From Dicyema japonicum (lineage: Eukaryota; Animalia; Dicyemida), in the NCBI GenBank assembly GCA_011109175.1, contig RDEW01000096.1, forward strand, positions 1 to 64,000: 64,000 bases of DNA. Direction: 5' to 3'. How positions within the stretch are numbered: the stretch's first letter is position 1; each line of letters starts with the position of its first letter. The notes beneath the pieces are model-generated. The model searched no databases, was not told the origin of the DNA, and was given only the letters and a program-made list of their open reading frames with translations. A program made the position numbers and the translations under genes. Of this stretch, positions 1 through 64,000 are shown one piece after another.

Positions 1-119
1 GAGGTACTCAATCGTTGTTAGCCCCTGGCACTGTTAATAAGGGAGTTAGTAATGTAAGTGATAATCCATATAAGGTAGTTGTATGTAATGTTGTAGATTA
101 TATCTTTTGTCATGCTTAT

Positions 120-373
120 ATTAATATTATTGTTGATGTACATTTCTTTTTATTAATTATTCACTGTTTTGTTGTTCCCTTTCTTAGGGAGTCCACCATT
201 TCAGATACTCTTATGAGGGTGTTTATCTCTAAATGAGTTATTATCTTATTAATATTATTGTTGATGTACATTTCTTTTTATTAATTATTCACTGTTTTGT
301 TGTTCCCTTTCTTAGGGAGTCCACCATTTCAGATACTCTTATGGGGGTGTTTATCTCTAAATAAGTTATTATC
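120..373. repeat. Tandem duplication, two copies of a ~128-bp unit
   Basis: attaatattattgttgatgtacatttc... starts at 120 and again at 248; the copies are nearly identical through ...gttattatc. Confidence 0.85.
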
Positions 374-799
374 TCTCTAGTTGAGGGTTGATCAGGTTAA
401 TTTTGTTAGATTATTACATCAACAGGTTTATAAGTTGCGATGGTTACTATCTTTTATCTCATGTTAATAAGGATTATTCTGTTAAGTGGTAGATCCCTTA
501 ATTTGTGGGGGTTATTGTAGTTCCGATAGGTTGTGTCACAACTGGTTTGGTCCAATAATTTAGTTGGCTTGTTAGGTTGGTCAATAGTTTAACTTGTTAT
601 GTGGTTGTGTTTATCGATTTATTATAATTGTCTCATCTAGTCTTCTAATGTATGTGGAGTAACAAAGGGCTAATTTCACACGCTTAGAATAGCCACTGGC
701 TAATAACACAGACCATACATGCTGAGAAAACATGATAGAACTATTTAATTGGGTTTTTAATAATATTTTTAGTTCTTAAATTTCCCATGTTTTATAGAT

Positions 800-1000
800 C
801 AATCGACCTTCTTGGCAGCGTAAGCAACGTCTTGTGGCATCGGATCTGACAGTCGTGGGTTCGAATCCGAAAGATGGACTTTCAGCAAAGGCCAAACAGA
901 TCCCATCCGTGAGGCGACGAGTTAGTCTGGCGCGACACAGTTGTTGGATGTGATATCCTCACCTTCTCTTTGCCAAATCCACTGTTAAAGATTACCATTA
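800..1000 (+). mobile_element. Possible tRNA-derived SINE head
   Basis: Pol III B-box-like gggttcgaatcc at 857-868 with a weak A-box-like tggcagcgtaagc upstream; no complete cloverleaf. Confidence 0.35.
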
Positions 1001-1020
1001 TAAAAAATGAAATTGTGTCC

Positions 1021-1280
1021 GGGACGGTAGGACGTGTGACGAAAATTGAAGAGGGTAAACCTAATTCTCCACCTCTCTCTGAAGCGGAAGCCTATAAGCT
1101 ATTATTGGAAGATGGATTTGGTCAGCACAAGGAGATGTTCTCCTTGGGTTCCTTCCTCGGATTAATTAGTTGGGACTGTTTGTGCTGACTCGAATAAACA
1201 TGGCTCAATTGTAAACATGTCATTGATTTTTTACTTTGATAAAATTAGACAAGTAATTATTATACCAGGATCACTGGGTC
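1021..1280 (+). repeat. Dispersed repeat family, copy 1 (also 24690-24920 minus and 33421-33640 plus)
   Basis: Shared collinear blocks gacggtaggac / cacctctct / tattattgg / gttctc / ggattaatta, aligned by eye. Confidence 0.7.
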
Positions 1281-1580
1281 AGAGAGAAAGAAATAAAAGT
1301 TACCGATAACTAAGTGATCCCAGACCGTCCGGTGGAATATAGATTCCTGTACTGTTCTTCACATTTGACATGGCATCGGCCCAACTTTTTATGTGATTGC
1401 AGATATTTTGTTAGTGTATGGATCAGGGAACACCTCAGTAGACTAGGGGCCTCTAAGAGTTTCCGCTGTAATTTTATTAAAAGATTTTCACTAGGTTAGA
1501 TCTTTCGTTATAATTATCTTAATTACAACCTCCTGTACTGCGGATAGTTTCCTAGATAAGGAGCGGGAAATGAACATTGC

Positions 1581-1710
1581 NNNNNNNNNNNNNNNNNNNN
1601 NNNNNNNNNNNNNNNNNNNNNNNNNNNNNNNNNNNNNNNNNNNNNNNNNNNNNNNNNNNNNNNNNNNNNNNNNNNNNNNNNNNNNNNNNNNNNNNNNNNN
1701 NNNNNNNNNN
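1581..1710. other. Assembly gap
   Basis: Run of N. Confidence 1.
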
Positions 1711-2126
1711 GACACCACGCTAACAACATTTTAACTCTCCTCAACTCGATATGAGAAAATTTATTTATTTTATTTAAACTTTGGAATTTGATTTTAAAAT
1801 TAAATATAAATAAATTTAATTCCAACATTTCGTTAGGTTAAGAAATGTCAAACAAAAGTAGTTATCATTATTTCGATGGTTGGTTATTCTCAACAATTAA
1901 AGTACAATCCACGTGTTTGTTCGAGAAACTGAATATTGTATCCTCAAGATGCGACCAAACAACTCAAAAGAGATTCTTAGCATGATTTCCAGTACTTAAG
2001 CATTTGGAGATATCATAAAACTCAAAAAATACTGAAGCTACATCAATAGTTGAAGCTACATCCTCCAATTTTGCACCAGAAGTTACAATCGGGACCATAA
2101 TGTATTCGACGCTCCTTCGTTAAGAG

Positions 2127-2200
2127 CAGTGTTTCTCAGATTTTTTTCAAGGGACACACTTGGCGTAAAAAATAAAAAAAAGTACTTACAATCAATTTGC
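2127..2200 (+). mobile_element. hAT (Buster/Charlie-like) terminal sequence, orphan end
   Basis: cagtgtttctca is a typical hAT-Buster TIR start; no partner end found. Confidence 0.4.
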
Positions 2201-2699
2201 AAGCAGGAATGATCATTTTTCGCCAGTAGTATGTGCAAAAATTGCAATTTTTGGTTCCATAATTTTTTTCGTAAAATTGAAAAATGGCAAATTTCAGAAT
2301 TTAATCAATAATTTTAAAATAGTTATTGGGAAACTTCTCGTAGATGAAAATAACTAAATTTGAATTTATTTCGAAAACAAAATTTATTTAAACAATGAAC
2401 TATTAAATTGCATCGAAATTAAATTAATTTGTCAGTAAGATACCTGAATTTTTGTCTATTTAAGTGGACATTGAATGCTTTAATAATTTCCAAATCCATT
2501 GGCTGATTTATTCCTGTAGAATTTTTAGGAAAGAACATTATATTTTCCAAATTTGGTTGCAACCAATGAGAGGGAATTTATCTATATGGAGAAAAATAGA
2601 CTTTTCTGACCTCGTAAAACCAGACAAAGTCGAAGTCTACATAAAACCAGACACTCGGATAAAATATTATACGTTTCTCTCCTACAAGAACTTTTCAAA

Positions 2700-5450
2700 C
2701 GACTTGACAAAGGCTTCATACAATCTCAAGCGAAGTGATGTGCAGGATCGTCGTTTGCCAATCCACTCTTTATTCAACTTGTTCATCGTTACCCAAGCGA
2801 GGGCTTTCTTCTGGCAATATCTTGACTGTCTTCAAGTAAAGAGCCAAGTTTGTTTTTCACCATGTTTTACTTGATCTGCTTTCCATTCTNAAACGAAGTG
2901 ATGTGCAGGATCGTCGTTTGCCAATCCACTCTTTCTTCAACTTGTTCATCGTTACCCAAGCGAGGGCCTTTCTTCTGGCAATATCTTGACTGTCTTCAAT
3001 TAAAGAGCCAAGTTTGTTTTTCACCATGTTTTACTTGATCTGCTTTCCATTCTCCTGATTTTCACAATGTCAGTTTTTGCGGTGTTCACTCCAAGGAACC
3101 ATCAGTTCAGCTCAGCAGATGGCACCTCAAGGGGCCGAAGTAGGGCCGATTTGTCTTCTGACACATAGTTGACGTCGTCCGCATAGGCAACTTCGACGAT
3201 GTTGCCATCATAGAACTTCCGAGATCTCGTAATGCCGCCTCCAGATATATGACAAATAGCAAAAGCGAGAGGGAATCTTTCTGAGGAGTACTAACATTGC
3301 ACGTATATTCACGGGATAACGTCTTACTGATCCGCACTCTGAGGTTCGTGTCAGATAGCAACACTCTGATCATACAGACAGAATCAGGGTCCAAGAATTG
3401 TTCCAGTATCCTGAGAAGTAGACCACAACGAACCGTGTCAAAAATCCTAGAGAGGTCTTTTCCCAGGACTGTTGTTGCACTTTCAAATCTCTGGTTGATA
3501 GTGAAGCGCCACTTGTGGCTCGATACTACATCTGCAGTGCATCTTCCCGTTCTGAATCCACTGATACTAGAAGATAAATAGTTGTCCACTTGTTCTTTGA
3601 TTTGGTTCAGCGTAACTAATGACAGAAGGTTCCGTAAGGTGTTTATCAGGATTGTTGGACGTAAGCTTTCAACAGGCCCAGCATGCTTGTTAGGTTTTTA
3701 TATTGGTATTAATAGTCCGGATCTAAGAGCGGGGTATTCTTTTTTTATAAAAATAGAGTTGAGTAGTTCTGCCAGTTTGTCTGTTAGTGCAGGTGGCCCG
3801 TATTTGAGAAGTTCTGAATTGACTCATCCGGTCCAGGGGAGCGACCATTCTTAAGTTTGACCATTGCATTTGAGATTTCTCCAGTTGTGATAGCTTTATC
3901 GAGTTGGGTGGCGTATCCACAAGTATAATCAGATATTTCTCCGCGGACAGTTAATATATCCTCGAAGTACGACGCAATATATTCATCCTGTTCTTTTCGA
4001 TTTGTTAAGAATCTTCCATTCCCGTCATGAAATTTGAGTTTGTTCGATTGTTTTCTTCTGTTGAGGAGACGGATTGCAGTGAATATTTTTGATGAGTCTT
4101 TGAACTGTTCAACTTTTCTTGCTCTTAAATCAAGTAGGTTAGTGGCGTGCTTCTTATTCAAAATCTTTATGGTTTTCTGGATGGATCTTCTTCTAGACTG
4201 CAAGATTTGTTTCCTGTCCGGATCAGACGTATTTTCCAGTTGTAATCTTAGTTTTCTTTGTTTTTTAATGAGGGCGGGGACATCTGTATGTATACATTTT
4301 TAAACAGTGTTGTGGACCAGGTTCCGATACTCCCATTTGCTTCAGAATAAAATTCCTTATATTGTCTCCGCCCAGATGCCTCCTGGAGGAAGTCCGGGAT
4401 CCAGTTTTGGAGGAATTTCGTAATTGATATTTGGTAGTTGTCTCTGATCGATGTAGAGTAACACAGTTGTTCCATTTTATAGCTTTTTCTTACATCTACG
4501 TTTGGCTCTCTTCTTATTAGGTCAGTCAAGGTCATTGTTGTCTACTTGGAAAAGAATATCTTGTGATCACTGTCGATAGCTGCACCTCCGTAAGAGCTCG
4601 AGTAACGTACGAATAATTTTTCTTTGACTCGGCAGATGATGTAGTCAATTTGGTTGAAAATGTTAATAGAGCCTTCGGGAGGTAAGAATCGTAGACCAGT
4701 CCATGTCTTTTTGTGACGTGCGGGATGTTGGAAACCAGTATTACATAGAAACAGATCAAATGTCTGGCAAAATACTGCCAAGATGGTTCCGGGGGTGTTT
4801 CTGATTTTTTTTCTGTGCTGGTCAATGAAGCTTTCATTTCCTATACGGGTTCCCACTTTCGCATTCCAGTCCTTGACAATAAACAATAAGTATGATAAAC
4901 AAAGGTCTGTTAATATCCTTCCCAGTTCCTTGTAGAACAGCTCGAGTTCTTCCGGATTTTTAGGATACGTCCACTGTGTGGTGCGTAAACGTTGATAACT
5001 GAGATTAGTCTCCTCGAATTTCTGCTTGATCTTGTACGTAATTGTAAGACAGTGATTCTGTCATTGACTTTCCAGAACGATATACTCTAGGAATATAGTC
5101 CTTGTGTATAGCAAAGTCTTTTCCATAATGCCTCGATTCCAAAGGAAGTAATATTAACCTGAAATTTGCATTTGTTTCATCGAGTCCATTTTTTTATTTT
5201 AGTCTCTTGCAGGCAGCAGACAGAACCACGGTAATTCTCAACATCGAAACATAGAAGCTGCCTATTAACCACGTTATTCAGGCCTCTGACATTGAAGATT
5301 AGGATATTCAGGTCATTAATAGATCTTCTTCTAGACTTCAAAATTTGTTTCCTGTCCGGATCAGACGTATTTTCCAGTTGTAATCTTAGCTTTCTTTGTT
5401 TTTTAATGAGGGCGGGGACATCTGGATGTATACCAGTCCATGTCTTTTGC
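2700..5450 (-). mobile_element. Degenerate RTE-like LINE (APE + RT)
   Basis: Minus-strand fragments FNVRGL, CCLQETK, HPARHKKTW, NQIDYI, DSDHK, GRSPGPD, SGFRTGRCTAD, DLSRIFD, PQKDSLSLLLFVIYLEAALRD; many frameshifts. Confidence 0.9.
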
Positions 5451-5603
5451 AACCTCTACGTGTTGACAACAAATCACCTATTTGAATGTCATAAATTAGC
5501 ACAACGTTATCTATAATGTCGGGACTGACCGATCTATGTGAAGGATGATTTGGATGTTTCTCCTAGAGGTACACATCATGGCCTCCCCTTCAAATATAAT
5601 GTT

Positions 5604-6124
5604 NNNNNNNNNNNNNNNNNNNNNNNNNNNNNNNNNNNNNNNNNNNNNNNNNNNNNNNNNNNNNNNNNNNNNNNNNNNNNNNNNNNNNNNNNNNNNNNNN
5701 NNNNNNNNNNNNNNNNNNNNNNNNNNNNNNNNNNNNNNNNNNNNNNNNNNNNNNNNNNNNNNNNNNNNNNNNNNNNNNNNNNNNNNNNNNNNNNNNNNNN
5801 NNNNNNNNNNNNNNNNNNNNNNNNNNNNNNNNNNNNNNNNNNNNNNNNNNNNNNNNNNNNNNNNNNNNNNNNNNNNNNNNNNNNNNNNNNNNNNNNNNNN
5901 NNNNNNNNNNNNNNNNNNNNNNNNNNNNNNNNNNNNNNNNNNNNNNNNNNNNNNNNNNNNNNNNNNNNNNNNNNNNNNNNNNNNNNNNNNNNNNNNNNNN
6001 NNNNNNNNNNNNNNNNNNNNNNNNNNNNNNNNNNNNNNNNNNNNNNNNNNNNNNNNNNNNNNNNNNNNNNNNNNNNNNNNNNNNNNNNNNNNNNNNNNNN
6101 NNNNNNNNNNNNNNNNNNNNNNNN
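5604..6124. other. Assembly gap
   Basis: Run of N. Confidence 1.
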
Positions 6125-7042
6125 CGTATATAGTGAGCTTAACGTTGAGTAGAAACTGCCTTTTTAGTATCCAAGAAATGTTTTTACAAAGTTTATTTTT
6201 CGTTAGGAGGATAATATTCATTGAATGTCATGAGGTACTTGATACCGAGTAGATTGATTTGGTTTGTCGAGGAGATTATGTTTGTGTAACCGAATTGTGA
6301 ACATACATGGTGTAATTAGCAATTTTTTCCATATACTTGGGACGGTGTGCGTGTTCACAGAGTAATTGTATAAGCTTGTCAAAACCAATAACGTTTGGAG
6401 CCCCAAGTGTTTCGTTTTACATTGTGTGTTTTGATCCTTCTCAAAATCTTCCAAAAGGAGTTGCATGAACTCTTGTGGTAGAGGAATCTTATCATATTAG
6501 TCCATTCTGGTTTATATTGTAGTATTCGCCGTGAAATGAAGATGTTCCTTATACAGTCAATAGTTCCATCATCTGTTTGAACATATTCCTCCTAATGAGA
6601 GTAAGCGTATGTAAGCAAAGTTTGGGATTGAAATCTTTATATGATGAATTGGGATAATGCTTACGTCATTCTGCATAAATCTGAGGAAAACTGTCCGTTC
6701 TTTAACTCTATCATATTCGATTCCTTCCCTTATCGTTTTTGGAAATAAAATTCTGTCGAGACAAATAGCTGTGTGATTCAGTTGTCAACCAGTATATTTA
6801 AAATATAATAAATTCGAATTAATTAAAACCAATTTATATCCCTGAAAAAAAACCGATCAGGTTAGTTTAAATGTTAGTTTTAAACTCCGCAAAGACCAAG
6901 TACATTGTTACTGACCTTAATGACACTGCAGACTGAAATAAAATTATTCTAAAAGTCGGAATGCTGTTTTGTTTAAATATATTACTTTCGAACTTATAAA
7001 AGTTATTATTTTGAGAGATAAATAATTACCAACTTGTACTAA

Positions 7043-7250
7043 ATGTCTATACTAAGTACGCCTCTGCATTATCGAATGGATGCTTGCAGTAATAATACTA
7101 TATTGCTTGCAGCAAGAAACCTAAAAAACAAAAAGATGAGTGGACTGGATGTCAAATACAAACAGTTCATCGATTCTACAATAGGATACGCATGTAATGT
7201 CTGGGGATATAAACCTTGTTGCAACAAATTTGGACAAGATCTGAAACATT
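7043..7250 (+). mobile_element. 3' RT/thumb fragment of an APE-type LINE
   Basis: KYKQFIDSTIGYACNVWG resembles the PTVEYACASW region of the 26.4-29.2 kb LINE. Confidence 0.5.
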
Positions 7251-7619
7251 CATGTGAAGGCAGCAAACCTACTAAGGAAATTATCCCGTGTAGAAATCTT
7301 GGCCAGAAACCTTGATATTAAAGGCGACTGGAACAGTGCCCCTGCGAAGGACTCGAGTATGCGGACCCCGTCCATATCGGAAATGCGCAGGAATGCAGTC
7401 GGAACACCGAGAAAAAATGCGGAGACTGTTGAGGGGGCAGGGATGACATGAATTTTGTTTATTTTGGATATGACGGTGGTTTTCTGGTTCAATAATAATA
7501 ATAAAGTTTAATAAATTTGTCAAAATTTCTAATAACTTTGTCAAAATGTTTAACGATTGTGTCAAAGTTTAATAACTTTTGAATAATGCTTACAAAATGC
7601 CCAAAAATTAATTTTCAAG

Positions 7620-8330
7620 TAAATTCTGAAGAGGAACTAAAAACGTTGCTAGACACCGACAGTTTAAGGATGATACGAGTTCTACTTTCAAACATGGAAT
7701 TGGAAGTCTGGGTTGACTCAGAGCGCTCTCGAGAATTTTAAACGCAAATTGTCACTCCAGAGGGTCTCTCATTATAAACAATTCTCTTTGCTGTTTATCT
7801 GGAAGCTGGTCTTAGTGACCTGATAGCTAAAAATTGCCTTACTTCTATCTAGCAATTAATATATGCAGATGACCTGAATTTTGTTTTTGAGGAAATCAAT
7901 GATATCAGAATTGCTCTTATTTATGCTCCTGGAGTGTTTAGAGACTGGTTCCTGCAAATGAACGAACAAAAAACCGAGGATGTTGCAATGAATCAACCAA
8001 AGAAAATTTACTGATGAGATTTGGAGGAGAGCAAAAAAAGTTTGATTTTGCTTGGCGACCTAAGATATTCAACGAAGAAAGATATTGTCAAAAATAGCAC
8101 TGAATAGACTAACATCGACATTGATGAGACACGTGCATGTTTACAAGTAAAAGTAAGACTATTCAATGGTTTCTTCCTTCCCACACTCTCTACAACTCGA
8201 GAACGTTGGGACTAACTCGGACATAATGCTTTCCACAGAAAACGACTAAGGATCTACTAGGATCTCTACCTAATGGTGATAAAAATCAAAACTTATACGC
8301 AGCTTGGAATCGGAGTGTCTGAATACAATA
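7620..8330 (+). mobile_element. Degenerate RTE-like RT fragment
   Basis: LLDTDSLRMIRVLLSN, AVYLEAGLSDL, IYADDLNFV; disrupted by stops and indels. Confidence 0.8.
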
Positions 8331-8777
8331 ATTGCCAATCCTCGATAGGGATTATTTGGCCATATATTACGGATGAATCATGCGGTTCCTAATTGCGATA
8401 TTTTGGAATCATACTTCACCATCTCGTCTTTCACTTTTCGTTTTTGAAAATGAAATCATTCTTTCTCACACAAGAGTACAGGAGGGCGATTCATTTAGTC
8501 TCTTTTATATTCTGCAAGATATTTCTACTTTCCTCAATTTATGGTACCTGCATGATTGAATCCTTAGAAGAAGCCCTGAGACTGCCTGTTAAAAGTAATC
8601 ACGAATTTTTGAGAATTGGATTTGAGGTTACCTCAAAGAGGTATGAAGTAGTTGTAGAATGATTGGAGAATATTTTGCCTTCTGGAAAACAAACAGATGA
8701 TATTGTTTAAGTACACGAATTACCGAATCTACTCTCTTGATTTCATTTAATGCATAATATAGAAAAATCGAATAGGG

Positions 8778-8870
8778 CAGGGGTCAACACCGTGGCTCTT
8801 TGAGTTTTTTATGTGGCTCTTTCATTTATCGCAAATGATTACTTACATCTCCAATAGAAACCTTTTCAAA
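8778..8870 (+). mobile_element. hAT-Buster-like left end / MITE remnant
   Basis: caggggtcaacaccgtggctctttgag start, preceded by the 8-mer gaataggg with the central TA typical of Buster target sites. Confidence 0.55.
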
Positions 8871-8916
8871 ATAGTGTTATTTTTCCGAAATTTTTTGAGT
8901 ATATTTTAACTATATT

Positions 8917-11900
8917 TTTTTTATTTATTTTTTTTTTTAAAACTCAAGAAATTTATTTATAACAATAAAATCGTTCTAAACTAAACTAACTTTATAACAA
9001 TAAAATCGTGGTGTGTGGTGGTGTGGTGTAATTGAGAAAAGAAGAAGTAACCAGAAGCGATATGCACAAGATCGACAAAAGAGAAGAGCTTTGTGAATTT
9101 TGCAATAAAATTAACAAAAGAAAGCGGCTGATATGTTGTGTCGTTTGTTCGTCGTTTTTTCACATGTCATGTGTTGGAATGACCAAAAAAGCCCTTACCA
9201 CCATTACCAACTGGTGTTGCCAGGCATGCCTCCTTCCTGGGACGAAAGCACCATCGACTCCACCTAATTCACCTGAACGAATACCAATAGATTACCAGAA
9301 AACCCTTGAATCAATTGCAAACCTGGCATCTACACGAAGGATCATGATCAAAATTCCAAAAGCAGCCCGTGTTCCTGCCGCCGACTGTTTACACGATTGT
9401 ATTGAAAGGGCAATTTCTTCGACTGACCCAGTTGATTGGACACGATTATTCTACTTTGCACCATACACGCTATGTATGCCCTGTCAGAAGAGGAAAGATC
9501 AGGAATCGCTCACGTCTATTGTAAAGGAAAATATTTGCTTGTTTTCTTCTGGAAATTTGTTCAGTGACTCCCGAGAATATACCTTCAAGCCCTCAAACCA
9601 CGAGAACCATGCCTCAGAAACACAAAGATTGAGAAGAGCGATACATCGCAAACTATCTGAAGGTGGAGTCCGGGCCGCCGTGAGGACTCTAGAAGAGCAT
9701 AACCGTCTAATTGAGCCAACTGAACACTCCTACGATGCACTGGTTGAACGACATCCTGGTCCGCCAGTGGACGAGCAGATCCCTACTTGCTCTGGAGAAT
9801 TACCTAGTCTGATTATTTCTGAGGGGGACGTGAAAGATGCGATCCTCTCATTCGCCCCGAGCAGCAGTGGCGGACTCGACGGACTCCGTCCAGGACACCT
9901 AAAAGACTTAATTGATCAGAATACGGGGAACTCTGGTGTTCGGCTATTATCGGCTATAACGAGGTTAATCAACAGAATGCTTTCCGGAAGATTACCAGAA
10001 GCAATCCGTCATATTATGTTTTCCGCCAAGTTAATTGCCTTTGATAAATGTGGAGGAGGAATTCGTCCTATTGCTGTTGGGTTTGTTTTTCGTCGACTGG
10101 CTTCTAAACTTGCTAGCAGAGCAATCCTTCCGATGCTTGTCAAACAACTGCGACCAACCCAAGTAGGGGTCGGTACTCCTGGTGGATGTGAGGCGGCGGT
10201 TCATGCCGTTCGGATGTTTACTGGAAACAGAACGAACATGCCTTGTGTGGTCCTCAAGATTGACATAAAAAACGCCTTCAATACCATACGGCGCGATGTA
10301 ATTTTGGAAGATTGTCTTACCCATTACCCGTCTATATATAATTATGTTCATTGTTCGTATGGAAAACCGTCCAGTCTTGTACATGGGAAATACTTCATTC
10401 CCTCGTCGTGTGGGGTTCAACAAGGAGACCCACTAGGACCGGCATTGTTCTGCCTCGGTGTCGACCGTGTCATGAGATGCCTTACTACTCCGCTGAACGT
10501 GTGGTATTTGGATGATTGCACCCTGGGAGGTCATCCTAACAATGTATATGACTGTCTACAGAGATTACAAACACAATTGGATACGCTTGGTTTAAAGCTA
10601 AACGCAGCCAAATGCGAAATTGTTAATTATGGATTCTCCCGATATGAATGGAATCGGATCCTATTAATGTTTCGGGGGATTATTCCTAAAATATCGGAAA
10701 TCGAGCCGGATCATTTGGAAATACTTGGATGCCCTCTGGCTGAAACTGGAATTAACGACACTCTGTTGGCTAAAGAACAGCAACTAAGAAAAACTTTTTT
10801 ACGCCTTGGGATGCTGGATGCACATACCTCTCTTTTTCTCATGAAAAACGCTTTATCCACGCAGAAATTAAATTACGTCCTTCGAGGGGCTCCATGTTAC
10901 CTGAAAATGCAACAACTCGGGGCGATTGACTCCCTATTCCGGTCTACGACCGAACGTATTACTAATGTCGAATTCGACGAACAAGGATGGGAACAAGCAA
11001 CCTTGCCCGTTCGCTTTGGTGGACTCGGAATTCTCTCACCATCTGATTTGGCACACCCGGCATATCAATCCTCATTGGACTCCAATCAGAATTTGATCAT
11101 GATGATTCTCCAGCTCCCATCAGAGTCGTCAAAGATCGAAGATTTGGTACACCCTAAAGTCAAACAACTCGGGCAGAGAGACCTTTATGAGTCTGTTTGC
11201 GAGGATAAATACGAGAGGCTTTTGAAAATATCTAACCAACACCGACGAGCCTGTCTTTTAACTGCAAGATGCGAGTGGAGCGGGGCTTGGATCAATGCCC
11301 TACCATTGGAAACGTGGGAACTCACCTAGACGATGAAACGGTCCGCACCGGAGTCTCCATCAGACTTGGATTGAAAGTTTGTCAACCCCATGAGTGCCGA
11401 TGCGGCCGGAAGGTCGACTGCTATGGACATCATGCCCTTTCTTGTCGAAAAAGCGCAGGTCGATTCGCTAGACACAAGGCTATAAATGAAGTGGTGAAGC
11501 GCGCCCTCGAGTTGGCGGGATACCCATCCATTCTAGAGCCAACGGGCTTGAGTAGGGATGATGGGAAGCGACCCGATGGAATTACTGTCTTCCCCTTCTC
11601 TCGGGGCAAATGCTTAATTTGGGATGCTGCCTGTACTGACAGCTTTTCCCAGTCGAAACTTTTGAGGTCGGCAATGAAAGCGGGAGAGGCCGCCCGTTTA
11701 TATGAAAACTCAAAAATAAAGAAATACAGCAGCCTCCTAAACCGTTTCATATACAGCCAGTGGTCGTCGAGACGAGCGGAGTCTTTGGCCCCAAGACGGT
11801 CTCTTTCCTTAGAGCACTTGGGTGTCTATTGACCAAAGCCTCGAGGGAGCGTCGGGAAACCGAGTGGCTTTTCCAAAGGATATCCCTGGCAGTAGTCAGA

Positions 11901-11968
11901 GGTAACAGCCACTCGATCATATCCGCTGGACTTTAGAACGATTTTATTGTTATAAATAAATTTCTGAG
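8917..11968 (+). mobile_element. CRE-clade (RLE-type) non-LTR retrotransposon, near full length, with 12-bp TSD and an inverted 3'-UTR/poly(A) copy at the left end
   Basis: TSD tttaactatatt at 8905-8916 and 11969-11980; inverted repeat 8940-8980 vs 11932-11971; RT and RLE motifs present. Confidence 0.9.
9062..11936 (+). CDS. CRE polyprotein: PHD finger - RT - CCHC - restriction-like endonuclease; two single-base frameshifts (~11305, ~11755)
   Basis: C4HC3 PHD (CEFC..CVVC..HMSC..WCCQAC); GGIRPIAVG, KIDIKNAFN, QQGDPLGPALF, WYLDD; CRCG..GHHALSC, RHKAINEVV, KRPDG, WDAACTD; an alternative frame gives PVVVETSG...WLFQRISLAVVRGN..GL* ending at 11936. Confidence 0.9.
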
Positions 11969-12269
11969 TTTAACTATATTATTAACAAATTATTTTATAT
12001 TAAATTGTTATTTTTATTTAAATTATTGAATATTTTTGCATATTTTAATTTTAAAAAAAAATTACTCGCTTAACCATAAATTCTGTTTGTGGTTCTTCAA
12101 TTATGTTTGTAAATAAGAAAATAAATAGAAAACGGATAGAAAACGTCTCTTTCATCCTCAATGGACTGAGACTTTTGCCATCATATAACCTTTCCAAAAT
12201 GTCTCCATTTCCACGAAACATTTAATCAGAACAAAAATTCAAATCCGGAGAGACACTTTAATTCAAAGC

Positions 12270-12660
12270 ATGGTGATTTTTCAAGAAAATATCCAATTAT
12301 GGATTGGGACGCTACACGTGTTATATTACAAGTCTGCGACTAACATGCAAGACCGCAATATCTTTTGGGGTCTATCAACAAATACATGTCCCCATTGTAA
12401 GTCAAGGAGCATGTCAATTGATCCTTTAGCCACTCGATGCGGATTCATGCTCTGCCACGACTATGTTGGGGAATAACTAGGTAGTAAGGAGTCTTCATCT
12501 TCTATGAAATAAGTGGAGTATCCCCACGTTAGAAAGTTGCGGACTCATAATGTACAATCTGTAGTAGAGGACACCAGGGTCCAAATCAAGGTTGACAGTG
12601 TTATCCGAACCTCGGTATTCGCCAAACACAATAAACCTGACATTGTGGCAAACGATAGGA
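12270..12660 (+). mobile_element. R4/Dong-like LINE C-terminal zinc finger/RLE fragment
   Basis: CPHCKSRSMSIDPLATRC..HDY and KLRTHNVQ..IKVDSVI..HNKPDIV. Confidence 0.65.
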
Positions 12661-12759
12661 ATTAATTAATTTTAAATCAATTCCAATGACAAACTGTTAA
12701 ACCGAAAAAACTAAGTGATCCCGACAAGGCTCTCGTCTTTTCTCGGTGTTGATCCCTCG

Positions 12760-13110
12760 AGCCTACACAAGTACGTTGCGGACGAGCACTTTCTTTTTGG
12801 CTCTTTCTCGAGCTCGATTATGCTCAGCTCGGCGCAGTCTGCTGGATCGACAGCCGATCTTGCTGAGAAAATCAAGATTAAAAAATTTGGTGAAATTGGA
12901 GATCGCTTTTGTTTTGTACTAGTGACAATCGAATCGTCTGGTGCGGCCGGAAGTATTACAGCCTCTTTCCTGAAGGAAATCGGTGGGAAATTAGCCCATC
13001 GTAAGAAAGACGTGCGAGGTCTGGATGAGGCAACGAATTGGGATTCCAGTTGTTTGCGGAAACGCTTACTCCGTAATGTTTTATTGTTAAACGTGTTTAT
13101 AATTTAAAAA
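12760..13110 (+). mobile_element. 5'-truncated CRE copy (same subfamily as 46.7-48.9 kb)
   Basis: SFSSSIMLSSAQSAGSTADLAEKIKIKKFGEIGDRF..IESSGAAGSITASFLKEIGGKLAHR is nearly identical to the minus-strand copy at 46730-46930. Confidence 0.85.
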
Positions 13111-13720
13111 AAGTTAATGATTTAACAATCAATTTAAATTATTCTCAACTCATTTCATTATGATTTTTAACAATAAATAATAGATTGTTATTCGTGTCAT
13201 TTTTTATTTTTACAAAATTATAATTTAAACATAAAATCATAAATAATACATTCCTTTGTCTTCTAGGGAATTGGATATCTCACTGAGTTCTCCTGGTTAT
13301 TTGAGTGCACTCTTCACCCTCAGAGGAAATAGCCTTTAGGTTGGCTTCTGTATGACCCTCCCAGTGATTGTTTATGAATTAATAAAATTTGCGTTTGGTT
13401 CATTCATTTAAATAAAAAAAGCGCGTCTAGTGGACACAAACTTCGTGCGGTAGGGAATCTCCGCTTTCATCACTGTTCGATGACATATGTTCCTGAAACT
13501 TGTTGATACCAAGGTTTTTGAAGGCAATAGTAAAAATCAAAATTGTTTTATGGAGTATCAGTGCCCTGGATGGTTTGAAGAACAATAACCTTGTCACCGA
13601 GGGGTACCATCTGATTGAGAACATAAATACTTGATATCTAATCTAAATGCCTTTCATGTAACCGAAATAAATTCAAGAATTCAAAAAGTTAACTTAAATT
13701 TAAAATTAAGTCTATACAAA

Positions 13721-14824
13721 CTAAAAATCAGAGTCTTCGCTCTCAACAATGTTATTTGTGCTAATTTTCTCATCGCTGGGGAATACTTGATCAATATACA
13801 CGTCGTCATCAACAGGTTTTTCCTCTACAAATGCATCCACAGACTTATTCATACTTTCCATAATAACTACACTCTTCCGCGGTTTGTCTACAACAGCACC
13901 TTTCGTATTAAATTCACCCACTTCCAACAATTCTGGCAGAGTGTAGGCATTTCGATCCAAATTCTGCTGCTTTAAGGATATCTCCGACAGATTTCGATCC
14001 ATTTCCGAGTTCTCCGTGTTTTTTAGAAGATCCAAGAGAGTGCTTTTCCTCAGGTATGTAGAAGGAGTTAATTCATCCCCTTTTTCATGTTCCTTACTAT
14101 TTCTGATTATTTGTTTATCAGCCGCAATCCTTGGAGAAAGTTTGGAATAATTGCTTATTATTTCTCCAATGAAAATGTCGAAATTTTTTATGAGTGCTTT
14201 ATAGAATGAACTTTTTTCAACCAGACATGATCCTTCAGTCTAAATTTTTTTATAATATTAAAATATTATAAATAATCACTTTTAATTTTTAATTTTAATA
14301 ATATATTTATTTTACCAAAAGTATGTTCTTGTGATCCTCGCCTATTAACGTCGTTACATCACTACTACGCAATGAAGCGTTTAAATCACATTTATTAAGA
14401 ACTCTAAAATTAACATAAAGTTACACTAAGATAGGTTTATCTACAACTTGCACGTGGTTAGCTATTTCTAGAAGTTTAAATATAGATTCTTTTAGCTTTT
14501 CCTTATCATCAGAGTCTATTACATAAATTATTCCATGTGATTCTGCATAGTAATTTTTCCCAAATGCTAATAATCGACTTATTTCCTCCCAAATCGTTAA
14601 TATTTATGAGAGTTTTATTCCTTACAAAGTCCACGTGCTGTATTCCCATAGTAGGTACAGTAGACTCGAATTTAGCTTAGATCAGTGACAAAACTCACCT
14701 CCCTCAAGTCTCTTAGCTAAAGCTGTCTTGCCTGCATTTGAGTTGCCTATGATTGTGAGAGTGATTTCTCTAAAAGTAATAACTAGACTGACTTGTCATA
14801 TTTTTTGCTTGAGCTTAAACCCAT
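13721..14824 (-). CDS. ARL13B: ARL13B-like ciliary small GTPase; five exons (introns 14770-14792, 14676-14698, 14404-14424, 14240-14315); one apparent 1-nt frameshift at 14554-14561
   Basis: Spliced: MGLSSSKK..IIGNSNAGKT..TVPTMG..DLGGNKS (no catalytic Gln, as in ARL13)..NYYAESHGIIYVIDS..KPILVVLNKCD..NYSKLSPRIAAD, followed by a long low-complexity C-terminus. Confidence 0.8.
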
Positions 14825-17166
14825 TACGCCTTAAGGAATGAAATTATTGTTACCACGACAACTAATTATTATTTTGATTTTCCTTTTTTATTTGAGTTTG
14901 TGAATTTAAACACAAGTTAGGAATTATTATTTGATATGGTGGATGCTCTAATAATTGAAAGAGAATTTCCTCTAATAATTTGTTTGGAGACTATCAGCTA
15001 TCACTTTTCTTCAAGAGATCCAGTAAAGAGCAATAAAAATTCAAGAGATACAGTCAAGAGCAATAAAGTTACTGGAAAAATATACAAATAAATTGCCCCC
15101 AGAACACTCGAGTCTATCATAGAGGCAACTGGAGGTAATTTCTGAAGAGGAAAGAAAAAAAGACCCCCGTCAGTATAGAAAATGTATGGGGTCACGGTCG
15201 GAGCATCGAGAAAAGATGGCCCGATTATTGAGAGATGTCGGGATCACCTAAATATTAATTAGTGGTAAAGACGGTTTTTCTTTGGCTTAAATGATAATAA
15301 TCACTTTTCTCGACTGCTTCTTCCACTGGCTATTCAATGTCACGTAAATAAAGCGAGGAAGTTTGCATTAACCCAGAGGTTCGACCAAGATAGGCTTGAA
15401 AAGAAACGTCTGGAAAGTTGCATGGAAAAACTGGTAGAACGGATTGTAGAGAGCTTGGCCCAAGCGGAACCTTAAGTATTCAAATGCTTATGGGTAGCAC
15501 GGAAGTGCTCTTAACTAACTAATATACATTGATATTTCTTGTCTCGCCTCAACCAGGGTGATGCCCTTAATTATGGTATTGAGAATCACGTGCATGTCAT
15601 CTTCAACTCTAAGACGGTTTATATTACTGATTTTCATATATGTGAATGTGAAACTGCACCTTCGAATAAGTTAGTGGAGTGGTATCTTTACTAGTGCAAT
15701 GCAGTTTACAGACAGAAAGATGCTCCATAAATTCACTAAAATTCCATCAATGGTTTCTTTTAAATAATTTGAGGGTCTGCAGTGAAATTCAGAGTCAAAT
15801 CAAAGATTCATCAGTTTTGAGGATTTCTGCCATGGAGGCGACAGAAGTGTTCATTAAAAGTTAGCATAAGTAAGCCATTTTATTTTTGGAGTTACATAGG
15901 CAAGCTTTTTTCAATTATACAAAAAATAACTTCATAGAATGCCGAAAAGTACCTTTATTCTTTGAAAACATTGGAACTGCATTTAGAAGATTACTGTTGA
16001 ATGACATTTACGGACTTTTGTAATTTGGATGGTTTGAGGGAATTGTTACCTACTACAGCATTGCATGCATTGAGTTTTATATAACATTACTGTTACAAGA
16101 TGGATATATTGGAATCCTAATTTAAATTAAAAAACAGTTTTATGAGGACCCCGTTGAGAAACGCCGCTCATGCTTTTATTCAACAGGGTGAGCGACTCTA
16201 ATCTGCAATCATATATATTTTACAATAATAGACCATTTTACAAACTAGTCTTAGCTTTAGTTAGAATAACTATGATCATCAATGCTCTCAAATGAACTGC
16301 GTTATGTGCTATCGCTTGAGTCCACGATTAGTTTTACTCAGTTGCTTACTTGATCGCAGGATTCCTTTGGGTTTTTGTCGTTTTCAAAAAGGCGTCATTG
16401 GATCCACCCAACTTAGAAGGTTCAAAACACGTGTTGGAATTTACATTTCAACATTAGGCAGATATAGATTTATGAACAAAGACAAATACATGACGAGAAA
16501 TCTTTATATCTTTAAATACTACCGATTTTCTTTTATCAAGAAAACGAGGGACAAGTGTAATTATTCGCGGAGAACACAGTCACCGTAATATCTCCATTTA
16601 GGGATTCATATATGACTATGCTCCGCAGTTCAATTTACTCCTCATTTTTGGAGAATATAGGTTTTACAGCAAGTCACTTCATTATTAAACGTGTCTGAGG
16701 CGTATTTCTCTATTATTGCAGGATAGATGACTCTTGAATTGCCTGAGCACTAAACAGGCAATATCACATTATATCGACCTCCTTTCCTTTGAGTTCCCAA
16801 ATTTCCAGGTCATCATCATTGGGGAATTTTATAGCTTGGATGAGGATGAGGTATCCGGAATCCATCACTGTTATTTTTTAGCCATTATCAAGCAAACCGT
16901 AAAATGGTTGTTGTGTGAGGTAGGCTCTGTTGACTAAAAATGTAGCCAGTTTTACTATGAGATCACTTATCTTGTTGATATGTTTGTTGTCAGTACTGAT
17001 TATAAGTAATTTAAAATATCAGAAAATAATAATTTTGATATAAATGGCATTATAGTATTAATTATTTGATTCAAAAACAAAAGATCAACTCAAACATTAA
17101 TCAACTTCATTCGGGGTGGATTTTCAAATAGGTAGAGGCATTTCTATGAAAATTTTTGCTGGCTTT

Positions 17167-17333
17167 TGGTTGGGTTGGATTCTTTTTCCAAATTTTGCTG
17201 GACAAGACCACTAAAGAGTAAATCGGCTACGGAGGTGTCAAGTGCAATAAAGAGCATAATTTTAATGTTTGAAAAACCAATCATTTTGCACACGGACAAT
17301 GGCAAGGAATTCGTAAATGAAAAAATTTTATAA
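17167..17333 (+). mobile_element. Integrase core fragment (Ginger/GIN/KRBA2-like)
   Basis: DSFSKFCWTRPLKSKSATEV..PIILHTDNGKEF (rve motifs). Confidence 0.75.
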
Positions 17334-19554
17334 TATCATTAGAGTTAAGAGTTCATAAGCTTTCAGCTTTGCATGTGAGTTAGGAAAACTAAGGGATATA
17401 TATTAGAGTTATACAACGAACAGAACGTAAGAAAACTAACAATTTGACGAGACACAGTTGAAACATACAATTTGAATTGAAATAGCAAAAATCACCAATG
17501 TAACTAAGAGAAAAAGTATCCATTAAGTCAGGAGTGAAATATATATTATCAAAAATTAAAATGATGTAAATTATATTTTGTTAATGTTGTGGATAATTTG
17601 ACTAGTTTAAAGCAAACTTTGATATAAAACTTCATTTTTTCAAAAATTTAAGATCAATCATTAATAAGGTTGCCATTTTGTTTATTGGCTTTTTAAGTCG
17701 GTACATTGAATATCGATTTTTAACGACTCGTATTCTACCGTATCTCATTCTGAACCGGTCACAATTAATATCCACAAATTGTTCGTTATCGAGAAAGATA
17801 CTATCCAGGAAAATCTTTTTCAGGGTATCGTAGGTTTTGGAGTAGCATCTGTTCACTTTTATGTGTAACAAATGTCATATGGCATAAGAACCCAGGGCGT
17901 TGATATTGTCCGAATTGATAAGACAAATTTATCACCTGAAAACATCAACAACACTAAGTTTTATCTCAAGAGAAACAAAATAGAGAGAAGATAAATCTCC
18001 AAGGAAAATAGAAAAATAAATACCGTAGTAAAGTAGAGATTTTAAATCCCCGAAGAAAAGAACCGAGATATAAGTTTACTTTATAGCAAATTCGGTAGGT
18101 AGGTAAGTTATTATAAAGAAAAAAACACTGTAAATTATGTTATGGAGGAAGTAATATGAAACAGTAGGGCATGCCAACCGATTTCTACCCCGACAGTCTC
18201 CCAAAAAAATCCGTAAACACAGGGTCATCTCTGAAGATATGTGCCAGATACTTTAGTGCGATTTTTGAAACCTCGAATAAGATTTTCGATAGTTTTGCCA
18301 ACCTTGCACATTTTCTTTCCAATCATAGGGGAATTAACATTCGAGGACTTATCCTGTAAGCAAGCTTTAGAGCAAAATTTCGCGTTTTTTCAAATTTCTT
18401 GAGGATAGAGTCAATCTTTTTCGAATCGTATTATCCTTCTAAACCGTATAGCATTACAGATAGCATCGCAGTGTCGAAGACATAAACAAGGTCTCCGGCT
18501 CAAGCTTTAATTTTTAACGCAGTAAAGAGCGTTCGTATTTTTTTTCTTTCGTATTTTAGCATGTTTTCATATTTTAGATTAAAAAAACAACTAGAGAGTC
18601 ATTCGAACTCTCAAGATCCAACTTGGAAGTCTCCAGATTACAAAACTTCCCAAAATGTTCCAAATATATAGCAATGCTTGTTCGGTAATGGTCCCAGTTT
18701 ATACTTGTCAGATCATAGCGTACTAGAGCAGGCTTGATCTCTAAAGGAGCAAGGTTGAGTTTATAAAGAATTGGTAGATGATCACTACCAATATCACCAA
18801 ACGTAATCCAAAAATTGAAGAACAGATTCCGATATTAACGCCATTCCCAAATAATTCCAGCCACTTGGAGAATAGTGATTCGGGGTCGAGGACATCACAA
18901 CAGATAACCCGGAAGACACAGATATATCATTTAAAACAAGGCCGTCTCTATTTGTCTTCAGACAACGAAGATAATTTTTTTAGGATACGAAGATAATTTT
19001 TAGATTACATTCCTCCAATTTTCATCCACATATTTTTCACTCGTTTTTCCAGGGAAACAAACTCACACAATTCTTGGGATGTGATATTCAAGTTACGAAC
19101 CCTTAGATTTAGTCTGTAGAACAAAGACGTACCTTTTTCTGCAACCAGACTTCCATTTAATATCAAGAGAACAATATCTCTCAAGTTGATAATTATCCTC
19201 ACTCTTTAACTTTGTTTCATTAACAATTAATATATCAACGGGATCGGTGGATAGCATATGCACAATCTCAGAACGCCTTCTCTTTAAGGATCAGGCGTTC
19301 ACCACAATGATAATAAGAACAGTCTTCATACTTGTAGATCCTCTGCTTTTCCAAAAAGAACGTCAACAGGTTCCTGACGTCAAATCTTTTTTTGGCACAA
19401 ATATAAACCAGTTCGTCAACAGCATTTATCAATTCCAAGTCTGCAATTGGGCCTTCCACCAGATTTGGAGTACCGACAGTATTCCCTTTGCTCATGGTAA
19501 CAATGTTTGTATTCTCAGAGGTTTGGTTAGTATCTACGTTTGATATTTCCGGGT

Positions 19555-20150
19555 TTATTTGGGTCGAAAAATCACATTTAACCCACTTAACGGGTCGAAA
19601 CACCTTCTTAGCCATGTCTTTTGTTCTTTCTTCGAAGGCAGTCTTTGCTGAAGAACAATTACTATAACAAGCAAAATGACCAACTTTCCCGCAGTTAATG
19701 CATTTCCTTTCACTGTCTTATCCAAACAAGAGTTCAAATTGTGTTCTCTACCACAAATTAAGCATCTTTCTTTTTCCTTGCAGAAATTCGCAATGTGCCC
19801 AAATTTTTGGCACCAGTAGCACCTAGTTACCGGTTTTCTGTACCATTCAAAACGAACTCTCTGGAACCCAAACACCATCCCCAGTCTCACAAGTGACGTG
19901 GTTTCCACTCTAGACTTCAAAGTAAATTTTCCAACAGGAAGACTGCGCTGTCATTCATGAAACGTTAAATAGAGAAACCAAAAATAAAGATTCAAGTCAT
20001 CATCTGAGACCCAAGAAGGGATTCCCTTCACAACAACAGTGGAAGGATATAGGAAAAAGTAGTAAAAACGTGTCCATCAATACCAAATGGGACTCTCAAG
20101 CCAAAATCATCGACACAAGCCTCCATATCCTCTTTTGAGAAAAAATCAAG
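19555..20150 (-). mobile_element. LINE ORF1 (gag-like) with CCHC zinc knuckles, degenerate
   Basis: RCYWCQKFGHIANFC..RCLICGREH; upstream VVVKGIPSWVSDDDL. Confidence 0.8.
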
Positions 20151-20199
20151 CTTAAATATGCCTGATTTCCTTAATGTAATTCGAGCCTTACTAATAGTT

Positions 20200-21110
20200 T
20201 CTTTGTAAAGAGTTGGAGTTGATACACCACGCAGAGTTCAAGATTATCCCGATTGTACTCTATTGGGATGGTCTAGTGACTTCACATTCGTGAAGTATGC
20301 CAGATCTTTGAATATAAGTGAAAGAACGTATGCGAATCTTCAATCGCTGATAATCAAGAAGACTTTGGAGAGTATGATTGTGTCATATATGGGTCTTATC
20401 CACCACTAGACTTTCCGGAGGAATTAATTTTGATGCAAAAGGAGTTCTATTCCGTAGTCGGAAATTTCAGCTTGAATAATCTGTAAGAGACTTCATTGAA
20501 TTGATGAGTGAGTTCCCTATATCAGCAGTTGTGACAGAAGTAAGGTCTTCAATATGACTCGAACTGTTGCTTCCTGGGAATGATGAAATAGCAGATTGTA
20601 TATCACCTGTGGCAGTTGACAAATGTGGAATGCCTTTCCAAATTTTCGTATCGTGTTGACCCATGTGGGAGGGTGGATGTTTTTAGATGATCTGCTCGAG
20701 GGTTTCTTAAGTTTGTTGAACCTTGTCGTCTCTTGCGAGCACACGCATGATTCCCGAATCTTATTTACTTCTTGTATATAGATATCGTTTGTCTTTAATG
20801 ATCCTGGATGATAAGGGTGAATAATAAGAAATCGAAAAACTTTCCAGTGCACTTACCAAGTTAACACTTTTGTATTACAGGCATTTTTTCTTGATTTGAG
20901 GTTCCCTTCTATTAGTTCGGTTGGATGTGATCCGAGGAATGAGGTGCCAAACATAGAAGGCGGTGCCAGTCATCTTGAGTATTGTCATCGACTGTCCAGA
21001 TGATTAGCTTTGAAAGACAGGAGGCAGATGTCAGACGCGCCGACCTTGGAATCCGAGTGGGATAACCCTCACCCATACAAACTGATTCAAGCAGCGTAGG
21101 CATTCATCCG
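20200..21110 (-). mobile_element. Degenerate R4-like LINE fragment
   Basis: Fragmentary frames including a ..PTLYK-like RT N-terminal motif; weak resemblance to the 38.4-39.9 kb element. Confidence 0.4.
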
Positions 21111-21369
21111 TGTTAGATAGGCCCAGGACAGATCCAGAGGAGGCTCTTTTCGCCTGCTGTGTTTCCCAAGATATTAATGAGCATGAACAATTTGGCAGAA
21201 ATTGTGCTGCCTTTCTTGTTAGCTTTTAGCATTCAAGGTGTCCAAATTTGGGCAACGGGAGTATTGAATACCTACTTTCCTCTTGTTTGCTTTGCCAAAG
21301 ATTAGGGAGAAGTATGGTTTATTATGTCGCGAGCGCTACTTGCAACTATGTGCTACCTGCAATATGATA

Positions 21370-23830
21370 ATTTTGAGCCTTTTTGTGGAATCAGGTGTTC
21401 CTCATTCTGGAGAGGGCAGTTTGTGCTAAGGTTTTCCTTCTTGTAATGTCTTCATGGTCTCCTAGAAGGGAGCCAAGCTTTTTGCACTTGCGCCAGTACT
21501 CCTCCGTCCTTGTTTCTTCCTCTTGAGTTCAGTTATCAGTCTTGTCCGGATTTAGTGTTAGGAATTATCCGGCTAGTCTTCCAGGCATTTCTTCCATCAA
21601 GCGGGTGAGCGGTATTTTGTCGTTTGAAATAAATTCTACGTCGTCAGCATACGCAATAATGTTTGTCTTTTCACCCATTATCGGTTTTGATTCCCGTAAA
21701 GCATCGTCAATGTATATGACTAAAAGTATAGGTGATAATGGGTCTCCCTGTAGACTGCCAACAGTTGTCTCAAATCGGCGAGACAAGGCTCCCCCGACTC
21801 TTACAGTGAGCCAAGTATCAGCTAGGAGGGTGGTGGCCATTCTGACAATGGAAGCGTCTAGGAAACTTTCCAAAACCAGTATTAGCCTCTTTCTGTCAAC
21901 AGAGTCGAAGGCCCTCGAAATGTCGATTCCGAGATGGTTGTAGACATTTTTAACTTTTGAACGGCCGCAGATCTCCACTTGTGGGACCATAAAACATCGG
22001 AAGTAGATCTTCCTTTTCGGAATCCGCTGTGGTATAGCGACAGAAAAGTATCTAGGCGTCCTTCCATCCTTTGTAATGTTATGTTAGCCAGAATTCTCCC
22101 AAGTGAATTCATTAATATGACCGGACAGAGGTTCTCCATTTTAGCTCTTGGTTTATTCGCCTTCTGTACAGGTATCAAGATACCCTCTCCCAGGGTCAGC
22201 GTGTGACCATAATAGTACATATTATTCAGGATCCTAGCGATGCATTCATACAGCTTTTGGGTTCCATATTTGAAGAATTCACCACCAAGTCCGTCGGGCC
22301 AGGAGTCCTGTTGTTTTTCAACTTGGAACTCGCAAGTTCAACTTCATATGGTGTGATTTCTTCGTTCAAGGATGATAGTGTCGTTCTGGGATTGAAAAGT
22401 TTTCCAAAGTGGGCAGCGATAATTTCCGCCACTTCCCTTTGGTCCACAATCTGCGTTCCTTTGTCATCTCTTATTATTATCGGTTGATGGGGTCTCTTTC
22501 CTTTTATCTGTTTAACAGCCTCGTAAACTAGCGTTGTCCTTGAGAGATTCTATCTTCATCTGGTCCAGTGCTCTATTTCTGTCATGCTGGCGTATAGTTT
22601 TTCTTATTTTTGCTTTGATAGTTTTTTTCTAGCCGCAATTTTGATTTTACGTTCGAATCGTCAGTATTTTGATATAGCATCCAAATGGTCTTCTGTTTAT
22701 TGGCAAGGTCCTTCACCGTGTAACTGTCATTGTGCGATGGGATTTTCTCATTTTCTTTCAATGCAGATTGGCTCCTTTATGTATTGACTGCTTTACAAAA
22801 TCCCAGGATTTTCCGGGCGGCAAATCTGTAGGCATGTTTTCTAGTTCTGCATCCAGATATTCTTTGAATGCTAGGGCCCCTTCTGATTGACTGATTAAGG
22901 ATTCCAAATTATAACGTCTATAGTTGGGTTCTGTGGTTTCAATGTGCTTCCATTTCGTTCTTTGTAGTACCATAAATCTCTTTAGAGAAAGTCTAGCAAT
23001 AACCATTTTGTGGTCGCTGTCATAATCGATCCACCATAAGCTCGTGCATCAAGTATAATTCTCTCGATCTTTTTGCCTGCATATTATATAGTCGATCTGG
23101 TTGTACATATTTATCACTCGCCCTTCGGGATTTGTTCTATATCCCGACCACGTAGATTTATGTCTGGCTGGATGCATGAAGGCTGTATTGCATAAAAATA
23201 GGTTATTTGTTTGACAGAAGTTAGCTAGTAAAGTTCCCGGGAGATTTCTTTTCCCCTACCATGCCTTTCCATAAATATCTAATCGGTTGTAACCTGGGTG
23301 CCAGCTTTCCCATTTAGGTCTTCTGCGATCTTTACTAATGTTGAGAGAGCATACTTGGAGAAGACGGCAGAAACTGGTGTAAAAGTCATCAATCTCCTCA
23401 GGGTTTTTATTAAGCCATCCACTGTGAGGGGCGTACACGTCTATTATAGTTAGATATTTCTTTGACGGGTTGAGGTCATCCAATTTCAATTGCAACACCC
23501 CGATTCTATCATTCACACTGTAATATCGGCAGACTCTCTTGGATAGATTCCTGACGGCAAATCCTAGCCCATAGTGCTTGTTTCCACCTGGAAGGAAGAT
23601 TAGGCGAAAGTTCCCATGTTGTTCTTCGATCCCGTTGATTAGTTTGGTCTTCTGAAGGCAGGCGATTGAAATCTTGTATTTTGAAAGATCCTCGACCAGT
23701 TCTTTCCGTTTCCAAACGCTAGAGAGTCCCCTGACGTTAAACGTGAGAAGGGAGAAGTCAAATGGCTTGATACTGTGTTTTCCAGACATTGAGTTCAAGA
23801 GCCACGTCACCAGCTCAACCAAAAAAAGCC
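21370..23830 (-). mobile_element. RTE-like LINE (APE + RT), disrupted
   Basis: TFNVRGL, IACLQKTK, KHYGLGFAV, DVYAPHS; SGFRKGRSTSD, DISRAFD, LQGDPLSP, YADD. Confidence 0.9.
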
Positions 23831-24689
23831 ACGAGTGAAAGGCAAACTGGTCGCTGTAAAAAGAGCATAACTCGCCACAATTAAAATGATATTAAGCAAG
23901 CCATTAATATGAAGAATACGTGACATTTCCATATTTAATCAAATATTTTGCGACGAGTTGATGCCTAGCCGTCTCGTCCATCTAATCGCATTTTCTGCCT
24001 TTATGTTCATGTCGATTTCTCTGTTCAGTTCTCATATTTTTCTGATAATCTCTTCTGTTAGCGATTTTACCATCTTTAAATTATTTTGTTCTCTGATCAA
24101 ATGTTCCGTCGTTGTGTTGAAAAAGAGGATAAAATTTATCGTCTAATTAAATGATCCCGGTGTCCATAGCAGTACTTTTCCTGCGGTTAGTTTTGGAATC
24201 CTGGATTAATCTCCATAACGGGGAAGGTTTCTTCTCATATCTCGGGCAGTCTGATGTGCGGTCCAAGGAGATAATCAGAAAACTTTGCCATCTGAGGAAG
24301 TCCCGGTGACGTTCCGTAAGGTATTCAATGATTTAGTGGACGTTTAGTGTTCTCCGTAGTAACGAGGTGGACGTCTTTTTCGACGATCTCAATAGAATCC
24401 TGAGACATAGATTTTGTAAACTTCCAGTTTGCTCTGTGCCGATATTTTGTTCGAAAGCCTCTCAATTTATCTTTAAGTCTCTCTGCTCAGGTAGCTTAAC
24501 TTTCAGATGCTCCATATCTCTGACGATTCTGTTAGTTGTGGAATCATCTTAATCAATACAAGAAGGATATGCAGAGCATGTTAAAACCGTTTGTGAGGGT
24601 ATTCCCAGTACACCTATGCGAACTGGTTGCTTGGTCCCACCCTTGGTCGTAAAATTAAAATTCGTAAGCCGTTCGATTGTGATCCGGAA

Positions 24690-24920
24690 GAGAGAATCGG
24701 TCGTATTGAGCAGTTATATTTTATTAATCCCATGCTTACAATCTTTGGTGATTCCAGCTCAGACAGTCACAACTAATTAATCCAAGGGAGAAACACAAGG
24801 GAGAACGTCTGTTTCTGCTTACCAAATCCATTCTCCAATAGTCCATTACAGACTTTTGTCTCAGAAGAGAGGTGAAACATTTAGTCAGCCCTTTTCCATT
24901 TTCATCACATGTAGTACCAC
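24690..24920 (-). repeat. Dispersed repeat family, copy 2
   Basis: Reverse complement aligns by eye to 1021-1280 (cagtc.caactaattaatcc.agg...accaaatccat). Confidence 0.7.
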
Positions 24921-25648
24921 ATTATTAGGTTTAAGAAATTTGTGTTTCTTAGTATTCTTAGGTGTAAGAAATTCCATAATAGCAATCTAAAAATTAGTTT
25001 TAACTTATAAGTAATTAAAATAATTAGTGATGAGATAATATGGTTAGAAGACTATTTGGTTGTTAGTCTCTAATATTTTACTATGAGAAGTTTGAATCCA
25101 GTCAGACACACAACTTAGAGAAACCTGACGATAGGTTTATGATGGTTAATTTATTTTAAAATAGAATAATCAGTTAATTTATCCCCAGTAAAGCATATTT
25201 AAAACTGCCATCCATCCAAAGTGGATGGTTAATTATTATGTTTTTTCAGTGTATAAGTTAAATAGCACCTAGCTTCCACATTGCCATCAAGGATATCTTT
25301 TTTAAAATTAGAAATCTATTCGATATATTTGGTTTATTAATATATATTGGGAAATTGAATTTTTATTGTGATTCGTAATAACTTGCTAAAATTCGTTCAT
25401 GAATTGTGCATTCTATAGCAATTAAGCAAATTTGTCAAGTTCACTGCATTTTTCTAGGAGCAACGTTGTAAAATACAGATTTAAATATTAGAGTGCTCCT
25501 TTTTTGACACATTTTACTTTTCCACCTATTTCAAACAATAAATATGGATACTCAAATAAGCACTCAGTAAGCTAAATTTATTATTTTCCTAGGACAAAGT
25601 CAAGTACTTATCAACACACATAAAGACGATAAAAATTAAATTTCCCTC

Positions 25649-26285
25649 CTAAATATCAAATCTTGTGGACAAAATATAATCAATAATACAATCTGTCGGT
25701 TCAGTGGGAATATCCTCAAAAATTTGTTCATTAAAGGCTAAAGAAAAAGTCCTCGGCCTAATTACGCCTTTCCATGAATTCAAATACCTATCATAATATC
25801 CTCGACCTCTCCCCATTCGCTTACCGCACATAGTAAAGGCAACTCCGGGTACTACAAGGACATCCAAACCTTCTAGTATAAAGCTCACTCAAACCGGAGT
25901 CTTCAGCCTCGACTTTGTTCTCGACTTGTTCATGCTGAAAAAATTTCATTGAACTTTTTCTTAGTGAAGCAAAGTCACTCACTCCATCCAATCTGAGCAT
26001 CCTCATGGGCCCAATTTCTGGGCAATAAGGAATGAAGCAGCTCTTGTTATCTCTGAAGGCTGAAGTGATGATTTTATTGGTTGAGACTTCGCTTGGGATG
26101 CTCACGTAGAAACCAATATTCTTGGAGTCCTTGTATAGTTGGGTTTGTAAGAACTAAATTGGATACAGATTTCGGCTTACTTTCTCTTGGACTATATCTG
26201 ACTGACGTTGTCGTTCGCCCTTGCTTAGTTTTGCTATGATGTTTAGAGCTTCACGTCTAAAATCAGTTTTAGATAGAGACTGCAT
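25649..26285 (-). CDS. MTHFS: 5-formyltetrahydrofolate cyclo-ligase; three exons (introns 26154-26180, 27 nt; 25873-25894, 22 nt)
   Basis: MQSLSKTDFRREAL..ERQRQS..SKNIGFYVSIPSEVST..CFIP..GLDVLVVPGVAFTMCGKRMGRGRGYYDRYL..LAFNEQI..IPTEPTDCIID. Confidence 0.95.
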
Positions 26286-26418
26286 AACATAACCGCAAAT
26301 AAACTTAAAATTTTATTTATTTTTTAATATGGTTGGCTTAATTATATTAAAAAGAATTATTACTAATATTATAAAATAAGGCTAAGGAACGATTGACTTA
26401 TTTAAATCAAAATGAAGT

Positions 26419-29162
26419 GTAGAATGCGCTCAGTGTAGAATGACATCAAAAAGAACCATTTGCTCTTCCCCACCCAGACTCCTTATGCCTGGATGGTATA
26501 CCTCAACTGACAACTCGAGATGTTGTTTGTTCCCCTGGATTCTATTGCTTTCTGGAGATATTGAACAAAACCCTGGACCAAAACCCTTTGTTTTTATGCA
26601 ACTCAATGCTAACGGTATAAAAACAAAGATTCTGGAGTCACGATGTTTATTATCGAAGCACAAGATTGACATTTCCCTTATCCAGGAGTCAAAACTTTCT
26701 ACAAAGAGTACAACCCCACTTTTTCCTGGATATATCTCTATCAGAAAAGACCGTATCGAACGTGGTGGCGGCTTACTTACCACTATTAAAGACGGTTTAT
26801 CTTTCTACGATGTGAGCTCGCAAGTGGATGATTTAATTCTACACGACAGGACCGCGGAACAAATTTCTATTGATCCTATTAATGGATCAGAACATCTATT
26901 TCTAATCAACATTTACATACCACCGCCGGATCTCTAATAACTATGTTCCGAAGCTTGACAAACTACAAGAAATTCTAACTGTGTTACTATGTGGGGATTT
27001 CAACACCAAACATTCGCAATGGCTCAATATCCAGTCGGCAGACAAGAAGGGGAGTCTAATTATCGACTCTCGAAAAAATGGTGATTCTGAATCACCCGAA
27101 CATCTTTACAAGGACACCAGTCCAAAGAAATGACAACCCAACCTTTCCGACATATCCATTGCTTCCTTTAGGATTTCCCGAAGATTTAATGGAACGTCTC
27201 CTACGATTTTCATAGTGATCATAATCCGATTATATTAAAACTGAGCCGATTCAATAACTCACATAGAATTAAAACAACCTTCAAGGTCTACAAGAAAGCT
27301 GACTAGTCGAATTTCAAGCTCTTCGTTGACCATAACCTAATACATTTGATCCCACCTCATTTTGCTCCATCGACAAAGCAGTGGACCATCTAAACCATGT
27401 AATCCTTCAAGCTGAAAAATTGTTTGTACCACGTGCAGTTTAAAATCTTACAAGCCTACTCTGGACTCGGAGACTTGTCAAACAAAGAAACTCCCTGAAG
27501 ATGAATATCTGCAAACCTGATTTGCAAAATATAAAATGCTTATATCAGATAATTACAAAACTAATCAGAGAAAAGAAAGATGTGGCATGGAACGCCTATT
27601 ATCATCTGTTGGACATATAAAATCCACGAGTCTTTTATGGAAAACTATTCTTCAAATCAATTCAAACTTATTAGATGTATAGAATCTTTTTCTGCTCCAA
27701 ATACTGTGCAAGCTAACAACCCAATGAAATATTACGCATCCATGAGTCACATGGACCTCTCGAAATCCCATTCTTGTCACCTTCAGAATTTAATCAATTT
27801 TTAATTTGTATTCTAACAAGAACGTCATCCCATGCAAATGGAAGAACTCATTTATAATACCCCTCCTAAAACTAGGAAAACCGAAAACCTTACCTTCTTC
27901 TACCGTCCAATTTCATTAACGTGTTCATTATCGCGCCTAATGGAGAAATTCGTACTCTGGAAAATTAAACCCCATTTGCCCGACTGCCACTTTCAACATG
28001 GTTTCAGATATGAGCGTTCAACTACGACACATTTGACTTTACTGTCTCAATTTATATCAGAAGGGTTCAACGAACTGAAACGCCATTTACGGACAATAGT
28101 GATCTCCCTGGACATTTAAAAGGCGTTCGATTCTGTCCCGAGAACATTACTCACGAAAAAGGTTTTTGACACTACCATTCAGCCGGCTTTGAAAAGATTT
28201 TCTCTCCGGAAGAAAAGACGTGTCTGTATAGGCCACGCAAGATCGAGGTCCCGTCTCCTACCAAATGGCGTCCCTCGAGGATCCCCCTCTCTCCGGCGTT
28301 ATTAAATTTATTCCTAAACGATTTACCCTGCCCTGGAGGACCAGATTCAAATGCTTCTCACTTATGCTGACGACCTAGTCATCGCTAGCAGAACAAATAC
28401 GTGGATATGGCAAAATTAGAGCTTCAGTCACATATTGACGACCTGGGAGCCTGGTTGAATTTGAATCGTCTCTCCATATCCAGGGATAAATCAACGTATA
28501 CAATTTTCACCACAGACGAAAAAGAAATTCATACACTGGATTTGAACATTTATAGACTCTTTAACATTACAAATTCATCCAACTATTCTGGGAGTGACTT
28601 TCGACCCTTTGATGACAATTTCTCAACATGTAAAGAACGTCATGACAAAGGGTCTCAAGAAACTAAGTATAATCAAACCGCTCTCAAGTCCAGGCCGTCA
28701 CGGGAATGCGCTGTCTTCTTGTTCAATCAACTTCTAAAACCGACGGTAGAGTATGCTTGTGCCTCATGGGCTATGGAGCTTCAATATCTAATTCATACAA
28801 GATCAACCCTAGCAGGCAAACTTTCACGTCTAACAAATTTACCCCCGATCTTTTTCCCCCAATGGTTGACTACGCCGCAATCAAAAATAACGGCTCCAGC
28901 TTCATCTGTCTGTATGGTCAAAAAACAAATCGTTTTCTTCCATTCAAGGCTAGAGGCCTCAAATACACGAAACCTGGGGAAAAAAAAACCCACCCCTCTT
29001 CAAACTCTAATGAAATCTGATCGTCATCTATTCAGGAAAGCCGTACTTTGAAGGAACATAGGAAAAACCTCTCGATTTTGTTGAGGCGTACCGGGATCAC
29101 TTTATTAGTTGGTTTACTCCTTTTTTCTTAGTGTTCCCTTTTCGGGGTTATTAAATAAATAA
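26419..29162 (+). mobile_element. 2A-bearing APE/RT LINE (I/ingi-like), degenerate, TSD-bounded
   Basis: 15-bp TSD aaatcaaaa(t/c)gaagt at 26404-26418 and 29163-29177; taaataaa tail; LLSGDIEQNPGP then MQLNANG, IQESK, RGGGLL, NIYIPP, GDFN, SDH; RT YRPISLT, QHGFR, YADD. Confidence 0.88.
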
Positions 29163-29199
29163 AAATCAAAACGAAGTACTATGTGAATATTATTCATAA

Positions 29200-30300
29200 A
29201 GCATTTTCAAAACACCTGGATGTTCATTCTGGCAATGGTTGAAGGAATAAATGTCCCGACATTACTATCTTCAATTCTTCAATGGTGCAATCAGTAATTA
29301 GGAAAATGAATAACTCGTCCCCCCGCGGTTCAGATGACATCTCTATTCTCGAACTGAATCACCTGGGTCTTTCCGCGACAGCCGCAATGACATAAATTTT
29401 CAACTTCTCAATTAACGAGAACAAGATTCCGTCAATATAAGAGAAATCACTGATACACCCTATCCTGAAGAAAAAAACAACCAAACTTCCCGTCCCCCTA
29501 CCGACCGGTATCCATCACCTATGCCTTATCACGAGTGTTAGAAAAACTGGTCCTTCTCAAGATCTGTCTTTTCATAGCTCTACAACCTTTTCTACACGGA
29601 TTCTGCAAAAGACACTCAACAACAACTCATTCAACAAAACTGGTTCAATTAATTTTGGACGGCCTGAATACCCCAAATCCACACGAGAATCGTGCTGGTC
29701 TCAGTGGATGTGGAGAAGGCTTTTGACTCAATATCCCGGAAGATCCTTACAGCAAAAATTTTTACGACGTCGATCTACCCTAAGTTCAAATCATGTTTGG
29801 CTAACTTCATCAACGGTCAAATGGGCCAAGTAGTGGCAAACAACCAAAAATCAAAACAGCGATACTTTCCAAATGGAGTTCCACAAGGATTCTTCTATCG
29901 TATACGGATGATCTAGTGGTCGCAGTGAAACATTGAAGAATCTAGGAGGCGACACGATCCATGCAAGACCTACTAAACCAGAAGTGTTTTTGGTTCCTGA
30001 AGAACCGTCCGAATATATCAACAGAAAATTCACATGTAATGACGTTCACCTCAGCACGAAAATAATTACGGGCAGCACCACGAGTAACATTATATGACTC
30101 CCCGCTTCCCATTAAAAAAACCTTTTAAATCCTTGGAGTCATCCTGGATCCTCTACTCACATTTACCTATCAAGTGGACCTAGTAACCGCGAGAATCCAA
30201 AAGAAAATTGGAATCCTCAAATCGTTCACTCACTCTCCAGTATCTTTAGAGCTTATATACAAACAATTTGTTCTACCTAGAATCGAGTAAGCCTGTGCTG
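29200..30300 (+). mobile_element. RT fragment of a related APE-type LINE
   Basis: SSPRGSDDI, YRPVSIT, HGFCKRHSTTT, VDVEKAFDSI, NGVPQG. Confidence 0.75.
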
Positions 30301-31539
30301 CAGTTCAAAAAATATTTTTTCACTGAAAAAGTATTAAAAATATTGTCTTTAATTCTAGACCCTCTGTTATTAACAATATTTTGTGAGTTAAATTTTGGTC
30401 AAAGATTTCTGTTCCTTATCATCCCTTGTATCAGTAGAATAGCATAATGTGATAAATGTCTCAGATGCTATGCAAGGGCTGCTAGAAAAAGGAGCATTTG
30501 GTATTCTTTATTCAACAAGGGTTCCCATGAGTACAAAGTAAAGATAGAATCTTTCCTTTCGCTTGTGCAAATTGGGATTGTGAGATATTAGAAGATCATC
30601 GCGTCTGTGACAGTAAACTGAATACAATTAATTATTAACTTCTTTCTCGGTGATCCGAGGGTTTTAATTCGACCCATCAACTTTGATTTCTAATTTTATA
30701 TTTTTGCAGTTTAATTTTGTTCAAACTCATAAAGATGGAAAATGAGATAACAGTGAATTAGAATTACGTCACATGATCGCATCAAACAAATTGAGGTTAG
30801 ATGTGTCACTATTATTACCTTCTCTTAAAAAATTATCTCTATTACAATTCACAAATGATGATTATTGTCCTGGAACATTCCGAAGTTGTCCCAAACATAC
30901 ATGATTAAGTAAAAATAACTTACATCAAATCAGACATATTGAATAAATCTATAAGGAGTTTGTCTCTAAACACAAACATGGAATCAAAATTACTGATGAA
31001 AGTCACCAATGTGTACTTGTGCAACTGACGTGTGGTAGCATGAAACACATCCTAGATTGGAAAAGGATTCGGAAAGAAACGAGACGACTCACTTGAATAT
31101 AGAGAAATGGGAATAGGATGAGTGGGCTTATAGTTTTTGAAAGTCTCTGTCCTTGTAACAAAAGTAAAGAAAGTGACCAAAGCGTTTATTATCGAATCCA
31201 ATCAGATAACTATTAGAGAATATTATTAAGGAAATCAAAAGATAATGTAAACAGAATTTCACGAAAATGTAAATAATAAAACCACCATAACTAATTCTAT
31301 AAAAAACTATAACTTACGATCTCTGAATGATTCTGTTGCATGTATTATTGAAATGTACTCAAAAATAGAAAAATTATAATTTTTAAGAAAATAATAAAAA
31401 CATAAAACAAATTGGTGACTTACATATCAAAGTTTTGATTATGGGCAAATCATAAGTTATATTAAGAGTAAGTCTAATAGTAACGAAAAATTTCATTAAG
31501 CAAAGCATATTAAATCATTGCTATGAATAAAATGAGCGT

Positions 31540-31805
31540 TCAGGCGTCATTAGTGGGTGGAGGCATCCAGAAGGAGTCATGAGGGATATTGTAGTAAGTG
31601 GCATGTTCAGATCCTGTCGCGTTATTCAAAAAGGATTCCCTGTCCATTTCTGGGTGTAATTGGGACAAGGCCATGAACTGGTCTTCTGAATCGAAGAACT
31701 TTTTCTGTGCACTTTGTCTCTTCTTGAAGTATTGATTATCCAGAAGATTTCCAGTAGTAATTCTAAAATTATTTTTATTAATTTATACGTCGGGTTACTG
31801 GACAT
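31540..31805 (-). CDS. Putative 79-aa orphan protein, two exons (26-nt intron 31763-31788)
   Basis: ATG after an AT-rich stretch; splicing gtataaat...ttttag joins MSSNPT to a stop-free 74-codon exon ending ..WMPPPTNDA*. Confidence 0.5.
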
Positions 31806-32609
31806 TTTTTATAAAAAACGAATTTTGTAGTAAAATATTTTATTAATTTTAAAATTTATAAAAACAAAATTAATTTAATTTCTAATATAACTAAACTCAT
31901 TTTTTTATATCCTATCTAATAATATTTTTATATTTTTACACACAGGTAAATTATAATTTAGCGTAGCGTTGTGTAATTCACCAGTTCTGTAAGTATTGGT
32001 AACGCCTAGAGGGCACCTAATCTTCCTCCAAAGAGAACCATTAAACAATTACCTCAGAGAAAACTGTCTCTTCGGCGGCACGCGCTTTCAACCTCATCTA
32101 TCTGGAAGGAACCTCCAGCTCACCATATATTGGAACTGCTCTCTCCTGGAACTATGAACTAAAAAACATGGAGGTCAAAGCACAAAAACGAGATGGAAGC
32201 ATGTGCTCTCTTCGTTGAATAGAAATATATTTACTACTGAAATTTGGAAGTCCAATCGAGACGCTTCATAGAGGATGAAAGATCATTTGAGGTGGATCAC
32301 AGCCTAAAGGACTTAAATAACCTAATAAAATATTATGTGTAAATATTCCATAAAGACCATAAGAAGTCAGGTGTACTAAACCAAAAAGGATATGATTTAC
32401 TTTACTGAAACGACGTGAGAAATGAATTGAAAGCCATTAAAACAACCTATTCTAACGGACCGGATAAGATCCCAATGATCCTCTTAAATAATCTTGGGGA
32501 TAATTGAATTGTGCATTGACGAGAATATTGAAACACTTTACCCGCATGTGCAGCAAAAGAAACAAGGTTAGCTGTCATCCTTTTACATGCTCCCCTGTTC
32601 CTAGTCAAG

Positions 32610-35200
32610 GCTCTCATGTTGTCCAGGTTGTCGGCATTTTATAGATTTCTTTTGATATTGATCAGGTCTTTTTGCAAAACTATTGGCAGTGTTGTTCTAG
32701 GTCTTCCACGATAGCGGCCTTCTTGACTAACATAGTATGTTTCCATAGATATGTTCGGTGGGGATGTTAATTCCATCCTCAGCACGTGTCCGAAGGGCTT
32801 CCATCGGGATTCCAGTATTTCTAAGCTGATAGGTCTAGTGCTGCATCTCTTATAAAAAGCATTTTTCGATATTCTCGTAGGCCAAGTAGTTCCTGTTATT
32901 TTTCTCAGCTGACCTCTATGGAACGAGTCTAGTTTTTCCATATCCACTGATGAGGTCGCCCAAGTTCCAGCGTTATATAAAAGTACGGGTTTTATGAATG
33001 AGTCCCATTAACTTTCCGGGTTTTTGGTAGAGGTATTCTTCCTTGAGAGACCAATCGAGAACATTAGTGATCATTTTGGCTAGCTCCTTTGGGGCATGTT
33101 TTAAAAGTTTTTCTGGAATACTATCTGGTCTTGCAAATCTTCCGGTGTTCAGTTTTTTGATTGTTTGAAGAGTTTCCGAAACGGTTATTGGGTGCAATAA
33201 AGTGGATTTGTTATGTTTCGATAGTTTCATTGGGTAACCGGTAAATTCATCGCTGGTAAATTCATCGCTGGTAAATTCATCGCGAGGTAAATTCATCCCA
33301 GTTAAATCAAAGAACCACGTGGGCGGGTTTCTAGATAGAAGAGGTAGAAATTTTGATTTTTTATATTATAGTTAAATTGCGATTTTGGAGATTATTCGGC
33401 GATAGGAGTCACGTATCCGTGACGGTAGGACCTATGAAAACTGAAGAGAGAGGACCTATTTTTTCACCTCTCTTCAGAAGTTGACGTATGCCTGCCATGT
33501 ATTATTGGCGGGATCAATTTAGTTGTTACAAGCAGACGTTCTCTTTTGCGTTCCCTCCTTGGATTAATTACCAATGACTGTTTTTGCTAGGCTTACCAAA
33601 GATTGTACGCCTGTGGCTTACAAATAATAAAATAAGACTATTTAAAAGGCATTGCCTATAATTTAGCATTTTAGAAATTAACACAATGTTTTTGTTAATA
33701 ATTGTCATAAACTTGTTTTCTAAAAATTATATTATCATAAATATTCACTTAAAGTTTGACCTTTGTTATTAATCAGTAAGATAATCAATAATTTTTCTAT
33801 CACTTTAACCAATACACACACGTGTGGTGCACATCGTTGATTAAAATTTAACACTATTTGGAGAATTGAGGTTTTCAAATTTCTTCTATCTTGGGGATCT
33901 GGCCACGTGACTCATATCGTCAAATTAATCTCCAAAATTACATTTTAATGATAATATAAAAAATCAAAATTTCGATCTCTTCTTTCAAGAACCCACGTGG
34001 TCGCTTGAATTAACCGGCGATGAATTTACCAGCGATGAATTTACTTCGCGATGAAATTACCAGCGATGAATTTACCGGCGATGAATTTACCTCGCGATGA
34101 ATTTACCAGCGATGAATTTACCAACGATGAAATTACCGGCGATGAATTTACCTAGAACCGTTTCATTGTGTAGTTAATTTCGCTGTGCCAGTTGAATAGA
34201 TGATCAAAATGAGAAGCTATCATATTAGCTTTGTTAACGTTTCCAATGACAGTACAGCTGAGGTTGTTATGGACAGTGATCTGGGCCAAACTCCTCCCTC
34301 CATTAAAGAAGCGAATTGCATTGAACATTTTTGGTCCATCTTTATATTTCTTTATTTCGGAAATTTGATTTTCTGCTTCACTTCTGGCTAGGAATTTTTG
34401 TATTTGTTTGATCTTTGTTAGGACTCTGCCTCTCTGGGTGCGGTGCACTTATATTTTCGGATCGGAGCCTGAGCTCTTTTTGTATTACAGAAAGTCGTCT
34501 TATATCCGGACTGATTTGTTTGTGACTGGGTTTGGGGGTTGAACCCAAAACACTAGAGGCTGCTTTTTGTACTGGTAGATTATTCATAACGTAGTCTCTC
34601 CGTGTCGTATCGTACTGAGGCGATACCTTTGCGTTTTCCATGTATTCCACGAATTCTGTTTTGTATTAGCCGAGCGACAACAGGTTTGTGATTGCTGCTA
34701 GTTTAGAGTCTGCAATATGACCTCGAATTTTGCATGAGTGTCTTCTGATATTGCTTGGAGATAATTTAGTCAATTTGGTTGTATATTCGGATTGTGTTGC
34801 CTGATTTGTCTTTTCTGGTGCCAACCCAAGTGATCTTGTGTATTGGTGAGTGCTTGAAACAAGTATCACATAAGAGTAGGTTGAAGGCCGTGCAAAATTG
34901 TAGTGACTTTCCAGTGAGGTTGCGACGATTCCTTCCGTGTGCTCCAATGCACGTTTCCCTTGGTTTGGTTTTCCAGCCCAATCCAGTCCCCGGCGACAAG
35001 AAGAATGTAAGAAGACGAAAGTAAGTTGTATACATTCGTGAGTAAAGATAAATGCGTCCAGTTCTTCAATATTTGTTGAGACTCGCGCTCCGTTGTGGCA
35101 TATACATTTATAATGGAAATGACTGAGTTGATTTTATATCCGCATTTGATGTTAAATCTAACAGAATTCGAATTTTATTCAAAAAAAGTTGGTTCCTTGA
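32610..35200 (-). mobile_element. RTE-like LINE interrupted by the foldback element at 33233-34159
   Basis: HSPIHKITW, NQID, DSKL; NYTMK|LSKHNK continues across the insertion; GRFARPDSI; LDSFHRGQLR, RWKPFGHVLRM, GRPRTTLP. Confidence 0.85.
33233..34159. mobile_element. 927-bp Mutator/foldback-like non-autonomous element with 9-bp TSD and modular TIRs
   Basis: TSD gtttcattg at 33224-33232 and 34160-34168; both ends start GGT; 4 copies of GGTAAATTCATC at left and 9 inverted copies at right; a further ~125 bp of imperfect inverted repeat lies inside the arrays. Confidence 0.9.
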
Positions 35201-35219
35201 GACTTTTCCTGCCATTTTA

Positions 35220-36340
35220 GCTTTAACTAATTCTTCGAAACGTGGTTTTTTGTTTGCCAGTACAATTCTGAGATCGTTTTATGGGTTTAGTGTTCTTATT
35301 TTTTATATATAGTAGAGATGAAAATCCCCATTCACATAGACAAGTTGTTGCAAATGGAACCAGAACCTGCTTTTTTGCAAAGGTCGGAAACCCAACTTGC
35401 AAACCGCACCAAAAAACTTCCACAGAATTTGAGTTGTAAACATTTTCATTGATGCTTGCATTTCAATCAATAAGCTTTCAAAATGAATGTTGATTTCTGT
35501 TTTAATAATTTTATCAAAAGTGAGTTGGATTCAATAGTCATCCAAGGTTGGAAAATTATTGTCTTGAATACGTCGAGTCCACAACAACAGTTTATTCCTG
35601 AAGGCACGTAGATTGTCAGAAGCATTTATAATACTCATCCCTTTAAAGACTCAACTGGTTAAGATTATTGAAAATGTCACTTAAATATGCCAACAAATAA
35701 CAAAATTTGGAGATTTAAAACTATCAAGTAGTTAGAGTTTTTAATTAAAAATTGCTCGATTTCAAAACTGAGAATAAAAATCTTGTAAAAACACGACCTC
35801 TTGACAGCCATCTAACATAGGTATGATACAAGTGAACAGTGGTGTCAATACATAATGCTTTGAACAATCTATGATTCAAAGCCCTTCCACGAATAAAATT
35901 TACGATTTTGACACACGATTTTAAGACATCTTTTAACTTAATCGGCAGACTTCAATACGAGGTCGATGAAGGATACAGTGAGTAACTGTTGCACCTGGAA
36001 CATGTTTTCTCTAAAGGGCTGCAAACCCCGACCTGTTTCCCAGCATAACTGGAGCACCGTCCGTGCAAATTGACCATATAATTTCCAAGTTTTTCGAAAA
36101 AGTAATTTTTGCAGAGGCTTCCGTTTCGAGAAGTTTGCAAAAAAGAAACTCTTTTGCAAATGAATTTTCTTGTACAAAACGAACAAAGCCAGTTTGACTG
36201 CAATTATCAGCATCAGTATATTCATCCAACTAGATTGAAATCTTGATGCAAGAATTCTTATGTTCGAAACAACTTGCATATGTGTACAAGTAATCATGAT
36301 TTTTAAAATTATTTCTCGCACCCCTAGAGGAAGCCCTGTC
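35220..36340 (-). mobile_element. hAT-Buster (ZBED8/SCAND3-like) transposase remnant
   Basis: QLDEYTD..FVRFV..EFLFCK, SICTDGAPVMLG, VLVPFATTCLCEWGFS; frameshifted and partly deleted. Confidence 0.85.
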
Positions 36341-36395
36341 TTAAACCAAAAATATTAATAAATTTCAACTAATAAAGCAAAAATATTAAGGAATT

Positions 36396-38248
36396 TCATT
36401 CGTCGTTCGTTTCACGTAAAGCTATAATAATAAATACATCAACCAGCAGCCTCCAAAAAAATATCATTTATTTTGTTTATAAAAACAATGAGAAATGATT
36501 TTGCAGCGATTAAAAAGTTTTTGCTAAATTGGGATAATAGACAGAGTGAGTAAGTTGTTTGAATATATTCGTCATAGTTGATAAGTACATCCATCAAGAG
36601 GTCATCGCCAATAGGGGTATATAAATTTTCTATTAAAGCAGCCACACGCTGACTCACATATGACTTAATTTTATTAATCATGTTCTCCGTCAATTCTTCA
36701 ATGTTTTTACTACACACTTTATTCTCAATATCCGTAGATATAGTTGTAACACTGTGATGCATAAACAGAATATCCACGCAAATCTACAATAATTATAAAC
36801 TAACCATTTCTATAGACTTTCTGAGAACGTCCTCATCACATGTGTTAGACAACTCTAATTTACCTTCAAACAAATCACACATCTTTGTGAGTTGTTCTCT
36901 AACAAATTTATGTTGGGACTTTCCAACTTTATATTTATATTCAGTGGTAGTTGTATTTAAATCTAAAAGTCGACAAATCAGTTCGTTTATATCTTTATTT
37001 GCTGATGAAATATCATAGTTCAGTTCACTTAACAACAAGGGGGTAAGTTCTCCAAATATTTTCTTTGTTAATATATTAGCCTTTAGTCTTTGAATGGTAT
37101 CTTTGTACTCCTACTGTGAGTTTTAGATTTACTTTTATTATGTTGGTCTGATTTGGTATTGAGTTGGTAGCTACCATAACAGCTTCACATGCATAGGACA
37201 GAGTTGATAGAGTCTGTGAAATACACGAATCTGATGGGGATATTGTAGCTATGAATATGGTTTGTGAGGAACCACCCAAGGATTCCTTTAATACCCTCGT
37301 CAGTTTGCTCTCCCTTATATAAGTAAAAGTCCCAACCTGTAAGGTATATGCACATCCCCCTTTGCTAGTGAATTAATGACTTTTCCCAATACCAGTAAAC
37401 TTTGATTAATCCTCCCTGCAGTTAAAACATAAATTACCAATATTCTGTCTTTTCATACTACCAGTCCCAAACAAACCCACACAAAATAGTTTACCAATCG
37501 TTTTCTTATTAAAATTATTACCTCTTCTAATCACAGTCACGTTAAATATAGACTGAGACTAAAAAGTAGTGAATCCTCTACAACCTCATTGGCACGTCTG
37601 TTGGATATCCCTCGATGCATTAAAGAGAGGAAATCGCTCTTACTTTTGACATTAAATTCTCTGAGTCCCTTAGTGATGACTTTTCCCTGAGGTTATGAAT
37701 AATACTGACTTTGTTATCCTCAAAAAGAGTGACTTTGTTATTATCGGAGAACAAGTCGAATATTTTTTCATTATAAATCTCCATAAATGACACATTAACA
37801 GAAAGTAAGTTCTAATAATACACAATGCCAACATATCTGTTGTTACTACTCAGTAATAATGACATTGTTCGTGGAATAATGCCAGACAGTTTGGCATCAT
37901 CGATTATACCTTCCATTGTAAATGTCTTTCCTGAACCTGTTTGCCCATATCTCAATTATATAGAATGATTATAACGTGAATATCGTACATGAATGACCAG
38001 ACAGCATTTTATTTATGGCAGGTTTACCAATTGATGTAAAAATATCCCTCTGACTAGAATTCTCATCAAAGACTCTAGAAAATTTGTATGTCTTCACTGA
38101 GGATTTGTGGGAAATTTTAAGCATATTCGTATGTGTTGATACACATATACCCGTTTCGGTTGAATTAAGAGGTCTGAATAGTTAATTATAATTTACGATA
38201 CCTTATTCTCACAAATGAATCAATATTCTTTTTATTAATATTAGACAT
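36396..38248 (-). CDS. Kinesin-5 (KIF11/BimC)-like protein with degenerate switch I/II; about 11 exons
   Basis: Spliced: FVRIRPLN, YKFSRVF, CTIFTYGQTGSGKTFTMEG, GIIPR, VSFMEIYNEKIFDL, VITKGLRE, GRINQSLLVLGKVI, HIPYRESKLTRVLKESLGG, IATISPS, TLSTLSYA, IKEYKDTIQRLK; 21-28-nt GT-AG introns. Confidence 0.88.
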
Positions 38249-38454
38249 AACACAAAAAAGACAATAAGCGCCAATACGTAATTTTGTGTAATAGTTTTTA
38301 TTTATTTAAATTTAATAGTTTAAATTAAATGAATAAATGTAATAGTTTAATTAAAAATTCAACGTGCTTTCGATTCGGTGGCGTTAAAACTCTCTCGAGT
38401 TGGTAAAAATGTTGAAAGGATAAAGGAGAAGAGTCACTTGCGTTACCTGATGGT

Positions 38455-39916
38455 ATGAATATAATTCTTGCCATATCCGAGAGCGTTGTGGCAGCTGACC
38501 CAAAAGAATGGGCGAGGCAGGTAGTCCTGCAGGTACGTAGCAAGCTATCCCGAATGCCCTGGAATGGTTGGCCATACTTGGCTGAGCTCTACAGTAGCAG
38601 ATTTAGTACTGCTATATCTGTGAGTGAACTCAAGAAAATGACTGTAGGCAAAGAGGGTACTAGTCTAAAGGGGCGGGGACCAGATGACCACAACCGTCAA
38701 AGACAGCACGAGCACTAGAGCTGTGATACGTTGCAGCTCAAGCATGTTTATGAGATCTTAGCGCGGAATCTCGCTGCAGCGGCAGATGTCCCACTTGAGG
38801 ACCGTAGATTTACCCGCAAGATTCCTCATTGTAAGGTTAACGGAGTAGTGTTAACCTGTATCAATAAGGCTGTGGCTTATGCGGTGGAGACTAAACCAGT
38901 ATGGTCACTGGGTGATATCTCCCTAGTGCTGTATACAGCACAGATCACCTATGAGTTATTGACGGACATGCCCAGACCACCCAGTAAATGGAGTTAGTTA
39001 TGGTGGTTTTATTAGCTACAAGAAATTTGAGGCTGTAGTGAGACATCTCCCTGATTGGAAAACGACAGGTTTGATAAAGTTTATAATTTCTTTTTAAAAG
39101 ATGCACTTCATTACACGAGTCTATGTGTCGTGTATTACAGAAAAGCATCACTAACCCGGAAACCATTCCTGATCGGGCCTGCACCGGGATAACTTATTTG
39201 ATCCCAAAGCGGGACAACCCTCAGTCTGCTGCAGATTATCCACCGATGACCTGCATGCCAACCCTGTATAAACTCATGACCAAATTGGTGGTTAATGAGA
39301 TCAGGAGCTTTGTAGAAGCAAATGGGATTCACTCCGAGAATCAGTTGGGTACTGTGCGAAATTGTCAGGGGGCAAAAGGGCAGGCTTTGATCAACAAGTG
39401 CCTTTCTGTGTATCACGGAAACTCACTTTTGTCTATGTGGGTGGATGTGAAGAATTTAGTTGTTCATTCTTACCTTGTCGAGTGCCTACACAGTCTGTGT
39501 ATGCCTGTGTGGTTCATCAGCTTTGTAGTGGCTGTGATGAATTGGTGGAGTATTCATTGAACTATAATAGGCACCGAATAGGCGAGGTAAAACTAAAGAG
39601 GGGGATCCTTCAGGGGGATAGTATGTCTCCGCTGCTCTTTGTTCTCTGTTTGGAGTCATTGAGTCGCCGCCTCAATGACCGGTTTGAGCGAATACCAGTT
39701 CATTGTGAGGGGGTTTGTTTCAGTACAAATCACCTTCTTTTTATCGATGACCTAAAGATGTATGCTCGAACAGCCGAGGAGCTCTACTTCATATGGGTCT
39801 GTGCCAGGGAATTCTTTGAGAGTATAGGACTAGATTTGAATTATTCAAAGTCTGCGACTAACACGCAAGTATGTAGCGAGTTAGTAATAGTCATCTGGCT
39901 CATCCGAAGGATGTGA
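38455..39916 (+). mobile_element. R4/Dong-clade LINE, degenerate RT region
   Basis: GITYLIPK, YPPMTCMPTLYK, ENQLG, RGILQGDSMSPLLFVL, NHLLFIDDLKMY. Confidence 0.8.
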
Positions 39917-40059
39917 CAAATAGACGCCATCTTGATTCAAGGATATCCAGACTCAATGGTCTTGTATTACATATTTTGTATTATTATTAAGGCACTTTCA
40001 CGAAAGCCATAATGTTTATAGCCCCGCATGTGCAACACTCAAAGAAACAATATTTATAG

Positions 40060-42480
40060 TTAGTCTTTTCCATCTTCCTCTGTCGAATGCGAGTGATCTC
40101 AATTCGTCCAGGTCGTCCCCGTCTTCAGATTTTTTCTCACATGATTTAAGTCTTTGTTTAAGGCTGTCGGAAGTGTCGATCTAGGTCGTCCGCGGAAGAG
40201 TTTTTCGCAACTGCCAAAGTAATCTTCCATCGCTTTGTTAGCGGGTGCGTCCGGTTTCATTCTTAGTACATGCCCAAATAGCCTCCACCGGGCATCTATC
40301 ACATCCTTGCTGATGTACGAACACATACACTTATTGTAAATACCAGTGGTTGATATTCTACGTGGCCAGTCCATTCCAAGTAAGCTTCTTAGTTGCCTTC
40401 TATGGAACGAATCCAGTTTCAATAGTTCGTTAAAAAAACTTCCCCATGTCCCAGCGTTGTACAGTAGGATCGGTTTCACAAACGCGTTGTAAAGCCTGCA
40501 CCTGATGTCAATTCCAAGTCCTTTGGCCCTTAGCCATCCTTTCTTCAGTTTAGCCATTGCCGCATTTGTCAGTGTTTTCCTCCTTAGTACATCTTCAGCG
40601 TTTCCTAGTAGAGAGCCGAGCTTATTATTACGTCTCCATCTTTTATGAGTAATATCGTCTTCTCTTTTGATTTCCGTAATTTCAGTTTTGTTTACATTTA
40701 CGCTGAGAAACCATTTCTCAAGCTCCGCAGGTGCATTTTCTAGCAGGTGTTGGAGTGCGGTCACATCCCGTGATACAAAATCCACATCATCCGCATAAGA
40801 TGTCTCTTCTATGTCTCCTATATAGCATTTACGGAGGTCGCGGAGTGCAGATTCAAGGTATATGGTGAATAGTAAAGGGGAGAGGGAATCACCCTGGGGT
40901 GTCCCAATCGTTGTTTTGAAACTGCGGGAAGTTGCTCCTTGTGTCCTCACAGATAGTCTTGTATTTGCAAGTAGTAGTCTGATTATCCTAACCGACGATT
41001 CATCCAATATTTGCTCAAGCACATTCATCAGTTTCTGTCTGTTTATTGAGTCGAAAGCTCTGGAGAGATCTACTCCCAACACGGTCGCGAGAGATCTACT
41101 CCAATCTTTGGTGCGTTGCGCAGCGCCATCTGTGGCTCCATACAATGTCTGCCGTAGACCTCCCTTCTCGGAACCCACTTTGACTTTCTGGTAGGTATAG
41201 ATCCGCCACACCCTTTATCCGGCTTAGTGCAATGTTTGCCAGCACCTTGCGTATCGATAGTCTGAAGTCTCTGAGTGCCGCCTCCAGATATGTCACAAAA
41301 AGTACCGGTGACAAGGAATCTCCCTGCGGTACCCCGAACGTTGTCTCGAATAGGACAGACTCCAAATTTCCAAAACGTACACATAGCTGCGTTGTTTCAA
41401 GTAATAGACGGATCATTCTGACACTGTCCTCGTCAACCAAATTCTCCAAGATATCGAAAAGTCTCCCTCTGTGTATAAAGTCAAAGGCTTTGGACATGTC
41501 CATGCCAAGGATGCCAGTAGCCCCCTTTGTACTTTTGATGTGTTGCACATAGCCATCGATGTTCCCAGACCACATCAGCTGTAGATCTCCCTGACCTGAA
41601 TTCGCTTTGATTGTGAGAGAGAAAGTTCTCAATGTCAGTCCAATCCTATTCAGCACTATAAGTGATAGTGTCTTGCGTATAGTCGTCAATAGTACGATGG
41701 GTCTTAAATTCGTTAAGGGCCCTTAGCTTTGCCCGGTTTTTGTAGTGCAATAGTGTGCCATTACCCACATCAGGGGTGAGTTGTATTGAATGTTTTGTTG
41801 TATGTCTCAGTTAATAGCTCAGAGATCTCGGTCGGTGCATATTTGAGAAGTTCTGCATTTATGTTGTCAAGGCCAGCAGCTTTATTGTTGTTTAATTTGT
41901 CCAGGGATTTTTTTGTTTCCAGAATCATTATCGAAATACTTAGTTTTCGTGCTTCACCATCGAATTGTTTGATGTTTTCCCCGTGGTTTTAATTGAAGGC
42001 CAGCTGATAATGGCCGATAAAATTTCATTTTTGTTTAACATAGTCTTTCCAAACTGATCATGTGATTTTTGATGACTGCATGTCTCTATGTAGTAGGTGA
42101 ACAGTCTTGAACATCTGCGCTCCGTTTTTAAGCTTTTCTATTTTTCTTTAGCCATTCCAACAAGTTTATTTTTTAATTTTTTCTTTTTTATTTTCCTTCG
42201 TTCTTTTTGTTTTATTTTCCTTTATTTCCTTCGTTCTTTTTGTTTATTTTATAGAGGGTTTGGTTCCGCATGACTCTTAGAGTGTGCTCTTTTGCCTGGT
42301 CCTGACAGGTTTCGACCTGCAAACGTAAGTTCCTCTGCAATTTGGATATTTCTTCAATCTCGTGGTCATAGTGTCCGTTGAAATGCTTCGGTTTTACTCT
42401 AACTGTTGAATGGGCCGCGTACGCATCGATGGTGTCTTGCCACAGCTCCCCAGGTATTTTTTCTTTATTCCACTGTGATC
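40060..42480 (-). mobile_element. Two fused RTE-like LINE pieces (tandem RT cores)
   Basis: The first RT core ends at ..QGDSLSP..AALRDFRLS and is joined to IRKVLANIAL..QSGFREGRSTAD..DLSRAFD..QGDSLSP..YADD..RWRLFGHVLRM. Confidence 0.85.
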
Positions 42481-42619
42481 TTTTCTCTCAATGTATAGCT
42501 TAGATAATAATAATAACTTTGTCAAAATGTTTAATAACCTTTTCAAATGTTTAATAAAAGCCAAATTAAAAAATTAACTTAAAATTATAATTAATGTATA
42601 TTACCAAATTAATTGAATA

Positions 42620-44590
42620 TTACGGTCATGCAAGTGTATGCCCCAACATCCATTGCCAAGGATGACGAAATTGACCAATTTATTATGAATTTCAAGAGGC
42701 ACTAATACCCCAAAAGGACATAACCTACATAATGGGGGATTTCAATTCAAAAGTTGGGTGTATGCCACATACGGATATTGTGGGAAGTTTTGGTTTGGGG
42801 AAAAGAAATGATGCTGGGGATCGACTGGTCCAATTCTGTCAGGAAAATGGATTTCAGATAACTAACACATGGTTCAAACAGCACAAACGACGATTGTACA
42901 CTTGGACGTCGCCAAATGGAATGTCTAGGAACCAGATTGATTATATTTTGTGCGCCAAACGTTGGAAAAGCTCTATAACAGCCGTCAAAACATATCCAGG
43001 GCAGATGTGGAACAGACCATCAGCTACTTGTTGCAAAAATTAGGACGAAATTCAGTAACACTTGGAATACCCCCCGAGTAAAGAAATTCGATGTCTCAAA
43101 CATACCACCAGAATACGCAATGGAAGTTAAGCACAATATTGGATTACTGGATTTGAACGGAAGGATGCCTGATGAATTATGGAATGATATGCAGTTGGTT
43201 ATCAGGAAGCTGCAATAAAACATGTCAAATACAAAACGCCGGCCAAGTGCTCTGAGTAGCTCTCTGCCAACACCCTAAACATTGCTGAGGCTCGTAAAGC
43301 TGCTAAAGTCTCTGGGAATATAGACGAGATAAGAAAACTTAACTCTGAATTCAAAAAGGCTGCCAGGAAGGATAAAGAAGACTACTGGAGTTACACTGCA
43401 AAAAAATGGAAGATTACTATAAGAGAGGTCACACTAGGAATGCATATTTACAAAAAAGATTACGAACCCCCTTTACGAAAATGATGGGCAAAATCAAGGA
43501 CAAGGATGGTGTTGAATTGCTAGGCCAACAGAACATCCGAAATCGTTGGAGAGAATATACGGAACGGGTATATTCAGAAACTGTGTGCCCACTTATATGT
43601 GTTGATAAGCAACGTCGGGTGAGGGGCATAAAATCCTTGAGGAGGAATGCGTGTGGGCTACACGGCAATTAACGGGGAACAAGGCACCGGGGATTGACAA
43701 CATCTCAAGCGAATTGTTGAAGGCTATACCGGTGACAGCTATCACCAGTCTATATTAAAAAATTTGGGAAACTGGTATTTGGCCACGTGAGTGGAAAAGA
43801 TCTATATTTATACCAATACCGAAAAAAGGGGATAGCAAGGACTGTTCAAACTATCGTACAATAGCCTTAATTCCCCACGTGAGCAAAATACTTCTAATGA
43901 TAATACAACATCGTCTAATGCCAAATGCCGAAATGATTCTACCGGATGTCCAAGCAGGATTCAGGAAGGGACGAGGCACACGTGACCATATAGCAAATGT
44001 CCGTTGGATTATGTTAAAAGCCCATGAATCCCAAAAGAGTGTATACATGTGCTTCATTGACTATCGGAAAGCTTTTGATTTCGTTATTCATGACAAGCTG
44101 TGGTCTGCTTTAAAAGAATTTGGATTCGATGCCCATCTGATATTATCAAATCTCTTTATAAGGATCAAGAAGCTACTGTTAGAACAGTGTATGGAGATAC
44201 CGATTGGTTCAAAATTTGTAAAGGAGTAAGACAAGGATGCTTATTATCTCCTATTCAATATTTATGCCGAAATGATCATGACTAAATTGGATACTGTATC
44301 AAATAACGGGATTAAAATTGGAGGCAGGAACATCAATAATTTGCGTTATGCTGACGATACAACCTTACTGACTGAAACAGAGGATGGTACAACCATTATG
44401 CTGAGCAATATTACTGGGAAGAGAAGACCTGGCCGACCAAGAACTCGGTGGCTATCCACGGTGGAAGACGTCACGAGATTGCCTATGTCAAAGCTACTCC
44501 AAATTGCAACGGATCGGGGAGAGTGGAGGAAACTCGTTCATGAGATCTCCAAGGGTCGGACACGACTAAATTGGACAACATAACAAAAAA
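42620..44590 (+). mobile_element. RTE/BovB-like LINE with an internal deletion
   Basis: QVYAPT, MGDFNSKVG, GDRLVQFCQEN, WTSPNG..RNQIDYI, QAGFRKGRGTRDHIAN, FIDYRKAFD, GIKIGGRNINNLRYADDTTLL, GRPRTRW; 3' end gtcggacacgact at 44555-44567. Confidence 0.9.
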
Positions 44591-45139
44591 TCAATAAAGG
44601 TTTCCAAACGATAAGGAGAGGAACTGATACTGGATCTCAAACAAATAGCAGCACAAATAGAAATTTTTTTCTCTTATGTTTCTGAAAGATTTTTTCGAAG
44701 TAACTCCTTTTATTGCTCTTCCAAATTTGGATCCCATATAACAATTCACTCCCATAGCTGAGACAAAGGATTGGAGTGGCCATAGTCTGAAGGAACTCGT
44801 TCGTGATCCACGCAGCATGTTCCTCAATTAACATTTGTTTCTTTGTTAAATCTATAAATTTTTTATAAAAATATAATTTAAAGATGCTTGGAAGTATCTA
44901 TTAGAATGAAATACGGAGCAATTTATCTATTAGGGGCTTTGTAGTCAAGTCGTTTTTTGATTTTTTAATAAAAGTGGGTTTATTTTGGGAAACAAAGGTT
45001 ATCTTTTGCAATTTAATTGACACATAACAAGACTAAAATTGAATATTTAAATTTTACAATTTCTAAATTTAAATTATTTATAAAAAAAAATTAACTTTTT
45101 TTAGAAAAACAATTTATTAACATAAAGTAAAGTTGTTAT

Positions 45140-46120
45140 GACAGGTTTCAATTGTGGCCTGCAGACATTGAGCACAAGGAAGGCCTATGCCGTCGCGGAA
45201 ACGTAGAGGCAAACCCTGGACCAGCCAGAGTAGTTCAACTCAATATGAATGGAATCAAGAACAAGATACTTTCTTGAACGTATTAGAGAGGGCACCGCAT
45301 CGACATGTTGCTAATTCAAAAATCCAAACTTTCCCCCAAATGCAACACCAATATTCCCGGGATTCATAGTCATTCGTCGTGACAGACCTGAGAACCTTGT
45401 GAAGGCCTCACAGTAATTCGCAACGGAATTCCGTTTGAGGAAATACACTCTGCCAAAAAACCGAACAGATATTTTCTTTAATTTTTCCTAAATAAGAATT
45501 AAAAATTCGTAATCTGGTTTGACATTCCACAATAGCTAATTTAGTCTCACACTTTTAAATCTCTCAGAGTATTCTATGAGATGCAAGGCTGCGTGATCTA
45601 AAAACACGTGGGTACAAGCCTTATCAGACTGGGAAAATCAAATTCCATCCCCAGCTATGAGAGGAAGCTTACAACTCTTCCTGATTTCAGAATCAACTAT
45701 GAGCTACTGACCTAACCATCAAAGGCTTTGACCGCCTAGGAAATCAAAACCATCAACATACACGTGACTTTACGTATTTACGCCAGTAATCCACCTAATT
45801 GGCCAGTCTCTGCTAGTCCGGGTTTAATTTATCCTGAGAGTTCCCCCACCGGTGACTCAATTCCATGAAATCAACATGTGGACATTAATAATAAACGAGA
45901 CCCACTATTTCCCGGTAATGTATGACAGAGTCCCCATGTTCGTGGAGAGGGAATCGGAGATCAAATGCGTGCAGTCCTCCACATACTATTCCTCATCCAA
46001 AACCATCCCTCCGAGACTTCTGAGGACATTTCCACAAAATTCCTTATCTTGAGAAAACATCGAGAAGAAAATGAAACACATTTATTATTCTCTTTCCCAT
46101 TCACTCAGATTCCGGACTAC
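45140..46120 (+). mobile_element. Second 2A-like APE LINE copy, degenerate
   Basis: GNVEANPGP (45197-45223) followed by VVQLNMNGIKNKI and HRIDMLLIQKSKLS, homologous to 26581-26700. Confidence 0.75.
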
Positions 46121-46729
46121 AGGTAACTCATAACTAGGGCAGCCAATTGCAATTTTATACAAAAAATTAACGAGTAAATTAATTAAGCCGATTTTAATCC
46201 AGATTTCTTGTAATCCCTTTTATTCTCTTAGAAGAAGAGTGTGGCATCAACTCCCTGTGTCGATGTGAATAAAAGGCAGTCTCGTTTACACGTTTATTCT
46301 TTGATTTACACTAAAGCATTAGTATCGGTTATTACCTCGAATATTCAATCAGGAGACACCACGGAAACATCAGGACTTACATTCTCCGCACACGAGTAAC
46401 TCTACCGTTAAAAACAAGCCAACCTTAGAAAGCATGAGGGGGGTTACTGTAGAATTCATGTATTCAGAGACCATCCCACCCTATGAGAGAACGGCTTTTG
46501 TGAGATCCTTTCGATTTGGGTTGAAAAGTAGCAGACAACCCCACTGAGAATTCCGTCGTGGGCTCCTCCACGGTGAACCACAGGAGTGCTGCTCGATGGA
46601 AGTATTGATGCAGTAACCCCATTATTCTTCGTTTTAAGCTTTTGAAATGAGTTAACGATTTTTAGCCGATCCCTCATCCTAGTTTCTCCAGCATCCTTAC
46701 TAAAAAAGTTGTTAAAGATGCGGTGGGCC

Positions 46730-48940
46730 AATTTTCCCCCGATTTCCTTTAGGAAAAAGGCTGTAATACTTCCGGACGCACCAGACGTCTCGATTGCTAC
46801 CGGTATTAAACGGTAGCGGTCTCCAATTTCGCCATATTTTTTAATCTTGATTTTCTCGGCAGATCGGCTGTCGATCCAGCAGACTGCGCCGAGCTGAGTA
46901 TCATCGAGTTCGAGAAAGAATCCACAACAGTGCAGTCCCATACGAGCGATTTTCCCTCAGTGAACGGAAAGATAGTTAACCCATCCGGTCTTTTCCCATC
47001 TCTGCGGTCCAATCCCACATGCTCCAGTACTGCTGGGAAGCTTGCCGCTTCAAGAGCTCGCATGACAATGTTGTTCATAGCAGCATGGCGGAGTGCTCTG
47101 CCCGCACTCCTTTTTGCACGAGAGCGGGTGCAGCCCTCTGGCATCGACGATCCCTCCACAACGACATTGGTGTTCGACGCAAACATCAACTCCCAGGCGT
47201 GATCCCAATCCGAATACAGTCATCGTCCAAAAGGGTCCCCAGGGAGGAACACGGGAGTGCATTAAGCCACGCTCCGCTACATGGTTGCGGCGGACACGAG
47301 GCATGCAAGACGATGCTGGTTGGCCTCAGACTTTAGCACGTCGAAGATGTTCTTGGAGTAGATATTATCCCAGTTACGTTGCCTCGAAGAATCGTTCGAC
47401 ATTCCAAACCAGTTTCACACCACTCGCGACGAGCTTCGTCGAAGACTCTTTCCCAAGAAAGTCCGGTTGTAAAACGTAGGATATCTTAGACCAAAAGGCT
47501 TCCAATTGAGAGCGATGACACATATGCTGGAAAGGCGATCTCCAGCGCCGACCTGAGAACCCTTCCTCCGCGGCGTGTAGGAAGCTTGCATTGGTTCCAA
47601 CTCGGCACATCTTTCTCCACGGCCCTCAAATTGTGGCGTCATCAAGATACCAGAGGTTTAGTTGTGTGTTTATAGAACTGACAATTTCATCGATGGCAGA
47701 GTGAAGAGTAGTGGACCGACCAAGTGGGTCCCCTTTTTGAACTCCGGTCTCCGAACAGATAATTTTGTCCCCGAAAACCAGTGAAGAATTGGTTCCGTAA
47801 TCGAGGTAGATAAGTGGAATAAGTTCCGGGGCTCGTTTGGTTGTAGTTTCGAAAATTTGATCTCTTCTCAGTGAATTGAAGGCATTGCTGATGTCCAGCT
47901 TGACCCCAATGTGTGGGTTTTGTTCGTCTCTCTGTCCAAAAAAACACCTCGCAGCATGCACTGCCGCCTCGCATCCGTTCCTTACACCAACCCCCAGTTG
48001 GAGGGGGAAAATTCTTCAGATATTCTCGGACAGACAATGCTGCATCCAATTTTTGCTGTCAGTCTTCTGAAATAGTTGCCGACTGCGATGGTTTTTTTTG
48101 AAAGCCAGTAGATGTGCACTGAAAAGAAGCTACCTTGCCTGGAGGAATATCTCCGTTCAAAATACGCATAACCAGTTTTGTAATTGATTTGACAAGGTTG
48201 CAGCCAGCTTCTGCAGTAGCCTCTGACGTAAGATCTTGATGTGACCCAGCCGCAAGCCATCGATACCTCCACTGCTACTCGCCGCAAACGACGAAATGCC
48301 GCGTCGCACTTCGCCTTCGGTGACGGTCATCCTTGACAAATTTCCCGGAAGCACGAATGGGCGGTAATCTGCCGGAGCACATGGATGTTTATGTCTGAGT
48401 AGTTCAGCACCTCAGGTGTCGCAGCCATAACAGTTTCGTCGCTGGCGACGACGCGCAACTCCGTTTGGACGTCGCCTTTGTATAGTTTGCGGTTCACTCT
48501 CTCCAAGTTTCTCCGGGCCATTCAAATAAACCGGAGGATTGGAATCAGAATGTCTTGATTTCTTGACTTCCGTCTTGGTGAGAGAATGCACATAGAAAAC
48601 CTAGATGTTCTTTTTCATTTTTGAGGAAAGGGAGTTCCCAAGTGTCGTGCTTTCTTTTGTATTAATCTCCTTTTGAGTCGATAAATGGAATTCCAAGGGC
48701 CATCGGAGCAAAACTGAGGAATTTTAGCCAGGCCTCCAGGTCGTCGGACGTGAGAGCATCGTCAATTGCAGAGGCCAGACATGTAGCCGCGGGGATCCGG
48801 ACGGGTCTTGGGATCCTGATTGGGATCTTCCTGGCTTTCCCTAGATCCGACATAAATACTAGTGCTGAGAAACTGAGGAAATGTAGTTACTTTGGGCTTT
48901 GGTCCGCCTTTCACCCCATCTCGGATGAGACGTCAGAATG
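46730..48940 (-). mobile_element. Second CRE-clade element, degenerate, 3'-truncated
   Basis: IPIRIPRPVRIPAA, SSSGGIDGLR, KLDISNAFNS, GVQKGDPLG, WYLDD, HQCRCG, RHAAMN, DGKRPDGLT, WDCTVVD. Confidence 0.88.
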
Positions 48941-48969
48941 ATTGGCCCCAGCACAGCAAACAAAGTTTA

Positions 48970-49250
48970 TCAGGTTGAAAGAGTACACAGTTTCCGTACA
49001 CAAACCACTTTCGTCTCCTTACAACGCCTAGCAACGAATCCCAACCTGAGGCTACCGCTATAAAGCCTTCCTAGTCCCACCAGTAGACTTACAGGAGCGT
49101 GTTTAAACAGGGCCATGGGGATCTTGCCTCGGCCTGGCGCGTTTTCCTTAGATTTGAGAATAGCAGCTAGGAAATCTTCCATGGTTATTGCCTGGAAAGC
49201 AGGGCGTGAGCCCCCTTAAAGTCTGCGTCTCTCCGAAGAAATAACACCCT
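48970..49250 (-). mobile_element. APE-type LINE fragment (linker just before RT)
   Basis: ITMEDFLAAILKSKENAPGRGKIP..FKHAP. Confidence 0.6.
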
Positions 49251-50359
49251 GCACGCAATGACGTTCAGACTCCTCGACAAATTAATTTGGACTAACAGTC
49301 GAGATGGATCGAAAATTGCTGCGAATATCTCCAAAATTTCTGCCGGGTTTTAGAGCAATCCGAACGATACAAGGTACGCGCAGACGTATCCTCCCCTCTA
49401 CCCGACACCTCTTAACGAGTATTAAAGAAAACTCCGAGACAAAAATTAAAAAAGTTAAAAATAATTGTACCAATTTTTGTTCGTACTTAAGTCTAATAAA
49501 CAAAAACCTCATGACAGAGTACGATACCGTCATGACAGAGTACGATCTCTAGATAAGAGACCTCCAAACACTGATAGTCAAATTATGGTTGTAGGGTTAA
49601 CTATGCCATGTGGCGCCAACGTTATTGCGATGCTATGTGGCTACTTGAATTGAAGATTTTGTTTGTTTCTTCACAACGAGACCAATGCTCAATGGTATCA
49701 AAATTAGTGGCCAATATTTGGGAGACTCCAAGGATACCAAGAAATGGATAAACTCGTTTAAGCAATGTGTAAAATGATAAATTTACCCCTGATGTCACCT
49801 GTTTCTTGAATGTTTAACAATAAAGGAAACGTCAAAGTCAGAAAACACGTGGAGGAAGACCATTTTGTGAAGTACCGGAATCATAGTAACTCCTTTTCTC
49901 TTGACTCAGGGATTAAACTCCTTGCAGACGAGTAAATGTTTTGTTATCTTTTTAGTGGAGTTGAATACTTGACAACTTGGGTTTTTATATACCCAATTTT
50001 ATACGAGTATGAGCGGAGATTCTGGTGATTAAGAGTTCTTATTCTGTATAATCATGTGTTTTGACTATTTAGCGATAAAAAAGGAAGGAAAACAAGTTGA
50101 AACGATGCCGGGAATTTCCAGAATTAAGTTTCATGAAAGTGAAAATTAAACTAATGTTGTAATCTTCAGTATTTTTTATCTAAACTGTGTTAGGCATCAA
50201 AAAAACGTGATTAGTGATTACTTTTTTGATTTTATTGTCAAAATTGGTATGCAAACAAAAATTGGTGTAAATCTTATAAAATACTTTTACACATAATAAT
50301 TATTACCAAATAATGATTTTATGTAAAAATACACAAAATTATTCATAAACTTTTGGTAA

Positions 50360-50610
50360 TGGAACCCTTGAGAAGGACCCTTAAAGCAAGTTGAAGTTGA
50401 GAAACTTCACAAATATGACTTGCAAATGAACTTTGGCTGCTCTATGAATGCCAAGTGAAGATTATTCCAGTGGTTTTGACATGGGAAGTTGTCTCAAGAT
50501 GCTTCAAGAATCATTTGGATATATTATCTATTGAAGAATCAACGAGGACTTACATCCAATCGGTTGTGCTGAATAGAACGCTCGAAAGTATGATCATAAG
50601 CATGGAATGA
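50360..50610 (+). mobile_element. R4-like LINE RLE C-terminus
   Basis: LKQVEVEKLHKYD..NEL..VKIIPVVLTW..YIQSVVLNRTLES. Confidence 0.7.
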
Positions 50611-52074
50611 GGGTATACGATGAAGAGTACGCCTCTGCTACCTCCCAACTTGTGGAACTGGCATGCCGTGAGGACAGCCCACTGGACTCTAACGGAGATA
50701 TTTTGACTGAATATGATGTGGAGTAACAGGGAGGTTATGGCACACTCTTCTAAGAGAAGAGGGATTACCAACAATTTGGATCAAAATACGCTTAATTAGT
50801 TAATTTACTCGTTAATATTTAATAATCAAATAATATTCATAAACTTTAGTATTAATTTGTAATAAACATGACAGCACCTGTCAAATAACACAATGATTAT
50901 TATTAATAAATGTGAGGTTAGCTCGTCAGTTCTATGGATTATTTGGTTAAGTTTTCAACAGGCGATTTCACTTTGGAGCCAATTAACTAAGGTCTTGGCA
51001 ATTTTTAAAATTCAGTGAATAAACCTTCTTCTATTTATTGAATTGTCTTCCAATATGTTGTTTCCCGGCTTGAAAAACTTTTGAGCACATCTTTTCCAGT
51101 TTACTGTTTCTTGTATATTTCCTCAAATACTTTGAAAATTCTGCGACCTCCTCCGAATCTAGTAATTCTTTTCTCGTTCATCAGACACTTCTTAGCTGAT
51201 TTTGTATGCTTCCATAAATCCTCCAGAGCAGATACGTCTAGTAAGTGAACTGAGTCTTGGTTATTCTTTTTTATGACTGGCTGACTCCACAAATTTTCTG
51301 TCGTAAATTCCTTTCTTGTATTGGAGGTTTGTTTCTCTTCATATTTTTGTGAATTGTTTCTTTAAACAAAATGTGGCAATATTTTTTTTCTTATAAAAAC
51401 CCGGTTTTAATAATTATGTGACAGCTGGGTTCTAGATTTCTGAAATTTCTTCGAATAGCAACTGGCTCGTCTTTCGACTTACATTTTTGGATAAAAATCA
51501 ATACAGACATAATTAGAGAGAATTAGATATTAATGGGATACCAGATGCTAAAGCAATATTATTCGTTCGACTACTTTGAGCATATCAATAACGCGGGAAC
51601 TCCAGTATAATAAACAAAGGGAAACCTAACAATCGTTTGTAGGGAAATCAATAAAGTTGAAAATGATGGAAAACCAATATCGATTTGGTTGGCAAATAAA
51701 TATGAAGGATTTTGAAATACTGGAATACATGTGAAGTTGAAATAATGGTCATGTGTTAGGATTTATACGTCATCAGCTCATTAATTTGAATGCAATCTGA
51801 TTCCGCATATTGACATTATTTCAATTTCACTAAAATAACATTATATGAACTATCACCACCTTATATTGTCAAATCTTAGAAGTAAAATATAGGGCAGTAA
51901 GTATGTCAAAGTGTGTCAAATATGCACATTTTATTTGATTTTGGGTTTACCATACTAAAAATTGATTTAATATAAATAATATATAAATTATCAATTAATA
52001 CTATAATGATTTTTATAAAATAATCTTTCAGATTTGTGAAGTAACAATAAAAACCAGAAAGTAGCCCGAAGATA

Positions 52075-52630
52075 CGAGCGCTACTTGCAACTATGCGCTA
52101 CCTGCAATATCGATTTTTTGAATCTATAAAAATTGTTCTTTTGGACTAAAATTCTAATTTTTAGTAAGATAAAATATTAATTTTATTGTATAAAATTATC
52201 ATAAACTATTAATACTAATTTGAATTATTATGTCACGCTTGTTTGTTAAGACTTGTTATTCTGGAAGGTGGCTTGAATATGATAATCTCAAAATTATTCT
52301 GGAAGGAGGCTTACCTTCTGATGTGCCTGTATATGCTATGTGCAGGATCCGAAAAAAGTCCAAGAGCTTCGTACTTAAAGGAGGAAGAATGAATCTAAAA
52401 GACCCAGAAGGCGATAAATTGGTTATTGTTTCGGACAACGTTGAGGAAATGAAGTTTGTCGCTACTCAAATTCATGATTTAACACATTGTGGCCAAAACA
52501 TCCTAGAAACATTGTAAAGAACGATATATTCTTCCTTCGATTTCTTTGTCCTCAACAAACGTGGTATCAAAAGAACTACAGAACAAATCTTTATTGCATG
52601 CTCGGTCTTCGATAATCTTAAAAATCAGTC
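52075..52630 (+). mobile_element. Ginger/GIN-like transposon 5' remnant (putative TIR plus integrase N-terminus with H2C2 finger)
   Basis: A 36-bp motif is shared with 21330-21365; ORF 52230-52517 ends IHDLTHCGQN, followed by a degenerate CSVF. Confidence 0.5.
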
Positions 52631-53206
52631 CTAACAGAAATTGAACCAAATTACAGTTAATCCTCCCGAATCCGCCACCAAAAAGTCAAAAATTACAGTT
52701 TTTCTAACAAAATTCTCGAATTAACAGAATTTCCAAATTAACATATCTTTTAGATGAACCTGAGAAACAGTTAGAATAACACGGGATTTCTTTAGGGATT
52801 CAGTCATTACTCTGCTTTAGTCACCCAGGGGTCCTTCATCATCCACCACTATTGTAGACAGATATCAGCAATCACATAAAATGTCGCTATTTTCTCTTCA
52901 ACAGTTACCCCCACTAATAAAATATAAGTGCATGTATATCTCTTAAGATTTGTTTTTTAGGAATGTGACTATTTGATGGAATAAACGCTGCTTTGAACGG
53001 ATTTATAATTAGAGTCGTTCTAATCTTTTTAGGCTAATTTTAACTCGGAATGAAAAAAATGAAACTTGATTTTGTGATCATTTTGAGCAACACCCAATGA
53101 TGTGAGCAACTATTAATCATTTATTAATGGTATTGTAAATGAGAAAACAAACTTTTATACGGTAGGAGAATGTGTGAGATACATTTTATATCTTTTTAAA
53201 AATTAT

Positions 53207-53287
53207 GACGATGTGGCCGAGTGGTTAAGGCGGCGGACTGCTAATCCGTTGGGGTTTCCCGCGTGGGTTCGAATCCCACCGTCGTCG
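53207..53287 (+). tRNA. tRNA-Ser(GCT): tRNA-Ser (anticodon GCT)
   Basis: Acceptor GACGATG/CGTCGTC, D-arm TGGCCGAGTGGTTAAGG, anticodon loop CTGCTAA, long variable arm, T-arm GTGGGTTCGAATCCCAC, T-rich 3' flank. Confidence 0.97.
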
Positions 53288-55589
53288 TTTAAATTTTTAA
53301 ACTTGCATTTTAATAAATCGTTTAATGTTGGGTCTGTATGGATAGCCAGATTAATTTAACTTCTCGAAATTGTCAACATCCAACTGTTTCTATAATTAAA
53401 TAAATGAGATTAAACAAAATAAAGAAACAATCATACCTCGATCTCAATGGCTGCGTGGCTATTCACTCTTAAAATGGCGAAGGGGGATTCACCCAAATAC
53501 CGCGGAAATCTATTGTTCGTTTAGAAATCTATTCCCTAGGCAACTCAGGAATTCGACCGTCGCAGGAGCAAGTGTACCAGACGTTTCAACCACGAGCGGT
53601 ACAAAAAAATATCCCCGTTAGGACTGGGCAATTATTTTTATACATTTGTTTGTATACAAGGAAACATTTCGACACAAATAATAATAAAATGTCAAAAAGT
53701 GGATTCTTCTTAGCTGATTCTTTACAAAATAAAAATTAATTTTTAATCTTTTTTATTAAATTAATCAATCATATCCGATTTTAAATAGACGGGAAATATG
53801 TATCTCTTCCAAACGTTCACCCAACTCACTTTCCAAGTTCCAATCACTTTCCAAGAGACTCACTAAACTCATTCTACAAGTTATATTTTTTTAAATTATA
53901 GCTTATTATTATATATAATTTTATAAATATTTGTCGTTTTCTAATGAGATTATTATTAAAAAAAATTATTTTTTGCAAGCGTTACACCAACGGTGCCGTT
54001 ACATCTTTGGATTGTCATATCACATGTAACCAATCATTATACCTGTCGACTTAATGTTTTAATTTGTTGCCGTAGACGGTCTAGAACCACTCTCAAGTCC
54101 CCTAATGGGTCACAAAGCGCTGACCTTGCTGAGCTACTTCCACTTGCGACAGGAGAAAAAAAAGATTTACACACTCATAGTTTCTCACGTTGAACATAAA
54201 GATCGAGGAATTTCCAGTGCAACTATGAGCATCTGGTGGAACCAAGATGAAGTCACTGCTATTTTTATTTTATGTTCTTTGGAATTTTCATTTTATTTCA
54301 TTAAAACACCTTATGGCAGCGTTGCCCCTTCCAAAACCTAAAATAAACAAATATTCAACTAAATTCTATTCTTCAAGTTCTTTTTTTAGCAATCTTTTCC
54401 ATGACCTCATCTGACCCCCTCGACAAAAAAAGAGGTTCATTTACTTAAAACACAAGTTTAAGGATCTTTTCATCTAATGGTTCTATCTTTTTCTTAATAT
54501 TGGAGAACAAATCCTAAAATATGCCAATTTCTCTTCAAACTTGTCAATGAATTGATTTTTTCACAAAAATTGTCATTTTTAAATAAAAATCAATTCTATC
54601 CTGAGGGACATGCGGTTAATCCTGGCTCGTCTACTATGTGGACACTACCCCTATCCACCGATGTACGTAAACTGGAGGATATAAAAGATTTCATCTGTTC
54701 CCTCTACAATGTTTTTGAATTGATAGAAAATTACATTTTCGAATGTTATGAACCACCATGTGTTCGTTTTCTCTGCCAAAGTTGATCGATCTATGATTAC
54801 GACCGACATTTGCTGCATCTCACTTAATGTTGTGTCTCCTACATGTTAGTGAAGCTGAAGTTATGGACTTCTGGAACTGTTACCTCTCCAATGCTCCCTG
54901 AGTCCTTAATACTTTTACCCAAAGAACATGCCATGTGACTACGATCATCCAGTTATACGCCGATATAGGCTTTTATGGATTCGGTTGAATTCTCTGTTGA
55001 AGCATGCCAGGACCACGTGAGTAGTTAGTTAGGTGTTACCGTCGTCTTTATAATTTTTCATGTGTGTAAAAATAGTTTAACTTTTAATTTCATAAATGTC
55101 TCCTTTCAATATTAAAACACCAACAATCATTTAACCTAAAATACAAACAAAGTTAGTTATACATCTGCTCAGCTTTGTGAGAGAATTTTGTATACAATTG
55201 TGGAAGTAATGGATTTGTGATCTATTAATATCCGTAACTATAATATATAAACATTTGGGACTCCAGTTGAAACACCTCAGAGGGACCTCTAACTGATTTA
55301 TGATTACTTAAAGAGTGATTATTGGCATTGCTGCTAGTAACACTTTTTTTTCATCTTTTGCCAAGTGGTTGATTGATCTGACATTGCGGAGCTGACGTGC
55401 TTCTTCCTATAAATCCATGTCTTCCTTCTCGAAAGTGTGGAAACGGTGATGAACTCAAAATACCTCAGAAACCGAAAGTTCTTTTAGACGGAAGAGTTTT
55501 CATAATGGTAATGTTCACTATTTGAATTGATCAAGGAGAGAGCCAGTATTTAATATTTTTATAAACAAATGTGTTTATTATTAAACAAG

Positions 55590-55880
55590 ATTAACAAATC
55601 TCCATCTGCCTAGGGATTCTAAGCATTGATAGTGATTCCAAGACCCTGAGAGAACCATCTTCGTTCACGAAGGTCTCTGAGATCGTTCATGATTGCATTT
55701 TCAATTTTATTGGTGACTACTTTAACAATTTTCTAACCGCTCCAGAGGTTTCGAAGGCGATTGGGAATAAATGAAAACGATATTCAAAGGCCGAGTACTT
55801 TTTCAATTTCCTCTGTTCGCAGAATCAGCATCTGGGCATTTGGAATGGCAAGGAAATACAAAACGAGAAGCGGTAAGCGA
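55590..55880 (-). mobile_element. CRE 3' (RLE) fragment
   Basis: RKLKKYSAFEYRFHLFPIAFETSGA..DLRERRWFSQGLGI matches the C-terminus of the other CRE copies. Confidence 0.65.
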
Positions 55881-56772
55881 GTTTTTTGATTGAAAATAAA
55901 AGATTTTTTGATTGAACAGTCTTCTACGCTAGATAGCCATTGAAGTCTCATTACTCTGAAATAATAATAAATAAGCACAACCACGTTGCCATAAGCACGT
56001 AAGATGCCTAGGGTTTCGCTCGTGCAGAATATACACTTTATTTAAGTAAAAACAGTTATAACTAATCGTAGAGGGAGAACCAAGGAATGCTCTTCACTTC
56101 TTTGTTTTTTCTTTTTCTTGTGTGTATGTCCTTTTGACTAGGGTGGTGCTAAAGTGGCTTTGGTCACGGGTTCGATTCTCGGTGCTGTTTACCTGGTGGA
56201 AGGTTCCACGCATCTACGATGCGGAAAAAGCTTGATGAATGACGCCGTCATCAGTGGAGATTCACTGCGGAACTGGATAGTCTCATTACTCTGTGTTGCT
56301 GAAAGAAATGTTGGATGCACCCAAACAGGTAACGATGATCCTCAAAGAAAACAAAAACTACTGACTAAGCTGACCAACATCACCTCGTTACTTGTCTAAC
56401 TTTGAAGGGTTCTTAAGAACTAGAGGTTTCCTTCTTCTGTGCTTCCTGGGGTCCCTTTATCTATTGAACAAATTTAATGAAGATCACCAATCAATAGGGG
56501 GATTTACGGATATATGGAAAGGTTACCTCTTCAAAACCTCTGGGTTTCTTAATCCGCATGAAAGGTGGAGTGGGCCTGTGCAACTAAGAGTATCTAGTGG
56601 TACGGACTATTTTTTTATCCTATGGAAAGGAATACAATCTCCGGTTCGAGGTCCTTTCGATCATGGTCACCGATGACCATCCGTAATTGTCAAGCTAGAT
56701 TCCTATGTCTAATGCACACAACTATAAAGCACGTGCTAAAATACCAAAACAACTCTCAATATTTTGTAATAA

Positions 56773-58277
56773 TTAAAGCGCTAAAATAATTAACGAGGCC
56801 ACCCAATGCAATGAGAAGCCAAGGGACCTTCAATAATAAATACTCCCACCAGTAAATTTCAAATATGCGAGTAAATGTGAGGACAATATAAGGAAGGGAG
56901 ATATACCCAATAGAAGCCAAAGTCCAGAGGGTGTGTACAGATTTTGATAATATTGTGGGGATGTTTGAACTTTTAGCAAACTTATACATCTACACGTGCA
57001 CAAATCATGTACTTTTATGCTGCTGTGGGTGAATGCGTAGAAATTTATGGCCATGATTAGGTATCCAGGGTACACTCCGTGCCAGACAGCGCAAAACAGG
57101 AACAGTTTGATCCGTTTATGCGGAATATTTCTACTGTAGATGATATATTTGAGCCATTTCACCGTGCACGTGTTCCAACAGGACACGGCTTTTGTGATTG
57201 ACGTGGCGAACTGAGTTTGAACCTTAAAATACCTCGAAACCTCGAATATCGACGTTTGTCGTCAATGACCACGTGTCTGTGTCTCCATCGTAGCCAAACC
57301 CAGTCAGATTGAACAGTCCGTCACCTAAAATAAGACACGTGGCATACACAACAACCAGAAGAAGTAATGGCGGAGTCGGACAGAAAAAACGCACAAACAC
57401 GCGCATAAATGAAACCGAAAAAATGAAAAAACAGAATTTATCTCCGTTGATTCGGCTATGGAATATAAAATCCGTGAAACCGTAAATCCACCGAGGATCT
57501 CAAAGTTCTTAAACAACATGAGCGAATTGAACAAAACAAATGAAGAAACCACCTTCACAGTCACAGTTTTTAAGCAAAATTTTGGTTTCTTGGAAAAAAC
57601 GGGAAAGATTACTTGGTTGGATTCGAAGAAGTCGATGTAATCGTTGAAATGGAAGAAGGGACCCATGAACGTTCCGTGGAAGCTAAAAATATAAGCTAGA
57701 AACTGTAGCAAAGACGGAGTCTGCCTGAAAATAACTCATTTGGAGACCTGAGGACATATTTTTTGTTAGTCTCCTCAACCTCCTCATTGTAGAAGGCATC
57801 GTTGTAGGAAATTATCAGAGCCGTCAGTTTTTGCGTGGAGACCATAATCAGGCTATAATTAGCAACTAATCCCTACTTAGCGACACCGGTTGTGTCCAAG
57901 TTGTAGTATTCCCTTAACGTTTTCCTCAAATGGAGTCCCACCAAGTAGAAGAGACAGACAACAAACGTGCATGAGACTTTCCTGCTGTGGGGGATGTACA
58001 GGATGACCAGGTATACCAGGAGCGAGTGAGCTAGCAAGTGGAATCCTTCTCTATGAGTTCTAACGTAAGAAACAACAGGCCAAATTGGTTGATAGCGAGA
58101 ATTAATCCGGCAGATATACTGAAAATATAACGTAGGGTTAAGTTCTTGACCAAATCAAAGCAGATTATTCTATATATTACTGTTACTAGCACAAATCTGG
58201 AATAGAACTCGATTCCGTTAATCTGTGTATTAAATTTGTAAAACTTGTGTTATTAATGTTAAAAGTTTACAATTCAT
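56773..58277 (-). CDS. MBOAT1/2-like lysophospholipid acyltransferase, multi-exon; 5' exons approximate
   Basis: MVSTQKLT, PSLLQFLAYIF..FMGP, LRHYFFW, DGLFNLTGFG, WNTCTVKWLKYIIY, AVWHGVYPGY (catalytic His); 22-24-nt GT-AG introns. Confidence 0.88.
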
Positions 58278-58499
58278 AATTCGATTTGTGAACTTATTAT
58301 TATTTTAAATTAAATAAACTTTATTGTGAACTTGTATTTACTATTTTAGATTAAATAAAAATAAAACTTTTTTTAAATTATTTAAATTTCAAAAATTGAG
58401 TGGTTCACTCATAATAATTTCTTTGTGCTCCTCGAGGGAGGAGCATCGGGCCAAGATGAGGTCCCTGCTAGAGCGTACTGGGATCACGTGATTAAGAAA

Positions 58500-61030
58500 C
58501 ACCAACTGGCATGCGATCTAACAAAATATGACATCTCTGTCTGCTGTCTCCAAGATCCATAAACGACCTTACAATGCACAGAACTGTTTGACAAATTCTA
58601 CCTTTTAACCCTCCCGACATAATGGTCTCGAATTTGCAGTCCATCAGGACCTGATTGACTGTGCTACAAGAGTGCGGGCAGCATCTGACATTATAATGGA
58701 AATGGCGGACGAACTGGACTACCTAAGAACTAGCGCGCAACAGAAGATCATGGTCGAGGCTAACAGAGAGGATGATTTGGAATACGGTACAAGGAAACTT
58801 ACTACTTTTATGTTTTTTTCCGGAGTGCTTTTCAATAATACTACTTTGTCAAATGAACCCATCAAGGCTATTGTATCATTTGCACTGCATGTGTCTGTCT
58901 AAACGTAAAACTGAAAATTAAAGGAACACATTATTCTTAGGCAAAAATACAATCAACATACAGGAGAAAACAATAGTTAGATTTTTAGTCACTTTTTATT
59001 TTAGATGGACTTGAAGCATGTTATCCTCTTACATTTTACAATCATTGATTGTCCCCCAATGAATGGGATATTATCAACTTTATTGGTGTAGAATCTTCAG
59101 AGATTATGATAAAATGCTGAATTCTATCCATCGATTATAATGACTACTAACTCATAACTCAATTTGTCGGACACCCAGAGATCTTCGACTACGTCAATTA
59201 CGGTGGCTGAGATACATCGGTTCTGCAAAAGCTGAACAACAACAGGAGTCCGGACATTGTCGGTATCAACGGGGAACTTCTGAAACATTCGTTGCCCTCA
59301 CTGGCCTATCAACTATTTCTGATTATTCTGGAAAGGATTTCTCCTGTTGACGAATATCTGTCTCTGGGCCAAACTGGATTCAGAAGAGGAAGGTCCACGG
59401 CGGATATCGTATGGACACACAGATAAATATGTGCCATGACGCAGAGATTCCAGAAGGCTGTTCACATACAGAGGATTGGACGTTCAATACTGAACGCAGA
59501 GGAAAACTAATGTTACTTGGTACGTTGCTGGACGAAGACACTCAGGATGATCTGGGTCCTACTTGCGGACAGTGAAAACAAGTCTGAGTCGGTTCAGAAC
59601 GATTCCGTAAACTTGAGAAGCATATTGGCACTCTTCAAGCATGCTTTATCGCCATTACTAGCGTAGGGCGTTTGACTGCAAATATGTCACGAGCGATGAG
59701 AGTGATCCATCAATGTCACTCAATGTCAAAAATAATACAAAACTGTTAATTAACTATTATTTTCAGTGGTTCTGAATTTTTTAGTCGTTGTGAATGAACC
59801 ACTCCCATCTTCCTATTCACTCTTTTATAATACGAAGGCTGCAAATTTACCCTCTCAAAGTTAAACTGGAACTCATCATCCTATAAAAAACCTTTAGTTG
59901 TGTCTAGATTTTCTACAACTTCCTTCTTATATTAAAACTTTCTGGATTATCGTGAACATGATTCCACAAGAGTGTTAATCCAGGATACCACGATACTTTT
60001 TGGAATCGGTCAGAGACAACTCGCCTGGATAAAGCTTTTAAAAATTCTATCAATTGAGTTCTTCAGAAACTCAACCGATCAAAAAGAAAAAAAGTATTGA
60101 TTAACAATGATTTGAGATTTGATCAAACTAGTACTACTTATTCAAAAATTCAAAATTGACTGATTAGAAGAATAACGGAATTAGTTAACGAATCATTAAA
60201 TTGTTAATTACGTAAAGGATCAAGCAATGACAAAATGCAATGTGTCGGGACTCATTCTGGGGTAGGGACAGAAGATTCAGTCATCCAAAGACTCGCAAAA
60301 GATGACACGGATCAGTGAATTGCTTAATCAGCAGACGACTTGAATGGCACTAATCCGATCATTTATCTCCCAAAGTGATGCAATCCGGAAAGTAAATTCA
60401 CAGCGAAATATGTCCATAGAATTCACAGTCAGATGGGAGTAGGATTACTCTATAGTTTCCTGAACTTTCGTCAAGTCCTTCTCTGACCTTCGTTCTTGAA
60501 AACATCAGACTGAACATTGATACTTCTCAAGGTCCAGACATAGTTGATGCGTCCACCAGTCATTAACGACCCCTGGCGTTGAAGGTAGGGTGTAAAACAA
60601 GAATCATTAAAAAACGTATTCGACATGATTGTGGGAGATTTATAGTGAATGCAGTACGGCATCTTTTTATTTTATCATCATATTTGGTTGTATACGATGG
60701 TACTTGGGGAACATAAAAGAAAGATATGGAACAACTCGACTCATTTCAGAGGCCAACTAACAAAATTCCTTAAATATTCTGGCCAAAGAAAATCCCAAAC
60801 AATAAATTATACTGCCTGATTATGGACCAATAAGTCTGAATTTACTTGAAGCCCATATTCTACGGATTGGCGAAGAAACACCCTGCAATGTTGCCATGGA
60901 AGAATTATTCACCCATACTGAATTTTCTACATTCAGAGGACGTCCAAGAGATTATTAACGCAAGAATAGTCAAAAACATGGCACAAGCGAAACATGAACA
61001 CTGTTTACTGACAACGCGGACGTGGACTAA
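58500..61030 (+). mobile_element. Scattered RTE-like LINE fragments (APE 58500-58900, RT 59180-59700, 3' part 60650-61030)
   Basis: DLTKYDISVCCLQ; KLNNNRSPD..GINGELLK; QTGFRRGRSTADIVW; EQLDSF, WPKKI. Confidence 0.65.
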
Positions 61031-62018
61031 CTAACTATTTGGTTGTATTAGTTGACTCATTTGTCGAGTCTGTTTGTCTTCAAAATGATATGAAATAAAC
61101 GATTGAATCTTAGATTGACTAAAATAATATTTATCAGAGTTAACCCAATTGTGAAATGCTAAAAATAATTATAGCACATGAATCACTGTATGGTTGTGAA
61201 AAAAGATATTTCGAAGTTACAATCTATCCATATTTATATTTTTAAAGATTCATTATTGAGTAGGCTTTACTTAATTATATTTTGGCTGCTTATTATAATA
61301 ATTAAGGTTTATATGTCATAAGATGCACTTATGCTGTTAAGAGCACTTGAATGACCTGTGCCTTACAATATTCTTTGTTGAATAGACAGATTTATCAATA
61401 TAGACAAAAGCATTACTAGAGAGGTGTAACCACTCAACCAACAATTTTAGTAACAAAACACCAAAGAGACACATTGAGAGACAATCGCTTATATGCTGTT
61501 TACATGGAAGGAGAATGACACCAGAGGGTCAAAATTCACTCCAATATTTTTGAGCGAAGTTTATATTTTAATCTTCTTTAAGTCTTCGAAGAGTGGAATA
61601 AACTCAGGAAGACTTTTCAGGGTACACCTCAGAGTCTGTTTGAGACCAATTGGATCTCAACAAGAAATAACTGTATTTTTGTTGTGAATTTTAATCCCAC
61701 TTGGAATTAGCAGTGGACATGAAATGATTTTTTTGCAAGCTTATTTCACACTATGACTTTTCACCAGAGTGGTTTATCGGCCAGAGGTTGATATGGTGGC
61801 GTACCTTTACTGCACGAAATGTCTACTAAGCTTCATGATGGGTGAATCTTTTTCTCGTGGCCATGGAAGAAGAAGTGAACTCTGGAGACATCTGAAACTT
61901 GATGATTGTAGCCAAGAAGTAAGTGACGGATGAGTAAAGTATCCGGGTTTAAATCCCGACTACACCAAGAGATAAAGATCATGCAGCAATAAATACAAGT
62001 AAATACAACTTAGTCCAC

Positions 62019-63330
62019 TTAGAATCCGATTTCATACACTATTGGGTTGGTTTTGCCGTGCATAAGAGGATAAACGTGTGCGAGCACACAAGATGAACGA
62101 TCTACTTTCAGTAATGGAAATACGGGAGTATTATTTTTAATAACCCAGGATATACGTGAAATAGTAATATCCAGTTCCCCAGGTTGGAGTGAGACGTATC
62201 CTTTACAAGAATCACGGCCTTTCCAAGTATCCGCCTTTATGGGAAGCTTCCATTTAAGTATAGAAGAGAGGGATCCATTCTGCGTCTCCCGAGTTAGGTG
62301 AATACAATGACGCATCTAGGAATTGAAAAGGCAAAAATCAGAGATGAATCATTAAAGCAAAGGTAATGTTATGAGAATCCGGTCGGTCGGATCTGGGACA
62401 GGGCGGCACGTGGGAATTTTAATGACTCTCTAATAGTGCTTTGAAAAAAGCTAGCGGTTAATAGAAAAGATATTAGTAAACTTAGGGGAGGGGGTAGTAG
62501 AGAAGATGGTTCGAACTTGAAGGAGGTCGAATCTATCGTGTATTTAAACTACAACCAGCATGTTTGAGATAAAGCTCGAAGTTAAGAATATTCCGAGGGG
62601 ACTGAGTCGGTTCGGAATTTAAGATTTGATTATCACTGGATTGTCCTCGGTTGCTAATATGTCCACTCTTATTGCCATCACTCGGTTCAACTTGAGTCTC
62701 AAAGTCCATGTAAATTGCATCTCGGTTGACTTTCTTGATATTTCTATTTTGGAGAATTACTGTGAGTCGAGTTGGCTTTGTTGGTTGGGAGTTCACAATC
62801 TTCTCGCAGTTTCACAACTTGGGGTGATTCAGAGTTCGAAAATTTGGAGCTATAAAGATTTTTTCGAATAGTGAAAATTTCAGAATCATGTTGATTCCCT
62901 TTATCATTGGAAACCATACCTTGGGGTTTCGATCCCCCCAGGGAATCGAAGATTTTAATTGCTTCGGCGACTCTCGGCTCGGGCATATTTTTTTCTTCTT
63001 ATTCCGTGGTTCAACTGTGCCATTTGAGAATTAACAGCGTAAATCCAATGTAAGCTCTTTATATTATCGACAACAAATAGACTTATGTAAGCTATAATTA
63101 TATCTGCCCGCTTGGATTATTATCGCTTACACTCTCTCTATTTGACCCAGGTTCGTTAGATACCAAGATCTTCGATTCCCCTCATTGGTTCATTTATTAG
63201 TTTAAATCACAAGCGTACGTGGACGGCTACGGAATGTTTCTCCATATGTTTCGAAGTAGACACTGACATTGAAAATTATACTTCAATTTACTGCAGGAAA
63301 ATATAAAAACGAGAAAACTGAGTGCTAGAA
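62019..63330 (-). CDS. Possible multi-exon gene of unknown function
   Basis: Consecutive minus-strand open frames (62019-62315, 62533-62796, 62744-63100) separated by candidate short GT-AG introns; no recognised domain. Confidence 0.3.
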
Positions 63331-64000
63331 CCGATTCAGTCATCCTTACTTCAAACGCATGGTAGAAGTCGGTTGGCAAGCTTTACCGTTTCGTACTACT
63401 TCCCCATAACTTAATTAGCAGTTTTTACTTTACTTACTTTAAACTCCTTTTAAGTCTTATGAGTCATGACCATTTAACCCAATTTCATTTTATGTTTGAA
63501 AATTCCTTGCGTTAACTAAATTGTAGCAAAAATGGGAATTTTCGAGGTGGTCAGCCTCTGCCAATTACCAACCCCTCGATCCCCAAGAGCCGAGTTCAAC
63601 TTACTCCGTCAGCAATGATCGGCCAAAATGAACCGAAACGTGATGCATAGAGCAAAGGAGTCAGTGCACATTAAATCCAATCTTCTTATTCCCGTGATCA
63701 AGGGTGGGAGATCGACCAAAGACAGTTACCCAGTTGAACCTAACCACGTGTAATAGATAATATTAAACAAATCTTTCAACAAATATGCTAATTATAATAT
63801 TATAATAATTCTAATTGATGACTATATGTGAATGATTCTGGCTTTCAGCAGTCTCCGGACACTCCTGACAACTCAGCCAGCTATCCCACCGTTCCCTGGA
63901 AGAGCCTCAAAAGAACTCTCCCGGAATGTCTTCCTTCGGGACTGATCGACATTCCTTCATATAAGAAATTTTGTTTCCAAATAAGTTTTTTGGATTTTTG

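What the first reader, a model, noticed from the sequence alone, without database searches (positions are those of the whole stretch)
8905..11980. CRE retrotransposon whose left end is an inverted copy of its own 3' UTR plus poly(A): twin-priming-like insertion, or a TIR-bearing RLE family
Seen: a 12-bp direct repeat tttaactatatt flanks the element (8905-8916, 11969-11980). Inside the left copy is a T-tract (8917-8938), then aactcaagaaatttatttataacaataaaatcgttctaaa (8940-8980). That is the reverse complement of the stop codon plus 3' UTR at 11932-11971, with a single 1-nt indel. A partial second copy follows (tttataacaataaaatcg, 8991-9008). The sense 3' end has no poly(A) and shares tttaa with the TSD. 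Established: twin priming gives inverted L1 insertions, and non-LTR elements normally lack TIRs. Inference: one nick primed on the poly(A) and copied ~40 nt, while the other primed by tttaa microhomology just upstream of the poly(A) and copied the whole RNA. I do not know of this being described for RLE-type elements. The alternative is a family that natively has inverted ends.
Basis: partly seen in the sequence, partly recalled or inferred. Interest (0 to 1): 0.8.

Follow-up and report, generated by a model that had tools for sequence, protein, structure and literature searches.

The report
Twin-primed retrotransposon copy with inverted end
A young R2-like jumping gene was inserted with a short backwards copy of its own tail at its head, most likely because both cut DNA ends started copying the same RNA; it is an insertion accident that recurs in this family, not a built-in inverted repeat.

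Summary
A 12-bp duplication (8905-8916 and 11969-11980) brackets a single inserted block. The block holds a T-tract, a 41-nt reverse complement of the stop codon plus 3'UTR (1 indel), a 10-nt filler, a second 19-nt inverted piece, and then a full-length sense element without poly(A).

Other copies of the repeat that hosts the insertion carry one copy of the 12-mer and no insert, which serves as a paralogous empty site. The element is a PHD-RT-CCHC/RLE LINE; the RLE fold was confirmed against R2 structures. The family is very young, with about 140 copies.

Most copies have no inverted end, so a TIR-bearing family is rejected. Ten of the 40 best-scoring copies carry inversions, and eight of these are unambiguous twin priming. 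Most are flanked by their own 8-10-bp duplication, and four have poly(T) directly against it.

The second priming points run from about 490 nt before the RNA 3' end to the very end. The window copy is the extreme of this series, and two further loci (C246, C345) have the same build. The inverted arms carry 3'-terminal RNA sequence that the sense arms lack, so DNA snap-back is excluded for them.

Not settled: no read spans the left junction, and the "CRE" clade label could not be tested.

The parts
8905..8916 (+). Left copy of the 12-bp target-site duplication (tttaactatatt)
   Evidence: two exact copies in the window against 0.04 expected. Paralogs of the host repeat hold one copy.
8917..8939 (-). 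T-rich tract (T6 A T3 A T11, plus one base). It is the complement of an A-rich tail and directly abuts the left duplication.
   Evidence: It is absent from the paralogous empty site. Poly(T) occupies the same position in L019, L020, L023 and L031.
8940..8980 (-). Inverted arm: reverse complement of the last 2 nt of the ORF, the stop codon and the 35-nt 3'UTR (11932-11971), with one 1-nt indel
   Evidence: I1, 34 nt at 100%; 41 columns, 1 gap.
8981..8990 (.). 10-nt filler ctaaactaac. With the preceding tctaaa it reads as three ctaaa-like units, suggesting reiterated copying or a templated insertion.
   Evidence: The junction string is unique in the genome. The reading as slippage is inference.
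8991..9009 (-). Second, partial inverted 3'UTR copy (reverse complement of 11938-11956). It is fused to the element's 5' end through the shared aaaatcgt/cgt.
   Evidence: (D7). Other full-length copies start with A-run(+/-t)cgtggtgtg.
9010..11971 (+). Full-length sense element. ATG at 9062, PHD about 9092-9229, RT about 10046-10729, CCHC plus RLE about 11380-11930, stop at 11934-11936, 3'UTR 11937-11971, no poly(A). The reading frame is broken near 11300-11330 and near 11745.
   Evidence: Indels at 11302 and 11744/11747 relative to other copies. RLE fold.
11969..11980 (+). Right copy of the 12-bp target-site duplication. Its first 3 nt (ttt) are shared with the element's 3' end.
8770..8904 (.). 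Left part of the older host repeat into which the element inserted
   Evidence: 42 matches at 76-92% identity. It is contiguous with the right part in C268, C338, C257 and C368.
11981..12260 (.). Right part of the same host repeat
   Evidence: colinear alignment with C268:144505-144964.

Best explanation
This is a single retrotransposition event of a non-site-specific, restriction-like-endonuclease (RLE) LINE in which both nicked target strands primed reverse transcription on the element's RNA. This is twin priming in its extreme form, a dual 3'-end priming.

Proposed steps:

1. The 3'-OH of the + strand at 8916 (...atatt) primed on the A-rich tail. It copied the tail and only about 40 nt of the 3'UTR, giving the T-tract plus the inverted arm.
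2. The 3'-OH of the - strand, 12 bp away, primed at the 3'UTR/tail boundary (3-5 nt overlap, ttt/tttaa). It copied the whole 2.96-kb RNA, giving the full-length sense copy without poly(A).
3. The two cDNA 3' ends were then joined head to head. The full-length cDNA ends in ...acg(a)tttt, which is complementary to aaaatcgt in the short cDNA. Annealing there and a short extension explain the second 19-nt inverted piece fused exactly at that microhomology. The 10-nt filler is slippage or a templated end-joining insertion.

What is shown: the structure, the single duplication, the empty site, and the family-wide series of inversions. What is inferred: the order of the two primings, whether one or two RNA molecules were used, and the enzyme that made the junction.
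For: 1. One 12-bp duplication flanks the whole composite and is single in paralogs of the host repeat.

2. The T-tract sits directly against the left duplication, where a target-primed cDNA on a poly(A) tail must start. The sense arm has no poly(A).

3. The family shows a series of TSD-flanked inversions:
- L015: duplication aaacgtgtaa.
- L019: actaacgatt followed by T25.
- L020: cctagatatt followed by T19.
- L023: tataatt followed by T14.
- L026: tttccaaaa next to A11.
- L011: about 10 bp.
- L017: no clear duplication.

4. Counting from window 9010, the second priming points are 2471, 2486, 2505, 2678, 2684, 2801, 2849, 2949, 2949 plus 19 nt of extra tail, and 2962 (the window). This is a continuum ending at the RNA 3' end.

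5. Two more loci have the same build: a short inverted 3' arm followed by a sense arm that also reaches the 3' end. L031 (C246) has the duplication tctgaaatt and T30. L032 (C345) has the duplication aaatattactaat.

6. In the window copy, L031 and L032 the inverted arm carries more 3'-terminal RNA sequence than the sense arm (tail, or further UTR). It was therefore copied from RNA, not from the sense arm's cDNA.

7. In L031 both arms share a private 21-nt 3' extension found nowhere else in the genome. The overlaps between arms show no substitutions, only homopolymer indels. Both facts point to one template source.

8. The junction string is unique in the genome.
Against: - No read or contig spans 8906-8943, so the left junction rests on a draft assembly alone. 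If the inferred genome identity is right, that assembly is short-read based with long-read scaffolding.
- No allelic empty site was seen. The empty site used here is paralogous, at about 80-85% identity.
- The two arms differ by one base (cttgag against ctgag), and the tail is not pure A.
- The filler and the second partial copy need extra steps that are only inferred.
The frequencies are therefore rough and biased towards long copies.
Confidence: 0.75

Rival explanations
1. DNA snap-back. Only one strand primed on RNA. The 3' end of the full-length cDNA then folded back on its own 5' region and copied it, as described for R2-protein-mediated transgene insertions.
For: Snap-back 5' junctions with antisense cargo are documented for R2 proteins in human cells (PMC11371274). 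The 8-nt complementarity aaaatcgt/acgatttt offers an annealing point. Two family copies (L036 and C323:1200208) have inverted internal pieces that snap-back explains as well as twin priming does.
Against: A fold-back copy of the sense arm's cDNA would run into the reverse complement of the right duplication and flank. Instead the inverted arm continues into a 22-nt T-tract that the sense arm lacks. The same holds for L031 and L032. Copies such as L019, L020 and L023 have arms covering different parts of the RNA, which snap-back cannot produce.
Confidence: 0.07
2. Assembly artefact: a chimeric path through repeated k-mers of a high-copy, 99%-identical family, or a palindromic long-read artefact used in gap filling.
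For: The genome statistics match a published short-read plus mate-pair plus PacBio-scaffolded assembly. The copies are riddled with homopolymer indels. No public contig bridges the T-tract.
Against: The filler and junction strings are novel sequence that must come from reads. The composite is bounded by a perfect 12-bp duplication that is single in the empty paralogs. The same architecture, with different duplications and tails, recurs at independent loci. There is no N in or near 8900-9100.
Confidence: 0.07
3. Two independent insertions at one site: a heavily 5'-truncated copy in minus orientation, and a full-length copy in plus orientation next to it.
For: Short 5'-truncated copies are common in the family. 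The filler has a weak resemblance (6 of 9 positions) to the 12-mer.
Against: Two events should leave three copies of the target, or two different duplications. Only two perfect 12-mers exist, and they lie at the outer borders. The short piece has no duplication of its own. The inner junction sits at a microhomology between the two pieces. The same composite recurs at C246 and C345, where both arms share a private tail.
Confidence: 0.04
4. Inherited structure or native inverted termini. The family, or one master copy, carries an inverted 3'UTR at its 5' end, and this copy simply retained it.
For: C201 (L011) also has two inverted 3'UTR fragments in front of its 5' end. Some full-length copies begin with (a)atcgt, which matches the last bases of the inverted UTR.
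Against: About 20 other inspected copies with 5' ends lack it. The window junction is unique. The L011 pieces differ in length and junctions and have no T-tract. A T-tract abutting the duplication is not expected from a transcribed 5' leader.
Confidence: 0.03

Closest known systems
L1 twin priming (Ostertag and Kazazian 2001, Genome Res 11:2059; cited in PMC6895275 and PMC11371274)
   Same: One target-site duplication around the whole insertion. A poly(A)-primed arm and an oppositely oriented arm primed by the other nick. Head-to-head joining with small duplications or deletions at the junction. The frequency is of the order of a fifth to a quarter of insertions; the L1 figure is from my own knowledge.
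   Different: The element here has a restriction-like endonuclease, not an APE endonuclease. The second priming often shows no microhomology. In the window copy the second priming is at the very 3' end, so the poly(A)-primed arm is only about 40 nt and the other arm is full length, which mimics terminal inverted repeats.
Snap-back 5' junctions of R2-protein-mediated insertion (PRINT; PMC11371274)
   Same: RLE-type enzyme. Antisense element sequence next to the upstream target. It occurs after full-length cDNA synthesis. Microhomology and templated extension occur at the junction.
   Different: Snap-back copies the cDNA itself. Here the inverted arm holds tail sequence that is absent from the sense arm, so it needs an RNA template and a second target primer.
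R2 integration model with ordered cleavages and a 4-way junction (PMC6895275)
   Same: Single-ORF RLE LINE inserting by target-primed reverse transcription. That paper remarks that L1 twin priming may be an aberrant relative of second-strand synthesis.
   Different: R2 is site-specific and makes little or no duplication. This family inserts at varied AT-rich sites with 8-12-bp duplications. Its footprints imply that the second nick can engage RNA.
RLE-LINE clades CRE, NeSL, R4, R2, HERO (as summarised in PMC4640811)
   Same: RT followed by a CCHC motif and a PD-(D/E)XK nuclease, in a single ORF.
   Different: CRE, NeSL, R4 and R2 are mostly target-specific; this family is not, which resembles HERO. 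An N-terminal PHD finger is present. The clade could not be assigned without reference sequences.

Membership tests
RLE-type (R2-group) non-LTR retrotransposon | Reverse transcriptase domain of the LINE type | tested here: met
   Pfam RVT_1, E 7e-20. The nearest solved RTs are R2 proteins.
RLE-type (R2-group) non-LTR retrotransposon | CCHC motif plus PD-(D/E)XK restriction-like endonuclease C-terminal to the RT | tested here: met
   In the 40-sequence alignment A1 the invariant residues are CxC..H..C, RH, E, (K)RPD, WD, K..Y and E. The AF2 model has pLDDT 91. The top 7 Foldseek hits are R2 proteins (E 1e-6 to 4e-5), followed by Hjc, cap-snatching and lambda-exonuclease nucleases.
RLE-type (R2-group) non-LTR retrotransposon | No apurinic/apyrimidinic (APE) endonuclease domain | tested here: met
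   Pfam finds only PHD and RVT_1 in the N-terminal 765 aa.
CRE clade | RT groups with CRE1/CRE2/SLACS/CZAR in a phylogeny | not testable with these tools
   No named reference sequences were obtainable. The homologues found are unnamed.
CRE clade | Site-specific insertion (spliced-leader genes in the founding members) | tested here: not met
   The duplications and flanks differ at every locus inspected. The window copy sits in an unrelated dispersed repeat.
Twin-priming insertion | A single target-site duplication flanks both arms | tested here: met
   The 12-bp duplication is at the outer borders only. The same holds for L015, L019, L020, L023, L026, L031 and L032.
Twin-priming insertion | One arm starts with the tail (poly(T) on the reference strand) directly at the duplication | tested here: met
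   The tract at 8917-8938 abuts 8916.
Twin-priming insertion | The arms are in opposite orientation, joined head to head, and each was copied from RNA | tested here: met
   The inverted arm holds tail sequence that the sense arm lacks. A private tail is shared by both arms in L031.
Twin-priming insertion | The pre-insertion site carries one copy of the duplicated sequence | tested here: met
   Paralogous empty sites at C268, C338, C257 and C368. An allelic empty site was not found.
Twin-priming insertion | Both junctions confirmed in reads | tested here: inconclusive
   Only short Logan contigs were available, and these are cut at 8906-8943.
TIR-bearing element family | Inverted termini present in most untruncated copies | tested here: not met
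   Only 2 of about 22 inspected copies with 5' ends have them. Only 3 of about 138 3' ends lie in close inverted pairs.

The most novel reading that the evidence does not exclude
In this RLE LINE the second (top-strand) nick routinely engages the element RNA, so integration is often a symmetric double target-primed reverse transcription. This would mean that in vivo the second-strand cut can come before, or be uncoupled from, completion of the first cDNA, contrary to the strictly ordered R2 model. The TIR-like window copy and the C246 and C345 copies would be its cleanest footprints: both primers at the same RNA's 3' end.
Probability: 0.3. Interest if true: 0.65.

Novelty: new variant of a known kind. 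Interest (0 to 1): 0.5.

Why it matters
Twin priming is textbook for L1, an APE-type LINE. In the literature I could search, I found no report of it for natural copies of RLE-type LINEs. The nearest items are a passing remark (PMC6895275) and the snap-back junctions of engineered R2 systems (PMC11371274).

A young family with ten or more TSD-flanked inversions is a natural data set on how the second nick and second-strand synthesis work in RLE elements. That step is the least understood part of LINE integration. The same step causes unwanted inverted or truncated products in R2-based gene insertion.

For genome annotation, such copies can be mistaken for TIR elements or for two separate insertions.

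Tried and rejected
- **Fetching more copies.** Frequencies therefore rest on 42 loci plus coordinate lists.
- **Read support.** All four runs are held as short contigs that break at the T-tract. No spanning piece and no precise 8916-to-11981 joint was listed. The listed joints (8848 to 11999, 8878 to 11991 and others) have high depth and short sides, and come from paralogs of the host repeat.
- **Sequence search of the C-terminal piece.** Searches against PDB and Pfam gave nothing. A single-sequence fold had pLDDT 37 and was unusable. The question was solved only with an alignment of relatives.
- **Literature.** Searches for twin priming together with RLE/NeSL/R2, and for PHD together with the CRE clade, found no direct precedent.
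- **Clade placement (CRE against HERO and others).** Not possible without reference sequences.
- **Native 5'/3' terminal complementarity as a conserved feature.** Rejected, because most full-length copies have aaaacgt rather than aaaatcgt.
- **The filler as a degenerate third copy of the duplication.** Rejected, because it matches at only 6 of 9 positions while the outer copies are 12 of 12 identical.

Full report
**Observation**

The sequence is as described. The 12-mer tttaactatatt occurs at 8905-8916 and 11969-11980 and nowhere else in the window, against 0.04 expected. Between the two copies lie, in order:

- a T-rich tract (8917-8938);
- the reverse complement of 11932-11971, that is the last two ORF bases, the stop codon and the 35-nt 3'UTR: 34 nt perfect, 41 columns with one gap;
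- a 10-nt filler;
- a second inverted 19-mer (8991-9009);
- a complete sense element (9010-11971) that meets the right 12-mer without any poly(A).

**What the element is**

- The long ORF has a PHD finger and an RVT_1 domain.
- The C-terminal 225 residues have no Pfam or PDB sequence match, and a single-sequence fold failed.
- Forty relatives, 39-59% identical in this domain, conserve CxC..H..C, RH, E, (K)RPD, WD, K..Y and E.
- The alignment-based model (pLDDT 91) matches R2 retrotransposon proteins first (Foldseek E 1e-6 to 4e-5) and then PD-(D/E)XK nucleases.
- It is therefore a single-ORF RLE-type LINE.
- The window copy's frame is broken near 11300-11330 and near 11745. None of the 30 fetched copies has an intact ORF as assembled.
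- The clade label "CRE" could not be tested. The family is not site-specific, which PMC4640811 describes as typical of HERO rather than of CRE, NeSL, R4 or R2.

**The family**

The genome is 67.5 Mb in 377 pieces. These figures equal those published for Dicyema japonicum (PMC6736024); the identity is my inference. It holds:

- about 143 copies with the ORF's 3' end;
- about 28 copies with the 5' end;
- two 3'UTR types: A, about 83 sites, with or without poly(A); and B, 55 sites, without poly(A).

Copies are 97-100% identical. The 3' junctions fall at varied positions of the AT-rich UTR, and the duplications are mostly 8-12 bp, up to about 20, at unrelated AT-rich sites.

**TIR family or accident?**

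- Of about 22 inspected copies with 5' ends, only the window copy and C201 (L011) have inverted 3'UTR sequence at the head.
- The window's junction string is unique in the genome.
- Close inverted pairs of 3'UTRs occur at only three places: the window, C246 and C345.

A native inverted terminus is therefore rejected.

**One insertion or two?**

- The flanks belong to an older dispersed repeat, with 40 or more copies at 76-92% identity.
- In C268, C338, C257 and C368 the left and right flanks are contiguous and overlap by the 12-mer.
- The predicted empty site aligns colinearly with C268.
- Everything from 8917 to 11968 is thus one inserted block, and the short inverted piece has no duplication of its own.

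**Family-wide inversions**

Ten of the 40 best-scoring copies carry an inversion. The table lists the other inverted copies that were inspected. Positions count from window 9010.

| Copy | Target duplication | Tail next to duplication | Second priming point | Overlap of the two arms |
|---|---|---|---|---|
| L015 | aaacgtgtaa | none | 2678 | 113-nt overlap |
| L019 | actaacgatt | T25 | 2471 | 74-nt overlap |
| L020 | cctagatatt | T19 | 2486 | 6-nt gap |
| L023 | tataatt | T14 | 2505 | 54-nt overlap |
| L026 | tttccaaaa | A11 | 2801 | 24-nt overlap |
| L017 | not clear | none | 2684 | 44-nt gap |
| L011 | about 10 bp | none | 2849 | about 80-nt gap |

- In these copies the two arms cover different parts of the RNA in opposite orientation. 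Only twin priming explains that.
- L036 and C323:1200208 have inverted internal pieces in front of a sense copy. Twin priming and snap-back fit them equally well.
- Two short copies repeat the window's build exactly. L031 (C246) has duplication tctgaaatt, T30, a 62-nt inverted arm and a 600-nt sense arm. L032 (C345) has duplication aaatattactaat, a 109-nt arm and a 404-nt arm.
- With priming points at 2949, 2949 plus 19, and 2962, these and the window copy are the end of a continuum.

**Why not snap-back**

R2 proteins make snap-back 5' junctions in human cells (PMC11371274). A fold-back copy of the sense arm's cDNA would continue into the reverse complement of the right duplication. The window's inverted arm instead continues into a tail that the sense arm lacks.

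L031's inverted arm likewise has about 24 more nt of a private tail plus T30, and L032's has about 9 more UTR nt. The inverted arms were therefore copied from RNA, starting at the other nick.

In L031 both arms share a 21-nt private 3' extension that occurs nowhere else in the genome. Overlaps between arms show no substitutions, only homopolymer indels. One RNA, or RNAs from one source, served both primers.

**The inner junction**

Full-length type-A copies begin with an A-run, with or without t, then cgtggtgtg. The end of the full-length cDNA is thus complementary to aaaatcgt in the short cDNA.

The second 19-nt inverted piece ends exactly there. This fits annealing of the two cDNA ends, a short extension, release and end joining. 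The filler (ctaaa-like units) fits slippage or a templated insertion. L011 shows the same reiterated UTR fragment. This part is inference.

**Weak points**

- The public runs are stored as short contigs that break at 8906-8943, so neither the left junction nor an allelic empty site could be checked.
- If the inferred genome identity holds, the assembly is a short-read draft with long-read scaffolding.
- Only 42 loci could be read.

**Verdict**

The TIR-family reading is rejected. I did not test it, but it suggests the host may favour such events.

Noticed in passing
window 8770-8916 and 11981-12260: The element sits inside an older dispersed repeat of unknown type, with 40 or more copies at 76-92% identity. 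Its other copies provided the paralogous empty site.
   Followed up: partly
L003:1470-1510 (C323:1783.1k): At the 5' junction of a plain full-length copy, a sense-oriented A20 run and ttc precede the 5' end. This looks like an end-to-end template jump onto a second polyadenylated RNA.
   Followed up: no
L042:1074-1495 (C13:538.4k); L036:3720-3941 (C370): Head-to-tail tandem duplicates of 3' fragments (197 plus 224 nt, separated by an N), and a duplicated type-B 3' end 165 bp apart.
   Followed up: no
L009, L012, L013, L017, L025 3' ends; A second subfamily (55 sites) has a completely different 3'UTR directly after the stop codon and never a poly(A). L004 shows a third 3'UTR variant. This suggests 3'UTR swapping within one young family.
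   Followed up: partly
P0008, P0011, P0013, P0051, P0053: Some relatives of the RLE domain in other animals are annotated in one protein with ubiquitin hydrolase domains (PF00443, PF13423). This may be a fused accessory domain or a gene-model fusion.
   Followed up: no
P0023, P0054, P0112: Relatives occur in Octopus sinensis, at about 55% amino-acid identity in the RLE domain. From my own knowledge, dicyemids live in cephalopods and this octopus may be the host. That identity is far too distant to suggest recent transfer or contamination.
   Followed up: no
L001-L030: No copy has an intact ORF as assembled, although identity is 97-100%. The differences are mostly homopolymer indels, which may be assembly errors in a collapsed repeat.
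   Followed up: partly
L009 and L025 (C35:665k and 681k): The same insertion with the same flanks occurs twice, 16 kb apart. This is a segmental duplication or an uncollapsed haplotype.
   Followed up: no
whole genome G000: The size (67.5 Mb) and piece count (377) equal the published Dicyema japonicum assembly (PMC6736024). The identity is inferred from these numbers only.
   Followed up: partly

Follow-up and report, generated by a model that had tools for sequence, protein, structure and literature searches.

In the nucleotide pocket of kinesins, as of myosins and G-proteins, Mg and its waters are held by the serines of switch I together with the aspartate of switch II, and the pocket is closed for hydrolysis by the salt bridge between the switch I arginine and the switch II glutamate; in kinesins, loop L11 and helix α4 pass microtubule binding on to this pocket. 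In all three groups of proteins, Asp and Glu of switch II, like Ser and Arg of switch I, are indispensable, a single substitution at one of them being sufficient to abolish turnover. Engineered kinesin mutants of the rigor type, in which the switch I Arg or the switch II Gly or Glu has been replaced, bind tightly to microtubules and do not hydrolyse ATP. The natural proteins known to have the kinesin fold and to be devoid of catalysis are few, namely Vik1/Cik1, KIF26 and Cos2.

In budding yeast, Vik1 and Cik1 are the non-catalytic partners of the kinesin-14 Kar3 (PMC4338441), with which they form a coiled coil, and they bind microtubules by means of a kinesin-fold domain that does not hydrolyse ATP. 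In animals, KIF26A and KIF26B, which belong to kinesin-11, are referred to as “non-motor kinesins” (PMC10585591) and are described as lacking motor activity, yet act at microtubules. Our literature search found no non-catalytic protein with a kinesin fold that derives from kinesin-5, the family comprising KIF11/Eg5, Klp61F, cut7, BimC and plant KIN-5, whose long coiled-coil stalk and C-terminal BimC-box tail are the basis of the bipolar tetramer.

The locus considered here lies in a stretch of 64,000 nucleotides of Dicyema japonicum DNA, hereafter the window, and is best explained, with a probability that we put at roughly 0.6, as an intact spliced gene for a pseudo-motor derived from kinesin-5. 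With this family the predicted protein has in common an N-terminal motor domain, the INQSLL.LG.VI helix α4, the HIPYRESKLTR sequence and a neck of the type IKEY...I.RLK, whereas it differs in having both switches destroyed, loops L9, L11 and L5 shortened and, without stalk or BimC-box tail, about 220 residues after the motor instead of about 700. The likeness to Vik1/Cik1 consists of a kinesin-fold domain that is predicted not to hydrolyse ATP and is an analogy only, for the yeast proteins have neither P-loop nor nucleotide pocket, carry the domain at the C-terminus and belong to a kinesin-14 context, whereas in the Dicyema protein the P-loop is intact and the domain is N-terminal and kinesin-5-like. 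KIF26A and KIF26B, signalling proteins of very large size, belong to a different family; by this description they are set apart, with no hint of orthology, and the Dicyema protein scores best with kinesin-5. Finally, the residues altered are the same as in the rigor-type mutants, with the difference that these carry single laboratory substitutions whereas here an entire block has been remodelled in nature.

Exons and very short introns

Translation of the minus strand in three frames between 38320 and 36300 reveals pieces of a kinesin motor that change frame every 100–200 nt, in each case at a short GT...AG stretch. The resulting gene model runs on the minus strand from 38248 to 36439 and consists of ten exons and nine GT-AG introns; the spliced frame, which begins with an ATG at 38248 and ends with a TGA at 36441-36439, encodes 532 amino acids without an in-frame stop, whereas the remaining two frames of the spliced sequence contain 37 and 65 stops. 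The coding DNA has a G+C content of 33% and, in the alternative frames, a stop occurs about every 10 codons.

The exons extend over 38248-38202 (exon 1), 38173-37976 (exon 2), 37950-37833 (exon 3), 37811-37710 (exon 4), 37686-37585 (exon 5), 37558-37438 (exon 6, of 121 nt), 37415-37337 (exon 7), 37313-37133 (exon 8), 37110-36805 (exon 9) and 36783-36439 (exon 10). They are separated by intron 1 (38201-38174, 28 nt), intron 2 (37975-37951, 25 nt), intron 3 (37832-37812, 21 nt), intron 4 (37709-37687, 23 nt), intron 5 (37584-37559, 26 nt), intron 6 (37437-37416, 22 nt), intron 7 (37336-37314, 23 nt), intron 8 (37132-37111, 22 nt) and intron 9 (36804-36784, 21 nt). A possible tenth intron, also GT-AG and 22 nt long, is found at 36443-36422 on the same strand; its splicing would change the C-terminus from ...EAAG to ...EAAALRETNDE and move the stop to 36398-36396. 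The preliminary description of this DNA had placed the end of the gene at 36396, which holds if the tenth intron is spliced and otherwise gives way to the stop at 36441-36439. It had also placed an intron at 37558-37583, where one is predicted here too, with limits displaced by one base, and the claim that the reading frame is otherwise uninterrupted stands, as the 532 open codons show.

Seven of the nine junctions were set by homology to kinesin-5, junctions 5/6 and 6/7 lying in a divergent block of the motor. In all 10 candidate introns, which are 21–28 nt long with 65–82% A+T, the acceptor is the first AG located at least 21 nt from the donor GT, and in intron 8 an earlier AG, found at 19 nt, is bypassed. 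This regularity played no part in choosing the introns and represents, therefore, an independent check of the consistency of the model. Among animals, introns shorter than 30 nt are known only from myxobolid myxozoans and from Dicyema japonicum itself (PMC13644364). Three other arrangements were considered and rejected, as each of them meets a stop, loses the β6 remnant or shifts the frame: a later donor, which would yield an intron of 33 nt; an intron 6 of 47 nt; and the skipping of exon 6.

A search for sequencing runs containing the locus returned four DNA-like runs of one sample (2019) and nothing else. Their Logan contigs cover 37302-37898 with zero differences and are unspliced, without joints; since they retain the introns, the runs represent DNA and the assembly can be regarded as sound at this locus. 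In one of these runs (X3) an alternative contig of equal depth carries about three differences within intron 5 (37559-37584). Splicing and transcription of what appears to be an intact gene are thus predicted from the sequence.

Switch regions and retained elements of the motor

The Pfam Kinesin profile (PF00225) matches the exons in a colinear fashion, its positions 27-79 falling on exon 2, 81-113 on exon 3, 125-157 on exon 4, 161-190 on exon 5, 255-279 on exon 7 and 281-324 on exon 8. Three of these exons are individually above the gathering score and, taken together, the matches cover profile positions 27-190 and 255-324, passing over exon 6. The latter exon, which corresponds to the region of switch I, switch II and loop L11, gives no Pfam match and retrieves no kinesin from the PDB sequences even at E = 10.

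Outside exon 6 the elements of a kinesin head are well preserved. According to both the Pfam match and the kinesin-5 alignment, the P-loop GQTGSGKT is intact at 37946-37923 of the minus strand, and the RxRP base-binding motif is present as VRIRPLN. The microtubule-binding elements, located between 37270 and 37413 on the same strand and interrupted by intron 7, comprise helix α4 (RINQSLLVLGKVINSL), with an intact INQSLL at 37410, loop L12 (HIPYR) and helix α5 (ESKLTRVLKESLGG), HIPYR being continuous with ESKLT across the intron. The neck (37069..37144, minus strand) reads NIIK before and EYKDTIQRLKANIL after intron 8 and aligns to the kinesin-5 sequence LIKEYTEEIERLKRDL, its segment NIIKEYKDTIQRLK being aligned to LIKEYTEEIERLK of KIF11. 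The intactness of P-loop, HIPYRESKLT and INQSLL, already reported in the preliminary description, is thus found in the spliced model, and the switch sequences given there (RRANE-SQSIF for switch I, and a switch II at 37460-37495) are likewise correct as stated.

Switch I reads ...NRRANE before and SQSIF after intron 5, with A187-N188-E189 and, beyond the intron, S190-Q191 (37553..37593, minus strand) replacing the canonical SSRSH, and this remnant is preceded by a 9-residue deletion in loop L9. Switch II reads GKLFCVGLFGTG at 37495-37460, where the kinesin-5 alignment places G217-L-F-G-T-G222 (37460..37477, minus strand) in the position of DLAGSE. It is followed by a shortened L11, SMKRQNIG (37414..37459, minus strand, spanning intron 6), which has 8 residues fewer than in kinesin-5. 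Thus, Ser-Ser-Arg of switch I and both Asp and Glu of switch II are replaced, what remains being one switch I Ser and one switch II Gly.

The extent of this remodelling was evaluated by aligning the spliced protein locally to a diverse set of seven kinesin-5 motors, including fish KIF11, S. japonicus cut7 and plant KIN-5. The block consists of 44 amino acids, compared with 64 in six of the seven references and 67 in the remaining one. Homology nevertheless traverses it, SQSIFNVTV being aligned to SHSVFSVTI, IGKLFCVGLFG to IGKLNLVDLAG and G-R-INQSLL to G-N-INQSLL. Of the 101 positions that are invariant in the seven references, 69 are kept, but their distribution is strongly uneven, with 7/26 (27%) retained within the block against 62/75 (83%) elsewhere (Fisher p = 4e-7). 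The remnants of the block, S190, F, VT, G211, L213, V216, L218, G220 and G230, occur in the proper order, an indication that substitutions and in-frame deletions altered the block, the remainder of the protein having stayed under constraint.

These data bear on the possibility that the gene model is wrong, or the assembly faulty, in the region of exons 5–7 and that the true transcript encodes normal switches, a reading suggested by the location of junctions 5/6 and 6/7 in the divergent block and by the fact that no RNA run is found for the locus. However, exons 5 and 7 are just 169 nt apart, a distance too short to accommodate the 64 profile positions (switch I, β6, β7, switch II and L11) that are missing between their matches and are represented here by 41 residues. 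Furthermore, neither S[ST]RS[HS] nor D.AG[ST]E is found in a kinesin context in any frame of 30000-44000, or indeed of the whole window, so that no exon encoded within these 14 kb or within the window could restore SSRSH or DLAGSE, the outcome that the preliminary description had named as contrary to its proposal. The β6 and β7 remnants of exon 6 are in the correct order (SQSIFNVTV, IGKL.V.L.G), the junction leading to G-x-INQSLL fits, the skipping of exon 6 would shift the frame, and contigs of four runs match the window. An error of this kind is consequently judged to be highly improbable.

As to the catalytic properties, with all of these elements altered at once, the protein is expected neither to turn over nucleotide nor to retain mechanochemical coupling. 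The view of a catalytically dead head, put forward before this analysis, is in keeping with the replacement of Ser-Ser-Arg, Asp and Glu and with the shortening of L9 and L11. An active ATPase or motor endowed with an unorthodox switch chemistry could be invoked, considering that P-loop and RxRP are intact and that each switch retains one of its residues, a Gly in switch II and a Ser in switch I; yet the essential Ser and Arg of switch I and Asp and Glu of switch II are altered all together, and L9 and L11 are shorter by 9 and 8 residues, respectively, which leaves this proposal hardly credible.

Family placement and tail

Relationships were analysed starting from an exhaustive HMMER search with exon 8, which retrieved 6,988 kinesins, 150 representatives of which were used for local full-length scoring. 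Among these 150, the best single-domain match is fish KIF11 (206 bits, 42% identity over 332 columns), followed by an unnamed protein (198 bits), cut7 (181), a “kinesin family protein 11” (176) and plant KIN-5 (175 and 167), the scores of cut7, KIN-5 and the other kinesin-5 lying between 163 and 198 bits. KIF12 scores 132 bits and the kinesin-1-, kinesin-3- and kinesin-4-like proteins 105–131 bits. Over the exon 8 piece the exhaustive search found nothing nearer than 67%, the nearest protein (P0013) having a normal DLAGSE, and a word-based search with the same exon gave fragments at 55–61% identity only, with no self-match.

A maximum-likelihood tree was built from 38 motor domains, a comparison set picked for its similarity to exon 8. 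All named kinesin-5 fall into one eukaryote-wide clade (SH-aLRT 95), to which the protein is sister (88); it lies outside this clade, on a terminal branch of 1.55 compared with a median of 0.58. Searches of the PDB sequences carried out exon by exon yielded kinesin-5 as the top family for exons 2, 7 and 8 and in lower positions for exons 3 and 4, the piece encoded by exon 3 preferring kinesin-1, because its loop L5 is short, and that encoded by exon 4 preferring kinesin-13; kinesin-5 is the sole PDB family among the matches listed for all five matching exons (2, 3, 4, 7 and 8). Loop L5 falls short of that of KIF11, cut7 and plant KIN-5 by 9 residues and is as long as that of P0054 and P0082, both of them unnamed proteins within the clade.

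Taken together, these comparisons make it likely that the protein is a kinesin-5-derived motor on a long branch. Its derivation from Eg5, as originally proposed, receives support from the best scores, the sister placement and the PDB families, but is tempered by the position outside the clade and by the length of the branch. Lacking a long L5, a long stalk and a BimC tail, the protein is not to be filed as kinesin-5 in the functional sense. No second kinesin gene is present in the 64-kb window. As a separate observation, three of the proteins retrieved (P0011, P0012 and P0037) contain two complete kinesin motor domains each, the two copies of P0011 being nearly identical, which may reflect either a fusion of gene models or genuine kinesins with tandem motors.

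The alignment with KIF11 ends at about residue 348, and the sequence that follows the motor is encoded by exons 9 and 10, neither of which matches any Pfam domain, including the BimC box, at E up to 1. Residues from about 341 to about 370 (36949..37038, minus strand) form a heptad-like stretch, a possible short coiled coil, whose crude a/d heptad score exceeds that of all 500 shuffles, and single-sequence AlphaFold predictions of exons 9 and 10 taken alone return helices of low confidence (pLDDT 48 and 44, respectively). The short coiled-coil tail that had been attributed to the protein is thus weakly supported, by this pattern of about 30 residues and by predicted helices at pLDDT 44–48. Exon 10 encodes a 114-aa, Leu/Ile-rich C-terminal region that is predicted to be helical (36442..36783, minus strand) and for which a word-based search found no homologue. 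In the ESM Atlas it resembles, with scores of 0.89–0.91 and low recognition, helical domains of tethering complexes (CCDC142, Sec6, COG4, Vps54 and syndetin), a weak lead, whereas exon 9 gave no usable match.

Selection or decay, and the predicted function

The gene is flanked by the remains of transposons. Reverse-transcriptase open reading frames are located at 39362-39916 on the plus strand and at 40099-41211 on the minus strand, and at 38360, 112 nt upstream of the ATG, the depth of the contigs leaves a level of about 30 and climbs into the thousands (267,430 at most, in X3), which marks where a very high-copy repeat begins. On the other side of the gene, immediately downstream, reading frames at 35938-36321 of the minus strand contain the stretch ...TDGAPVMLGNRSGF..., which we take to resemble a hAT-type transposase; at E values up to 0.01, Pfam gives no match for these frames.

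In such surroundings one could imagine a pseudogene, or a gene in the process of being lost: a truncated duplicate of the animal's kinesin-5 gene which has been deprived of stalk and tail, perhaps through the insertion of nearby transposons, which is now dispensable and which has not yet been hit by a stop or a frameshift. In line with this view are, besides the abundance of transposons, a tail without relatives, the long branch and the fact that the runs matching the locus include no RNA run. On the other hand, 532 codons have remained open at 33% G+C and each of the nine introns has kept GT, AG and phase. Furthermore, the losses are far from uniform, the catalytic block having retained 27% of the invariant positions and the rest 83%, as expected if the rest were under selection while the block drifted; this concentration of the loss, the weightiest point in the matter, argues for a selected pseudo-enzyme and not for a decaying pseudogene, which we regard as unlikely. 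Of four coding polymorphisms, those at 37096 (T321) and 37908 (G96) are synonymous, whereas those at 36606 (D478N) and 37904 (I98L) are non-synonymous but conservative, and the set does not lean either way.

If the gene indeed encodes a pseudo-motor, its product would have retained the kinesin fold, the pocket made of P-loop and RxRP, and the microtubule face (α4, L12 and α5), and would have lost all residues that sense the γ-phosphate and hydrolyse the nucleotide. The latter could perhaps still be bound at the P-loop, but would be neither turned over nor coupled to the movement of the neck linker, and the head would bind microtubules statically, without stepping, in the manner of the engineered switch mutants. 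The protein would probably pair through a short neck coiled coil, with the orphan helical C-terminus serving to hold a partner or a cargo. It is thus probably a non-motile microtubule binder, judging from its sequence. Absence of the stalk and of the BimC tail renders unlikely a bipolar tetrameric slider, and the earlier idea of a cross-linker or regulatory subunit, speculative in itself, is weakened for the same reason insofar as the cross-linker is bipolar. The protein could plausibly, albeit speculatively, serve as a brake or an anchor, or else team up with an active kinesin.

The literature search found no relevant link between Dicyema and kinesins, and the accessible part of the supplements to the genome paper does not mention kinesin. 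A natural kinesin-5 motor in which both switches are remodelled but P-loop and microtubule face are preserved would constitute a ready-made rigor-like variant, a motor head without turnover, and would bear on how spindle and cilia are built in a drastically simplified animal. A broader and rather doubtful extension is that this gene is one of a set, several motor families, including perhaps the sole kinesin-5, having been turned into static microtubule-binding proteins. If true, motors would have been converted into structural or regulatory proteins throughout the lineage of a parasite of roughly 30 cells, whose spindle would, by implication, be assembled without the ATPase activity of kinesin-5.

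With regard to the general composition of the DNA, the window is LINE-rich, with about 37% G+C, as against 29% in Henneguya salminicola, and contains a run of N, corresponding to a scaffold gap, at about 5600-6150; the assembly of Dicyema japonicum has 36.7% G+C and 49% repeats (PMC6736024).
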